Shown here: positions 1-51,149 of the stretch, one piece after another | Layout of the letters: every line of letters starts with the position of its first letter | Position numbering within the stretch: position 1 is the first letter of the stretch | DNA from: a bacterium | GTDB lineage: Bacteria > Vulcanimicrobiota > Vulcanimicrobiia > Vulcanimicrobiales > Vulcanimicrobiaceae | Direction of reading: 5' to 3' | DNA length: 51,149 bases | Assembly: GCA_021806945.1 (NCBI GenBank) | Contig: JAKAPQ010000001.1 | Span: 1 to 51,149 of the forward strand | The notes under the pieces: model-generated | What the model saw: the letters and a program-made list of their open reading frames with translations, nothing else | What the model was told of the DNA's origin: nothing | Database searches by the model: none | Made by a program: the position numbers and the translations under genes

Positions 1-273
1 ATTTGCATTCTTGAAACGGCGAGCATCCTGAGCGGTTTGCGTGGCCGGCGCGCGTCGTCGCGGTGCCTTATGGCGGCGGCGGCACGCGCCAGAACGGAGC
101 TGCGCATCCCCCTGCAGCGTCCGGAACAAGCCGTCTACGAAAGAAAACTTTCGTTACTTTCGCGCATGCCCGTGATGCCGCGCACGAGCGCGGCGATGCC
201 GCTTCGCGATGCGCTCGCGATCGCGCGCTCCGAGATCGAAGCCGCCCGAAACGAGGCCATCGTCCCGGTTTAG
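1..273 (+). CDS. possible 3' end of a CDS entering from the left edge, product unknown
   Basis: Frame 1 is open from base 1 to the TAG at 271-273, and none of the minus-strand frames is open across the region. I recognise no motif. A 90-codon open frame is weak evidence in DNA this GC-rich. Confidence 0.25.
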   Translation: MCILETASILSGLRGRRASSRCLMAAAARARTELRIPLQRPEQAVYERKLSLLSRMPVMPRTSAAMPLRDALAIARSEIEAARNEAIVPV

Positions 274-319
274 ACGTTTTTTAGACGCGGCGAGAACGCC
301 GCGGGGCTAGACTGGTGGC

Positions 320-1426
320 ATGAGCCGCCTTTTGAACGTCCCGGGGTTCTTGTTTTCCCTCTTCTGCTGCGGCGCCGTGTGCTGCGGCGCCGTGCTCGCG
401 AGTTGCAGCGGCCCGGGCGGGAACGCCGGTGTCGTTCCGCAGCGCTCGCCCACGGCCACGCCCACGGCCACGCCCACGGCCACGCCCACGGCCACGCCCA
501 CGGCCACGCCCACGGCCACGCCCACGGCCACGCCCACGGCCACGCCCACCTCCGGGCCTGCGCCTGCGTCCGGGACCACGTACGTCTTCAACGATACATC
601 ACCGTCCGGCATCGAAGCGTTCGCTCCGAATGCAAACGGCGCCGCCACGCCGGTGAGCTCGTTCACGTTCTCTTCCAGCAGCTACATACCGGGCATAACG
701 GTCGATGCTACCGGCCGCGTTTACGTCGTGACCTCCGGCGGCATTATCTCATTCGCATACGGTGCAACCGGAAGCGCAACGCCGTCGACCACGCTCACGA
801 CCGTAACGGCCGGCTGGGGGCTCGCGATCGACCCGAGCGACAATCTCGTGGTCACGGATTACAGCCACAACCTCGTGGACTTCTTCGCTCCGGGAGCGAA
901 CGGCAGTGCCGCTCCGTTCAAGCAGATCTCCGGCAGCAGCACGCAGATCAACTATCCCTACCAGGCCGCATTCGACGGCAGCGACAACCTCTACGTGCTC
1001 AATGCAAATAGCCCCAGCAGCATCACGGAGTATTCCGCCGCCTCCATAGCGGGCAGCGGAACGATCGATGCGGCGCCGATAGCCACAATCACCAGTTCGT
1101 CGAGCGCACTGGATGGCCCCGAGGGGCTTGCCGTCGATTCGACCGGGCGCATCTACGTCGGTAATTCCGGGAACAACACGATCTCCGTCTTCGCTCCGGG
1201 CTCGAACGGGAACGTAGCTCCCGCCGCGACGCTCAGCGGCAACAGCATCGGATTCTCGATCAATCAGGCAACGATTGCGGTCGACTCGTCAAACGATTTC
1301 TACGTGGCCAGTTCCGATTCGAGTAATGCGGTCTACGTTTTTGCCCCGGTAACTTCGTCGGCGCAGACGCCAATCCGCACCATCACGGGAGTCACGTACC
1401 CGGGCGGCATCGGGATCGTGCCTTGA
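320..1426 (+). CDS. lipoprotein with a (TPTA)n linker and an NHL/YncE-like beta-propeller repeat domain
   Basis: The N-terminus has a signal peptide with a lipobox (VLASC). It is followed by about 8 TATP repeats. Blade-like segments then recur, each with the motif (V/F)FAPG(A/S)NG(N/S)(V/A)AP and 'D..G.(I/L)YV' strands. Confidence 0.75.
   Translation: MSRLLNVPGFLFSLFCCGAVCCGAVLASCSGPGGNAGVVPQRSPTATPTATPTATPTATPTATPTATPTATPTATPTSGPAPASGTTYVFNDTSPSGIEAFAPNANGAATPVSSFTFSSSSYIPGITVDATGRVYVVTSGGIISFAYGATGSATPSTTLTTVTAGWGLAIDPSDNLVVTDYSHNLVDFFAPGANGSAAPFKQISGSSTQINYPYQAAFDGSDNLYVLNANSPSSITEYSAASIAGSGTIDAAPIATITSSSSALDGPEGLAVDSTGRIYVGNSGNNTISVFAPGSNGNVAPAATLSGNSIGFSINQATIAVDSSNDFYVASSDSSNAVYVFAPVTSSAQTPIRTITGVTYPGGIGIVP
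448..549 (+). repeat. 12-bp tandem repeat (gcccacggccac) x ~8.5, inside the lipoprotein CDS
   Basis: Perfect 12-bp periodicity from 448 to 549. It is in frame and encodes the Thr/Pro/Ala linker. Confidence 0.95.
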
Positions 1427-2112
1427 GCGCACCACTGAAGTACGGCTCGTGCATTTGCGTTTGCGCGCTTGCCTCTCTCGTGACGTTGCCGGCTTCAGCG
1501 CGAACGAACACGCAGTGGCAAAGCGTATCCGGCTACACGGGTTGGATCACCTACACCGAGCATGAGGCCTCCAGCAACGCAAAGACGGAAAGCACGTATA
1601 GCGCGGGAATGCACGTGCAATTCAAGGTGCATTACAATGCGGCCGTGCTGGCACCATACACTCGGAAATGGACCGTCACCTATTATTCCGGAACCGCGAA
1701 CTATCGCGCCATGGAACGCAGCCGAGTTCGCGGCATTAGCGGACCCGACGCGCAGTGCGAAGACGTCAGCCGGCACCTGCAGGGAGCGAACGCGCACGCG
1801 CAATTCATGATGCGCGTTTCTCCGAAGGGCTACTTGCTCGTCGTGCCGGGAGCTGACGTTAAACTTAAGGGCACCGAGACTTATCCGCCGAACCCGCCTT
1901 GCGGCGGTGCGGGGGGAACGCACAAAGCCTCCGCCTCGGGCCAGCTCGTCCGGTACGGTTCCGCGAGCGGGCCCCTGCCCACGAACGGCAACGTGTTGTG
2001 CGGCAGCAACGTCTACCGCGGTTCGGTGTTGAAATGGTGGGCGCAACCGATCGGCGTTCCGCCGAAGGCCGGCTCGTGCCCGACTAAGCACTCCCGCTTG
2101 CTGCCCGACTAG
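1423..2112 (+). CDS. secreted hypothetical protein, Cys-containing
   Basis: TTG start overlaps the upstream stop by 4 nt (TTGA). The N-terminus is a signal peptide ending in ...LPASA/RT. Coding-like GC3. No family recognised. Confidence 0.6.
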   Translation: MSAPLKYGSCICVCALASLVTLPASARTNTQWQSVSGYTGWITYTEHEASSNAKTESTYSAGMHVQFKVHYNAAVLAPYTRKWTVTYYSGTANYRAMERSRVRGISGPDAQCEDVSRHLQGANAHAQFMMRVSPKGYLLVVPGADVKLKGTETYPPNPPCGGAGGTHKASASGQLVRYGSASGPLPTNGNVLCGSNVYRGSVLKWWAQPIGVPPKAGSCPTKHSRLLPD

Positions 2113-2332
2113 GCACTCCCGCTGCCGCATGTGGATCGCGGGGAGATGGGTGCGTGCTCCCCAACGCTCCGAGCTCGACCGCGTTGACCGCAACCTGTTA
2201 GAGGTCAAGAGCGAGAAGACCGCAACGTCGAACGCCGTGCTGGGCCGGCAGGAACAATCTGCCGCTCAAATCCGTTATAACTGCGCCGTCGTCAACGACG
2301 ACCATAAGAAAAACAGAGTGTCCCGAAGGAGA

Positions 2333-2887
2333 ATGCACATGACTCGGGTTTTCACGTTTCTCGCCGCTTTCATTCTGTCTTCCTCCGTTGCCCTCGCCAC
2401 GCCCGGCGTACCGGGCAGGGGCCAAATGAAGGGCGACATCGTCAAGATGAACCAGCAGTTCCACATCACCGGATACAACTATCGTATCAAGGCGATCCGT
2501 TGGGTGCCCGCGACGGATCCGTTCGCGCAAGGCGCGTCGAGCTACGCCGGCACGGCCACCGCGCCCAACGGCTATCTCGTCTTCGAGGTTCCCGCGAAGA
2601 ACACACAAAGCGAAGAAGACTGGGCTCCAAACTTGACCGTCACCGCACTCTACAAAGACGGCACGATGGCGGACGGCGATCAAACCCCGTTCTCCAAGAC
2701 CGGTAATCCGCTGACGAGCAGAAAAGTCTTTCCGGGGCAAGGCATTACCGTCTACTACACGATTGCCAACGTTCCGCAGCCGACCAAGGAGAACCCGCTC
2801 GTCAAGCTCATTCTGAAATACACGGCGAACAACGACCCGGGCTATCCGCCGGTCTATCGCCTCTTGCATCCGGTTGTGAGCCCGTAG
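2333..2887 (+). CDS. secreted hypothetical protein, possibly a DUF4352-like Ig-fold
   Basis: I chose the ATG at 2333 (MHMTRVFTFLAAFILSSSVALA signal peptide) because it has an AAGGAG RBS about 6 nt upstream. The 68 codons upstream in the tracked ORF look non-coding. Confidence 0.65.
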   Translation: MHMTRVFTFLAAFILSSSVALATPGVPGRGQMKGDIVKMNQQFHITGYNYRIKAIRWVPATDPFAQGASSYAGTATAPNGYLVFEVPAKNTQSEEDWAPNLTVTALYKDGTMADGDQTPFSKTGNPLTSRKVFPGQGITVYYTIANVPQPTKENPLVKLILKYTANNDPGYPPVYRLLHPVVSP

Positions 2888-2888
2888 G

Positions 2889-3392
2889 ATGTTCGCACCC
2901 CTGCTGCTGAGCATCCTGATGAACGGCACGATCACCGTGCACGTACGCAACGCCGACTCCGGAGAGAGCGGCGTGTACGTGCAGCGCGCGCATAACGCAT
3001 CCGTTAACATCGATCGCGGAATCCTGAGTTACGAAGCGCCCGCGGAATATACCGTGCACGGTTCGCAGCCCGCGTGCACGGGCCGCTACGGAGATATGAA
3101 GGAGCCGGTTCAGGGCTCGATCTTGCTGACCGCGGCCGCGCAGAAGGAGTTCCTCAACACGCTCATCATGCCCGGGCAGCTTTTCGGCGGCGGGGAGAGC
3201 TCCGGCCCGATGTGCGGAACCGGTTTCGGCGCAAAATTGCAGAGCGGTCTGATCCCGCCGCCGAAGTTACCGGGGGCGCATCATGTAACGCACTGGGCGT
3301 TTCATTTGCGCAACGTGCACGACCCGACGCCAGGCGTTGACTACATCTACGACTGGGACGTCAACCGCACGTTCACGAACAGATCGCGCTAA
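2889..3392 (+). CDS. hypothetical protein with a hydrophobic N-terminus
   Basis: The ATG lies 1 nt after the upstream TAG. The ORF is 167 aa with coding-like composition. No family recognised. Confidence 0.55.
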   Translation: MFAPLLLSILMNGTITVHVRNADSGESGVYVQRAHNASVNIDRGILSYEAPAEYTVHGSQPACTGRYGDMKEPVQGSILLTAAAQKEFLNTLIMPGQLFGGGESSGPMCGTGFGAKLQSGLIPPPKLPGAHHVTHWAFHLRNVHDPTPGVDYIYDWDVNRTFTNRSR

Positions 3393-3419
3393 CGCGCTCA
3401 TCGCAGGCGAACGAGTAAA

Positions 3420-3791
3420 CTAACCGCTCGGACTGCCTGAGCGGCGATTGATCTCGGCCGCGATCTGGTCGGCGTCCTGATCGTCGTCGAGCTGCACGAT
3501 GATCTGCCCGTAGTTTTCGTGGTTGGTCTCGAGGACCAGGCAGTGTTTTCCGTCTCCGTAGTCCAAAAACGCGAGTCCGCCGGGCATGAAGAACGTTCCG
3601 GCCATCTTTAGCGAGGGTGCGCTCGTGCCGGCTAGCTTGCGCCACATGTGCGTCCACCCGTTTTCGTCCTCGACGCGTGCAAGGGTGACGTGCGCGAGCG
3701 GAATCTGCAGCGACCCGTGAAATGCCCACACCTTGTCCAGGGTGGAAAGATGAATCTGAACGGCATCGCTCTCGATGCTGACTTGCGGCAT
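3420..3791 (-). CDS. small hypothetical protein, bacterial PH-domain-like
   Basis: 123-aa ORF, the last gene of the minus-strand run. The pattern 'LDKVWAFHGSLQIPLAHV ... MAGTFFMPG...FLDY' resembles bacterial PH-like (bPH) domain proteins. Assignment is tentative. Confidence 0.6.
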   Translation of the reverse strand: MPQVSIESDAVQIHLSTLDKVWAFHGSLQIPLAHVTLARVEDENGWTHMWRKLAGTSAPSLKMAGTFFMPGGLAFLDYGDGKHCLVLETNHENYGQIIVQLDDDQDADQIAAEINRRSGSPSG

Positions 3792-3821
3792 GCTACATGC
3801 TACCTCAAGCCGGCGCTGAAG

Positions 3822-5963
3822 TTACGCCTGCCGGCGGCCCGCGAGAATGACGACCGGCTCGCCCGGAGCGCGCCCGGCCAGCTCTTCGGCGGCCAGCGCG
3901 GCCGCCTGCTCCGCCTCCGCAAGACCGCAGTAGTCGGCGATGCGCGAACCGTGAAGAAGATAGAGTTCCGGCAGCGCGCGGCCGGCGTCCCCGAACGCGG
4001 TCGCCTCTTCCACGGCGCCGCGAAGCACAGCTTGCGCTTGCGCCGCGGTCGTCTGACGCACCAGCGGATCGCGTAGGGCTAAGCGGCCGACGCCGGTACG
4101 ATCCAGCACGCGCACGTCGCGAACGGTTACGCGCCGTCCCAAACGCCCCGCATGCGACCGTTTCGCCTCAAAGACGGTCAAACCGCCGGTCCGGCCGATG
4201 CACGAAACGGCGGCAGCCTCCGACGCGCGCAGTAGCCGCACGGCGGATCGCTGCAGTTCTTCGTCGCTCTGCTCGCCGTGCGAAGCGGCTTCCGCCAGTT
4301 CGCTCGCGCCTGAGGCGGTTGCGCGCACGAGATTGCGCTGCGGATCGATCTCGACCGCGATCTCGACGCGCTCCGGTGAAGCGCCCGCGGCAACGACCGC
4401 ATCCTGCGCCTCACGGCGAATTCGAATGATGTCCGAAGCGGCCGGATCGGCGATCGTTCGTTCCACGACCTCGCGCACCAGCGCAAGCGCGACGCCGATC
4501 GGCGAGATGACCTCAGCGTCCCGCGCCAAGCGGAACTCGAGCCCGCTGCTATGCGCCATGTACGGCACCAGCGCCGCCGCTCCGCCTCCACCGCCGACCA
4601 CGATCAGCGTCTCGCGATCGAGCTCGTAATCCGCAATCAGTTCCTCGACGGCCGCCCGCAGCTTCGCCGTTGCAATCTCCAGGGACGCGCGCGCCAGCGC
4701 ATCTGCATCCGCGCCTAACGCCTGGGCGAGCACTTCGAAGCCGCGCCGCGCCGACTCCGCGTTCCCGTATGCGAACGCCTCCGCGGGGACGAACCCAAGC
4801 AGATTCGCCGCGCAGGTCGGGGTGAGCGCGATGCGCGTACCGTCGCGCGCGACGATCGCCGCATAGTCGGGCGGATCGTGTGCGCTCGGCGCGATGCGTT
4901 CCAAGCGCGCGCCCGCAAAGAGTTCCGGAGCGACGAAGCTGGCGTACTTCAGGCCGGCGATGTGCGCCGAACGCGGTCCGACGTCGGCGATCCGGCTCGC
5001 ATCGACGCGCAGCATGCTGCCGCCGGCAATCGCGAGCGTGCGAACGTCCAGCGTGCGCAGCAGAATGCGATGGCCGCCGATACGCGCCGGACGCATCTGT
5101 GGCATGCCCGCCCGGATCGCGGAACAATCGGCGCTCGTTCCGCCGACTTCGACGAAGATGCCGTCGGTGACGTTTTCGTGCAGCAGCGCGCCCGCAACGC
5201 CGGCAGCAGGACCCGAGAGCAGCGTGAGAATGGGGCGCCGTTCCATCTCGCGCACGTCCATCACACCGCCGTCGCTGCGCATCACCATCAGCGGCGCGCC
5301 GATCGCCGCACGGGCGACCGCCTGCTGCGTCAAACGAGCCGTCTGCACCATACGCGGCAGGATCGCGGCATTGAGCGCGGCGGTTCGCGTTCGCGCTCGC
5401 AGCCCGTACATCGAACTGACTTCATGCCCGGCCGTGGCATACATTCCCGTCGCCCGGGCGGCGGAAGCGGCGTGGTCTTCACCGGCGGGACGGTCCACCG
5501 AGAACGCCGCGGAGACCGCAACTGCGCCGGCACCTTGCGTTGCCAGCGCGTCCAGCGCGCGCTGCACGCCGCGTGTGTCCATCGTGCGCGCAAACGCGAA
5601 ATGCGCCTGGAACGGCACCCCCGGCGCCAGGTCCACGCGTGGAAAGCGCATCTGCGCGCGCGCCAGCGGCGCCAAGCCCTCCAGCAGCCCCAAGACCCCG
5701 ACGGCGGCGACGTCGCCTTCCAACAGCGCGTTCGTCGCCTGCGTGGTCGAGTGCGCGATGAAAGCGATCTCGCCCGGCGCAATGACGTTCTGCACGAAGA
5801 TCTGCTCGATGCCCGCAACGATGCCGGCGGCAACGCCTTCCGGCGCGGCATGCGTGGTCGGCACTTTGACGCGCGCGACCACGCTGCGCGTCGGCACGTC
5901 GATCGCAACGACGTCCGTGAACGTGCCGCCGACGTCGATCCCCAAGCGCAGCTTACGCGACAT
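3822..5963 (-). CDS. hydantoinase/oxoprolinase family protein (HyuA-like, A-subunit type)
   Basis: The N-terminus reads LRLGIDVGGTFTDVVAIDV, followed by HSTTQATNALLEG, both typical of the Hydantoinase_A family. Length is 713 aa. There is no HyuB-like partner in the window. Confidence 0.85.
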   Translation of the reverse strand: MSRKLRLGIDVGGTFTDVVAIDVPTRSVVARVKVPTTHAAPEGVAAGIVAGIEQIFVQNVIAPGEIAFIAHSTTQATNALLEGDVAAVGVLGLLEGLAPLARAQMRFPRVDLAPGVPFQAHFAFARTMDTRGVQRALDALATQGAGAVAVSAAFSVDRPAGEDHAASAARATGMYATAGHEVSSMYGLRARTRTAALNAAILPRMVQTARLTQQAVARAAIGAPLMVMRSDGGVMDVREMERRPILTLLSGPAAGVAGALLHENVTDGIFVEVGGTSADCSAIRAGMPQMRPARIGGHRILLRTLDVRTLAIAGGSMLRVDASRIADVGPRSAHIAGLKYASFVAPELFAGARLERIAPSAHDPPDYAAIVARDGTRIALTPTCAANLLGFVPAEAFAYGNAESARRGFEVLAQALGADADALARASLEIATAKLRAAVEELIADYELDRETLIVVGGGGGAAALVPYMAHSSGLEFRLARDAEVISPIGVALALVREVVERTIADPAASDIIRIRREAQDAVVAAGASPERVEIAVEIDPQRNLVRATASGASELAEAASHGEQSDEELQRSAVRLLRASEAAAVSCIGRTGGLTVFEAKRSHAGRLGRRVTVRDVRVLDRTGVGRLALRDPLVRQTTAAQAQAVLRGAVEEATAFGDAGRALPELYLLHGSRIADYCGLAEAEQAAALAAEELAGRAPGEPVVILAGRRQA

Positions 5964-6705
5964 CGCTCGTAAGAACGAAGACGCTCATCGCCATCTCGAC
6001 GCTGCCGTTGCCCTCGAATTCGGCGAAAAGCTGCCGTACCCCGCTGCGCAGCGCTTCACCCGCGGTGCCTTCGCGCGGCAGATATGACGTGGAGTCGACG
6101 CGTCCCAGCAAGCCGTCAAGCGTCAGGCGTTGCGACCACGCGACCACGCTGCGGCGAAGACGGCTCCCCGCAAGTTTTGAAAAATATTCCAGCGCCGCCA
6201 TTCGTCGCGATTCCGTGTCGTTGAGCAAGTATGGATGGATGAGCCGCGCATAAGCGGCGGGAAACGCCTGCGTCTCGTCGCGTTCGTACTGAACCAGTGC
6301 GATTCGCCGGCGAGCAATGCGCTCGAACTCCGCAAAAGCAACCGCGGCATCAAACCAGTGAAAGGCCTGGAACGCCGCAGCGACGTCAACGCTGCAATCC
6401 GGCAAACCGGTCGCCTCGGCGGTCCCCTCGACCCACACGACGTTTTCCTCAGGCAACGCGCGCGCGCGCATCTGCGGGTCCGGTTCGACAGCGATCACGC
6501 GCGCTATGCGCTCGGCCAGCAGTCTCGTGGAGATGCCGGTTCCGGCGCCGATGTCCGCGGCGACGAGCCGGCTCGCATCGCCGAGTTCCGCTAAGAGCTC
6601 GTCGAACGCGCGCGGCGGATATCCGGGCCGGTGTTTGGCGTACGCGTCCGCACGCTCCGAGAAGCGCCGAGTTGGATCAGGCGTGGGCATGGGGCAGAAG
6701 CGCAA
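5953..6705 (-). CDS. class I SAM-dependent methyltransferase
   Basis: SAM motif I is present (VAADIGAGTGISTRLLAE), with an acidic post-I residue in VIAVEPD. The gene overlaps the downstream hydantoinase gene by 11 nt. An alternative start is the ATG at 6690. Confidence 0.8.
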   Translation of the reverse strand: MRFCPMPTPDPTRRFSERADAYAKHRPGYPPRAFDELLAELGDASRLVAADIGAGTGISTRLLAERIARVIAVEPDPQMRARALPEENVVWVEGTAEATGLPDCSVDVAAAFQAFHWFDAAVAFAEFERIARRRIALVQYERDETQAFPAAYARLIHPYLLNDTESRRMAALEYFSKLAGSRLRRSVVAWSQRLTLDGLLGRVDSTSYLPREGTAGEALRSGVRQLFAEFEGNGSVEMAMSVFVLTSDVA

Positions 6706-8068
6706 ATTCGTCGTAGAGCGCGCAGATCGTCTTTATCCCGCCGAAGAACTGCGACAGGGTGAACTTTTCGTTGGGTGCGTGGATGCGGTCACCGGGCAGT
6801 CCCACGCCGATCAGCACTTGCGGCAGGCCGAGGATACGATCGAAACTAGCTACCGGACCGATCGTCCCGCCGGTGCCGATGAAGACCGGCGGTTTGCCGA
6901 AGCCCGCTTCCATAGCGCGGGCGGCCGCTGCGACGGCCGGATGCTCCCGCGAGGTATGCACGGCACGGACGTCGCCGCTCGCTTCGATCTCAACGCGGAC
7001 CGTGGGCGGCGCGATCCGCTGCAGAAACGCAAGAACCGACTCCTTGACACGGCCCGGATCCTGGCCGGCCACCAGCCGCGCGGAGATCTTCGCCTTCGCC
7101 CAGCTCGGGATGATCGTCTTGCTGCCCGGACCTTGGTATCCGCCCCAGATGCCGTTGCACTCCAGCGTCGGGCGCAGCCACTGCCGTTCGAGCGGGGCGA
7201 CGCCATGCTCGCCGCCAAGCGCGGGAACGCCCAGATTCCGCGCCTCCATTGCTTCGTCGAACGGCAGCGCGCCCAGTTCGGCAGCGGTCGCCGCGTCGAT
7301 CGGCGCAACGCCGTCGTAGAATCCGGGTACGGCAACGCGACCGTCGCCGTCTTTGAGGCGCGCGATCATTCGCGCGAGCACTTCGATCGGATTGTCGATG
7401 AGGCCGCCGAAATATCCAGAGTGCAGATCCTCGGCCGGGCCGGTGACCGCGATCTCCCAATGCACGAGCCCGCGAATCGACGTGGTGAGGGACGGCAGGT
7501 CTTCCGAATAGACCGCCGTGTCGGAGATTACCGCCAGATCCGCCGCGAATTTTTCGCGATAACGCGCCAGTGCCGGCTCGAAACTCGGCGAACCGATCTC
7601 TTCTTCACCCTCGACGACGACTTTTACGTTGATCGGAAGTCTGCCGCGCGTCCTCAGGTGCGCTTCGATCGCGGCGAGATGCATGAGCACCTGGCCCTTG
7701 TCGTCGACCGCGCCGCGACCGTAGATATGGCCGTCGCGCACTTCCGCTTCGAAAGGCGGGCTCTGCCAGAGCGCGAGCGGATCGACGGGCTGCACGTCAT
7801 AGTGCCCGTAGACCAGCATCGTCGGCTTGCCCGGCGCGCCCAGCCACTGCCCGTAGGCGAGCGGGTTGCCGCCGGTTTCGAGCAACTCCGACTCCATGCC
7901 GGCCTCCCGCATTCGAGCGACCAAACGCTCGCAACAGCGCCGCACCTGCCCGCGATACTCGGGATCCGCGCTGATCGACGGTATCGCGATCCACTCCTTC
8001 AACTCTTCGAGGTACGCGCTCTCGTGCGCGTCGCAATAGGCGGCGATCCGCTCGTCGATCTTCGTCAC
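6677..8068 (-). CDS. M20-family dipeptidase
   Basis: The N-terminus has the typical 'LEELKEWIAIPSISADPE' and 'MLVYGHYDVQPVDP' metal-ligand region, then 'YGRGAVDDKGQ'. GTG start with a GGAGGGA RBS. Confidence 0.85.
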   Translation of the reverse strand: MTKIDERIAAYCDAHESAYLEELKEWIAIPSISADPEYRGQVRRCCERLVARMREAGMESELLETGGNPLAYGQWLGAPGKPTMLVYGHYDVQPVDPLALWQSPPFEAEVRDGHIYGRGAVDDKGQVLMHLAAIEAHLRTRGRLPINVKVVVEGEEEIGSPSFEPALARYREKFAADLAVISDTAVYSEDLPSLTTSIRGLVHWEIAVTGPAEDLHSGYFGGLIDNPIEVLARMIARLKDGDGRVAVPGFYDGVAPIDAATAAELGALPFDEAMEARNLGVPALGGEHGVAPLERQWLRPTLECNGIWGGYQGPGSKTIIPSWAKAKISARLVAGQDPGRVKESVLAFLQRIAPPTVRVEIEASGDVRAVHTSREHPAVAAAARAMEAGFGKPPVFIGTGGTIGPVASFDRILGLPQVLIGVGLPGDRIHAPNEKFTLSQFFGGIKTICALYDEFALLPHAHA

Positions 8069-10118
8069 GATTCCCTCCGGTATACGGCTCTCCCAGCCGG
8101 ACCTCGATCATCTGCGAGCCGCGCTGCAGCTCGAACGAGTGCGGTTTCCCGTCGTAGGCGCGAAGTTCCGTTTGATAGGTTCCATAATCCCACCAATACT
8201 TTCCGTCGAGTTTCTCGACGACGTCGTTAGTGCGCATGCCGGCATCGTAGGCGGGGCCTCCGGCCCGGACGAAGCAGCGCATGTTGCCGTCGACCGTTTT
8301 GAACAGCGCGAAAAAATAGGTCGGCTTGTCGCCGGGAGCCCAGGCAACGCCGTGCGCGAAGAGATTATGCGCGTGCCGGGGATGGGCCGCGCTCCAGCGG
8401 CGCATCCGCGCCAGCCCCTGCAGGGCCAGACGCTTCACGTCGGCCGGTTGCGGGCCGTTGCGAAAGACCTCGTGGTCGTGCCACTCGTCGACCTCCCAAC
8501 CGCCGCAATCGCTCAGCCGCACGCCGATGTCGAGATCGGTGCCCTCGATCAGCTTGAACGTCGTTGCGGTCGCGGTCACGAACGCGGCATAGCGTTTCGC
8601 GCTGCAACCGGTTGCATTCGGATCGGCGCCGGAAGGGAAGGCGCGCACGCTTTGCCGCCAGAGGTTGAGGCCGCGGACGATGGTCGCCGCCGCGAGCCTC
8701 CCCGCCGCGCTTCCATCGCTGCCGACCCCAACGCGATAGGCCGCGCCGGATGGCGCGAACAGCCCGGGAAACGCCGGCGCGGCGGTCGCTGCCGGCTCGG
8801 CCGCGGCCGCCTGCGCAAGCATGGCGGCGAACGGGCGCAGGCCGAAAAGCGCAGAGGATGCGGCCACGACGGCTATGCACGCCGCGGTCGCGACGGCAAC
8901 TTGATAGGGAAGCGTGCGCTTCGTTATCTCGGCAATCGGTACGCCCGTGAAGTTGGCCACCCAGACGTTGGACGTATTGGTCGGATCGCAGACGTTCTGT
9001 ACTTGCACGACGGCCATGATCGCCGCAACCAAAATGACGGGCGGGAACACGTGCCCTACCAGCAGTGCGGTGAAGACCGCGATGCCGACGCCGAAGGGGT
9101 TGAGCGGGCCGCGATAGAGTACGAGAGGGCTGGCGAGGCCGAAGAGTGCGACGAACGCAAACGGGTTACGCAGCGCCCCCGCCTCCGCAAGCGGCCGCAG
9201 CGCGGCCGCGAACTGGGGCGTCTTGGTGGCGACGAGCAGCATGCCGATGCCCATGAACAGGACGATCGCCGGTGCGACGTCTTCGACGCCGCGGATTGCC
9301 GCCGCCGCAAGCGTCTGCACCACGAGCCGCGGTCTGGTTGCGAGCGCTCCGTAGAGCGCCGCAAGGATAAACGCCAGCGCCGGATCGAGATGGAAGCCGA
9401 AGTAGAGCGCGATCGGAAGAACGGGCGTTACGAGCGACCACCAGGGTAGCGCGCGGCCTTTTTCGCCGCCGGGCGGGGCGGCGACCGCCCAGGCGGCATA
9501 GCCCCGGCCCGCGCGAAACGACGCGGCCGCGTACGCGAGCAGCGCGACGAGGTCGATCGCCGCCAGGAGCAGCGCGTACGGAAGCATCTGCTGCGGCGTG
9601 ACGCCGAAGAACTGCGTGTAAAATTTCCAGTTTACGATGTTGAAGATGAATCCGAGCGCGAAGGCCATCAAGAACATCGTCGCGGCGATCTTTCGCGGTA
9701 CGCCCGTCGTCATCATGACCGGCAATACGATCGAGCCCACCATGATGATCGCGCCGAGCCCCGAGAGCGAAACGAAGAGCGCGGCGACGGCCGCGCTCAG
9801 TATCAGCGCCACGACCGGCGGGCGATCGCCGCCGAACTCGGCGGCGAAGTTGACGATGCTGCGCGCGATGCCCGTATCCAGCGTGACGCGGCCGAGCATC
9901 GCTCCAAAAATGACGGTAACGTATACCGAGGCCAACGACGCCGCGCCCGCGACGACGATCGTGGCCGCGCCGTTCCACGGTACGCCGGCGGCCAGCGCCA
10001 TGCCGACCGCCATGGCCGGAAGGGCCAGGAGCGCGGGCACGACGCGCGCGAACATGAGCGCGGCGAAGAGCAGAAAGACGGCCAGGATCGCCGCGCCGCT
10101 AAGCATCGCAGCCGCCAT
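7797..10118 (-). CDS. ion-transporter-superfamily-like permease (CitMHS/GntP/DcuC-like, ~450 aa, ~12 TM) fused to a ~250-aa soluble C-terminal region ending in a PDZ-like module
   Basis: The first ~450 aa carry many hydrophobic helices. The C-terminal segment 'FVRAGGPAYDAGMRTNDVVEKLDG...FELQRGSQMIEVRL' fits the PDZ pattern. The last ~90 codons (7797-8068) overlap the M20 gene and are Arg/Ala/Gly-rich, so the true 3' end is uncertain. Confidence 0.7.
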   Translation of the reverse strand: MAAAMLSGAAILAVFLLFAALMFARVVPALLALPAMAVGMALAAGVPWNGAATIVVAGAASLASVYVTVIFGAMLGRVTLDTGIARSIVNFAAEFGGDRPPVVALILSAAVAALFVSLSGLGAIIMVGSIVLPVMMTTGVPRKIAATMFLMAFALGFIFNIVNWKFYTQFFGVTPQQMLPYALLLAAIDLVALLAYAAASFRAGRGYAAWAVAAPPGGEKGRALPWWSLVTPVLPIALYFGFHLDPALAFILAALYGALATRPRLVVQTLAAAAIRGVEDVAPAIVLFMGIGMLLVATKTPQFAAALRPLAEAGALRNPFAFVALFGLASPLVLYRGPLNPFGVGIAVFTALLVGHVFPPVILVAAIMAVVQVQNVCDPTNTSNVWVANFTGVPIAEITKRTLPYQVAVATAACIAVVAASSALFGLRPFAAMLAQAAAAEPAATAAPAFPGLFAPSGAAYRVGVGSDGSAAGRLAAATIVRGLNLWRQSVRAFPSGADPNATGCSAKRYAAFVTATATTFKLIEGTDLDIGVRLSDCGGWEVDEWHDHEVFRNGPQPADVKRLALQGLARMRRWSAAHPRHAHNLFAHGVAWAPGDKPTYFFALFKTVDGNMRCFVRAGGPAYDAGMRTNDVVEKLDGKYWWDYGTYQTELRAYDGKPHSFELQRGSQMIEVRLGEPYTGGNRDEDRRADRRLLRRARERVPRRVEGVDRDTVDQRGSRVSRAGAALLRAFGRSNAGGRHGVGVARNRRQPARLRAVAGRAGQADDAGLRAL

Positions 10119-10127
10119 ACGATACGC

Positions 10128-12137
10128 TCAGCGCGATGCCGCGCTCCGGCGCAAGCGCAGTACGCGATCGAGCGGCGGGAAAAGCCTGGCGCGCACGTAG
10201 TCCTCATAGGTCATGACGTCGATGTCGTGGCCCCACGCGATCGCCTGCTGCGCCGCCATGTGGTAGCGCTCGAGGTTGTCCGCCAGATGGCCGCTGCGGC
10301 TTTCGTATCGCCACGCACGTTCGTAGAGCGGGGCGAGCCCTTCGTAATCGTCCCGCAGTTCCCAGAACCAGTACTTGCACCAGTAGAGGTCCCGAATCGT
10401 CCGGCTATGCGGCTTGCCGGTTTGAGCGCGGGCGTCGTCGTAGTAATACCGTACCTCGCGCGCGATCTGAAACTTTCGGGCGAGCACGTCGTAGCGCCGC
10501 GCCGCGAGAAACATCACGCGGGCCGCTTCGGCGTGGAGAGGAGGCGCGTGCCGCAGCAGGTGCTCTTCGACGGCCTCCGCTTCGAGCCGCACGGCGTGCA
10601 GATCGACCTTGTTCATGCGCGCGGCGATGCTCGGATCGAAGGGATCGGCCCAGAAAAGGTAGTCGGTCGTATCGTACGGATCCGCCGTCAGGCGGGTTTG
10701 AACGTCGGCGAGTTTCGCGACGTCCATCGCGTAACGCGGGTCGTCGCTGCCGAAAAACGCGCGCGGAAAATCGCTCGCAAAACGTCGCGGCTCGACCGGC
10801 TCCCGGTCCCACGCCGAACTCGCCGCATACAGCACCGGGTACCACGTGGCTTGGTAGAGCGTCTCCCCGTCGTCGTTCCACACCGTCTGAAACAGCCCCA
10901 TAACGTGCGCCCGTATGCCTTCGGTTATAAAGCGGCGCTCGTTGACCAGGGCCGCGTTGACGTCGGGGAAGATCTCGCTCCAGTTGCGGTCGCCGGGGGC
11001 AACCATCTGCGCAAAGCCGCCGTTCGCGATCAATTTTATATACGGGAGAAACGTCTTGTTGTCGCCGTAGTGCCAGTTGACGATCACAACGTTCTTGGGC
11101 AGCAGGCGCAGGATCGGCGGATGCTGCTCGATTGCGTCGTCCCACAGCATCAGACGCGCACCGGACGGCGCGATCAAGGCGTTCATCTGGTCCACGTGAT
11201 CGGCGAAGACGCGGGCGAAGCCCAAACGCGCGACGAGAGCCTTGCTTTGGCCTTGGCCCAGCATCGACGGCTCGTCCGAGCCGATGTGGAAGAAGACGGG
11301 GCGGCCGACGGCGTGCAACTCGTCCCGGATCAGCGTCGAAACGTAGGATAGCGAGAGCGGCGACGCCGGGCTCAGCAAGAACCCGTGCGGCAGCTCGGCC
11401 ACACTCGCGTAGCGTTCGTATTTCAGCGTGCCGTGCATGTGTGCGAACGTCTGCTGCTCGGGAATGAAAGCGACGTGAAAGCGCTTGGCGTAGGCGGCGA
11501 GTTCGCGCAGCTGCGCCGGCGTAATCCCATCGAGCGGCGCGGGGAGCGGATCGTGCGGGTCGACGAAGACGTTTTCCATATACGGCGAGTAGCCGTTCAT
11601 CTTGTAGAATGCGATCGTCCGGATGCGCTCTTTGAAGTACCGCATCGTCGGCAGGGGCCCGCGTGAAACGTCGTCGGAGAGAATCCGCCAGCGCAGCGCC
11701 GGGGCGTCCTCGACGCGCACGCAAGGCATCCGCCAGGTTCCCGTGCGCTGCGGAAGTTGCGCGAGCGTCATGGCGGCGTAAAACGCGCCCGCCGCGTCGC
11801 CCGCGCGTATAGTTACGCGAGATCCGTCCGTTTCGAGCTCGTACGCCTGCGGTGGGAGCGCCGCACGCTCCACCACGACGTCGGGATGCGCCGACCAGCG
11901 CAGCGGCGGTATGCCTAGCGCCTTCCAACGCCGGTCGATCAGGTCCAGCGCGCCCGGATCGAACGCCGAGCTCACCGTCGAGGGCATCGGGCGCGTCCCG
12001 GCCGGCGCGGCGCACCGCACGAAGGCGACGCGGTTGGGTTCGGGTAACAGATGAAACGACTCGCCGGGGCTCGCGGCGAGGCCCGCAGGCAAGACGGCAG
12101 CACCGAGAATGCAGACGATCGGCATGAGGCGACGCAT
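10128..12137 (-). CDS. secreted glycoside hydrolase family 20-like protein (beta-N-acetylhexosaminidase-like)
   Basis: Signal peptide MRRLMPIVCILGAAVLPAGLAA. TIM-barrel-like region with 'FHIGSDEP', resembling the GH20 H-x-G-x-D-E catalytic motif. The stop lies 9 nt before the permease start. Confidence 0.7.
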   Translation of the reverse strand: MRRLMPIVCILGAAVLPAGLAASPGESFHLLPEPNRVAFVRCAAPAGTRPMPSTVSSAFDPGALDLIDRRWKALGIPPLRWSAHPDVVVERAALPPQAYELETDGSRVTIRAGDAAGAFYAAMTLAQLPQRTGTWRMPCVRVEDAPALRWRILSDDVSRGPLPTMRYFKERIRTIAFYKMNGYSPYMENVFVDPHDPLPAPLDGITPAQLRELAAYAKRFHVAFIPEQQTFAHMHGTLKYERYASVAELPHGFLLSPASPLSLSYVSTLIRDELHAVGRPVFFHIGSDEPSMLGQGQSKALVARLGFARVFADHVDQMNALIAPSGARLMLWDDAIEQHPPILRLLPKNVVIVNWHYGDNKTFLPYIKLIANGGFAQMVAPGDRNWSEIFPDVNAALVNERRFITEGIRAHVMGLFQTVWNDDGETLYQATWYPVLYAASSAWDREPVEPRRFASDFPRAFFGSDDPRYAMDVAKLADVQTRLTADPYDTTDYLFWADPFDPSIAARMNKVDLHAVRLEAEAVEEHLLRHAPPLHAEAARVMFLAARRYDVLARKFQIAREVRYYYDDARAQTGKPHSRTIRDLYWCKYWFWELRDDYEGLAPLYERAWRYESRSGHLADNLERYHMAAQQAIAWGHDIDVMTYEDYVRARLFPPLDRVLRLRRSAASR

Positions 12138-12217
12138 CCGCGTTGCCTTACCCGTCCCCTCAGCGGGTTCCCTCTCGCGGCATCGCGGCCGCGCGCTTTA
12201 GGACGGAGTTGGACGCA

Positions 12218-14296
12218 ATGCCTCGCGACCTTCCTCTCGGCAACGGCAGCTTGCTCGTCAATTTTGACCGGTCCTACAACATCCGAGACATCTTCTATCC
12301 GCACGTCGGGAGCGAGAATCACGTCTGCGGCTATTACTGCCGGCTGGGCGTCTGGGCCGACGGATCCTTCGCCTGGGTTGCCGACGACGGCTGGCAGCGC
12401 GAACTGCGGTACGAAGACGATACTCTGGTTACGAACGTCAGGCTTACGCATCCACGGCTCAACGTATCGATCCACGTAACCGACGCCGTCGACTTCGCTC
12501 GGCCGCTCCTGGTACGGCGCTTTGCGATTGCGCCCGGCGGGGCGTCCGACGTCCGGCTCTTCCTCGGGCTCGACCTGCGCATATACGGCAATCCCATCGG
12601 CGACACCGCGCTGTACAAGCCCGACGCCAAAGCCTTGATTCACTACAAGGAATCGCGCTATTTTCTGCACGGCGGCATCGGCCGAAACGGCGCGCTCGAC
12701 GATTGGGCCTGCGGCCAAAAGGACTTCAACTTCCAAGAAGGCACTTGGCGAGACGCGGAGGACGGCGAACTCTCGCGCAACCCGATCGCGCAGGGTTCGG
12801 TCGATTCGGTCATCGCGCTGCACGCGAACGAAGCCGCGCAGGAAGAGCGCGTTCTGTATGCGTGGCTGGCGCTGGGCAAGGATATGAACGCCGTCGAGTA
12901 TCTGAACGAGCGCCTGCGCGACGACCCGGAGATTTTCGTCGAGCGCACGCGCAACTATTGGTCGCTTTGGTCGAACAAGGATCGAGCGGATTTCGGCCCG
13001 ATGCCCGGCGCGCTCGTTACGCAGTACACGCGCAGCCTCTTGACCATCCGGACGCAGATCGACGACGGCGGCGGCATCCTCGCCGCAAACGATTCGGACA
13101 ACCAGGCCTATAACGGCGATACGTATTCCTACGTGTGGCCGCGCGACGGCGCGCTTGTATCGTTCGCGCTGGACGAGGCCGGGCGCCACGAGCTCGCGAG
13201 CGCGTTCTATCGGTTCTGCGGGCGGATCGTTCACGAGGGCGGCTACTTCCAGCACAAGTACAATCCGGATGGGACGCTGGCGTCCTCGTGGCATCCGTAC
13301 GAAGTCGACGGACGCCCTCGACTGCCCATCCAGGAAGACGAGACCGCGCTCGTGGTGTGGAGCCTCTGGCATCACTTCGATCACACGCGATCGATCGAAT
13401 CGATTCGCGAGCTCTACGGCCCGCTGGTCGTCGCGGCGGGAACGTTTCTATCCGAGTACGTCGACGGGAGCGGGCTCTGCAAAGCCTCGTACGATCTATG
13501 GGAAGAGCGCTGGGGCGTCCACGCGTTTACCGTCGGCGCCGTCTTCGGCGGTTTGCAGGCGGCCGCGAACTTCGCGCAGGCTTTCGGGGAAGAGGCCGAC
13601 GCAAAGCGTTTCGCCGCCGCCGCCGCCCGCTTGCAAGAAGAGGTCGTCGAGCGCTTCTTCGACGCGGAGGCGGGGCGCTTCGCGCGCATGATCGGCGTTG
13701 ACGACGAGGGCCGGTTCGCGCCGGACTGGACGCCCGACGCCGCCGTCTTCGGCCTGTTTGCGTTCGGACTGCTGGACGTGAACGACGAACGCTTCACCGC
13801 GGCAGCCGACGCGCTGTTCGACAGCCTTTGGGTCGAGACCGGCGTCGGTGGGTACGCTCGTTACGCCGGCGATTCATACTATCGCGTTCCGGAGGCACGC
13901 GCGAACGTTCCCGGCAACCCGTGGTTCATCTGCACGCTCTGGAAAGCGCGCTACGCGATCGCGCGCGCGCGCACGGCGGACGATCTCAAGAAGACGCTGC
14001 CGCTGCTGCAGTGGGTGGTGGACCACGCGCTGCCCAGCGGCATTCTATCCGAGCAAATAGATCCGCTCACCGGAGACCCCGTCTCCGTCTCGCCCCTGAC
14101 CTGGAGCCACGCGGAGTACGTCACGGCCTTTCTCGCCTATTTGGATAAGCTCTCGACGCTCGACATCTGCCCGGCCTGCCATCGGCCGCTCTACATGCGC
14201 GAACACCGGCGCCTGGCCGAGCAGCACCTCTCGGCAGCGGCGCTCGGCAGCGGCGCAACGGCTAAGCCGCGCCGGGCCATGCGCCGACACCCCTAG
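12218..14296 (+). CDS. glycoside hydrolase family 15 (glucoamylase/glucodextranase/trehalase-like)
   Basis: The N-terminus 'LPLGNGSLLVNFD...IRDIFYPHVG' and the (alpha/alpha)6 region 'YSYVWPRDGA', 'DLWEERWG', 'LSEQIDP.TG...SPLTWSHA' are GH15 hallmarks. I chose the ATG at 12218, preceded by AGGACGGAG. Confidence 0.85.
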   Translation: MPRDLPLGNGSLLVNFDRSYNIRDIFYPHVGSENHVCGYYCRLGVWADGSFAWVADDGWQRELRYEDDTLVTNVRLTHPRLNVSIHVTDAVDFARPLLVRRFAIAPGGASDVRLFLGLDLRIYGNPIGDTALYKPDAKALIHYKESRYFLHGGIGRNGALDDWACGQKDFNFQEGTWRDAEDGELSRNPIAQGSVDSVIALHANEAAQEERVLYAWLALGKDMNAVEYLNERLRDDPEIFVERTRNYWSLWSNKDRADFGPMPGALVTQYTRSLLTIRTQIDDGGGILAANDSDNQAYNGDTYSYVWPRDGALVSFALDEAGRHELASAFYRFCGRIVHEGGYFQHKYNPDGTLASSWHPYEVDGRPRLPIQEDETALVVWSLWHHFDHTRSIESIRELYGPLVVAAGTFLSEYVDGSGLCKASYDLWEERWGVHAFTVGAVFGGLQAAANFAQAFGEEADAKRFAAAAARLQEEVVERFFDAEAGRFARMIGVDDEGRFAPDWTPDAAVFGLFAFGLLDVNDERFTAAADALFDSLWVETGVGGYARYAGDSYYRVPEARANVPGNPWFICTLWKARYAIARARTADDLKKTLPLLQWVVDHALPSGILSEQIDPLTGDPVSVSPLTWSHAEYVTAFLAYLDKLSTLDICPACHRPLYMREHRRLAEQHLSAAALGSGATAKPRRAMRRHP

Positions 14297-14297
14297 T

Positions 14298-15302
14298 ATG
14301 GGCGCGATCTTAGCCACCGCGGCGGCGGCGCTCGCTCTAGCGGGCCTAGCGGTCTACGAGATATTCGGGCGCTATGCACGGGCGCGCGAAGAGAGCCGTC
14401 GCGTGCGGGAGTTGTTTTCGCGCTACGTTACGCCGCAGGTGGTGGAGGGACTGCTCGCCCGCAAAGACCCCCGCTTGTTCGAAGCGCACGAGTATTACGC
14501 GACGATCCTTTCGTGCAGGATTCGAAATTATGCGCTCTTCGCGGAGAACCTAACGCCCGAAGAGACGCTGCGCTATCTCAACGAGTTCCACGCGATCGCC
14601 GGCAACGCCATCGGAAGCCATGGCGGTATGATCGAGAGCTTGCGCGGCGACGGCATCACGGGCGTCTTCGGCGTGCTGATCGATAAGCCGTTTCAAGAAG
14701 AGCGCGCATTGCGCGCTTGCCTCGACATCGTGCGTATGGTCAGCGCCATGAACGCTCGCTGGCAAGCGCAGGAGCGCCAGCCGTTCGACGTGACGATCGG
14801 CGTGAACTCCGGAAAAATCGTTGCGGGCGACGTTGGTTTTCAGCAACGCCGGGAGTATGCGATCGTGGGCAATCCCGCACAGGTCGCCGCGCGCCTGCAG
14901 GAAGCGGCCGAGGACCTGAACGCGTACGTGCTCGCCTCGGCGAGTACGTTCGACCCCGTCGCCGACCTGTTCGTCGGGGTTCCGGCAAGCACGGTTCCGC
15001 TGCGCGGGCTGAAGCGGCTGGCGCAGGCATATATCGTGCGCGGACTCGCGAAGGATGCGAACGACCGGCTGCGCATGCCGGCCGAACGGGATTTCGCGCG
15101 GACCGTCGTTCGCGGTGCGGCGGAAGCCGAAACGTCGCCGCCTCCGCCGCCTCCGCCGCCGCCGCTTCCGCCGCATCCCTCGGAACCGGCTATGCCTGCG
15201 TTCTCGAGCGTAGACGACGAGTTGCCCGCGATGCCCCCGCCGCCGCCGCTGATCGGCACCTACGAAGACGGTCAGGGGCCGCCGGTACAACTGCCGCCGT
15301 AG
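14298..15302 (+). CDS. membrane-anchored class III nucleotidyl cyclase homology domain protein, probably catalytically degenerate, with a polyproline C-terminal tail
   Basis: One N-terminal TM helix. The CHD-like core is 'ATILSCRIRNYALF...HGGMIESLRGDGITGVFG...IGVNSGKIVAGDVG...YAIVGNPAQVAARLQ'. The first metal-binding Asp position is Arg and the transition-state Asn position is Gln. The tail reads PPPPPPPPPLPP...MPPPPP. Confidence 0.75.
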   Translation: MGAILATAAAALALAGLAVYEIFGRYARAREESRRVRELFSRYVTPQVVEGLLARKDPRLFEAHEYYATILSCRIRNYALFAENLTPEETLRYLNEFHAIAGNAIGSHGGMIESLRGDGITGVFGVLIDKPFQEERALRACLDIVRMVSAMNARWQAQERQPFDVTIGVNSGKIVAGDVGFQQRREYAIVGNPAQVAARLQEAAEDLNAYVLASASTFDPVADLFVGVPASTVPLRGLKRLAQAYIVRGLAKDANDRLRMPAERDFARTVVRGAAEAETSPPPPPPPPPLPPHPSEPAMPAFSSVDDELPAMPPPPPLIGTYEDGQGPPVQLPP

Positions 15303-15336
15303 CGGGCATTTCTCGAACGAAGCGAAACACATATCC

Positions 15337-16254
15337 GTGGAAGACGCAGAGCGGCTCATGGCTCGCGTACGGGCCGGCGATGCCGGCGCGTTCGAGGAGC
15401 TCTACGACGCTCACAACCGTCTCGTTTACCGCGTCTCCCTGCAGATTCTTGCGAACGTGGAAGGCGCGGAAGACGTGACGCAGGCGGTGTTCTTGAACAT
15501 CTGGAGCGCTCCCGGCGCCTTTCAGCGCGGTGATCTTCCGGTGTGGATCGCCCGCGTGACGCGCAAGCGCGCGCTCGACCTGCTTCGGAGCAAGCCCGTT
15601 CGCTCGGAAGGCGAGTTCCCCGAAGCGTCGCTGAACGCGGCGGCAGGAGCGGTTCCCGGTTCGCGGCTGAAGCAATCGATCATGAGCCGCGTTCGCGCCG
15701 ATGCAATTCGGTCGCGCGCCGCGGAACTTCCCGCCGCAGCGCCCTTCCGGGCGCCTCGCCCGATCGTCTGGCCGGCGTACCTGGTGGCGGCGGCATGTCT
15801 CGCGATCGCGCTCATTTCGTCTGCTGCGAACATCTCGATGAGCGGGCAGCTGCGCCGGGCGCAGATGCGCGTCGCGCAGACATCCGGGCGATCACGCGAA
15901 CTTGCGCGCGGTCTCGCGAGACAGCAGCAGATGCTTGCTGACCTGGTCTCGGTGCGTTCGCGGCGCTATGCGGTCCCGTACGGCGAGGTCATAAAGCGCG
16001 GCGCGCACGTCTACCTTGCGATGAGCGGCATGCCGATGCCGCCGAAGGGGCACGTGTACCAAGCGTGGACGCAGCATGCCGGTGCGGAACGGATGTCGCC
16101 ATCGCTCACGTTCGTGCCCAACCGCAACGGTACGGCGGTCGTCGCTCTGCCCGTCGACGGGAAGTCGATCGTCGCGGTTGCCGTAAGCGCCGAGCCGAAC
16201 GGCGGCAGCAACCAACCGACGAGCGTGCCGGCATTCGTCGTCAAACTGACTTGA
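15337..16254 (+). CDS. fusion protein: ECF sigma-70 region 2, then a TM helix, then an RskA-type anti-sigma-K C-terminal domain; no sigma region 4
   Basis: Residues 1-~95 are 'FEELYDAHNRLVYRVSLQIL...AEDVTQAVFLNIW...WIARVTRKRALDLLR', i.e. sigma regions 2.1-2.4. No HTH region 4 follows. A TM helix (WPAYLVAAACLAIALISSAA) comes next. The C-terminus 'HVYQAWT...VAVAVSAEPNGGSNQPTS' matches the RskA domain pattern. Confidence 0.7.
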   Translation: MEDAERLMARVRAGDAGAFEELYDAHNRLVYRVSLQILANVEGAEDVTQAVFLNIWSAPGAFQRGDLPVWIARVTRKRALDLLRSKPVRSEGEFPEASLNAAAGAVPGSRLKQSIMSRVRADAIRSRAAELPAAAPFRAPRPIVWPAYLVAAACLAIALISSAANISMSGQLRRAQMRVAQTSGRSRELARGLARQQQMLADLVSVRSRRYAVPYGEVIKRGAHVYLAMSGMPMPPKGHVYQAWTQHAGAERMSPSLTFVPNRNGTAVVALPVDGKSIVAVAVSAEPNGGSNQPTSVPAFVVKLT

Positions 16255-17078
16255 CGGCCGCCGGCGCCAAGGCGCTCGACGATACGAACGTCCGCGCCGC
16301 TATCGCGTACCTCGCGCGCGCGCCGTACGAAAACGTCTTCCTCAGCTGGTTGATCGAGCGAGACCCGTGGGTCGATACGCGTGCGGCGACCTACGTCTAC
16401 ACGGGTGGCGGAACGGTCTGCGGCGTTGCGTATTTCGGGCGCCAGGTCGTCCTCGCCGCCGAGGGCGACGATGCCGTTGCCGCATTTGCCGCTATTGCGC
16501 CAGGCTACCCACACGAACGGATGATCGTCGGCCGGCGCGAAACCGTCGCGCGCTACTGGAAGATCGTACGCGGCTGTCACGTCCCGCCTCGCATCGTCCG
16601 AGACGAGCAGCCGCTCCTCATGGTCGACCGTGGAACCCTGCGCGGCGCCTCCGGCAGCGTGCTCGTTCGGCGTGCGACGCCGGCGGAATGGGAGGCCGTG
16701 GCGCGTAACTCGGCTCGCATGATCCAAGCCGAGCTCGAGTACGACCCACGCGCATACGGGTCGGCGTTCGACGCGAACGTCCGGCGGATGATCGACGCCG
16801 GGCTCTGGTGGGTCGGCGAATACGCGGGAGAGCTCTGTTTTTTCTGCAACGCCGGACCGCATAGCGACCGTACGCTGCAACTACAGGGCATCTGGGTGCC
16901 GCCCGCGCTCCGCGGGCACGGTCTCGCGAGCGCGGCGCTCTTCGGCGTCTGCGAGCGATTGCTGGAGAACGTCCCGACAATCTCGCTCTACGTCAACGGG
17001 TTCAACGTGCGTGCGCTCGCACTCTACGAGCGCACCGGGTTTACGCGCGTCGGTGAGTTTACCACGCTGCTCTTCTAA
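16251..17078 (+). CDS. GNAT-family N-acetyltransferase
   Basis: TTG start overlaps the upstream TGA (TTGA). The C-terminal acetyl-CoA-binding pattern is 'LQGIWVPPALRGHGLASAAL...YVNGFNVRALALYERTGF'. The 62 N-terminal codons of the tracked ORF overlap the previous gene and are discarded. Confidence 0.75.
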   Translation: MTAAGAKALDDTNVRAAIAYLARAPYENVFLSWLIERDPWVDTRAATYVYTGGGTVCGVAYFGRQVVLAAEGDDAVAAFAAIAPGYPHERMIVGRRETVARYWKIVRGCHVPPRIVRDEQPLLMVDRGTLRGASGSVLVRRATPAEWEAVARNSARMIQAELEYDPRAYGSAFDANVRRMIDAGLWWVGEYAGELCFFCNAGPHSDRTLQLQGIWVPPALRGHGLASAALFGVCERLLENVPTISLYVNGFNVRALALYERTGFTRVGEFTTLLF

Positions 17079-17137
17079 TCTCTGCGGTGCGACGGCGCCG
17101 CAACGCTCCCCGCCGGCCGGCGGTTGAAGAGCGCGTG

Positions 17138-18130
17138 ATGAATACGCAAGTCTTGCTCGCGCGCCGTCCGGCCGGCGAACCGCAGCCCGACGATTTTCAC
17201 ATCGTCCGAACGCCGGTTCCCGAACCGGGCGAGGGCCAGCTGTTGCTCCGCACGCGCTTTCTCTCGCTGGATCCCTACATGCGGGGGCGCATGAGCCCAT
17301 CTAAGTCGTATGCGGCACCGATGGCTATCGGCGATGTGATGGTCGGCGGCACCGTGAGCGAGGTCGTCGCGTCGAACCACCCAGGGTTCGCCCCCGGCGA
17401 AACCGTGTTAGCCTATGCCGGCTGGCAAAGCTATGCCCTCTCGAACGGAGCCGGGCTGCGAAAGATCGATCCGGCTGGCTTCCCGATCACCTACGCGCTC
17501 GGGATCCTTGGCATGCCGGGGCAGACGGCCTACTGCGCTCTGCTCGACATTGGGAAACCGAAGGCAGGCGAGACCGTCGTCGTCTCAGCCGCGTCGGGCG
17601 CCGTCGGCTCGGTCGCCGGGCAGATCGCGAAGATCGCAGGCTGCCGCGTGGTCGGCATCGCGGGAAGGGACGATAAATGCGCGTACGTCACGGAGACGCT
17701 CGGATTCGACGCCTGCATCAACCGGCGAACGGCCGATCTCGATACGGCGCTGCTCCAGGCCTGCCCGGACGGGATCGACGTGTACTACGACAACACCGCC
17801 GGTAAGATTCTCGAAGCGGTCCTACGCCATATCGTTGTCGGCGCCCGGATTCCGCTCGTCGGATTGATCGAGCACTACAACGCGACGCAAGCACCCGCCG
17901 GGCCGTCTCTCGGCCCCCTCCTCGTGAACCGGGCGAAGATCGAGGGCTTCCTGGTGAGCGACCACGAAACGCACGCGGGTGCGTTCCTTCGAGAGATGAC
18001 TTCGTGGCTGCGCGAGGGCAGAATACGCTACCGCGAAGACGTCGTCGACGGCCTCGAGAACGCGCCGCGGGCGTTTATCGGCTTGCTGCGCGGAGAAAAT
18101 TTCGGAAAGATGTTGGTGCGCTGCGATTGA
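17138..18130 (+). CDS. NADP-dependent oxidoreductase, MDR superfamily (YncB/PTGR1-like)
   Basis: 'LLLRTRFLSLDPYMRGRM' and the nucleotide-binding 'VVVSAASGAVGSVAGQIAKIAGCRVVGIAG' are typical of this family. ATG at 17138. Confidence 0.85.
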   Translation: MNTQVLLARRPAGEPQPDDFHIVRTPVPEPGEGQLLLRTRFLSLDPYMRGRMSPSKSYAAPMAIGDVMVGGTVSEVVASNHPGFAPGETVLAYAGWQSYALSNGAGLRKIDPAGFPITYALGILGMPGQTAYCALLDIGKPKAGETVVVSAASGAVGSVAGQIAKIAGCRVVGIAGRDDKCAYVTETLGFDACINRRTADLDTALLQACPDGIDVYYDNTAGKILEAVLRHIVVGARIPLVGLIEHYNATQAPAGPSLGPLLVNRAKIEGFLVSDHETHAGAFLREMTSWLREGRIRYREDVVDGLENAPRAFIGLLRGENFGKMLVRCD

Positions 18131-20256
18131 GCGCGCAGAAACCGCTCGAACTCCTCGGGCTCGAGCGGCTTGGAGAAATAGTATCCTTGGATGAGGGTGC
18201 AGCCAAGCGATGCGAGTATGTCGACTTGTTCGCGCGACTCGGCCCCCTCGGCGATAACGGTGAGATTCCGCCCACGCGCCAGCGCGATAATCGCTTGCGC
18301 GATCGCGGATTCGAACGGATCGCGACCGAGATCCTGCACGAAGCCGCGATCGATCTTCAGCGTGTCGATAGGAAAATGTTTCAGCTGCGCGAGAGAGTTG
18401 TTGCCCGTTCCAAAATCGTCGACGGCGATCGACACGCCCATATCGCGTAACCGTTGCAGCGTCGCACGCCCTTCCCCGGCGTCCCGTACTATGACGTTCT
18501 CGGTAAGCTCCAAGGAGAGCATCGAAGCATCCAACTTCGTGTCGGCCAGCACGGTCCGCACCAGATCCGCGATGGGCTCTCGGTTGATCTGCTCGGCCGA
18601 CACGTTCACGGCAACGCGGAGCGGCGTTCCGAGCGCGGACCAGCGCCGGGCCGCCGCACAGGCTTCGCGCAGCACCCACGCGCCGATCGGAACGATCAAC
18701 CCGCTTTGCTCCGCGACCTCCAAGAATGACTCGGGCCCCAGAAGGCCGCGCTCCGGGTGCTGCCAGCGTATCAGCGCCTCCGCCGAGACCGCGCGCCGCG
18801 TGCGAAGATCGATGACCGGCTGATAGACGAGCCGGAACTCGCCGGCGAGAAGGGCCTTTGACAGATCCATCTCAGTCGCCAATCGCTCTGCTGCCGCTTG
18901 GCGCATCTCGGCGGCGAAGAAACGAGCACCCTTATCGCGGGTGATCTCTTTCGCGTGGGACAAGGCGGTATTGGCACACGCAACCAGATCTTCGGAAGCC
19001 GTTGCATCGTCAGGATACAGCGCAGCGCCGATGCTCGGGACAAGCCGCAACTGATGGCCGCCGATGGCGTACGGCGCCGACAGCCCCCCAAGGAGATTTT
19101 TCGCAAACCGGGAGACGCCGGACCGGTCGCCTAAATCGTCGCGCACGATCACGAAGTTGTCGCCGCCCCACCGGCCGACTATGCCGCCGCGCGCAGGATG
19201 CTGCGCCGTCATCCGCCGGCCGATTTCGACCAGCAGCCGGTCGCCGAAGGCGTGGCCGAGCGTATAGTTGATCGCTTTGAGACCCTGGAAGTCGATGAAG
19301 AGCAGCGCCAATCGCGAATCGGACGCTCCTCCCGGCGTGGCCACCGATTGCAGATACGTTTCGATCGCCGTGCGGTTCGCCAAGCCTGTCAGATGATCGT
19401 GCTCGGCCAGATACGCGAGCCGCTCCTCCGCTCGAACCGGTTCGGTGATGTCGTGAAGCGTACCGATCATGCGGCTGGGAGTGCCTCGTTCGTCGTACTC
19501 GTACCAACCGCGCGCATGCACCCAGCGCACCTCACCATCGGCGCGGACGACTCGGTGGCGAAGTTCATACGGCTTACCGCTGCGGCGTGCCTCTTCCAGC
19601 GTCCGTTTGACCAATTCGACGTCTTCGGCGTAGGTGTAGCGCGAGGCCGCGTCCGAGGTCGCGTCGATGGGAGCGTAGATCTCCTCCCGCGAACGCCCGA
19701 AGATTCGATACATCTCGTCGGTCCATATCACCTCGCCCGTCATCAGGTTGCGATACCAGATCCCGATGTGGCCGACTCGCTGCACCGCCGCCAGCACGGA
19801 TTCCGTTTCCGCGCGGGCGCGCAAGGCGTTGAGACGTTCCGTAACGTCGTTGAGCATGACGAAATTCGCCGGACGCCCACCCACCTCGACGCGGTTGGTC
19901 GTAATCTCGACCTCGAGGATGCCGCCGTCGCGCTTTCGGTGGCGGACCGCTCCCCAGTACACTAGCCCGGGCTTGTCGTTGGCGACAACATCTTTCAGGG
20001 CTTGGTCGCCGTCCTCGGGGAGGCGGACCTCTTTGACCGTCATCGCGAGGAACTCGTCGCGAGAGTAACCGTAGTGCGCTATTGCCGCATCGTTGACGTC
20101 GAGAAACCGGAACGTCTCAAGGTCCCATATCCACATCGGATAGGGATTCTTGCGGAAGAACTCGCGGTACGACCACGACGACTCCCGCCAACTAGGTTCC
20201 TCCGTAACTCTGGGTGCCTCTGCACTCTCCTTGGCCGCCACTACGTCGGTTGCCAT
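18028..20256 (-). CDS. PAS-PAS-GGDEF(degenerate)-EAL signalling protein, likely a c-di-GMP phosphodiesterase
   Basis: Two PAS-like modules. The GGDEF site reads 'RWGGDNFVIV' (E to N). The EAL domain looks intact ('EALIRWQHP', 'DDFGTG', 'KIDRGFV'). The 3' end overlaps the convergent oxidoreductase gene by 103 nt. Confidence 0.9.
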   Translation of the reverse strand: MATDVVAAKESAEAPRVTEEPSWRESSWSYREFFRKNPYPMWIWDLETFRFLDVNDAAIAHYGYSRDEFLAMTVKEVRLPEDGDQALKDVVANDKPGLVYWGAVRHRKRDGGILEVEITTNRVEVGGRPANFVMLNDVTERLNALRARAETESVLAAVQRVGHIGIWYRNLMTGEVIWTDEMYRIFGRSREEIYAPIDATSDAASRYTYAEDVELVKRTLEEARRSGKPYELRHRVVRADGEVRWVHARGWYEYDERGTPSRMIGTLHDITEPVRAEERLAYLAEHDHLTGLANRTAIETYLQSVATPGGASDSRLALLFIDFQGLKAINYTLGHAFGDRLLVEIGRRMTAQHPARGGIVGRWGGDNFVIVRDDLGDRSGVSRFAKNLLGGLSAPYAIGGHQLRLVPSIGAALYPDDATASEDLVACANTALSHAKEITRDKGARFFAAEMRQAAAERLATEMDLSKALLAGEFRLVYQPVIDLRTRRAVSAEALIRWQHPERGLLGPESFLEVAEQSGLIVPIGAWVLREACAAARRWSALGTPLRVAVNVSAEQINREPIADLVRTVLADTKLDASMLSLELTENVIVRDAGEGRATLQRLRDMGVSIAVDDFGTGNNSLAQLKHFPIDTLKIDRGFVQDLGRDPFESAIAQAIIALARGRNLTVIAEGAESREQVDILASLGCTLIQGYYFSKPLEPEEFERFLRAQSQRTNIFPKFSPRSKPINARGAFSRPSTTSSR

Positions 20257-20382
20257 GCTTTATCTGCTTCCCGAAGATCTATCCCCTCCGGGCGTATCGT
20301 TCTACCCGAGACAACCTCAAAATAACCCGAACCCGCGAAGAATACCAGCTCGAGTGGTGTTTTTTACTCAGGCTTTACCCGC

Positions 20383-22053
<1,671 letters not shown>

Positions 22054-22204
22054 GGTCTCTCTGCGTTCGGACCGAACCCAGATTCTCCCGGCCCGATTGC
22101 GGCGTAAAGTGAGCGTTAACTTTTGCCGCCGCTCGAAAGTTTTCCGCGCAGAGCGGGGTATAGTTACGATCGAAAGGGATAAAGGAGGTCTCCGTGCAGA
22201 TCCA

Positions 22205-23401
22205 ATGATCGCCCTTGGTACCGAGCAGCTGCTGCTCTTGGTTCTCATCACGCAGTCCGTGCTGCTGGCAATTGCCAGCGCCGTCTTCGCAATGGTGCTG
22301 CGCGCCACCGCGCCCGACCGCGGCCGCTGGTGGCTGGCGGGGTGGGTCTCTTTGGCGCTGGCTCTCGGGACCGAAGGCGCCGCGCAGGCATATTCGCGCG
22401 TCGAGATGCCGCTCTCTTTGGTCGCCACCGTACTGGCGATCGCCGGGGGTTGGGGCTTGGTCGCGGGCTCGTACCAGTACCGGCGGGTCTGGCCGGTGCC
22501 GACGTGGGCGTATGCCGTCGTTGCCGCGGGAGCGGCAGCAGCCCTTACCGTATCGTGGCGTGCCGACATCCTGACCGATCTCGTCGGTCCCGAAATAGCG
22601 ATCTTCGCGGCGATGCTGCCGACGGCAGTCGTTCTCTATCCGTTCGCGGGCGATCGCCTGCGCCAGCGCGGGAGCCGCAGCGCCTGGATCGCTGCGGTGC
22701 TGCTGGCTCTCTTCATCGCGCGGACGCTGGTCAGCAACGCCGTTCTCGCCGGCCGGCAGGCGGAGCTCTCGCCGCTCTACTGGTCGATAGAGACCTTCGG
22801 CTTCTGCTTGCTCGCGATTGCCCTCGCAACCAGCCAAGTGGTCATGCTCCTCGACGAGCTGCACATGGAGCTCCACAGCTCGAACCTCGCGCTCACCAAA
22901 GCGCTCGAAGATCTCGAAGCTGCAGCGAAGATCGATCCCTTGACGGGGCTCTACAATCGCTACGCGTTCTACTCGCTGATCGACGAACTCCGTTTACGAA
23001 ATGCCTCCGCCGGTTGCGTCATCATGCTGGACGTGAACTACCTAAAGGCGATCAACGACACCTACGGGCACCATATGGGCGATCGCGCCCTCCTCAACGT
23101 GGCCGAACGCATCCGAGGCTTGCTGCGGGCGACCGACCATGCGTTCCGCTGGGGCGGCGACGAATTCGTGGTGCTACTATTCGGCGTCGCTCCGGAGATC
23201 GCGCACGAGCGAGCCGCGGAGATGGAACGAATCGAGCCCCTCCACGTTCCGGGCATCGACGCACCCGTTCCGCTGCATACTTCCTGGGGCGTCGCGCCGT
23301 TCGAGCCCGCGAACCCGGACGCAGCACTACGAGAGGCCGATGCGAATCTCTACGCGCAAAGGCGTCTAACGGGAGCGCGGAGAGCGGTGAAGGCAGGATG
23401 A
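22205..23401 (+). CDS. integral-membrane diguanylate cyclase (multi-TM N-terminal domain plus GGDEF)
   Basis: About 6 TM helices, then 'DPLTGLYNR...MLDVNYLKAINDTYGHHMGD...FRWGGDEFVVLL', an intact GGDEF. ATG at 22205. The earlier part of the tracked ORF is antisense to ettA. Confidence 0.85.
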   Translation: MIALGTEQLLLLVLITQSVLLAIASAVFAMVLRATAPDRGRWWLAGWVSLALALGTEGAAQAYSRVEMPLSLVATVLAIAGGWGLVAGSYQYRRVWPVPTWAYAVVAAGAAAALTVSWRADILTDLVGPEIAIFAAMLPTAVVLYPFAGDRLRQRGSRSAWIAAVLLALFIARTLVSNAVLAGRQAELSPLYWSIETFGFCLLAIALATSQVVMLLDELHMELHSSNLALTKALEDLEAAAKIDPLTGLYNRYAFYSLIDELRLRNASAGCVIMLDVNYLKAINDTYGHHMGDRALLNVAERIRGLLRATDHAFRWGGDEFVVLLFGVAPEIAHERAAEMERIEPLHVPGIDAPVPLHTSWGVAPFEPANPDAALREADANLYAQRRLTGARRAVKAG

Positions 23402-23757
23402 TCGAGCAGGTTTTCTGCGTGCTGCTGCCGTTGTTTTCGGGCTGCTCGCCGTACCGCCAGGACGTGCCGACTATTTCGGCGCTCGTTCAAAACGCACCGC
23501 GCTTCACCGGCCATGTGGTCGCCGTTACGGGCACCGCCCGCAGCCTGCGCCAATGGCGTTACAAAGACGGCTATCGCTCCGAACTCTTTACGCTTTGCGA
23601 CGCAGGCAGCTGCGTGACGGTCTACGAGCGTGCGAACTCACCGATCCACGATGGCGAGCGGCTCGCCGTTCGCGGTACGTTTTACGACAATTTGCACATC
23701 GGGGGACGCATCTACCGCAACGAAGTAGACGCGGGCGCGGTTCTCCCGCTCGATTAG
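23398..23757 (+). CDS. small putative lipoprotein, unknown function
   Basis: ATGA start/stop overlap with the GGDEF gene. Lipobox-like 'LLPLFSGC'. 119 aa. No family recognised. Confidence 0.55.
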   Translation: MIEQVFCVLLPLFSGCSPYRQDVPTISALVQNAPRFTGHVVAVTGTARSLRQWRYKDGYRSELFTLCDAGSCVTVYERANSPIHDGERLAVRGTFYDNLHIGGRIYRNEVDAGAVLPLD

Positions 23758-23812
23758 CGACCCTCCCCGCAAGCGTCCGTTACCCCTAATCGCCATTCGG
23801 TCTTTGGCTTGC

Positions 23813-24256
23813 TCATGCAGACGGCACAAGGAGTACCGACGTTCCCTGATTCTCCGCGAGTCGAGACAGAGTTAGGTCTGCCGTGGCCAGGGCCACACCA
23901 TCGCGCTGCGCGAGTGCAAGATACATGCAGTCCGGTACTTTGTGCCCGAGCGTCAGCGCAAGCATGAGTGCAGGCGCAACGAGGTCTTCATCCTGGACAA
24001 ACTGCACGATGCCATCCGAGGCGGCCTGCCCAAGGATTGCGATCGCCTGAACCGCATGTTCGACGCGTAACTCGTTAGCGACGACTTTGCGTCGCAGCGC
24101 CGAAGCAACCTCCGTAACGAGCAGCCGCGGGGCGACCCATGTGATGGGTCGTTCCATCAGAGCCGCCGCGTCGTCGCTACCCCGTTCCAGCACGAGCCAG
24201 CGAACCGCGACCGAGGCATCGAGGACGGCAGAAGACGGTTCGCTAACCCCAGGCAT
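23813..24256 (-). CDS. vapC: PIN-domain ribonuclease toxin (VapC family)
   Basis: Conserved acidic positions are 'VLDASV', 'VTEVASAL', 'VPDCMYLALA' and 'ATADLTL'. ATG at 24256 overlaps the antitoxin 3' end by 14 nt. Local GC is lower than the surrounding sequence. Confidence 0.8.
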   Translation of the reverse strand: MPGVSEPSSAVLDASVAVRWLVLERGSDDAAALMERPITWVAPRLLVTEVASALRRKVVANELRVEHAVQAIAILGQAASDGIVQFVQDEDLVAPALMLALTLGHKVPDCMYLALAQRDGVALATADLTLSRLAENQGTSVLLVPSA

Positions 24257-24488
24257 CGCGTTCTTGCCGTATGATACGCACGCTATCGAGACCCGTATCC
24301 CTTGGCGGCGGTCCTGCAGCTGCTCGTAGCGCGGCTGCACGTCGCACGAGCGCACTTCGGCGCAGGACGACGGAACTGCTGAGCACGCGGCGAGCCTCCT
24401 CTTCGAGTGAAACGCCATGACACTTTGCGCGCACTCGCAAGCTTGCGGCAATGCGGTCGTCGAGGTTACGCACCTTTAAGTCTGCCAT
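24243..24488 (-). CDS. vapB: ribbon-helix-helix antitoxin (VapB/FitA-like)
   Basis: 'MADLKVRNLDDRIAASLRVRAKCHGVSLEEEARRVL' is the classic Arc/FitA-type RHH N-terminus. In-frame ATGs at 24500 and 24515 are alternative starts. Confidence 0.75.
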   Translation of the reverse strand: MADLKVRNLDDRIAASLRVRAKCHGVSLEEEARRVLSSSVVLRRSALVRRAAALRAAAGPPPRDTGLDSVRIIRQERDAWG

Positions 24489-24495
24489 TGCACCT

Positions 24496-24525
24496 AGCAT
24501 AGTGCACGACCCCATATGGGGTCAA
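24496..24525 (-). promoter_or_regulatory. putative vapBC promoter overlapped by a 16-bp perfect palindrome (candidate operator)
   Basis: The minus strand reads TTGACC, an 18-nt spacer, then TATGCT. The -10 ends 7 nt before the vapB ATG, so the mRNA would be leaderless or nearly so. The perfect palindrome GACCCCATATGGGGTC (24508-24523) covers the -35 and spacer. This is sequence pattern only. Confidence 0.4.
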
Positions 24526-24550
24526 TACGCCGGCTGTCACTTCAAAATCT

Positions 24551-24644
24551 TGGCGGGAAAGTGTTGGAATCGAACCAACCAACCGGCTTGCGCCGGCCTC
24601 AGCGGTTTTGAAGACCGTGCGGGCCACCAGACCCGTACTCTCCC
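24551..24644 (-). tRNA. selC: tRNA-Sec (anticodon UCA)
   Basis: Minus-strand sequence: GGGAGAGTACGGGTCTGGTGGCCCGCACGGTCTTCAAAACCGCTGAGGCCGGCGCAAGCCGGTTGGTTGGTTCGATTCCAACACTTTCCCGCCA. The acceptor stem is 8 bp (GGGAGAGT/ACTTTCCC, one G-U). The T arm is 5 bp (GTTGG-TTCGATT-CCAAC). The anticodon loop is CTTCAAA (UCA). The long variable arm CCGGC-GCAA-GCCGG has a GNRA cap. Discriminator G and CCA are encoded. selA and selB are in the same window. Confidence 0.9.
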
Positions 24645-24800
24645 AAGGGCTATGGGCTCCGCCCGATGGCCGTCTCACGTGCGGATTTGGGTTCGCGCGT
24701 ATTTGCCCCTTCGGGTGAGGCCCCCAACGGCCTCGTGCCCCGACTGGGACCGCAGAGACGGGGTGCCTGAGGCCAGAATAGAGAAGGGCCCCCGCCTGCA

Positions 24801-25631
24801 ATGTGGTCGAGACGACGCTTTCTGCTCGGCACTACGGCCGTTGGACCGATCCTGGCGACGTCGCATCTTCGCGCCGGAGCCCAAGGCGCTTACTCGCCTT
24901 ACGCGGTCGAAGGGATCTTCGATCTAGGCTTCCAGGGCGCGCTGCGCTCCATACGTTTCGCCCCGGAACGCGGCACGGTACCCGTGCTCTGCCTGGCGGC
25001 GCTACTGCCGCGCGCGTCGTTCCGTGCCTCTATCCTCGCGGAGTCCGACCGGGCGCGAGCCTATTCGGCGGTTACAGAACTCGCGCGCCGGCAACACGCC
25101 TGCGTCGCGATAAACGGCGGCTTCTTCGACGTCGATCGCTTCACGCCCAAAGGCCTGCTCGTCATCGACGGTAAGACCGTGAACCGCGCGCGCTCCGATT
25201 TTTCCGGTGTGGTCTCGATAGATCGTATGGGCGCGTTGTCCGTCGTGCGAACCTCTGAGGTGCGTCACCCGGAGTTCGCCGTGCAGGGGAGGCCGCTGCT
25301 CGTCGCGCCGGGCGGCAAGATGGGGATGCGCAGCGACGACGGCCGTCGTGCCGAACGCAGCTTCATCGCGCAGAGCGGCGATATCGTCATCGCTGCCGTG
25401 ACCTCTCCCGTGACCCTCTATCATTTAGCCGACGTGCTCGTAGAGTATCCGGACGCGTTCGGACTACCTCGCATCGATGCGGCTCTCAACTTGAGCGGGT
25501 CGGCAACGACGAGCTTTTACGCTCGCCTTCCCGATGGAACGGAAGTGATTCGCCATCCCTCCGGGCCGAACCGCGACGTCGTACTCTTCAGCGCCCCTGC
25601 ATACATCCAACGGTCGGCCATTTACAACTAG
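24801..25631 (+). CDS. phosphodiester glycosidase (NAGPA-domain/DUF2233) family protein, Tat-signal
   Basis: Twin-arginine N-terminus 'SRRRFLLGTTAV'. The core 'ACVAINGGFFDVDRFTPKGLLVIDGK' is typical of the family. Confidence 0.7.
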   Translation: MWSRRRFLLGTTAVGPILATSHLRAGAQGAYSPYAVEGIFDLGFQGALRSIRFAPERGTVPVLCLAALLPRASFRASILAESDRARAYSAVTELARRQHACVAINGGFFDVDRFTPKGLLVIDGKTVNRARSDFSGVVSIDRMGALSVVRTSEVRHPEFAVQGRPLLVAPGGKMGMRSDDGRRAERSFIAQSGDIVIAAVTSPVTLYHLADVLVEYPDAFGLPRIDAALNLSGSATTSFYARLPDGTEVIRHPSGPNRDVVLFSAPAYIQRSAIYN

Positions 25632-25667
25632 CCGTCAACATCCGCGATCGCAGGGAAAGGCTCCAAG

Positions 25668-27194
25668 GTGCGCCGCAGTACCCAACGTATGAAAGAATCG
25701 GCCGTGCGCCTCGCGTGGGTTGTCGCCGGAGCAACCTTCCTCGCGCATCTGATTGCCAATCCGCATTATGGCTTTTTCCGCGACGAGCTCTACTTCATTA
25801 TTTGCGGTCGCCAGCCCGATTGGGGCTACGTCGATCAGCCGCCTCTCGTCCCGCTCATCGCGGCGGGCAGCCAGCTCTTCGGTATCTCGCTGATCGCTCT
25901 TCGAGCGACGGCGGCGCTCTGCGCCGGAGCGAGCGTCTTCGTTACGATGCGCCTCGCCGCGCAGCTTGGGGGCGGCCGCTTTGCTCAGATCTTCGCCGCG
26001 CTCGTCGCGGCAGCCACGCCCGTCCTCGTTGCGTTCGGCACGCAGGTCGGCCCCGACATGATCGGGCTTTGGCTCTGGCCGCTTACCGCGCTCTACGTGC
26101 TGCGAATCATCGACGGCGCTACGCCGCGCCTGTGGCTAGCGGTCGGCGCGTGCATCGGCCTTTCGTTCGAAGCGAAATATAGCGTCATCTTCTTTGCCCT
26201 TGCCCTGCTCGTCGGACTACTCGCAACAGGAGAGCGACGCATTCTCGCTACGCCCTGGTTCTTCTACGGCAGCGCACTCGCAATCGCGATTGCGCTGCCC
26301 AACGCGATTTGGCAGATCGCACACGATCTTCCGATGCTGCAACTCCTGCTCGCGGCACGGCACGGCAAGAACGTCGCGCTCTCTCCGCTCGGCTTCATCG
26401 CGCAAGAGATACTCATCACCAATCCATTCCTCGCCTGGCTCTGGGTCGTCGGTACGATCGTCGCGCTGCGCGATGCACGCCTGCGATGGATCGGTATCGC
26501 CGTTCTCGTGCTGCTTGCCGAGATGATCGCGTTACGCGGGAAGAACTACTATCCCGCCGACGTCTTCCCGATTCCCATCGCCGTCGGCGCGCTGGCAATG
26601 GCCCGCACGGTAACCTCGCGGTGGGGGCGCCTCGCGCTCGCCGGCGCAACGGTGGTCGCGGCATCGTGGCTGATCCCATTTACCGTACCAGTGCTTCCGA
26701 CGCCGGCGATCGTTGCCTATACGAGCTTCTTTCGCCATACACTGCACCTTTCGGCGGAATCGGAGCAGCATCGCCACGCTTCGTTAGGGCAGGACTTCGC
26801 CGACATGCACGGATGGCCGCGCCTGGCAGCGCTGGTCGCGCGACTCTACCGCGCCCTCCCGCCGCCGGAGCGAGCGCGTGCGGCGATCTTTGCGAGCAAC
26901 TACGGCGAGGCTTCCGCAATCGCATTCTTCGATGCGGGGCAGCGGCTGCCGCCCGTGCTCTCGGGCCACAATCAATACTGGCTCTGGGGGCCGCGTGGTT
27001 CGGACGGCAGCATCCTGATCGACGTCAACGGGCGATGCGGCGCAGCGAGCCATTTTTACGCCCACGCGCGCCTGCTCGCACGATTCTCCGATCCACTCGG
27101 GATGCCGTACGAAAACGGCATTCCAATCTATCTCTGCCGCGGCCCGCGCGAGCCGCTAGCGCGCATTTGGCCGAAGCTCAAGAACTACTCTTAA
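25668..27194 (+). CDS. GT-C fold membrane glycosyltransferase (family 39/ArnT/PMT-like)
   Basis: About 11-12 TM helices. The N-terminal loop motif is 'FFRDELYFIICG...DWGYVDQPPL'. A soluble C-terminal domain follows. Confidence 0.7.
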   Translation: MRRSTQRMKESAVRLAWVVAGATFLAHLIANPHYGFFRDELYFIICGRQPDWGYVDQPPLVPLIAAGSQLFGISLIALRATAALCAGASVFVTMRLAAQLGGGRFAQIFAALVAAATPVLVAFGTQVGPDMIGLWLWPLTALYVLRIIDGATPRLWLAVGACIGLSFEAKYSVIFFALALLVGLLATGERRILATPWFFYGSALAIAIALPNAIWQIAHDLPMLQLLLAARHGKNVALSPLGFIAQEILITNPFLAWLWVVGTIVALRDARLRWIGIAVLVLLAEMIALRGKNYYPADVFPIPIAVGALAMARTVTSRWGRLALAGATVVAASWLIPFTVPVLPTPAIVAYTSFFRHTLHLSAESEQHRHASLGQDFADMHGWPRLAALVARLYRALPPPERARAAIFASNYGEASAIAFFDAGQRLPPVLSGHNQYWLWGPRGSDGSILIDVNGRCGAASHFYAHARLLARFSDPLGMPYENGIPIYLCRGPREPLARIWPKLKNYS

Positions 27195-27694
27195 CGCACC
27201 GTACAGCGATCGCTTCCGCGCGGGATCGTCTTTCCGTCGAGCCGTTGCGTGAAGGTGCGAGCGATATGCGTTGAGTCTATGCGTTTCCAAGTTATGAGGC
27301 CTTCGAGCGGTGCGCTGCCGGCCTTGGCGTTTGCCGGATCGTAGGGGCCCGTCCAGCTCCAGGTGCCGTCGCCGGCGCGAACGCCATGCATGTTCGCGTA
27401 GCTCCCGTCGGCATGGAAGTCGCGGTAGACCCAGCGTTGCCGCTGCGTTATGTATCCCACGAAGGCGCTGCCCGCCGGAATGCCCGCCGCACTGAGACCC
27501 CAATCGACACGGACCCAGCGGCTTCCGCGAGCGCGCGCAATCCTCCACCGTGAGGCAGGTTGCCCGGGCGCACGACAGATCCACGTGCCCGCGAAATCGC
27601 GCAGAAATGCGTTCGTAGGTTCAGAGGCGCCATGCGCGGGTTGCGCGAGAGCGGCTGCCAAAACGAACGTAGCGACCATCGAAGGTACCTCCAT
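27191..27694 (-). CDS. secreted hypothetical protein
   Basis: Signal peptide 'MVATFVLAAALAQPAHGA'. Two candidate ATGs (27694 and 27679) are each preceded by the same GGAGGTACCT motif. No family recognised. Confidence 0.55.
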   Translation of the reverse strand: MEVPSMVATFVLAAALAQPAHGASEPTNAFLRDFAGTWICRAPGQPASRWRIARARGSRWVRVDWGLSAAGIPAGSAFVGYITQRQRWVYRDFHADGSYANMHGVRAGDGTWSWTGPYDPANAKAGSAPLEGLITWKRIDSTHIARTFTQRLDGKTIPRGSDRCTVR

Positions 27695-27803
27695 AATCAG
27701 GTACCTCCCTTATTTTGAAAGACCGTCAGACCTGCCCTCTACCGGAGCTTCGAAGCCCCTGATGTGGCGTCTTCCCCAAGCGGCATGAAAAGCAGCGCTT
27801 GCC

Positions 27804-29402
27804 GTGGCATCCACGGGCATGGCGAGAAACTACGATGCGATCATCATCGGCGGCGGGCATAACGGGCTCGTGACGGCCTGCTATCTCGCGCGAGCGAAGT
27901 GGAGGGTGCTCGTGCTCGAGCGGCGCCACGTCATCGGCGGGGCCTGCGTCACCGAGGAGACCTTCCCGGGCTTCAAAGTATCGACGGCGGCCTACGTCAA
28001 CAGCTTGTTCAGGCCGGAGATCGTTCGTGACCTGCGCCTGCGCGAGTACGGATTCGAAGCCGTCGAACGCAATCCGTCGTCGTTCACGCCGTTTCTCGAC
28101 GGGCGCTATCTGATGCTCGGGCCGGAACGCGCGGCGAACGTGCGCGAGATCGGCAAGTTCAGCAAGAAAGACGCGGAAAACTATCCCAAGTACGAAGAGA
28201 TGCTCGAGCGCGTGGCGTCGGTCGTCGAGCCGACGCTCGCGCAGACGCCGCCGAACGTCGTCCGGCCGAACCTCGGCGCGCTTCTCGCGATGGCGAAGCT
28301 CGGCCGCGCGATGGCGAAGCTCGGATCCGGAATGGGCGAAGCCGTCGAGGTGCTCGCCGGCGCCGCGCGGCCGATCCTCGACCGCTGGTTTCAATCCGAG
28401 GAACTCAAGGGCACGCTAGCGACCGACGCGATCATCGGCGCCTTTGCCGCGCCGTCGATGCCGGGAACCGCCTACGTGCTCTTCCATCACGTCATGGGCG
28501 AAACTAACGGTGCGCGCGGCGTGTGGAGTTACGTTCGCGGCGGCATGGGCGGGCTCACGCAAGCGCTCGCGAACGCCGCGAAAGACCTCGGCGTCGAGAT
28601 TCGCACCGAAGCGGAGGTCGCAAAGATTCTCACGCACGGCGGCGCTGTGACGGGCGTCGCGCTGACCGGCGGCGACGAGTTCCATGCCCGCAAGATCGCG
28701 AGCAACGCCGATTGCCGGATCACCTTCACGCAGATGCTCGATCCAAACGCACTGCCGCCGGATTTCCGCGCGGCGGTCGAGCGTATCGACTATAGCAGCG
28801 CCTCTGTGAAAATTAACGTCGCGCTCGCGGCGCTTCCGAACTTTACGGCATGCCCGGGTACCGATGCCGGCCCGCAGCACCGCGGCACGATCCATCTATG
28901 CCCGAACCAAGACTACATCGAACGCGCCTACGACGACGCGAAGTACGGCCGCCCATCGAAAGAGCCGGTGGTGGAATGCACGATCCCGTCGTCGGTCGAT
29001 CCGACCGTTGCGCCACCGGGCAAGCACCTCATGTCGATGTTCGTCCAATATGCGCCCTATAGGCTCGCAGAGGGCGCTTGGACGGAGCAACGCAAGGACG
29101 ACTTCGCCGATCGCTGTTTCGATATCGTCGAGCAATACGCGCCGGGATTCAAAGGTTCGGTGATCGCACGCCAAATCTTGACCCCCGTCGATCTCGAGCG
29201 CACGTTCAACCTCACCGGCGGCAATATCTTTCAAGGCTCGATGGCGCTGCACCAGCTCTTCGCGTTTCGCCCGGTTCCCGGTTTTGCGGGTTACCGCACG
29301 CCGGTCGAGGGCTTGTATCTCTGCGGTGCGGCCGCACACCCCGGCGGCGGCGTGATGGGCGCCGCGGGCTGGAACGCCGCGCGCGAAATGCTCAAGCCTT
29401 AG
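27804..29402 (+). CDS. NAD(P)/FAD-dependent oxidoreductase, phytoene desaturase (CrtI)-like family
   Basis: Dinucleotide-binding N-terminus 'YDAIIIGGGHNGLVTACYLARAKWRVLVLERRHVIGGA'. The C-terminus 'LYLCGAAAHPGGGVMGA' is typical of the family. An alternative start is the ATG at 27819. Confidence 0.8.
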   Translation: MASTGMARNYDAIIIGGGHNGLVTACYLARAKWRVLVLERRHVIGGACVTEETFPGFKVSTAAYVNSLFRPEIVRDLRLREYGFEAVERNPSSFTPFLDGRYLMLGPERAANVREIGKFSKKDAENYPKYEEMLERVASVVEPTLAQTPPNVVRPNLGALLAMAKLGRAMAKLGSGMGEAVEVLAGAARPILDRWFQSEELKGTLATDAIIGAFAAPSMPGTAYVLFHHVMGETNGARGVWSYVRGGMGGLTQALANAAKDLGVEIRTEAEVAKILTHGGAVTGVALTGGDEFHARKIASNADCRITFTQMLDPNALPPDFRAAVERIDYSSASVKINVALAALPNFTACPGTDAGPQHRGTIHLCPNQDYIERAYDDAKYGRPSKEPVVECTIPSSVDPTVAPPGKHLMSMFVQYAPYRLAEGAWTEQRKDDFADRCFDIVEQYAPGFKGSVIARQILTPVDLERTFNLTGGNIFQGSMALHQLFAFRPVPGFAGYRTPVEGLYLCGAAAHPGGGVMGAAGWNAAREMLKP

Positions 29403-30778
29403 GCCGGCTCGAACCGGGCGGTGAAGTGGCGTAGCGGCGGCGCTTGCCAAACCATGGTGAGTCCGCCGATGCGTTCGCGCGCGGCGAAGACGTCGGCCAT
29501 CACCTCGCAGACGTAATCGATGTGACTCTGCGTGTAGACGCGGCGCGGTATCGCCAAACGCACCAGTTCCATCGGTGCCGTACGTTCCTCGCCGCTATCG
29601 GGATCGGTCGAGCCGAACATCACCGTACCGATCTCGACCGCGCGGATACCGCCCTCGAGGTACATCTCCGCAAGGAGCGCCTGTCCCGGATAGGCGCGCG
29701 GCGTAACGTGCGGCAATAGCGCGGCGGCATCGATGTAGACGGCGTGCCCGCCGGGCGGTTGAACGATCGGGATGCCGATATCGGTCAGATGCCGCCCGAG
29801 ATAGGCCGTCGACGCGATGCGGTAGCGCAGGTAGTCCTCGTCGAGTACCTCGTTCAACCCCACGGCCATCGCATCCAGATCGCGCCCGGCGAGCCCGCCG
29901 TAGGTCGGGAAGCCCTCCGTCAGAATGAGCAGCCGCGACTCTTTCCGGGAGAGCGCCTCGTCGTTGGTCGCGAGAAAGCCGCCGATATTTACGAGGCCGT
30001 CTTTCTTGGCCGACATCGTGCATCCGTCCGCGTAAGAAAACAGCTCGCGCGCGATCTCGCGGGCCGGCGTTTGCGCGTATCCCGCTTCGCGTTCTCGAAT
30101 GAACCACGCGTTCTCCGCGAACCGGCAGGCGTCGATGTAGAGCGGCAGTGCGAAGCGGTCGCAGACGGCCCGTACCGCCTTGACGTTCTCCATCGAAACG
30201 GGCTGGCCGCCGCCGGAGTTGTTGGTGATCGTCAGCATCACGAGCGGAACGCGCTCGCGCCCGACCTCGGCGATCAGCGCCTCGAGCGCCTCCACGTCCA
30301 TGTTCCCTTTAAACGGATGGATCGTCGCCGGCTCGCGCCCCTCCGCGATCGGCAGATCGACGGCTCGCGCGCCCACGTACTCGATATTTGCGCGCGTGGT
30401 GTCGAAATGCGTGTTGTTCGGCACGACGTCGCCGGGCTTGCACGTCGTGCTGAAGAGAATGCGCTCGGCCGCGCGGCCTTGATGCGTCGGCAGGACGTAG
30501 CGAAAGCCAAAGATGCTCTCGACGGCGGCGGCAAACCGGTAATAGGATTTCGCGCCGGCGTACGATTCGTCGCCGCGCATGATCGCCGCCCATTGCTCCG
30601 CGCTCATCGCGCCCGTACCGCTGTCCGTCAGCAAATCGATCAGCACGTCCTCTGCGCGCAGCAAGAACGGATTGTAACCGGCATCCGTCAGGAAGCGCCG
30701 GCGCTCGGGCCGCGTCGTCATGCGAATCGGCTCGACGGATTTGATGCGGAACGGTTCGATGATCGACCGGTGGGACAT
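29399..30778 (-). CDS. PLP-dependent beta-eliminating lyase, tryptophanase/tyrosine phenol-lyase family
   Basis: Colinear with TnaA/TPL as I remember them: 'EPFRIKSVEP', 'IDLLTDSGTGAMS', 'PTHQGRAAE', PLP-Lys context 'MSAKKDGLVNIGG', 'EGFPTYGGLAGRD', 'LRHFTARFEP'. Whether the substrate is Trp or Tyr cannot be decided by eye. Confidence 0.9.
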   Translation of the reverse strand: MSHRSIIEPFRIKSVEPIRMTTRPERRRFLTDAGYNPFLLRAEDVLIDLLTDSGTGAMSAEQWAAIMRGDESYAGAKSYYRFAAAVESIFGFRYVLPTHQGRAAERILFSTTCKPGDVVPNNTHFDTTRANIEYVGARAVDLPIAEGREPATIHPFKGNMDVEALEALIAEVGRERVPLVMLTITNNSGGGQPVSMENVKAVRAVCDRFALPLYIDACRFAENAWFIREREAGYAQTPAREIARELFSYADGCTMSAKKDGLVNIGGFLATNDEALSRKESRLLILTEGFPTYGGLAGRDLDAMAVGLNEVLDEDYLRYRIASTAYLGRHLTDIGIPIVQPPGGHAVYIDAAALLPHVTPRAYPGQALLAEMYLEGGIRAVEIGTVMFGSTDPDSGEERTAPMELVRLAIPRRVYTQSHIDYVCEVMADVFAARERIGGLTMVWQAPPLRHFTARFEPA

Positions 30779-30802
30779 GGTTCCTCCGAAGACGTGCGTT
30801 AT

Positions 30803-32377
30803 TTAGGCGAGCTGCGGCGCGGGCTTTCCCGTCAGTTGGCGCGCGAGCCGGCTCGCATTGCGAGCGATGATCCCGTAGATCGAGAGTTGGGGATTCGCGC
30901 CGATGCTCGTGGGAAAGACCGATCCGTCGAAGACGTGGAGGTTTTCGAGATGGTGGTAGCGGCCGTATCCGTCCACGACCGACGTTGCCGGATCGGCGCC
31001 CATCGCGCAGCCACCCATGACGTGAGCGCTCACCACGTGCATCAGCACGATCTCCATCGGAAAGCCCTCGATTGCGGCCTTGGCTTGCGCGAGCGTCGCG
31101 TACGGGACCGCATCTTCGTGCATCGGGAGAACGGTTTTCGCGCCGGCCGCGAATTGAATCTCGGCCATCGAGTGCAGCGCGCGGCGCGCGCCGTCCCAAA
31201 GAAACCCGCCGATCGGATAATCGAGCAGCGGCGTGCCGTCCGGCCTCAGGCCGACGGTACCGCCTTGGCTGCGCTCGTTGAAGCCGTCGCGCATGAGGGC
31301 GATGATCACTTGCACGTGCGGCATCTGCGCCATCAGCCGCGCGTGCGGCGTCCCGAAACCGACGAGCGTCGTCGCCGTGAGCACCGGGTGGATCGGCGGT
31401 ACTTCGAGTTTGTAGCCCACCGGCCCGTCGATCGGCTGCGTCTTCAAGAAATGGTCGGTGTAGATAGATTGCGGCGCCCCGCTGAAGCCGTCGACGGCTT
31501 GCGGCATCGTTGCCGCCGAGATGACGGTCGGGTGCAGGTAGGTGTGTTTGCCCAGCCGGCGGTACGGATCGGGGACGCCGGCACGCAGCAGCACGCCCGG
31601 ACTGCCGATGGCGCCGGCCGCGAGCACGAAGTGGCGCGCGGTAACGGTGACCACGTACGGGCCCGGACGCAGGCCGGTCGCGTCCAGCGCGCTGGACGAA
31701 AGGCTCGCGATACGCTCGCCGGCCAACGAGAGCGACTGCACGCGCGCGCGGCTTACGAGTATCGCCCCATGAGCGAGCGCGGCCGGTATCGTCGTGACGA
31801 GCATCGACTGCTTGGCGTTGACCGGGCAGCCCATGCCGCAGTACCCCAGGTTCCGGCAAGCCTTGACGTTGCGCGGAATGACCCGGGTCGGGATGCCAAG
31901 CTTGGCGGCGCCGCGCCGCAGGATCGCATTGTTTTCGTTGGGCGGCTTGGCCCACGGATGCACGTTGAGGCGTCGTTCCATCATCGCGAACCACGGCGCG
32001 AGTTCGTCGACCGTATAGTCGTGCAAGCCGAACCGGTCGCGCCAATATGCGAGCGTCTCCGGCGGCGTGCGAAAACTGCTCGTCCAGTTGACGGTCGTCG
32101 AACCGCCGACGCAGCGCCCCTGCAGGATGAGGATGCCCTTGTCTTTTGTGCGCCGCCCGGCCGAATCCTGATAGAGTTGCGGATACGCTTCGCGCTCGAG
32201 CATGTGAAAATCCGGCGAGGTGCGCAACGGACCTTCCTCGATCAACACGACCCGCAGCCCGGCGCGCGCCAGAATCTCGGCAGCCGTTCCGCCGCCCGCG
32301 CCGCTGCCGACGATGGCTACGTCGGCTTCGAGGTGCAGGTCGCGTTCCAGCCTCGACCCGTCGATACCGTGGATCAT
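30803..32377 (-). CDS. GMC-family FAD oxidoreductase
   Basis: 'ADVAIVGSGAGGGTAAEILARAGLRVVLIEEG' Rossmann motif, and the GMC C-terminal 'HVMGGCAMG...VVD..G...NLHVFDGSVFPTS'. Confidence 0.85.
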   Translation of the reverse strand: MIHGIDGSRLERDLHLEADVAIVGSGAGGGTAAEILARAGLRVVLIEEGPLRTSPDFHMLEREAYPQLYQDSAGRRTKDKGILILQGRCVGGSTTVNWTSSFRTPPETLAYWRDRFGLHDYTVDELAPWFAMMERRLNVHPWAKPPNENNAILRRGAAKLGIPTRVIPRNVKACRNLGYCGMGCPVNAKQSMLVTTIPAALAHGAILVSRARVQSLSLAGERIASLSSSALDATGLRPGPYVVTVTARHFVLAAGAIGSPGVLLRAGVPDPYRRLGKHTYLHPTVISAATMPQAVDGFSGAPQSIYTDHFLKTQPIDGPVGYKLEVPPIHPVLTATTLVGFGTPHARLMAQMPHVQVIIALMRDGFNERSQGGTVGLRPDGTPLLDYPIGGFLWDGARRALHSMAEIQFAAGAKTVLPMHEDAVPYATLAQAKAAIEGFPMEIVLMHVVSAHVMGGCAMGADPATSVVDGYGRYHHLENLHVFDGSVFPTSIGANPQLSIYGIIARNASRLARQLTGKPAPQLA

Positions 32378-32911
32378 CTACCGCAGAACCGGCGGTCCGG
32401 TGTAACCGATGGACGGCCAAGACTCCGCATTCCCGTACCACGCCGCGTTCACGAGCTGATGCAGCGCGTCGTATCCGCTGCGCAGCATCGCGAAGCTGCT
32501 GTAGCGCCAGCGCGTCAAGAAACCATCGACCTCGGCTACGCTGGCCTCGTGCCACGAAGCCCAGACTCCGGCGACGGTCCAGCGCGTCAGCGGGAACCCG
32601 AGCAGACTCAAGAGTTGGTGGACCTCGCCTTGCACGCTCGGCGAAAGACCCGCGACGGCCGTATCGAAGCCCCGTACGACGGCGCGAATCGCGAGCGCAC
32701 GCGGCTCTCGGGCCGACGGTAACGCTCCCGCGAGCATCGCCGGCGCGATCGCCCCAACGATGACGCGCGCCTCCGTGCCGAGCACCTTAAAGGCGTGAGC
32801 GTCCGGCGGCGCCGCGCGCTCGTCGGAGTACAACTGGTATCCCACGCCGGCGACCCCAAGCACCACCGCGCCCGCGATGCCCGTCCGAATCAGCTGCCGG
32901 CGAGTGAACAC
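32378..32911 (-). CDS. Tat-signal small subunit (gluconate 2-dehydrogenase subunit 3-like) partner of the GMC oxidoreductase
   Basis: The GTG at 32911 gives 'VFTRRQLIRTGIAGAVVLGVAG', a twin-arginine signal. The stop abuts the GMC start codon. Only the last 177 codons of the 499-aa tracked ORF look coding. Confidence 0.65.
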   Translation of the reverse strand: MFTRRQLIRTGIAGAVVLGVAGVGYQLYSDERAAPPDAHAFKVLGTEARVIVGAIAPAMLAGALPSAREPRALAIRAVVRGFDTAVAGLSPSVQGEVHQLLSLLGFPLTRWTVAGVWASWHEASVAEVDGFLTRWRYSSFAMLRSGYDALHQLVNAAWYGNAESWPSIGYTGPPVLR

Positions 32912-33007
32912 CCCGGTGCCTTTCGCGAAGTTCGCCCGGGGTCCCACCGCAACGCTCGCGCCGCTCGTTCGAAAGGCCCCCGGCTGCGCGGCACCATAGA
33001 TAGCCGC

Positions 33008-34591
33008 ATGCGACGATGGAACGGATGGGGCGACGAGACGATCCACGTCGAGCTGCCGGAGGCGGCACGGGCGTATCTCCGCGAACGCCTCGGCGCGGCC
33101 GCAACGCCGGAGGATGCGCCGTTCGATCGGCTCGCGGCGAGCGTCATTTCCAGCCGGTTGCCGGCTCACACGCTCGTCGACACATCGCCCGCCACGCGCG
33201 TCTTGCACGCACGTGGGCAGAGCCTCCCCGATTGGCTCGCGCTGCGCTTCGGGCGCATCGAACGCGTCCCCGACGGCGTCGCCTTCCCCGAATCGTCCCG
33301 CGACGTGCGCGATCTCTTGGCATTCGCGGCGCAGTGCGGCGCGCGCGTCATTCCGTACGGCGGCGGCACGAGCGTCGTCGGGCACCTCACGCCGCCTGAC
33401 GGCGCCGCGCCCGTGCTTGCGGTATCGCTCGCCCGCATGCGCAAGCTGCTCGAGCTCGACGAGGCGAGCCGGCTTGCGACGTTCGAAGCGGGCGTAACGG
33501 GCCCGGACCTCGAGGCGCAGCTGCGCGCGCGCGGGTACACGCTCGGGCACTTTCCGCAGTCGTTCGAATACTCGACGCTCGGCGGCTGGATCGCCACGCG
33601 CTCGAGCGGCCAGCAGTCGCTGCTCTACGGGCGCATCGAAGATCTCTTCGCCGGCGGCCGAATCGAAACGCCGGCCGGTACGCTGCGCATCCCGACCGTA
33701 CCGGCTTCGGCAGCAGGCATCGACCTTCGCGGCCTCGTGCTCGGCTCGGAGGGGCGGCTGGGGATCGTCACCGAGGCCACCGTCCGCGTGCGCCCCATCC
33801 CGGCGTTCGAAGCGTTTTACGGCTGCTTCCTTCCCTCGTGGGAGCGAGCCGAGCACGCGGTGCACGAGCTCGCGCATGAGGGCGCAGCGCTCTCCATGGT
33901 CCGCCTCGCCAACCCAATGGAGACGCTCACGACGCTGCGCCTCGCCGGCGGCGGGCGCGCGCTAGCGCTGCTCGAGCGCTATCTGGCGCTGCGCGGATGC
34001 CGCGAGGAGAGCTCTCTGCTGCTGCTCGGCGTTACCGGCGAAGCCTCCGGCGCGCGAGCCGCGCTCGGCAGCGCACGCGCGATCTGCCGAGCGCACCGCG
34101 GCGTGTGGGCCGGCGAGCGTTTGGGCGGCCGCTGGCGCCGCAACCGTTTCCGCGGCGTCTACCTGCGTAACGCGCTCTGGGAGTGCGGCTACGCCGTCGA
34201 CACAGTCGAGACGGCCGTCGACTGGCCGCGCGTGCGCACGATGATGCTCGCGCTCGAAGCCGCGGCGAGGGATGCGCTCGGCGAGGGCGGCGTGCACGCC
34301 TACACGCATCTCTCGCACGTCTATCCGCAGGGATCGAGCGTCTACAGCACGTTCGTCTATCCCATCGTGCCCGAGTACGAACGCAACCTCGAACGCTGGA
34401 ACGCCCTGAAGCGGGCCGCGAGCGAGGCGATCCTGCGCAACGGGGGAACGATTAGCCACCAGCATGGTGTCGGGCTCGATCACAAACCGTACCTCGCTGC
34501 GGAGAAAGGCGAACTCGGCATCGATGCGATGCGCGCGCTCTTCGAACGGCTCGACCCCGGCGAGCGTATGAATCCGGGAAAACTCTGTTGA
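33008..34591 (+). CDS. FAD-linked oxidase, alkyldihydroxyacetonephosphate-synthase-like
   Basis: The ATG at 33008 gives 'MRRWNGWGDE', the characteristic N-terminus of bacterial AGPS-like flavoproteins. The FAD-binding PCMH region is 'VIPYGGGTSVVG'. The C-terminus is 'GGTISHQHGVGLDH'. Confidence 0.8.
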   Translation: MRRWNGWGDETIHVELPEAARAYLRERLGAAATPEDAPFDRLAASVISSRLPAHTLVDTSPATRVLHARGQSLPDWLALRFGRIERVPDGVAFPESSRDVRDLLAFAAQCGARVIPYGGGTSVVGHLTPPDGAAPVLAVSLARMRKLLELDEASRLATFEAGVTGPDLEAQLRARGYTLGHFPQSFEYSTLGGWIATRSSGQQSLLYGRIEDLFAGGRIETPAGTLRIPTVPASAAGIDLRGLVLGSEGRLGIVTEATVRVRPIPAFEAFYGCFLPSWERAEHAVHELAHEGAALSMVRLANPMETLTTLRLAGGGRALALLERYLALRGCREESSLLLLGVTGEASGARAALGSARAICRAHRGVWAGERLGGRWRRNRFRGVYLRNALWECGYAVDTVETAVDWPRVRTMMLALEAAARDALGEGGVHAYTHLSHVYPQGSSVYSTFVYPIVPEYERNLERWNALKRAASEAILRNGGTISHQHGVGLDHKPYLAAEKGELGIDAMRALFERLDPGERMNPGKLC

Positions 34592-36162
34592 CGCAGCGCG
34601 GCGGAGCGCGCGCACGCGACGCAGATTGGGAGCGCCTCTCGCAAACCTGCGATCTGCTGGTCGTCGGCGGCGGCGTGACCGGCGCGGGCGTGCTGCTCGA
34701 AGCCGCGCGGCGCGGGCTGCGCACCGTGCTCGTCGAACGCGGCGATTTTGCCTCGGGGACCTCGAGCCGTTCCTCCAAACTCGTTCACGGCGGCCTGCGC
34801 TATCTCGCCGAGGGCAAGATCGCTCTGGCGCGCGAGTCGGTCCGCGAGCGCGAAGCGTTGCTGCAGGCGGCGCCCGGCCTCGTCGATTCGATGCCGTTCT
34901 TGATGCCGCACTATCGCGGGCGCCGCCCCGGGCGGCTGGAACTCGCGGCCGGGCTCGCGCTCTACGATGCATTCGCCGGGCGGCGCGCGCACCGGTTCGT
35001 GGACCGCGAGGAAGCCCTGCGCCTCGCGCCGTCTATCGACGAGCGCGCGCTGACCGGCGCGCATCTCTACCATGACGCGGTCACCGACGATGCGCGGTTG
35101 GTACTGCGGCTGGTGCAGGAGGCGCGCGATGCGCGCGGCATCGCCGTCAATTATGCGGAGGTTACCTCGCTCGTGCGGCGCGACGGCGCCGTCGTCGGCG
35201 CCTGCGTTGCCGACCGTGCCGGGGATCGCACGACCGTTGTTTCATCGCGTGCCGTCATCAACGCGACCGGCGTTTATGCGGACGCGCTGCGCGGCGACGT
35301 CGGCGGCGCGCCGCGCCTGCGCCCGCTGCGCGGAAGCCACTTGATCCTGCCGGATTGGCGGCTTCCGCTGGCGCAGGCGATCGCGTTTCCGCACCCGCGC
35401 GACGGGCGCCCGGTCTTCGCCTATCCGTGGCTGGGCGCGACGCTGGTGGGGACGACCGACGTGGATCACCGCGAGCCGATCTCGCACGAGCCGTCGATCT
35501 CGCGCGAGGAGTTCGCCTACCTGCTCGACGCGGTTCGCGTGGCGTTCCCGCGCTGCGGCGTACGCGAATCGGACGTACTCTCGACCTACGCCGGAATCCG
35601 GCCCGTACTTGAGGACGGCCGCTCCGACCCGTCGAAAGCCGGCCGCGGTTATCTCGTGCTGCGCGAACGCGGCCTGGTAACGGTAACCGGCGGTAAGCTC
35701 ACGACCTTCCGCCCGATGGCGCTACGCGCCCTGCGGGCCATCGCACCGCTCCTCGCGCCTCGGCGGCTGGATCTCGCCGGGCAACCCGTCTTCGCAGCGG
35801 CGCCGCCGCCTGCCGGCGACCTGCCTCTCTCGACCCGCCGGCGCCTAGCGGGGCGTTTCGGCGCACGCGCGCGGGATCTGCTCGACGCGGCTCGTGACGG
35901 CGAGACCGAAGCGATCGGCTCGATGCCGGCGCTGTGGGCGGAACTGCGCTGGTCGGCACGCAACGAAAGCGTGGTGCGGCTGGAAGATCTGCTCTTGCGC
36001 CGGACGCGCATCGGATTGCTGGCGCGCGACGGCGCCGCGGCGTGGCTCCCGCGCATACGCGCGATCTGTCTCGAAGAACTGGGTTGGGACGAAGAACGCA
36101 TGCGGCGCGAGGAGACGGCCTACGCGGCGCTCGTGCGCGAACGGTACGGTCTGCCCGCGTGA
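34588..36162 (+). CDS. glpD: FAD-dependent glycerol-3-phosphate dehydrogenase/oxidase
   Basis: 'CDLLVVGGGVTGAGVLLEAARRGLRTVLVERGDFASGTSSRSSKLVHGGLRYL' is the GlpD signature N-terminus. TTG start overlaps the upstream stop (TTGA). Confidence 0.85.
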   Translation: MTQRGGARARDADWERLSQTCDLLVVGGGVTGAGVLLEAARRGLRTVLVERGDFASGTSSRSSKLVHGGLRYLAEGKIALARESVREREALLQAAPGLVDSMPFLMPHYRGRRPGRLELAAGLALYDAFAGRRAHRFVDREEALRLAPSIDERALTGAHLYHDAVTDDARLVLRLVQEARDARGIAVNYAEVTSLVRRDGAVVGACVADRAGDRTTVVSSRAVINATGVYADALRGDVGGAPRLRPLRGSHLILPDWRLPLAQAIAFPHPRDGRPVFAYPWLGATLVGTTDVDHREPISHEPSISREEFAYLLDAVRVAFPRCGVRESDVLSTYAGIRPVLEDGRSDPSKAGRGYLVLRERGLVTVTGGKLTTFRPMALRALRAIAPLLAPRRLDLAGQPVFAAAPPPAGDLPLSTRRRLAGRFGARARDLLDAARDGETEAIGSMPALWAELRWSARNESVVRLEDLLLRRTRIGLLARDGAAAWLPRIRAICLEELGWDEERMRREETAYAALVRERYGLPA

Positions 36163-37721
36163 CGCGCGATTTGATCCTCGCCATCGACAACGGGACGCAG
36201 AGCGTGCGCGCGCTGCTCTTCGATGCGCACGGCGAGCCGGCCGCGAAGGCGCGCGTGCCGCTCGACGATTACGCCTCGCCGCAGCCGGCCTGGCACGAAC
36301 ACGGCGTGGAGGCATTTTGGACCGCCGTCTGCACCGCGTGTAATCGGCTCTGGGACCAGGACGTAACGCTGCGCGAGCGCGTCGCCGCCGTAGCGGTCAC
36401 GACGCAGCGCGGTACGGTCGTCAATCTCGACCGCGACGGGCGCCCGCTGCGGCCGGCGATCACCTGGCTCGACCAGCGCAAGAGCCCGTCGGTCCCGCCG
36501 GTTCCAGCGGCTTGGAGGTTTGCGTTCCGATTGGCCGGCGCCGCCGATACCGTAGCCTACTTCCAAAGAGAAGCCGAGGCGAATTGGATTGCCGCGTGCG
36601 AGCCCGAACTCTGGTCGCGCACGCATGCATTCTTGCTGCTCTCGGGGTACCTGCTCTACCGTTTCACCGGGCGTTTTGTCGATTCCGTCGGATCGCAGGT
36701 CGGGTACGTCCCCTTCGATTTCAAGGCGCTGCGCTGGGCCGGCGCGCGCGACTGGAAGTGGAGCGCGCTGCCGATCGTGCGTTCGATGCTGCCGGAACTC
36801 GTCGAGCCCGGTACGGCGCTCGGTGCGATAACCGACGACGCCGCCGGCGCCACGGGCATTCCGCGCGGCACGCCGCTGATCGCCGCGGCCGCCGACAAAG
36901 CGTGCGAGGTCCTCGGCTCCGGATGCCTCGAACCGTCGGTGGCCGCGTTGAGCTACGGCACGACCGCCACGATAAACACGGTATCGCATCGTTACCTCGA
37001 AGCGGTCCCGTTCGTCCCCCCGTATCCGGCGGCGATTCCGCACGCGTACGCCGCCGAAGTGCAGATCTTTCGCGGTTACTGGATGGTGAATTGGTTCAAG
37101 GACCAGTTCGGTTTGCTGGAACGCCAAGCGGCGCAGGCGTCCGGCATTCCGGCCGAGACGTTCTTCGACCGGCTCGTCGAGACGGTACCTGCAGGCTCGA
37201 TGGGCCTCGTGCTGCAGCCGTACTGGACGCCCGGCGTCAAGACGCCGGGGCCGGAGGCGAAGGGCGCGATCGTCGGTTTCGGCGACGTGCACACGCGCGC
37301 GCACCTGTATCGCGCAATCCTCGAAGGGCTCGCGTTCGCCTTGCGCGACGGAATGGAGCGCATCGTTCGCCGCAGCCGCACGCCGGTGACCGCGCTTCGC
37401 GTCTCGGGCGGCGGTTCGCAGAGCGATGCGGCGATGCAGATCACGGCCGACGTCTTCGGCCTCCCCGTCGCGCGCCCGCACGTGTACGAGGCCTCCGGGC
37501 TCGGGGCAGCGATCGACGCGGCGGTCGGCATCGGCCTGCACCCGGATTTCGAGACCGCCGTGGCGCAGATGACCCGCGTCGTGCGAGTCTTCGAACCCGA
37601 TCCGCCCGCGCACGCAACCTACGACGCGCTCTACCGGCAAGTCTACCTGCGCATGTACGAGCGGCTGCAGCCGCTCTACCGCGCCATTTGCACGATCACG
37701 GGGTACCCGCCCCGAGCATGA
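36159..37721 (+). CDS. FGGY-family carbohydrate kinase
   Basis: GTG start overlaps the glpD stop (GTGA). 'LILAIDNGTQSVRALLFD' is the FGGY N-terminal phosphate-1 motif. The C-terminal 'LRVSGGGSQSDAAMQITADVFG' is the FGGY_C motif. Confidence 0.85.
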   Translation: MTRDLILAIDNGTQSVRALLFDAHGEPAAKARVPLDDYASPQPAWHEHGVEAFWTAVCTACNRLWDQDVTLRERVAAVAVTTQRGTVVNLDRDGRPLRPAITWLDQRKSPSVPPVPAAWRFAFRLAGAADTVAYFQREAEANWIAACEPELWSRTHAFLLLSGYLLYRFTGRFVDSVGSQVGYVPFDFKALRWAGARDWKWSALPIVRSMLPELVEPGTALGAITDDAAGATGIPRGTPLIAAAADKACEVLGSGCLEPSVAALSYGTTATINTVSHRYLEAVPFVPPYPAAIPHAYAAEVQIFRGYWMVNWFKDQFGLLERQAAQASGIPAETFFDRLVETVPAGSMGLVLQPYWTPGVKTPGPEAKGAIVGFGDVHTRAHLYRAILEGLAFALRDGMERIVRRSRTPVTALRVSGGGSQSDAAMQITADVFGLPVARPHVYEASGLGAAIDAAVGIGLHPDFETAVAQMTRVVRVFEPDPPAHATYDALYRQVYLRMYERLQPLYRAICTITGYPPRA

Positions 37722-38685
37722 TCTTCAAACGTTTGCGGATCGACCACGATCCGCGACCGAATTCGCCCGCCAGCGCAGCGACGATCGCCTCCTTCGTTTC
37801 GCCGGCGGCGGCGAGCTCGCCGTAACGAACGCGCAACGCGTTTTCCTCCAAATCGCTCCAGGCTTTCCCGCGATGGGGAACGACGTGCGCGCGCGGGCTT
37901 GCGATGGAGGCCAGCAGCCCTCCCGGGACGACCGCGCGCAGTTCTGGAAGGCGGTCGGCGAAGATGTCGGGCGAGATCTCAAAGCCCGCGAAGCGGCGGC
38001 CCAGGCCGATCGCGACCGCTGCAGTCGATCCACCGCCCATGAAAAAATCGCAGACGAGATCGCCGGGATTACTCGAGTACTGCAGCATCTTCTGCAGGAG
38101 CGCTCGTGGCAACTCGTTCTTATTCTTGCTCCTTCCGGGCTTGTACTCGCGGTTGATAGACCACACGTCTTCCCGATCGCGGTAATTCGCGGAGCCGCCG
38201 GAATGGCCGGCTTCGTCGTTCGCATAGCGGCTCTGCAGGTTGAACGTGCGCCGCCCTCCGGGCTTGGCGTAGTAGAGAATGTGGTAGTGAGACGAAACGA
38301 ACTTCGTCGAGGTATAGACGCCGAAGTTATACTTCCACACGATGTGGTTGATCTCGCGCAGTCCGCTCGCGCGCAGCGCGCCGAGCACGTCGTAGAGGTT
38401 GGTGTAGCCGGAGACGACGTAGATCTGGCCGCCCGGGCGCAGCACGCGAGCGGCCTGCGCGATCCAAGCCCGGCTGAAGGCGCCGTACTCCGCCTGGGGG
38501 ACTTCAACGTATCCGCCGACGACGAATCGCTCGTCGCGATTGTAATGCCGGTGTAAAAAGTTGGCTTCGATTCCGTAAGGCGGGTCGGTAACGATCAAAT
38601 CCACGCACCCGTCCGGCAGGTGCTCGACCGCACCTTGAACGCAATCTCCATTGACGAAGAGATGTCCCCCGAATCGCACCATCAT
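37696..38685 (-). CDS. beta-class DNA methyltransferase (N6-adenine or N4-cytosine), orphan, with a C-terminal Myb/SANT-like extension
   Basis: Motif IV 'IVTDPPYG' is near the N-terminus and motif I 'CDFFMGGGSTAAVA' near residue 225, which is beta-class order. The tail is 'KAWSDLEENALRVRYGEL...IVAALAGEFGRGSWSIRKRL'. GC is visibly lower than in the neighbours. The gene overlaps the convergent FGGY gene by 26 nt. Confidence 0.85.
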   Translation of the reverse strand: MMVRFGGHLFVNGDCVQGAVEHLPDGCVDLIVTDPPYGIEANFLHRHYNRDERFVVGGYVEVPQAEYGAFSRAWIAQAARVLRPGGQIYVVSGYTNLYDVLGALRASGLREINHIVWKYNFGVYTSTKFVSSHYHILYYAKPGGRRTFNLQSRYANDEAGHSGGSANYRDREDVWSINREYKPGRSKNKNELPRALLQKMLQYSSNPGDLVCDFFMGGGSTAAVAIGLGRRFAGFEISPDIFADRLPELRAVVPGGLLASIASPRAHVVPHRGKAWSDLEENALRVRYGELAAAGETKEAIVAALAGEFGRGSWSIRKRLKIMLGAGTP

Positions 38686-38756
38686 ACTTTACAAAGGAGT
38701 CGCGCGTTTTGCGGCGTTTCCCTGCCTGCATCTGCCGATAACCAAAGAGAATCATC

Positions 38757-40046
38757 ATGCCCTCCGCACTAGCGCCCTCGACGGAGAGCCGGCAGCTCCA
38801 GCGTCTCCTAGAGATCACACAAGATATCTTGCAAGCGCCCGAGATCGGAGACGCTCTCGACTCCATCGCGCGCGGCCTGCGCGAGCTCTTTGGATTCCGT
38901 TACATCGGAATCGTCGCCGCCGCCGCGCCCGGCGGAGAGATGTACCGCCGCGTCTTGATGGGGTTCACGCCGGGGCTCGAAAACGCGCGCCTCGGCGAGC
39001 ACGTGCCGCGGGAGGCGATCCTTAAAGTGCTGGCTCCCGAATACGAAGTGGTTCCGCATTGCTTCTACATCCCGGCCGAGAGCAACGCGAACTGGGCGTA
39101 CCCCATCTACTCGGGCGATCTCCCGCGCGACGCTCCGCGCTCGGACCCGGGGGCGTGGCACGAGCGCGACTGCATCACGATGGTGCTTGCGGACCGCGAC
39201 GGATCGATGCTCGGGTACATCTCGGTCGACGGGCCGCTCGATGGCTGCGTCCCCTCGCACGAAACGTTGCGCCAGATGCAACTGTTCGTCAACCTGGTTG
39301 GGCTCGCTCTGACGAACGCTCGCGCGCACGTCGCCGAGATCGAGCGCCGGCACGTCGTCGAGAAGACCTCGCGCGCGCAAAGCGATTTCTTCAGCATGGT
39401 TTCACACGAAGTCCGCTCGCCCTTGGCCGCCATCCGCGGGGCGACCGCGCTGCTTCAAACGCACTTCGAGTCGATCGCGCCCGAGCGGCGCTCCGAGCTG
39501 CTCCAGGTCCTCGGCAGCTCGACGACGCGGCTCTCGGCGATCTTCGAGGATTTCTTGCTGCTCTCGCGCATGGACGCCGGCAAACTGACGCTACGTCTCG
39601 AATCCACGGATGCTGTTTCGGTCGTTGAGGAATCCGTCGCCCGCATCCGCAGCGAGCATCCCAACCGCGAGTTCCGCACCCTGTATTTGGAACCGGTGCC
39701 CCGCGTCCAAGCGGACGCGGGCCGCCTCGTTCAGGTCTTGACCAACCTGCTCTCCAATGCCGCGAAGTACTCGTCCCCGCACTCGGTCATCGCGCTCGAG
39801 CTGCGCGGGGAGGCGGAGCGTCTCTATTTCGCCGTCAAGAACGAGGGGCCGGGGATCGCCGAGGCCGACCGCGACCGGCTCTTTACGCGCTTCGGCCGCC
39901 TCTCGGCCGCGAACGACAGCTCCATCGGTTTAGGCCTCTACATCTGCTCGGAGCTGGTCGGCCTCATGGGCGGCACGATCGGCTGCGAAAGCGAGCCCGG
40001 CCGCCTCACGACCTTCTGGTTTGCGCTTCCGCGCGCCCAGGCATAG
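38757..40046 (+). CDS. GAF-domain sensor histidine kinase
   Basis: N-terminal GAF-like region. H-box 'MVSHEVRSPLAAIRGA'. HATPase_c N/G boxes 'NLLSNAAKYS' and 'GLGLYICSELVGLMGG'. No adjacent response regulator. Confidence 0.85.
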   Translation: MPSALAPSTESRQLQRLLEITQDILQAPEIGDALDSIARGLRELFGFRYIGIVAAAAPGGEMYRRVLMGFTPGLENARLGEHVPREAILKVLAPEYEVVPHCFYIPAESNANWAYPIYSGDLPRDAPRSDPGAWHERDCITMVLADRDGSMLGYISVDGPLDGCVPSHETLRQMQLFVNLVGLALTNARAHVAEIERRHVVEKTSRAQSDFFSMVSHEVRSPLAAIRGATALLQTHFESIAPERRSELLQVLGSSTTRLSAIFEDFLLLSRMDAGKLTLRLESTDAVSVVEESVARIRSEHPNREFRTLYLEPVPRVQADAGRLVQVLTNLLSNAAKYSSPHSVIALELRGEAERLYFAVKNEGPGIAEADRDRLFTRFGRLSAANDSSIGLGLYICSELVGLMGGTIGCESEPGRLTTFWFALPRAQA

Positions 40047-40103
40047 GCCGTTCCGGGATACAAGCACTAGCGCCGAAGCGGCACCCTGTGGTAGAACTGG
40101 CCA

Positions 40104-41930
40104 GTGAAGACTCGCCCGGATATCCGCAACGTCGCCATCATCGCCCACGTCGACCACGGCAAAACCACGCTCGTGGACGCCATGCTGCGCCAGAGCGGAG
40201 TCTTTCGCGAGGGTCAGCACATGGAGACCCGGATCATGGACTCCAATCCGCTCGAACGCGAGCGCGGCATCACGATTCTTGCCAAGAACACGGCGGTCCG
40301 GCACGGCGACCTCAAATTCAACATCGTCGATACGCCCGGCCACGCCGACTTCGGCGGTGAAGTCGAGCGCGTGCTGCAGATGGTGCAGGGCGTGCTCTTG
40401 CTGGTCGATGCGGCCGAGGGCGTCATGCCGCAGACCCGCTTCGTGCTGCGCAAGGCCCTTGAACTCGACCTGAAGGCGATCGTGGTCGTCAACAAAATCG
40501 ACCGCAAGGACGCGCGTGCGACCGAGGTCGTCAACGAGGCGTTCGATCTGTTTATCGAACTGGGAGCTAATGACGAGCAGGCCGACTTCCCGGTGGTCTT
40601 CACCAACGGGAAGCTCGGCATCGCCAAGCGCAGCCTCGATGACCGCAGCGAAGATCTCGAACCGCTCTTTCAAACGATCGCCGAACACGTACCCGAAGCT
40701 CCCGCCGAAGACGGCAGTTTCCAAATGCTCGTCTCCGCCATCGACCACAACAAATACGTCGGCCGCATCGGCATCGGACGCGTCTTCCGCGGGAGTGCGA
40801 AGATCAATGCGGCCATCGTCAAAGTCGCGCGAGACGGTACGATCCAGACGGGCCTGCACCTGACGAAACTTCTGACGTTTCAAGGGCTCGAACGGGTTGA
40901 AGTCGATGAAGCGAGCGCAGGCGACATCGTCTGCGTATCTGGCATCGAAGGCTTGAACATCGGCGACACGATCGCCGACTCCGAGGCTCCCGAAGGCGTG
41001 CATGCCATCGCCGTCGACGAGCCGACGGTTTCGATGTTTTTCAGCGTCAACAACTCGCCGTTTGCCGGCCGCGAAGGCAAACTTCTCACATCGCGCCAGA
41101 TTCGCGACCGGCTCATGCGCGAACTCGAGTCGAACGTTGCGCTGCGCGTAGCGGATACGGATTCCGCCGACACCTTCGAGGTGCGCGGTCGCGGCGAGCT
41201 CCACCTCTCGATCTTGATCGAGACCATGCGCCGCGAGGGCTACGAAGTACAAGTTTCCAAACCGCAGGTCATTCTCATCGAACGCGGGGGAAAGAAATTC
41301 GAACCGGTAGAGTATGTAGTCGTGGACGTGCCGGAGGCGTATTCCGGAGCGGTCATCGAGGCACTCGGACGGCGCAAGGCCCTCATGTCGAACATGATCT
41401 CGCTCGGCGAATCGCGCCGCTTGGAGTACACCATGCCGACCCGAGCGATCTTCGGTCTGCGCGGCGAACTGCTCACGCTTTCGCGCGGCACGGCCGTCAT
41501 GTCGCACACGTACTACGATCATCAGGAGTGGCAGGGGGATCTGCCCGGGCGCAACGTCGGCGCCCTGGTGGCCAGCGACACCGGCCGCAGCACGGCCTAC
41601 GCCCTGGCCGGCGTGGAGCAGCGCGGGCGCTTCTTCGTCGGTCCCGGCGTCGATATCTACGAAGGGATGATCGTGGGGCGGGCTAACGACGACAAGGATA
41701 TCGCGCTCAACGTCGTGCGCGAAAAGAAACTCACCAACATGCGCGCCTCGGGGTCGGATGACAACGTCAAACTCGCGCCGCCGGAAGAACTGTCGTTAGA
41801 GCGCGCGATCGAGTTCATCGAAGACGACGAGCTCGTTGAAGTTACGCCGCAATCCATTCGCCTGCGCAAGCGTCTGCTCAACGAGACCGAGCGGATTCGC
41901 CGCCGCAAGCGAGACGCGACCCGGGTTTAG
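40104..41930 (+). CDS. typA: translational GTPase TypA/BipA
   Basis: '[26 protein letters not shown]', '[17 protein letters not shown]' and 'VVNKIDR'. Length is 608 aa, and the C-terminal domain is characteristic of BipA. Confidence 0.95.
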
Positions 41931-41933
41931 ACC

Positions 41934-42425
41934 ATGGTTCACGCTCCAAGAGACGTCGGGCGCCACGTCGCCGCCGAAGGGCGGTCGATCGCACAGGGGT
42001 TCGTCCGGTTTTTGCTGCGTGGGAAAGTCGTCGATCTCGCGGTCGCCGTCGTCATCGGCGCGGCGGCCGGCACGACCATCACGGCGTTCGTAAAGGATAT
42101 CTTCACGCCGATCGTCGGCGGGATCTTCGGTTCGCATGCCGATTTTTCAGGACGTTTTATCGCTTGGCGAGGTTCGGATATCCGCTACGGCGACTTCATC
42201 AACGAGCTCCTTTCGTTCCTGGTCATTGCGGCGGTCATCTATTTCTTCGTCATCACGCCGACGAACAGACTCGTTACCAACGCCTATTTCGAGCCTCCGC
42301 CGGACCCGGCGATGCGCAAGTGCCCGGAATGCTTGAGCGACGTTCCAAGAGCCGCCAAACGATGCATGTACTGCGCCCAGCCGCTGGAACCGCTCGTCGA
42401 AGAAACGCCGGCAGCCCTAGACTAG
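41934..42425 (+). CDS. mscL: large-conductance mechanosensitive channel MscL with a C-terminal CxxC...CxxC zinc-ribbon tail
   Basis: 'FLLRGKVVDLAVAVVIGAA...FVKDIFTPIVGGIFG...YGDFINELLSFLVIAAVIYFFVI' is the MscL core. The tail is 'KCPECLSDVPRAAKRCMYCAQPL'. There is a ~20-aa N-terminal extension relative to typical MscL. Confidence 0.85.
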   Translation: MVHAPRDVGRHVAAEGRSIAQGFVRFLLRGKVVDLAVAVVIGAAAGTTITAFVKDIFTPIVGGIFGSHADFSGRFIAWRGSDIRYGDFINELLSFLVIAAVIYFFVITPTNRLVTNAYFEPPPDPAMRKCPECLSDVPRAAKRCMYCAQPLEPLVEETPAALD

Positions 42426-42486
42426 CAGGTTGCGGAAAAACCCCCGCCGCCGTCTCGAACCCGCGGGTTTTTTCGCAACCTGCTAG
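42422..42486. terminator. long inverted repeat between convergent mscL and clpB, a candidate bidirectional terminator
   Basis: The arms are CTAGCAGGTTGCGGAAAAACCC (42422-42443) and GGGTTTTTTCGCAACCTGCTAG (42465-42486), complementary with one mismatch. The inner CCCGCGGG plus T6 looks like a rho-independent terminator on the plus strand. Both stop codons lie inside the outer CTAG of the arms. Confidence 0.5.
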
Positions 42487-45110
42487 GCGGCCGGCGGCGG
42501 CTCTTCTACCGCGAAGGAGAGCTCGCCGCGAGCGTCGTCGAGCCGGGCGGTCACATGGCGCCCGTCTTGAATCTCGCCCGAGATGATCTTGCGCCCAAGC
42601 GGCGTCTCCAAGCCCTTCTGAATCGCCCGCTTGAGCGGGCGCGCGCCGTAAACCGGATCGTAGCCTGCAAGCACGAGGTGTCGCTTCGCCTCCGGCGTGA
42701 GCTCGAGCGTGATCCGCCGTTCCGCCAGCCGCTTGCGCAAGCGCTCCAACTGGATCTCGATGATCTCTGCGAGCTGCTCCTCGGTCAGCGCGTGGAAGAC
42801 GATGATCTCGTCGACGCGGTTGAGGAACTCCGGCCGAAAGTGCTGGCGCAGCTCGTCGAGTACCGTCGCGCGCATCACCGCATACTCCGCGCCGGAGTAA
42901 CCGCCCTTGTAGTCGAGGATGCGATGGCTTCCGACGTTCGACGTCATGATCAGGATCGCGTTCTTGAAATCGACCGTGCGGCCCTGACCGTCCGTGAGGC
43001 GGCCGTCGTCGAGAATCTGCAAGAGCACGTTGAAGACGTCGGGGTGCGCTTTCTCGATCTCGTCGAAGAGCACGACCGAATACGGACGGCGGCGGACCGC
43101 TTCGGTGAGCTGGCCGCCTTCTTCGAAGCCGACGTATCCGGGCGGAGCGCCGAGCAGCCGCGCGACCGTGTGGCGCTCTTGATACTCCGACATATCGATA
43201 CGAATCATCGCGCGCTCGTCGTCGAACAGATAGACGGCAAGCGCACGCGCGAGCTCGGTCTTTCCGACGCCCGTAGGACCGAGGAAGATAAAGGAGCCGA
43301 TCGGGCGATTGGGGTCGGCCAGACCGGAGCGCGAGCGCACGACGGCTTCGGCAACCGCATCGACCGCCTCGTCTTGCCCGACGACGCGCCGGTGCAGCTC
43401 GTCGGCGAGCTGCAACAACTTGATCGCCTCGCCTTCGAGCAGTTTAGTAACGGGAATGCCCGTCCAACGGCTGATGACCTCGGCGATATCCTGCTCGTCG
43501 ACCTCTTCCTTCGAGAGACGCTTCGCACCGTCGCTGGAGGTCAAGTGCAGCTCTTCGGCCCGCAGCTGCTTCTCTAGGCCCGCAAGCGTGCCGTAACGCA
43601 GCTCGGCGACGTGGTTGAGATCGTACTGGCGCTCGGCCTGTTCGATCTGCACCTTGGTCGTTTCGATTCGCTCGCGCAGCGCGCGCAGGTCGACGGCCGC
43701 GCCCTTCTCGGCCGCCCACTGCCCCTGCAGGCGGTCTCGATCGACTTTGAGGGATGCGACCTCGCTCTCGAGCTTCTCGAGGCGCCGGGAGCTCTCCGCA
43801 TCGCTCTCCTTACGCAGCGCCTCGCGCTCGATCTCGAGCTGCATGATGCGGCGGGTCAGCTCGTCGAGCTCCTGCGGCATCGAATCGATCTCGGTCCGCA
43901 GCTTGGCGGCCGACTCGTCGACCAAGTCGATCGCCTTGTCGGGTAAGAAACGGTCGCTGATGTAACGGTTGGAGAGCGTCGCCGCGGCAACCAGCGCCGA
44001 GTCTTTGATGCGCACGCCGTGGTGCGCCTCGTACTTCTCCTTGAGGCCGCGTAAAATCGAGATCGTGTCTTCAACACTCGGCTGGTCGACCAGCACCGGC
44101 TGGAACCGCCGCTCCAGTGCCGCGTCCTTCTCCACATACTTCCGGTATTCGCCGAGCGTAGTCGCGCCGATCATGTGGAGTTCGCCGCGCGCGAGCATCG
44201 GTTTCAGCAGGTTGCCGGCGTCCATCGAGCCTTCGGTTTTCCCCGCACCCACGACCGTGTGCAGTTCGTCGACGAACAGCACGATCTGCCCCTCGGAACT
44301 TTGCACGTCTTTGAGGACCGCCTTGAGCCGTTCTTCGAATTCGCCGCGATACTTCGCCCCGGCGATGAGCGCGCCCATATCGAGCGAAACGATGCGCTTC
44401 TCCTTCAGACCTTCCGGGACGTCCCCGCGCACGATGCGTTGCGCCAGCCCCTCGACGATGGCGGTCTTGCCGACGCCCGGCTCGCCGATGAGCACGGGGT
44501 TGTTTTTCGTGCGCCGCGAGAGCACTTGGATAACGCGGCGAACCTCGTCGTCGCGGCCGATCACGGGATCGAGCTTGCCGCGCTCGGCTTCGCGCGTCAG
44601 ATCTCGGCCGTAGCGTTCCAGGCTCTTATAGGTGCCTTCGGGATTCTGCGTTGTGACCCGCTGGTTGCCGCGGACGTCGCGCAGCGCGGCGAGCAACTTG
44701 TCGCGCGTGAGGCCCGCGTCGCGCAAGACGCGGCCGGCCGCCCCGCCGGAGTGCAGCATCGCGAGCAAGACGTGTTCGACCGAGATAAAGTCGTCTTGCA
44801 GCGACTTCGCATCGCTCTCGGCCTGCGTCATAAGGCGCGTTAACTCGGGAGCGACGGTCACCTGCGCGCTGTCGGCATTCGAACCGGTCAGGCGCGGCAA
44901 AGCGCCGATCGCCTGATCGGTACTCCGCGAAAGCCTCCGAACGTCGGCCCCTGCTTTCGCGAGCACGTCGCGAGCGATCCCTTGGTCTTGATCGATAAGG
45001 GCGGCGAGCATGTGCTCGGGGGTCGTCTGCGCGTTGTGTTCGTTGAGGGCGCGCGTGTAAGCGGCGTTGAGCGCGTCCTGTACGCGCTCGGTCATGCGGT
45101 CTGCGTTCAT
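42483..45110 (-). CDS. clpB: AAA+ disaggregase ClpB
   Basis: ATG at 45110 with a GAGG RBS. Clp N-domain. NBD1 '[15 protein letters not shown]'. Long coiled-coil middle domain. NBD2 '[16 protein letters not shown]'. Length is 875 aa. Confidence 0.95.
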
Positions 45111-45120
45111 GGCTCGCACC

Positions 45121-46152
45121 TCATAACGGCGGAGCGGGCGCCAGCGGTTGCACTTCCAAAGCGCGAACCGCATCGATGGCGGTGAGATGCCGCCGTTTCG
45201 CGGCGTCGTCCAAGAACGACGCGTGAAAACCGTTCTTTGCGAGCGTGACGACGTCGTCGTCGGAGAGCGCCAGCGCGCGAACGGACTCCGCGTAATTCTC
45301 GTTGACGTAACCTCCGAAATAGGCCGGATCGTCTGAGTTTACGGTCGCGAGCAGACCGAGATCGAGCATCGCCTTGAGAGGATGGTGCGCGAGGCCCTCT
45401 ACCACGTGGAGCCGCACGTTCGAGAGTGGGCAAACCGTCAAGGGCATCTTCATGCGGCGCAGGCGATCGACCAGCCGCGCGTCCTCGAGGGAGCGGATCC
45501 CGTGGTCGACGCGCGAGACCTTCAAAATATCGAGCGCCTCCCACACGTATGCCGGCGGACCCTCTTCGCCCGCGTGAGCGACCGTAAGGAAACCCTCGGC
45601 TCGCGCGCGATCGAAGACGAGTTCGAACTTCGACGGCGGGTTTTGCCGTTCGGCCGAATCCAACCCCACGGCGACGATCCGGTCGCGATAGGGCAGCGCG
45701 CTCTCGAGCGTCTCCATCGCCGACGCCGCCGAGAGATCGCGCAGGAAGCACATGATCAGCTTCGTCGTCATGCCGAAGTGGGATTCGCTCTCGCGCAGCG
45801 CCGACCACAGGCCTTCGACCACCGTTTCGAGCGGGACGCCGCGGCTCGTGTGCGACTGCGGATCGAAGAATATCTCCGCGTGCTTGACGTTTTGCGCGCT
45901 GGCGCGCCGCAGATACGCCACCGCCATATCGTGGAAATCGCGCTCGGTGCGCAGGACGGTGACGCCCGCGTAATAGAGGTTCAAGAACGACTGGAGATCG
46001 GAGAACGCGTACTCGGCACGCAGCGCGCCGACGCTCGGGTAGGCCAGGCGTACGCCGTTGCGCTCCGCCATCTCGAAGATGCTCTCGGGTTCGAGGGTGC
46101 CTTCGATATGGAGGTGGAGTTCGGCTTTGGGAAGCGTGGCGACGTCGATCAT
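45121..46152 (-). CDS. adenosine deaminase family protein (adenine-deaminase type)
   Basis: '[17 protein letters not shown]', 'HAGEEGP' and '[11 protein letters not shown]' are metal and catalytic motifs of the ADA family. The [10 protein letters not shown] variant is typical of bacterial adenine deaminases. Confidence 0.85.
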
Positions 46153-48020
46153 GGCGTCTTTTGCCTGCGCGCGCGCAAGACGCGCACGTCGCCGCTACGC
46201 ACCGTGATGCCGTGAGAATCGCACCACTCGAGCAATGGAACGGCGAACTTGCGCGAGGTCCCTAACAAATCGCGAAACTGAGCCATCGTCATCTGCTTTT
46301 CGGCACGGATGAACGTTTCGACCTTCGCGTGGATCTCGGCGATCTGCGTGCCTCGGTAGAGGCACTCTCCGACTTTCACGAGCGCGCCCTTGGCCAGAAG
46401 GGTTTCGAACGCCGCCCCGATACCATCGACGCGCGACTGCTTGACGCGTGCGACGACGTCGGCTAGCGACGCCGGAGCGAAGGGCGCCGCCGGATCGACC
46501 GGAACGGCCGCATCGAAGAGCGCTCTCTGCGCGGGTGCGAGTTTGGGCGTATGGTCGCTTCTGCAATAATAGCCCGCGCGATTGGCAATCCGCCCATCGT
46601 CCGCGAAGGCACCCAACAGGCGAACGAGGAGCGCTTCGGGCATCGCGAGAGCTCGTGAGAGCGCGAGCGTCGTCATGCCCATGGACCACGGTTCGCGTTC
46701 GTGGCGCTCGCCCAGGTGCGCCAGCACGCGGTCCAAGAACGCCTGCGCGGACCGCATCTCGACGAACGCGACGGGCCGCTGCAAACGCAGGGCGTCGCCG
46801 CGCTCGAGCAGCGCGCCGAGCGCAGCGCCGACCGCATCTTCGCGCAGGTTCGCCTCGCGGGCGATCGCATCGGCCTCGAGGGCCTCGAGGCCGTGCGCGC
46901 GCAGCACGCCCAGTACGCCGGCATCCTGCGTGCCGACCGGCTCGTAGGCAGTCCCGACCGCGCCGGAGGCTCCTTCGACGCGCCCGCCGCCAAGCAGCGT
47001 CTTGGGCGACATGCGGCGCACGACGAACGCCGTACCGGGATAGGCGACGGTCTTGGTGCGCAGGAAGAGCCGCCCGAGTACCGGGGCGTCGTCCGCAGGC
47101 GGTTCCTCGAACAGCAGCGTTCCGAGAATCTCGGCGGAACCTATGTACGCGCGCACGTGGTTGCGCCGGCGCAGGATCGGCAGGCCCTGCGGCAATGCTT
47201 CGAAACGAACCTCGAAAGCGGCCGCAGCATCGAATTGCAAGCTGCCGAGCACCTCGCCGCGAGCGATCTCGTGCACCTCGACGCCCGGCAGGTTGGCTGC
47301 GACGCGCGAACCGCCGTTCGCGCGCTCGGCTCGCCGGCCGAACGTCTGTAAACTGCGTACGCGTACGATCTTGCCGCTCGGCTCGAGCTTTACCCGGTCG
47401 CCGACGGCGATCGAACCCTGCAGCAGAGTCCCCGTGACGATCGTCCCGTGGCCCGGCAGCGCAAAGACGCGGTCTATGGGCAGATAGGCCGGCGCGTCGG
47501 CGTTGCGCGCCGGGAGCGAACGCAACTCGCTTTGAATCATCACGCGCAACGCATCCATACCGCTGCCGGTCACGGTCGAGACGGCGATCAGCGGAGCGCC
47601 GGCGGCGATCGTGCCGCGCAGCGATTCGGCTACGCTCTCCGCCGCGAAATCCAGGGCTTCGTCATCCAGCAGATCGGACTTGGTGAGGACGACGAGCGTT
47701 CGCCGAACGTTGAGGAAACGCAGGATCTGCAGGTGCTCGAGCGTCTGCGGCATCGCGCCTTCGTCTGCCGCGACCGCCAGCAGCAAGAGATCCATGCCGG
47801 CGGCACCCGCGAGCATATTGTGCAGGAAGCGCTCGTGCCCCGGAACGTCGACGATCCCGGCTTCGGTGCCGTCGTCGAAGCGCAGGTGCGCGAATCCCAG
47901 GTCGAGCGTCATGCCACGTAGGCGTTCCTCGAGCCAGCGATCGGGATTGGTGCCGGTCAGCGCGGCGACGAGCGACGACTTCCCGTGGTCGACGTGGCCC
48001 GCAGTCCCGACGATGTGCAT
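46149..48020 (-). CDS. selB: selenocysteine-specific translation elongation factor SelB
   Basis: 'IVGTAGHVDHGKSSLVAALTG' and 'DVPGHERF' form the GTPase domain, followed by EF-Tu-like domains II/III. The long C-terminal winged-helix extension gives 623 aa. The gene is adjacent to selA. Confidence 0.9.
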   Translation of the reverse strand: MHIVGTAGHVDHGKSSLVAALTGTNPDRWLEERLRGMTLDLGFAHLRFDDGTEAGIVDVPGHERFLHNMLAGAAGMDLLLLAVAADEGAMPQTLEHLQILRFLNVRRTLVVLTKSDLLDDEALDFAAESVAESLRGTIAAGAPLIAVSTVTGSGMDALRVMIQSELRSLPARNADAPAYLPIDRVFALPGHGTIVTGTLLQGSIAVGDRVKLEPSGKIVRVRSLQTFGRRAERANGGSRVAANLPGVEVHEIARGEVLGSLQFDAAAAFEVRFEALPQGLPILRRRNHVRAYIGSAEILGTLLFEEPPADDAPVLGRLFLRTKTVAYPGTAFVVRRMSPKTLLGGGRVEGASGAVGTAYEPVGTQDAGVLGVLRAHGLEALEADAIAREANLREDAVGAALGALLERGDALRLQRPVAFVEMRSAQAFLDRVLAHLGERHEREPWSMGMTTLALSRALAMPEALLVRLLGAFADDGRIANRAGYYCRSDHTPKLAPAQRALFDAAVPVDPAAPFAPASLADVVARVKQSRVDGIGAAFETLLAKGALVKVGECLYRGTQIAEIHAKVETFIRAEKQMTMAQFRDLLGTSRKFAVPLLEWCDSHGITVRSGDVRVLRARRQKTP

Positions 48021-48022
48021 CG

Positions 48023-49381
48023 CTACCGGATCGCAGCCTGCAGCGCCGTAAGCACGGCGGCGTCCTGTTCCGGGGCGACCGTTCGCAGGTCAAAGAGCAA
48101 GGCGCCGTTCTCGACGCGCCCCACGAGAGCGGGCTCTCCTCGGCGCAATCTAGCCGCGAACGCATCGGCTCCGGCGGGCGGGCGCAGGGAGACCGCAATC
48201 GAGGCGATCTCGGTCTCCGGCAGGCAACCGCCGCCGACGCGCGCGCTGCTCTCCATCACGCAAGCGCCGAGTACGGCCGGCAGCTCGTCCACGTAGCGCT
48301 GCGCGCGCGACCGAAGCTCCCGCTGCGGTGCGCCGAGCATGCGGTAGAGCGGGATGGCTTCGAGGCCCTCCGCGGAGAGATAGAGCCGCAGCGTCGCGCC
48401 CAAAGCTGCGATCGTCGACTTGTCGACGCGCAGGGCACGCAGGAGCGGATTGTCGCGCAAACGCGCGATCAGCGGTGCGGTGCCGACGACGATGCCGGCC
48501 TGCGGCCCGCCCAAGAGCTTGTCGCCGGAAAACGCGACCGCGTCGATGCCGTCGCGCACGGCCTCCTGCACGGTGCGCTCGTGCGGCAAACCGTACGCGG
48601 CCAGATCGACGAGCGCTCCGCTGCCGAGGTCTTCGACGACGGGCACGCCCACGCGCTTACCGAGCGCCGCGAGTTCCTCGGGCGGCACGTCGTGCGTGAA
48701 ACCGGAGATCCGGTAATTCGAGGCATGCGAGCGCAGGAGCAGCGCGGTATTCGGCGTCAGCGCGCGCTCGTAATCGCGCAGGTAGACTTTGTTGGTCGCG
48801 CCGACTTCGACTAAGCGGGCGCCGCTGCGTTCGAGTACGTCCGGTAAGCGAAAGCCGCCGCCGATCTCGATGAGCTGATTGCGCGCGACGATCGCCTCGC
48901 GCCCCTTTGCGAGCGTGTCGAGAATCAAAAGCACGGCCGCCGCGCAATTATTGACGACGAGAGCGTCCGGCGCGCCGGTGATCGCCGTCAGCAGCGCCGT
49001 CACCCGTGCGTAGCGCGAACCGCGGGCGCCGGCCTGCAGATCGAACTCGAGATTGGAGTAACCACCTCCGATCCGGCGAACCGCATCGAGCGCCGCCGGA
49101 GCGAGCGGCGCGCGCCCGAGGTTCGTATGAAGCAGTACCCCGGTCGCGTTGATCGTTTCGAGCAGCGTCTGCGTACGCTCGCGCTCCAGGCGATCGATTA
49201 CGCCCGCCAGCAACGCCTCATACTCCGGAAGAGGAACGCGGCTTCGCGCGTCATCGAGCTCGCCGGCGATCGCGCGCTTGACGTTTTCGCGGCCGAGCGC
49301 GAACTCGTAGCGGCGCACGGCAGGCTCGTCGAGGAACCGGTGCACCGCCGGGATCGCGGCGAGCGACTCCCGCCCGTTCAA
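48023..49381 (-). CDS. selA: L-seryl-tRNA(Sec) selenium transferase SelA
   Basis: 'NATGVLLHTNLGRAPL', 'EFDLQAGARGSR' and the PLP-Lys context 'FSGDKLLGGPQAG'. I chose the TTG at 49381 because it overlaps the trxA stop (TTGA) and gives an N-terminus 'NGRESLAAIPAVHRFLDEP', similar to SelA N-termini. Confidence 0.9.
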   Translation of the reverse strand: MNGRESLAAIPAVHRFLDEPAVRRYEFALGRENVKRAIAGELDDARSRVPLPEYEALLAGVIDRLERERTQTLLETINATGVLLHTNLGRAPLAPAALDAVRRIGGGYSNLEFDLQAGARGSRYARVTALLTAITGAPDALVVNNCAAAVLLILDTLAKGREAIVARNQLIEIGGGFRLPDVLERSGARLVEVGATNKVYLRDYERALTPNTALLLRSHASNYRISGFTHDVPPEELAALGKRVGVPVVEDLGSGALVDLAAYGLPHERTVQEAVRDGIDAVAFSGDKLLGGPQAGIVVGTAPLIARLRDNPLLRALRVDKSTIAALGATLRLYLSAEGLEAIPLYRMLGAPQRELRSRAQRYVDELPAVLGACVMESSARVGGGCLPETEIASIAVSLRPPAGADAFAARLRRGEPALVGRVENGALLFDLRTVAPEQDAAVLTALQAAIR

Positions 49382-49710
49382 GCGGGATTCAGGTGTCTGC
49401 TCAACATCGACGCGATCGTCTGTTCGGGGACGTATCCCACGATGCGATCGACGGCCTGGCCGCCCTTGAAGAGAATCAAACACGGTATGCCCGATACCTG
49501 GTAGGTTCCGGCCAAGCTCGGGTTTTCATCGGTATTGAGTTTCATGAACTTCGCCTTGCCCGCATGAGAAGCGGCGACTTTCTCTACGATCGGCGAGAGC
49601 ATCTTACACGGACCGCACCACGGCGCCCAGAAATCGACCAGCACGGGCTGCTCGTTCCCCAGGACTTCCTGCTGAAAAGTGGCTTGCGAAACGTCTGCTA
49701 TTGCGCTCAT
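49378..49710 (-). CDS. trxA: thioredoxin
   Basis: 'VLVDFWAPWCGPCKMLSPIV...GIPCLILFKGG'. 110 aa from the ATG at 49710. The upstream 39 codons of the tracked ORF fall in the repeat region and are discarded. Confidence 0.9.
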   Translation of the reverse strand: MSAIADVSQATFQQEVLGNEQPVLVDFWAPWCGPCKMLSPIVEKVAASHAGKAKFMKLNTDENPSLAGTYQVSGIPCLILFKGGQAVDRIVGYVPEQTIASMLSRHLNPA

Positions 49711-49751
49711 GGTTTTTCGTTCGATCCTCCAGTCATATGTAACACCCGTTA

Positions 49752-49989
49752 CCGGGCCGTGAGTTGCGTCTACGCTAACGTGAAAACGGCGCATCCGCGC
49801 TGCGCGCTCCGCGCCCCCCGTCGGCAAAGCCGCCGGGGCCCCCGGCCTTCGGCCCCAGTCGCATTTTCAACCGGGCCGCGAGTTGCACCTAAGCTAACGT
49901 GAAAACGGCGCATCCGCGCTGCGCGCTCCGCGCCCCCCGTCGGCAAAGCCGCCGGGGCCCCCGGCCTTCGGCCCTCGCGCATTTTCATC
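49752..49989. repeat. two tandem copies of a ~119-bp GC-rich structured element
   Basis: Copy A is 49752-49870 and copy B is 49871-49989. The 82-nt core 49774-49855 is identical to 49893-49974. The flanks differ by a few substitutions and one 1-nt indel. Confidence 0.9.
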
Positions 49990-50028
49990 CGCTTCCGTGT
50001 GGCCCCCGGGGCCATGGCTTACGATCGG

Positions 50029-51149
50029 CTAGATCTCCGGCTGCTGCGGCTCGCCGGTAATGCCGGTGATCTGTTCGGCCTGCTTACCCATATTGGTTAT
50101 GGCTATCACCTCGTCGCCATCACCCAAACGCTGCAGGCGAACCCCTTTGGTAGAGCGGCCCGCTTTGCGAATATCTCCGACCTTCAGGCGGATTACCTGA
50201 TTGGCGGAAGTGATCATGAGAATTTCGTCGTCGCGCGCCACCATTATTTGGTCGACCACGTGGCCGATGTCTTCGCGCTCCTTGGCGAATGCCTTGACCC
50301 CCTTGCCGCCGCGCGACGTATGGCGGTACTCGTCGATCGCGGTCCGTTTACCGAAGGCCCTGGAGGTGACCAGCAAGACCTCCTTGCGGTCCTCTTCGAC
50401 GACGTCCATCGCGACGACGGAGTCTCCGCGATCCAGCGACATCGCCTTGACGCCGCGCGCGTTGCGACCCATGGGGCGGACGTCCTTCTCGTTGAAGTGT
50501 ACGGCCATCCCGACGGTCGACCCGAGGATGATATCGCGCGATCCGTCCGAGAGATCGACCGCGAGCAGCTCGTCTCCCTCGTCGAGGTTGATGGCGTTGA
50601 GGCCGTTGCGGCGCACGTTGGCGAACGCCTCGAGCTTCGATTTCTTGATGACGCCGTTCTTGGTAACCATGACGAGATACTTCTCGCCTTGAAACTTGTC
50701 GATCGGGAAGACCGCCGAGACTTGCTCGCCCGGGGGCAGCGTCAACAGATTCACGAGCGCCGTGCCGCGCGCTTGCCGCGTCGTATCAGGGATCTCGTAG
50801 CCCCGCAAGCGATAGATGCGGCCCTTGTTCGTAAAGAACAGCACGTGATCGTGCGTGCTGGTCGTAAAGAAATTTCGCACGACGTCTTCACGCTTGAGAT
50901 TGCTGATGCCGATCACGCCGCGGCCGCCGCGGTTTTGCGTCTTGAACGTGTCCGTCGAAACGCGCTTGATGTAACCGCCGACCGTATACGTAACCACGAC
51001 CTCGGTGTCCGGAATCAGCGCCTCGACGGAGAACTCGTCTTCGGCCGGCACGATCGCCGTACGGCGCTCGTCGCCGAAGCGCTTCTTCATATCCAGCGCC
51101 TCGACTCGCACGATCCCGGCGATGCGCCGGTCGCTCCCGAGAATATCTT
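50029..51149 (-). CDS. gyrA: DNA gyrase subunit A, C-terminal part (gene continues beyond the right edge)
   Basis: GyrA C-terminal beta-pinwheel repeats: 'YIKRVSTDTFKTQNRGGRGVIG', 'FFTNKGRIYRLRGYEIP', 'QARGTALVNLL', 'VMVTKNGVIKKS'. The frame stays open to base 51149. Confidence 0.95.
   Translation of the reverse strand, partial: DILGSDRRIAGIVRVEALDMKKRFGDERRTAIVPAEDEFSVEALIPDTEVVVTYTVGGYIKRVSTDTFKTQNRGGRGVIGISNLKREDVVRNFFTTSTHDHVLFFTNKGRIYRLRGYEIPDTTRQARGTALVNLLTLPPGEQVSAVFPIDKFQGEKYLVMVTKNGVIKKSKLEAFANVRRNGLNAINLDEGDELLAVDLSDGSRDIILGSTVGMAVHFNEKDVRPMGRNARGVKAMSLDRGDSVVAMDVVEEDRKEVLLVTSRAFGKRTAIDEYRHTSRGGKGVKAFAKEREDIGHVVDQIMVARDDEILMITSANQVIRLKVGDIRKAGRSTKGVRLQRLGDGDEVIAITNMGKQAEQITGITGEPQQPEI

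Follow-up and report, generated by a model that had tools for sequence, protein, structure and literature searches.

The analysed window is a stretch of 51,149 nt from contig JAKAPQ010000001.1 (assembly GCA_021806945.1) and includes the 3' part of gyrA and the trxA-selA-selB genes. The DNA belongs to an uncultured lineage of Vulcanimicrobiaceae (Eremiobacterota) found in communities of mine drainage, soil and sediment. The first-pass annotation of this DNA had described a gap of 318 bp between gyrA and trxA, filled mostly by a pair of head-to-tail copies of a ~119-bp unit. Both observations were reproduced. From the gyrA stop to the trxA start there are 318 nt (49711–50028), with all flanking genes on the minus strand, and Tandem Repeats Finder reported a repeat at 49751–49991 with a period of 119, 2.0 copies and 93% matches. 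The longest identical run at this period was 82 nt (49774–49855 and 49893–49974), which is the identical core described earlier. A 76-nt probe taken from this run matched the window exactly twice, where chance alone would give 0. Every one of the 9–10 differences between the units was located outside the run (corrected probability ~5e-4 to 2e-3). The features cited against coding were confirmed as well: 119 is not a multiple of 3, and no reading frame was common to both units. A GTAAC-N4-GTTAC palindrome (49739–49752), pointed out in the same annotation, was present once (0.47 expected at one mismatch) and belongs to the native leader that relatives keep. Coordinates are listed in Table 1.

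Table 1. Features of the gyrA-trxA junction and of a second polymorphic site in the window.
Feature	Position	Strand	Basis or remark
trxA (110 aa), first gene of trxA-selA-selB	49378..49710	-	ORF and Pfam Thioredoxin matches
Native trxA leader	49711..49775	-	Kept in relatives; one substitution in L038, L039, L042, L046, L048 and L049, where it is joined straight to gyrA
RBS GGAGGA	49722-49727	-	Inside the native trxA leader
Flank segment N (25 nt)	49751-49775	-	Native leader; in relatives includes the original last codon and stop of gyrA (GCG TAG)
Inserted block (256 nt)	49776..50031	.	No counterpart in related genomes; no target-site duplication, no flank deletion
Repeat unit copy 1 (trxA-proximal)	49780..49870	-	Boundaries from depth profile and contig pieces
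Spacer N'	49870..49894	-	Duplicate of native flank N (21/25 identical); single-copy
Repeat unit copy 2 (gyrA-proximal)	49899..49998	-	Invariant core 49907-49974
REP-like hairpin module	49995..50022	-	Gene strand: GTAA-GCCATGGC-CCCGG-GGGCCACACGG; conserved arms, variable centre, GTAG-like head
gyrA stop TAG	50029..50031	-	Formed by the block's first three bases
gyrA, 3' part	50029..51149	-	Runs past the window edge
Second polymorphic site, unoccupied allele in the window	40047..40103	.	HisK-BipA spacer; alignment and nhmmer matches in relatives

Read along the gene strand, the inserted block starts with a REP-like hairpin that has a GTAA head; there follow one unit, the native flank in a diverged 25-nt copy, and the other unit. 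In the trxA-proximal unit, an invariant 68-nt core (49788–49855) is bordered by the ends TGAAAATGCG (gene strand 5') and CGCCGTTTTCAC (3'), and the 5' variant is GCGACTGGGG. The gyrA-proximal unit has GCGCGAGGG as its 5' variant and a 5' extension, GGAAGCGGATGA (49985–49996), common to the copy in contig L031. The 5' variants of both window units each recur elsewhere. The terminal inverted repeat of the unit, TGAAAAYGSCGC / GCGCCRTTTTCA, is imperfect and approximately 11–12 nt long; the copies in the window, in L031 and in L042 carry it, L046 has a shortened and L033 a partial form, and L035 lacks it.

The 256-nt block is an insertion relative to related genomes. In the Logan contigs of X5, X6 and a second strain in X1, position 49775 was joined straight to position 50032, with 0 shared letters at the joint. 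Contigs L038, L039, L042, L046, L048 and L049 encoded an 835-aa gyrA product, a 59-nt spacer (GCGTAGACGCAACTCACGGCCCGGTAACGGG...) and the same gyrA-trxA-selA-selB operon; filled and empty alleles differed by exactly 256 nt. With the block in place, the terminal Ala of gyrA is lost (834 versus 835 aa). In a third lineage (L050–L052), an unrelated 57-nt palindrome was found at the identical point, after GAGATC; the gyrA end is used by two unrelated palindromic families. The spacer was polymorphic in length among the compared alleles, at 59, 120, probably 199, and 318 nt, and the number of units at the locus was 0, probably 1, and 2.

The two-copy allele was seen only in the window contig and in no public run, and no contig of the public runs covered the inter-unit spacer (49860–49894). 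The tandem arrangement could be an assembly artefact, the real locus having a single unit to which a second unit and the spacer were stitched from another strain or locus. X1 and X2 had 100% identical flanks and both outer junctions, with zero depth over 49860–49894 at ≥97% identity; no indexed run contained words of spacer N'; and the source is a short-read metagenome assembly holding several related strains. However, spacer N' and the 5' variant of the trxA-proximal unit are unique sequences and must therefore derive from the reads of that sample, ERZ27237364. The shared run of 82 nt is also shorter than the k = 141 given in the contig name, so that, judging from assembler behaviour, a join through the run would need spanning reads. 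Since other head-to-tail arrays of the family exist as well, we regard an artefact as unlikely, and even if it were one, the identity of the element would be unchanged.

The repeat was abundant beyond this locus. In four metagenomes, the 68-nt core was approximately 40–60 times deeper than the flanking genes; taken from a depth ratio, this copy number is an upper limit in case more than one community member has the repeat. Core depth reached 3726 in X1, versus 54–66 in the flanks, and approximately 680–790 in X5 and X6, versus 15.6–18.4. The loose-end flanks of the core were heterogeneous. Using a protein search for spurious ORFs read through the repeat, and then the contigs of the matches, the core was recovered at four further unrelated loci, where its orientation with respect to adjacent genes was not constant and both directions occurred. 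Other searches added nothing to these: the plus-strand frame-1 translation of the units had no match in a protein search, a 20-mer of the unit end had five matches to genome contigs, all by chance (20–29 nt, unrelated taxa), and none of the 24 matches of a 19-mer to metagenome contigs extended past the seed beyond chance (19–24 nt; three reached 52 nt at 83%). A unit-profile nhmmer search over ~330 kb of sequence detected no further diverged copies besides the listed loci.

The genes next to the recovered copies were functionally unrelated. Between MlaD and ApbA (L031/L032), the repeat was antisense to both genes and, in L031, 11 nt from the MlaD stop. In L033/L034, it was placed exactly between the stops of two convergent genes, and the L033 copy supplied a TAA at one end and a TAG at the other. 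Between MgsA and an aminotransferase (L035–L037), it was co-directional (L035), and the 68-nt core was 100% identical within unrelated flanks. The HisK-BipA spacer of L042/L048/L049 contained a full unit that takes the place of 14 nt and whose terminal TGA is the HisK stop (L042); at the same site, L046 retained a 27-nt internally deleted remnant. Presence or absence of the repeat was polymorphic among close relatives at both comparable loci (gyrA-trxA and HisK-BipA). At every recovered locus, the repeat was at, or no more than about 80 nt from, an ORF 3' end, and it often gave the ORF its stop codon.

The core decays through internal deletions, with variants lacking 7–8 nt and 46–47 nt, and it forms other head-to-tail arrays, whose joints had 4-, 13- and 28-nt spacers; most copies were single. 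The natural indels of 1, 2, 7, 8, 46 and 47 nt, among them variants that take out whole hairpins, spoke against a small-peptide gene. Across lineages with a gene identity of only ~95–96%, the 68-nt core was 100% identical. The earlier description of the core as constrained or recently homogenised was correct, and both window units have an identical core because it is the shared unit of a multi-copy family.

The hairpin module between the gyrA-proximal unit and the gyrA stop was itself repeated. Its depth in X1 was 360–600, versus 43 in the flank, and the depth ratio was approximately 6–13 as a metagenome estimate. Six other copies, rebuilt from loose ends, had the arms CCATGGC and CCACAYGG in common. 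The heads of the seven copies were GTAG (two), GTAA (two), GTGA (one), GGAA (one) and none (one); degenerate GTAG heads in the literature retain G at the fourth position. On folding, the variable centres were self-complementary in some copies only.

As its lead claim, the first-pass annotation proposed that an operon leader holds two copies of a multi-stem-junction RNA, comparable to riboswitch aptamers in tandem. It was based on short G/C hairpins and an imperfect complementarity of the unit ends (TGAAAATGCG / CGCCGTTTTCA); both were present, but the proposed closing helix was missing or broken in the more divergent copies. The suggested Rfam scan was run and matched no family: with Rfam 15, at gathering thresholds and at E up to 10, cmscan returned only chance lncRNA matches (22 bits versus a cut-off of 45). 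Compared with dinucleotide shuffles, the whole spacer had a fold z-score of −0.78, and the two units scored +0.15 and −0.42 on the gene strand; overall, z-scores spanned −1.4 to +0.8, and the units were no more stable than shuffled sequence. The internal hairpins were invariant among seven copies. The end helix was paired in 76.7% of cells, with one double change, and its covariation was no better than that of shuffles and controls, so the homologues offered no covariation supporting the closing helix or the hairpins. An alternative proposal of a gyrA terminator found no support either, as an intrinsic terminator (a GC hairpin followed by a U run) sought in 49711–50028 on both strands was not found. 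ARAGORN detected no tRNA-like gene, despite the cloverleaf-like topology.

In its specific form, the riboswitch-like reading holds that a tandem cis-regulatory RNA (a double aptamer) in the trxA-selA-selB leader senses a thiol- or selenium-related signal and controls the operon. The repeat does lie upstream of trxA on the gene strand, the trxA-proximal unit folds into a 4-way junction at minimum free energy, the core is the same in both copies, and a U.G pair of the end helix is replaced by U-A in L031. However, the repeat was absent from this leader in nine related contigs with an intact gyrA-trxA-selA-selB order, there are ~40–60 copies per genome equivalent, and the four unrelated loci include one copy antisense to both neighbours and one between convergent genes. 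To these are added the lack of an Rfam match, folding no better than shuffles, an end helix that is broken in L033, L035 and L042 and covaries at control level, and indel variants without whole hairpins. The annotation had itself named many dispersed copies in no consistent gene context as speaking against its lead claim; exactly this was found (~40–60-fold depth, four unrelated loci), and the riboswitch-like reading is refuted by it, to the point that a double aptamer is scarcely conceivable. Tandem riboswitches such as the glycine riboswitch resemble the pair in one respect alone: a gene is preceded by two consecutive structured units that are similar to each other. Unlike them, the window repeat has no family match, position conservation, covariation or fixed orientation, and its dozens of copies are scattered over unrelated contexts. 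The element is not a ligand-sensing leader, which removes a false riboswitch candidate from the trxA-selA-selB operon.

The REP/MITE-like extragenic element that the annotation had listed as an alternative was supported by the copy number, the unrelated loci and both orientations. We are confident that the pair represents a single member, reiterated locally in tandem, of an intergenic repeat family that is multi-copy, rich in GC and in hairpins, and REP/BIME- or MITE-like. The repeat is a new family of a well-known kind, one of the ordinary "junk/mobile" repeats of bacteria. Other identities were considered and dropped, namely a retron, a CRISPR-like array and an integron attC site, for which the GTTAGC beside the unit does not fit GTTRRRY.

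Like the GTAG-tagged REP/BIME repeats (Di Nocera et al. 2013, PMC3733652), the family is palindromic, extragenic and high in copy number; its copies lie between genes that are unidirectional or convergent, a few bases from ORF 3' ends, and often supply the stop codon. Shared with them are also the hairpin module with conserved arms, variable centre and GTAG-like head, and the mosaic, modular structure with clusters reiterated in tandem together with flanking DNA and without target duplication. REPs sit within 20 bp of ORF 3' ends, and their GTAG termini often give TAG stops (PMC3733652); the stops provided here were the gyrA TAG in the window, the HisK TGA in L042, and TAA and TAG in L033. Unlike in REP/BIME repeats, the module of highest abundance is the 68-nt core with its several hairpins and not a single 20–40-bp palindrome, and the head is exactly GTAG in only 2/7 copies. 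Head-to-tail arrays, reportedly rare for REPs (PMC3733652), are frequent in the window family, whose host phylum, Eremiobacterota, lies outside those surveyed (PMC3733652) and for whose lineage no RAYT gene is known.

Bacterial MITEs (Correia/NEMIS, ERIC, RUP, Chunjie, QMITE2; PMC10969869) are likewise small (~90–125 nt), non-coding, dispersed and polymorphic between relatives. They share with the window family short terminal inverted repeats (TGAAAAYGSCGC in the latter), size variants and 5'-truncated copies, and a location mostly in ORF 3' UTRs, as in QMITE2, which can be inside an operon. In contrast to MITEs, the window family had left no duplicated target site in the only clean comparison of a filled with an empty allele, its terminal repeats are short, imperfect and missing in some copies, and no parent IS candidate can be named. 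Pneumococcal BOX elements are comparable as modular, stem-loop-rich intergenic repeats that are transcribed with neighbouring genes and in which one module can be reiterated in tandem. Their sequence and host are unrelated, and BOX reiterates the internal boxB, whereas the window family reiterates the whole unit and flank.

The MIRU-VNTR loci of mycobacteria have a similar locus number, lie inside operons and form direct tandem copies whose number varies between strains. A MIRU-type minisatellite, with direct tandem units in operons and small ORFs coupling the translation of flanking genes, would accommodate the units of ~90–120 nt in direct tandem arrays at several intra-operon intergenic loci, the copy-number polymorphism at gyrA-trxA and the ~40–60 loci, which is near the 41 MIRU loci (PMC5056196). 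We nevertheless consider it highly improbable. MIRUs lack obvious palindromes, keep one orientation relative to the neighbouring gene and carry small ORFs (PMC5056196), and none of these properties holds for the window family, which is hairpin-rich, occurs in both orientations and has no frame common to its units, with natural indels whose lengths are not multiples of 3. Most of its copies are, moreover, single.

As members of a REP/BIME- or MITE-like family, the units would have spread as non-autonomous DNA mobilised in trans. A hairpin-recognising Y1 transposase (RAYT / IS200-IS605-type) would be the likeliest mobilising agent, since hairpin ends, GTAG-like heads and duplication-free insertion fit such an enzyme. 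No RAYT/Y1 gene was present among the genes called at the compared loci or among the 28 window ORFs scanned with Pfam. The second copy may have arisen by slippage or unequal recombination that copied a unit and its flank, as described for REP clusters, and later exchange with other copies may have kept the core identical; the differences between the window units outside the core are too many for a simple recent duplication.

Identity of the core across lineages is also compatible with purifying selection on a function. The repeat could be a host-beneficial RNA or DNA module under selection (for instance a stabiliser or attenuator at mRNA 3' ends, a small RNA encoded in many copies, or a sequence bound by a nucleoid or gyrase-type protein), in line with proposals for some REP/BIME repeats; we give this a low probability. 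It would agree with the unchanged core in lineages whose genes differ by 4–5%, with the position at the 3' ends of ORFs, either inside a transcription unit or between two, with a metatranscriptome contig carrying two units of another locus, and with the roles proposed for REPs in the literature (PMC3733652). However, presence varies among close relatives at both compared loci, remnants and internally deleted copies occur, both orientations are used and there is no excess folding stability. The RNA evidence is one low-depth contig that could reflect read-through transcription or DNA carry-over, and a benefit to the host would be compatible with mobility and not exclusive of it. It is similarly doubtful that selection holds the 68-nt core constant as a functional module, for example as the structure that a domesticated hairpin-binding transposase recognises, or as a transcript-end element that determines mRNA fate at dozens of operon junctions in Eremiobacterota, with the gyrA end, where two lineages have different palindromic families, as a selected and not simply a tolerated site. 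If this were true, the core identity at ~95–96% gene identity would reflect function.

Insertion of the REP/BIME- or MITE-like block likely lengthened the gyrA-trxA spacer from 59 to 318 nt, made gyrA one codon shorter and added stable hairpins to a probable gyrA-trxA-selA-selB co-transcript. These hairpins could act as a 3'-exonuclease barrier or a partial terminator. With this family, a previously unsurveyed phylum, Eremiobacterota, joins the hosts of REP/BIME-like repeats. It offers clean examples of repeats that settle on the final codons of a gene and provide its stop, although to specialists in such repeats none of this is surprising. The length-polymorphic gyrA-trxA locus could be a strain marker in acid-mine-drainage communities. 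The repeat family breaks short-read assemblies of Vulcanimicrobiaceae MAGs, and it gives rise to spurious small ORFs, here P0001–P0003.

Tandem Repeats Finder, probe matches and the ORFs confirmed the tandem 119-bp pair noted by the first-pass annotation in the gyrA-trxA spacer. The region 49751-49991 formed a single array (period 119, 2.0 copies, 93% matches) within a 318-nt gap between the gyrA stop (50029-50031) and the trxA start (49710), both on the minus strand (the gene strand). The longest identity at period 119 was 82 nt (49774-49855 = 49893-49974), and a 76-nt probe from this run had two exact matches in the 51-kb window (0 expected by chance). Unit 1 (trxA-proximal) and unit 2 (gyrA-proximal) showed 9-10 differences, all outside the 82-nt run (clustering p ~5e-4 to 2e-3, corrected for possible run positions).

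Logan contigs from mine-drainage and sediment metagenomes were aligned to the gyrA-trxA region. In a 19-kb contig of sequencing run X5, a contig of run X6 and a second strain in run X1, position 49775 was joined directly to 50032, with 256 nt skipped and 0 letters shared at the joint. Sequences of relatives were reached via the 90% cluster of SelB, whose members are named "Vulcanimicrobiaceae bacterium" by NCBI, placing the window in Eremiobacterota. Six contigs (L038, L039, L042, L046, L048 and L049; four MAGs/assemblies and one Logan run) had the TsaE/gyrA/trxA/selA/selB/add/clpB order in common; in these, gyrA encoded 835 aa and the spacer, 59 nt long, read ...GAGATC GCG TAG ACGCAACTCACGGCCCGGTAACGGGTGTTACATACGACTGGAGGATCGAACGAAAAACC ATG. 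From these the window differed by exactly 49776-50031, between GAGATC and GCGTAG, and comparison with the six relatives revealed no target duplication. This block is an insertion, and its first three bases (TAG) serve as the gyrA stop, so that gyrA lacks its terminal Ala. The palindrome GTAAC-N4-GTTAC and the RBS were part of the native leader and kept in all relatives; the palindrome alone was statistically not significant. In a third lineage (L050-52), a 120-nt spacer contained a different 57-nt palindrome, TAG-CAGGTTGCG...CGCAACCTG, at the identical insertion point. The surrounding genes of both groups of relatives were ~95-96% identical to those of the window.

The word depth in X1 was 54-66 for the flanking genes versus ~3700 for the core (the invariant 68-nt part of each unit), and in X5 and X6 15.6-18.4 versus ~680-790. 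These ratios amount to ~40-60 core copy equivalents per genome, an upper bound should the element also occur in other members of the community. Beyond the unit ends, sequence in metagenome contigs was heterogeneous. Direct pattern scans of genome and metagenome collections returned chance seeds only, and real extra copies were found via spurious ORFs reading through the element (Table). The HisK-BipA copies came to light among the relatives reached via SelB. The copies were dispersed over unrelated loci in mixed orientation. The TAG stop of the convergent gene in L033/L034 fell inside the unit's own end (GTAGAAACGG), and the HisK stop in L042/L048/L049 was the unit's terminal TCA (TGA on the opposite strand). 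Unit variants with 7-8 nt or 46-47 nt deleted occurred, and other head-to-tail joints had spacers of 4, 13 and 28 nt; one such array was found in a metatranscriptome contig. This 156-nt contig (run X23), from another locus, matched window 49916-50004 and then 49788-49826: the end of one unit with the hairpin module, a 28-nt spacer with GAGGAG-N5-ATG, and the next unit. Either some arrays are transcribed or the contig reflects DNA carry-over.

Table. Parts of the inserted block (gene strand), copies of the element elsewhere, and other features
Feature	Position	Description
Block start	 	TAG CCGATC
Hairpin module	49995-50022	GTAA-GCCATGGC-CCCGG-GGGCCACACGG; second in block
GAAGCGGA	 	between hairpin module and unit 2
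Unit 2	core 49907-49974	TGAAAATGCGCGAG, core, GTTTTCAC; then GTTA
N'	49870-49894	after unit 2's GTTA; 21/25 match to native flank N
Unit 1	core 49788-49855	TGAAAATGCGACTG, core, GTTTTCAC; then GTTA, then N
Copy	L031/L032	between MlaD stop and ApbA start; antisense to both
Copy	L033/L034	exactly between TAA of amino-acid permease and TAG of convergent gene
Copy	L035-37	between MgsA and aminotransferase; 68-nt core 100% identical, flanks unrelated
Full unit	L042, L048, L049	between HisK and BipA
Remnant	L046	HisK-BipA site; 27 nt, internally deleted
HisK-BipA spacer	window 40047-40103	no unit
Second palindromic family	window 42426-42482; L050/L051/L052:8191-8247; L046:18580-18605	 
~70-nt near-perfect palindrome	L035:5200-5275 (also L036, L037)	AACGGGAAATGTTAAGGGGGTCGGG-CTTTA-CCCGATCCCCCTCAACAACTTTCCCGTT; adjoins core copy
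DsbA-family gene	L042/L046/L048:15546-16187	between clpB and mscL
tRNA-Sec	window 24555-24644 (-)	RF01852, 70 bits

In the window's HisK-BipA spacer, 14 nt (CGGAACGGCCTATG) stood in the unit's place; their faint likeness to the unit's 5' extension CGGAAGCGGATG suggests that they may be a decayed remnant. The separate palindrome in L035-37 is either a terminator or a further hairpin element of intergenic type.

The depth in X1 fell stepwise toward gyrA (core ~3000, unit end 1400-1800, GGAAGCGG 600-1000, hairpin module 360, gyrA 43), indicating that the modules are common to nested subsets of copies. In six more hairpin-module copies, rebuilt from loose ends, a variable centre lay between the arms CCATGGC and CCACAYGG. 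The head was GTAG, GTAA or GTGA except in one copy with GGAA and one that lacked a head, and every head region contained a stop codon.

The first-pass annotation had favoured a tandem riboswitch-like RNA in the trxA-selA-selB leader. The search for a known family, run with Rfam 15 over the whole spacer, gave no match at gathering thresholds, and matches at E up to 10 were chance vertebrate lncRNA fragments only. The sole real RNA gene that Rfam detected in the window was the tRNA-Sec, ~22 kb from selA-selB, so the selenocysteine machinery is split across the window. The short G/C hairpins were present as complementarity, and the minimum-energy fold of unit 1 on the gene strand was a four-way junction in which the A/U-rich ends paired to close the structure. 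Nevertheless, spacer folding showed no excess stability over dinucleotide shuffles (z = -0.78 and -0.72 for the two strands), and single units from five loci had z from -1.4 to +0.8; hairpins of this sort arise for free at 65% G+C. Across five independent copies, the internal helices were invariant, which is uninformative for or against structure, and the proposed closing helix was paired in 77% of cells, which did not exceed the result for shuffled partners. The region yielded neither promoter-like or terminator-like sites nor a tRNA-like gene. A ligand sensor in the trxA-selAB leader would not be expected to be absent from every relative having the operon. The riboswitch-like RNA was rejected on these grounds, and the dispersed copies without consistent gene context refuted it. 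Natural indels of 1, 2, 7, 8, 46 and 47 nt count against a coding role.

In REPs, a GTAG-type head is attached to a palindrome whose loop may be long and self-complementary, and the elements are located between unidirectional or convergent genes, usually <20 bp from ORF 3' ends (Di Nocera et al., PMC3733652). The palindromic form and the placement were also seen here, with heads that were GTAG-like (exactly GTAG in 2 of 7 hairpin-module copies) and centres that were self-complementary in some copies. The fit to MITEs (review PMC10969869) was partial: the element is small and polymorphic, with truncated copies and, in some copies, short imperfect terminal repeats, but unlike MITEs it lacks a target-site duplication. 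Most features of MIRU were absent. The element is therefore classed as a new REP/BIME- or MITE-like family, outside every named family. The earlier fallback of a REP/MITE-like extragenic element was right; intergenic repeats of this type are ordinary in bacteria, and the phylum here has received little study.

The element inserted without duplication, in multiple copies, next to stop codons and in both orientations; it decayed by deletion and formed tandem arrays. We tentatively suggest that a Y1 transposase recognising hairpins (RAYT / IS200-IS605 type) mobilised the element in trans, which we consider possible rather than probable. Local reiteration may have occurred through slippage or unequal recombination, and the core may have been homogenised via exchange with other copies. 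For the host, the likely effects are a spacer five times longer, stable hairpins inside the probable gyrA-trxA-selAB co-transcript, and a gyrA shorter by one residue.

The N'/unit 1 junction, CCCGGT/TGAAAATG, joins the end and start of a 119-nt segment, as a unit duplicated in tandem together with its flank would leave it. Outside the core, the two units differ too much to have been duplicated recently. The unit 5' variants GCGACTGGGG and GCGCGAGGG each recurred in other copies; N (49751-49775) was identical to that of the 59-nt-spacer lineage, and N' matched no sampled lineage. Gene conversion or inter-lineage recombination likely lies behind the pair. The two-copy allele was not found in any public run. 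In runs X1 and X2 the flanks were 100% identical and each outer junction was present, with no contig over 49860-49894; these runs probably carry one unit, which would give at least four length alleles at the locus. That the tandem arrangement arose as an assembly artefact is unlikely, since the sequences of both N' and the unit 1 variant are unique.

A second palindromic repeat family, with no relation to the first, had the form TAG-CAGGTTGCG-(8-39 nt)-CGCAACCTG-CTA and is a REP-like element donating TAG stops. Its window copy spanned the intergenic gap exactly, from the TAG stop of MscL to that of the convergent ClpB; it was also present at the gyrA-trxA insertion point in another lineage (L050-52) and beside the remnant unit at HisK-BipA in a third (L046). 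Between clpB and mscL, the 59-nt-spacer lineage carried a DsbA-family gene that was missing from the window (41934-45173) and from L051; the window's copy of the palindromic element occupied that junction. At 49375, where the selA start and trxA stop overlap, the 59-nt-spacer lineage had a 12-nt insertion (GCTCCCTAGCAG), and its SelA comprised 456 aa versus 452 aa in the window and L050-52. Within ORF 320-1426 (+), a perfect tandem repeat at 447-549 (12 nt x 8.6, CGCCCACGGCCA) encoded (PTAT)n, a linker after the lipoprotein-like signal peptide of an NHL-repeat protein and a likely length-variable site.
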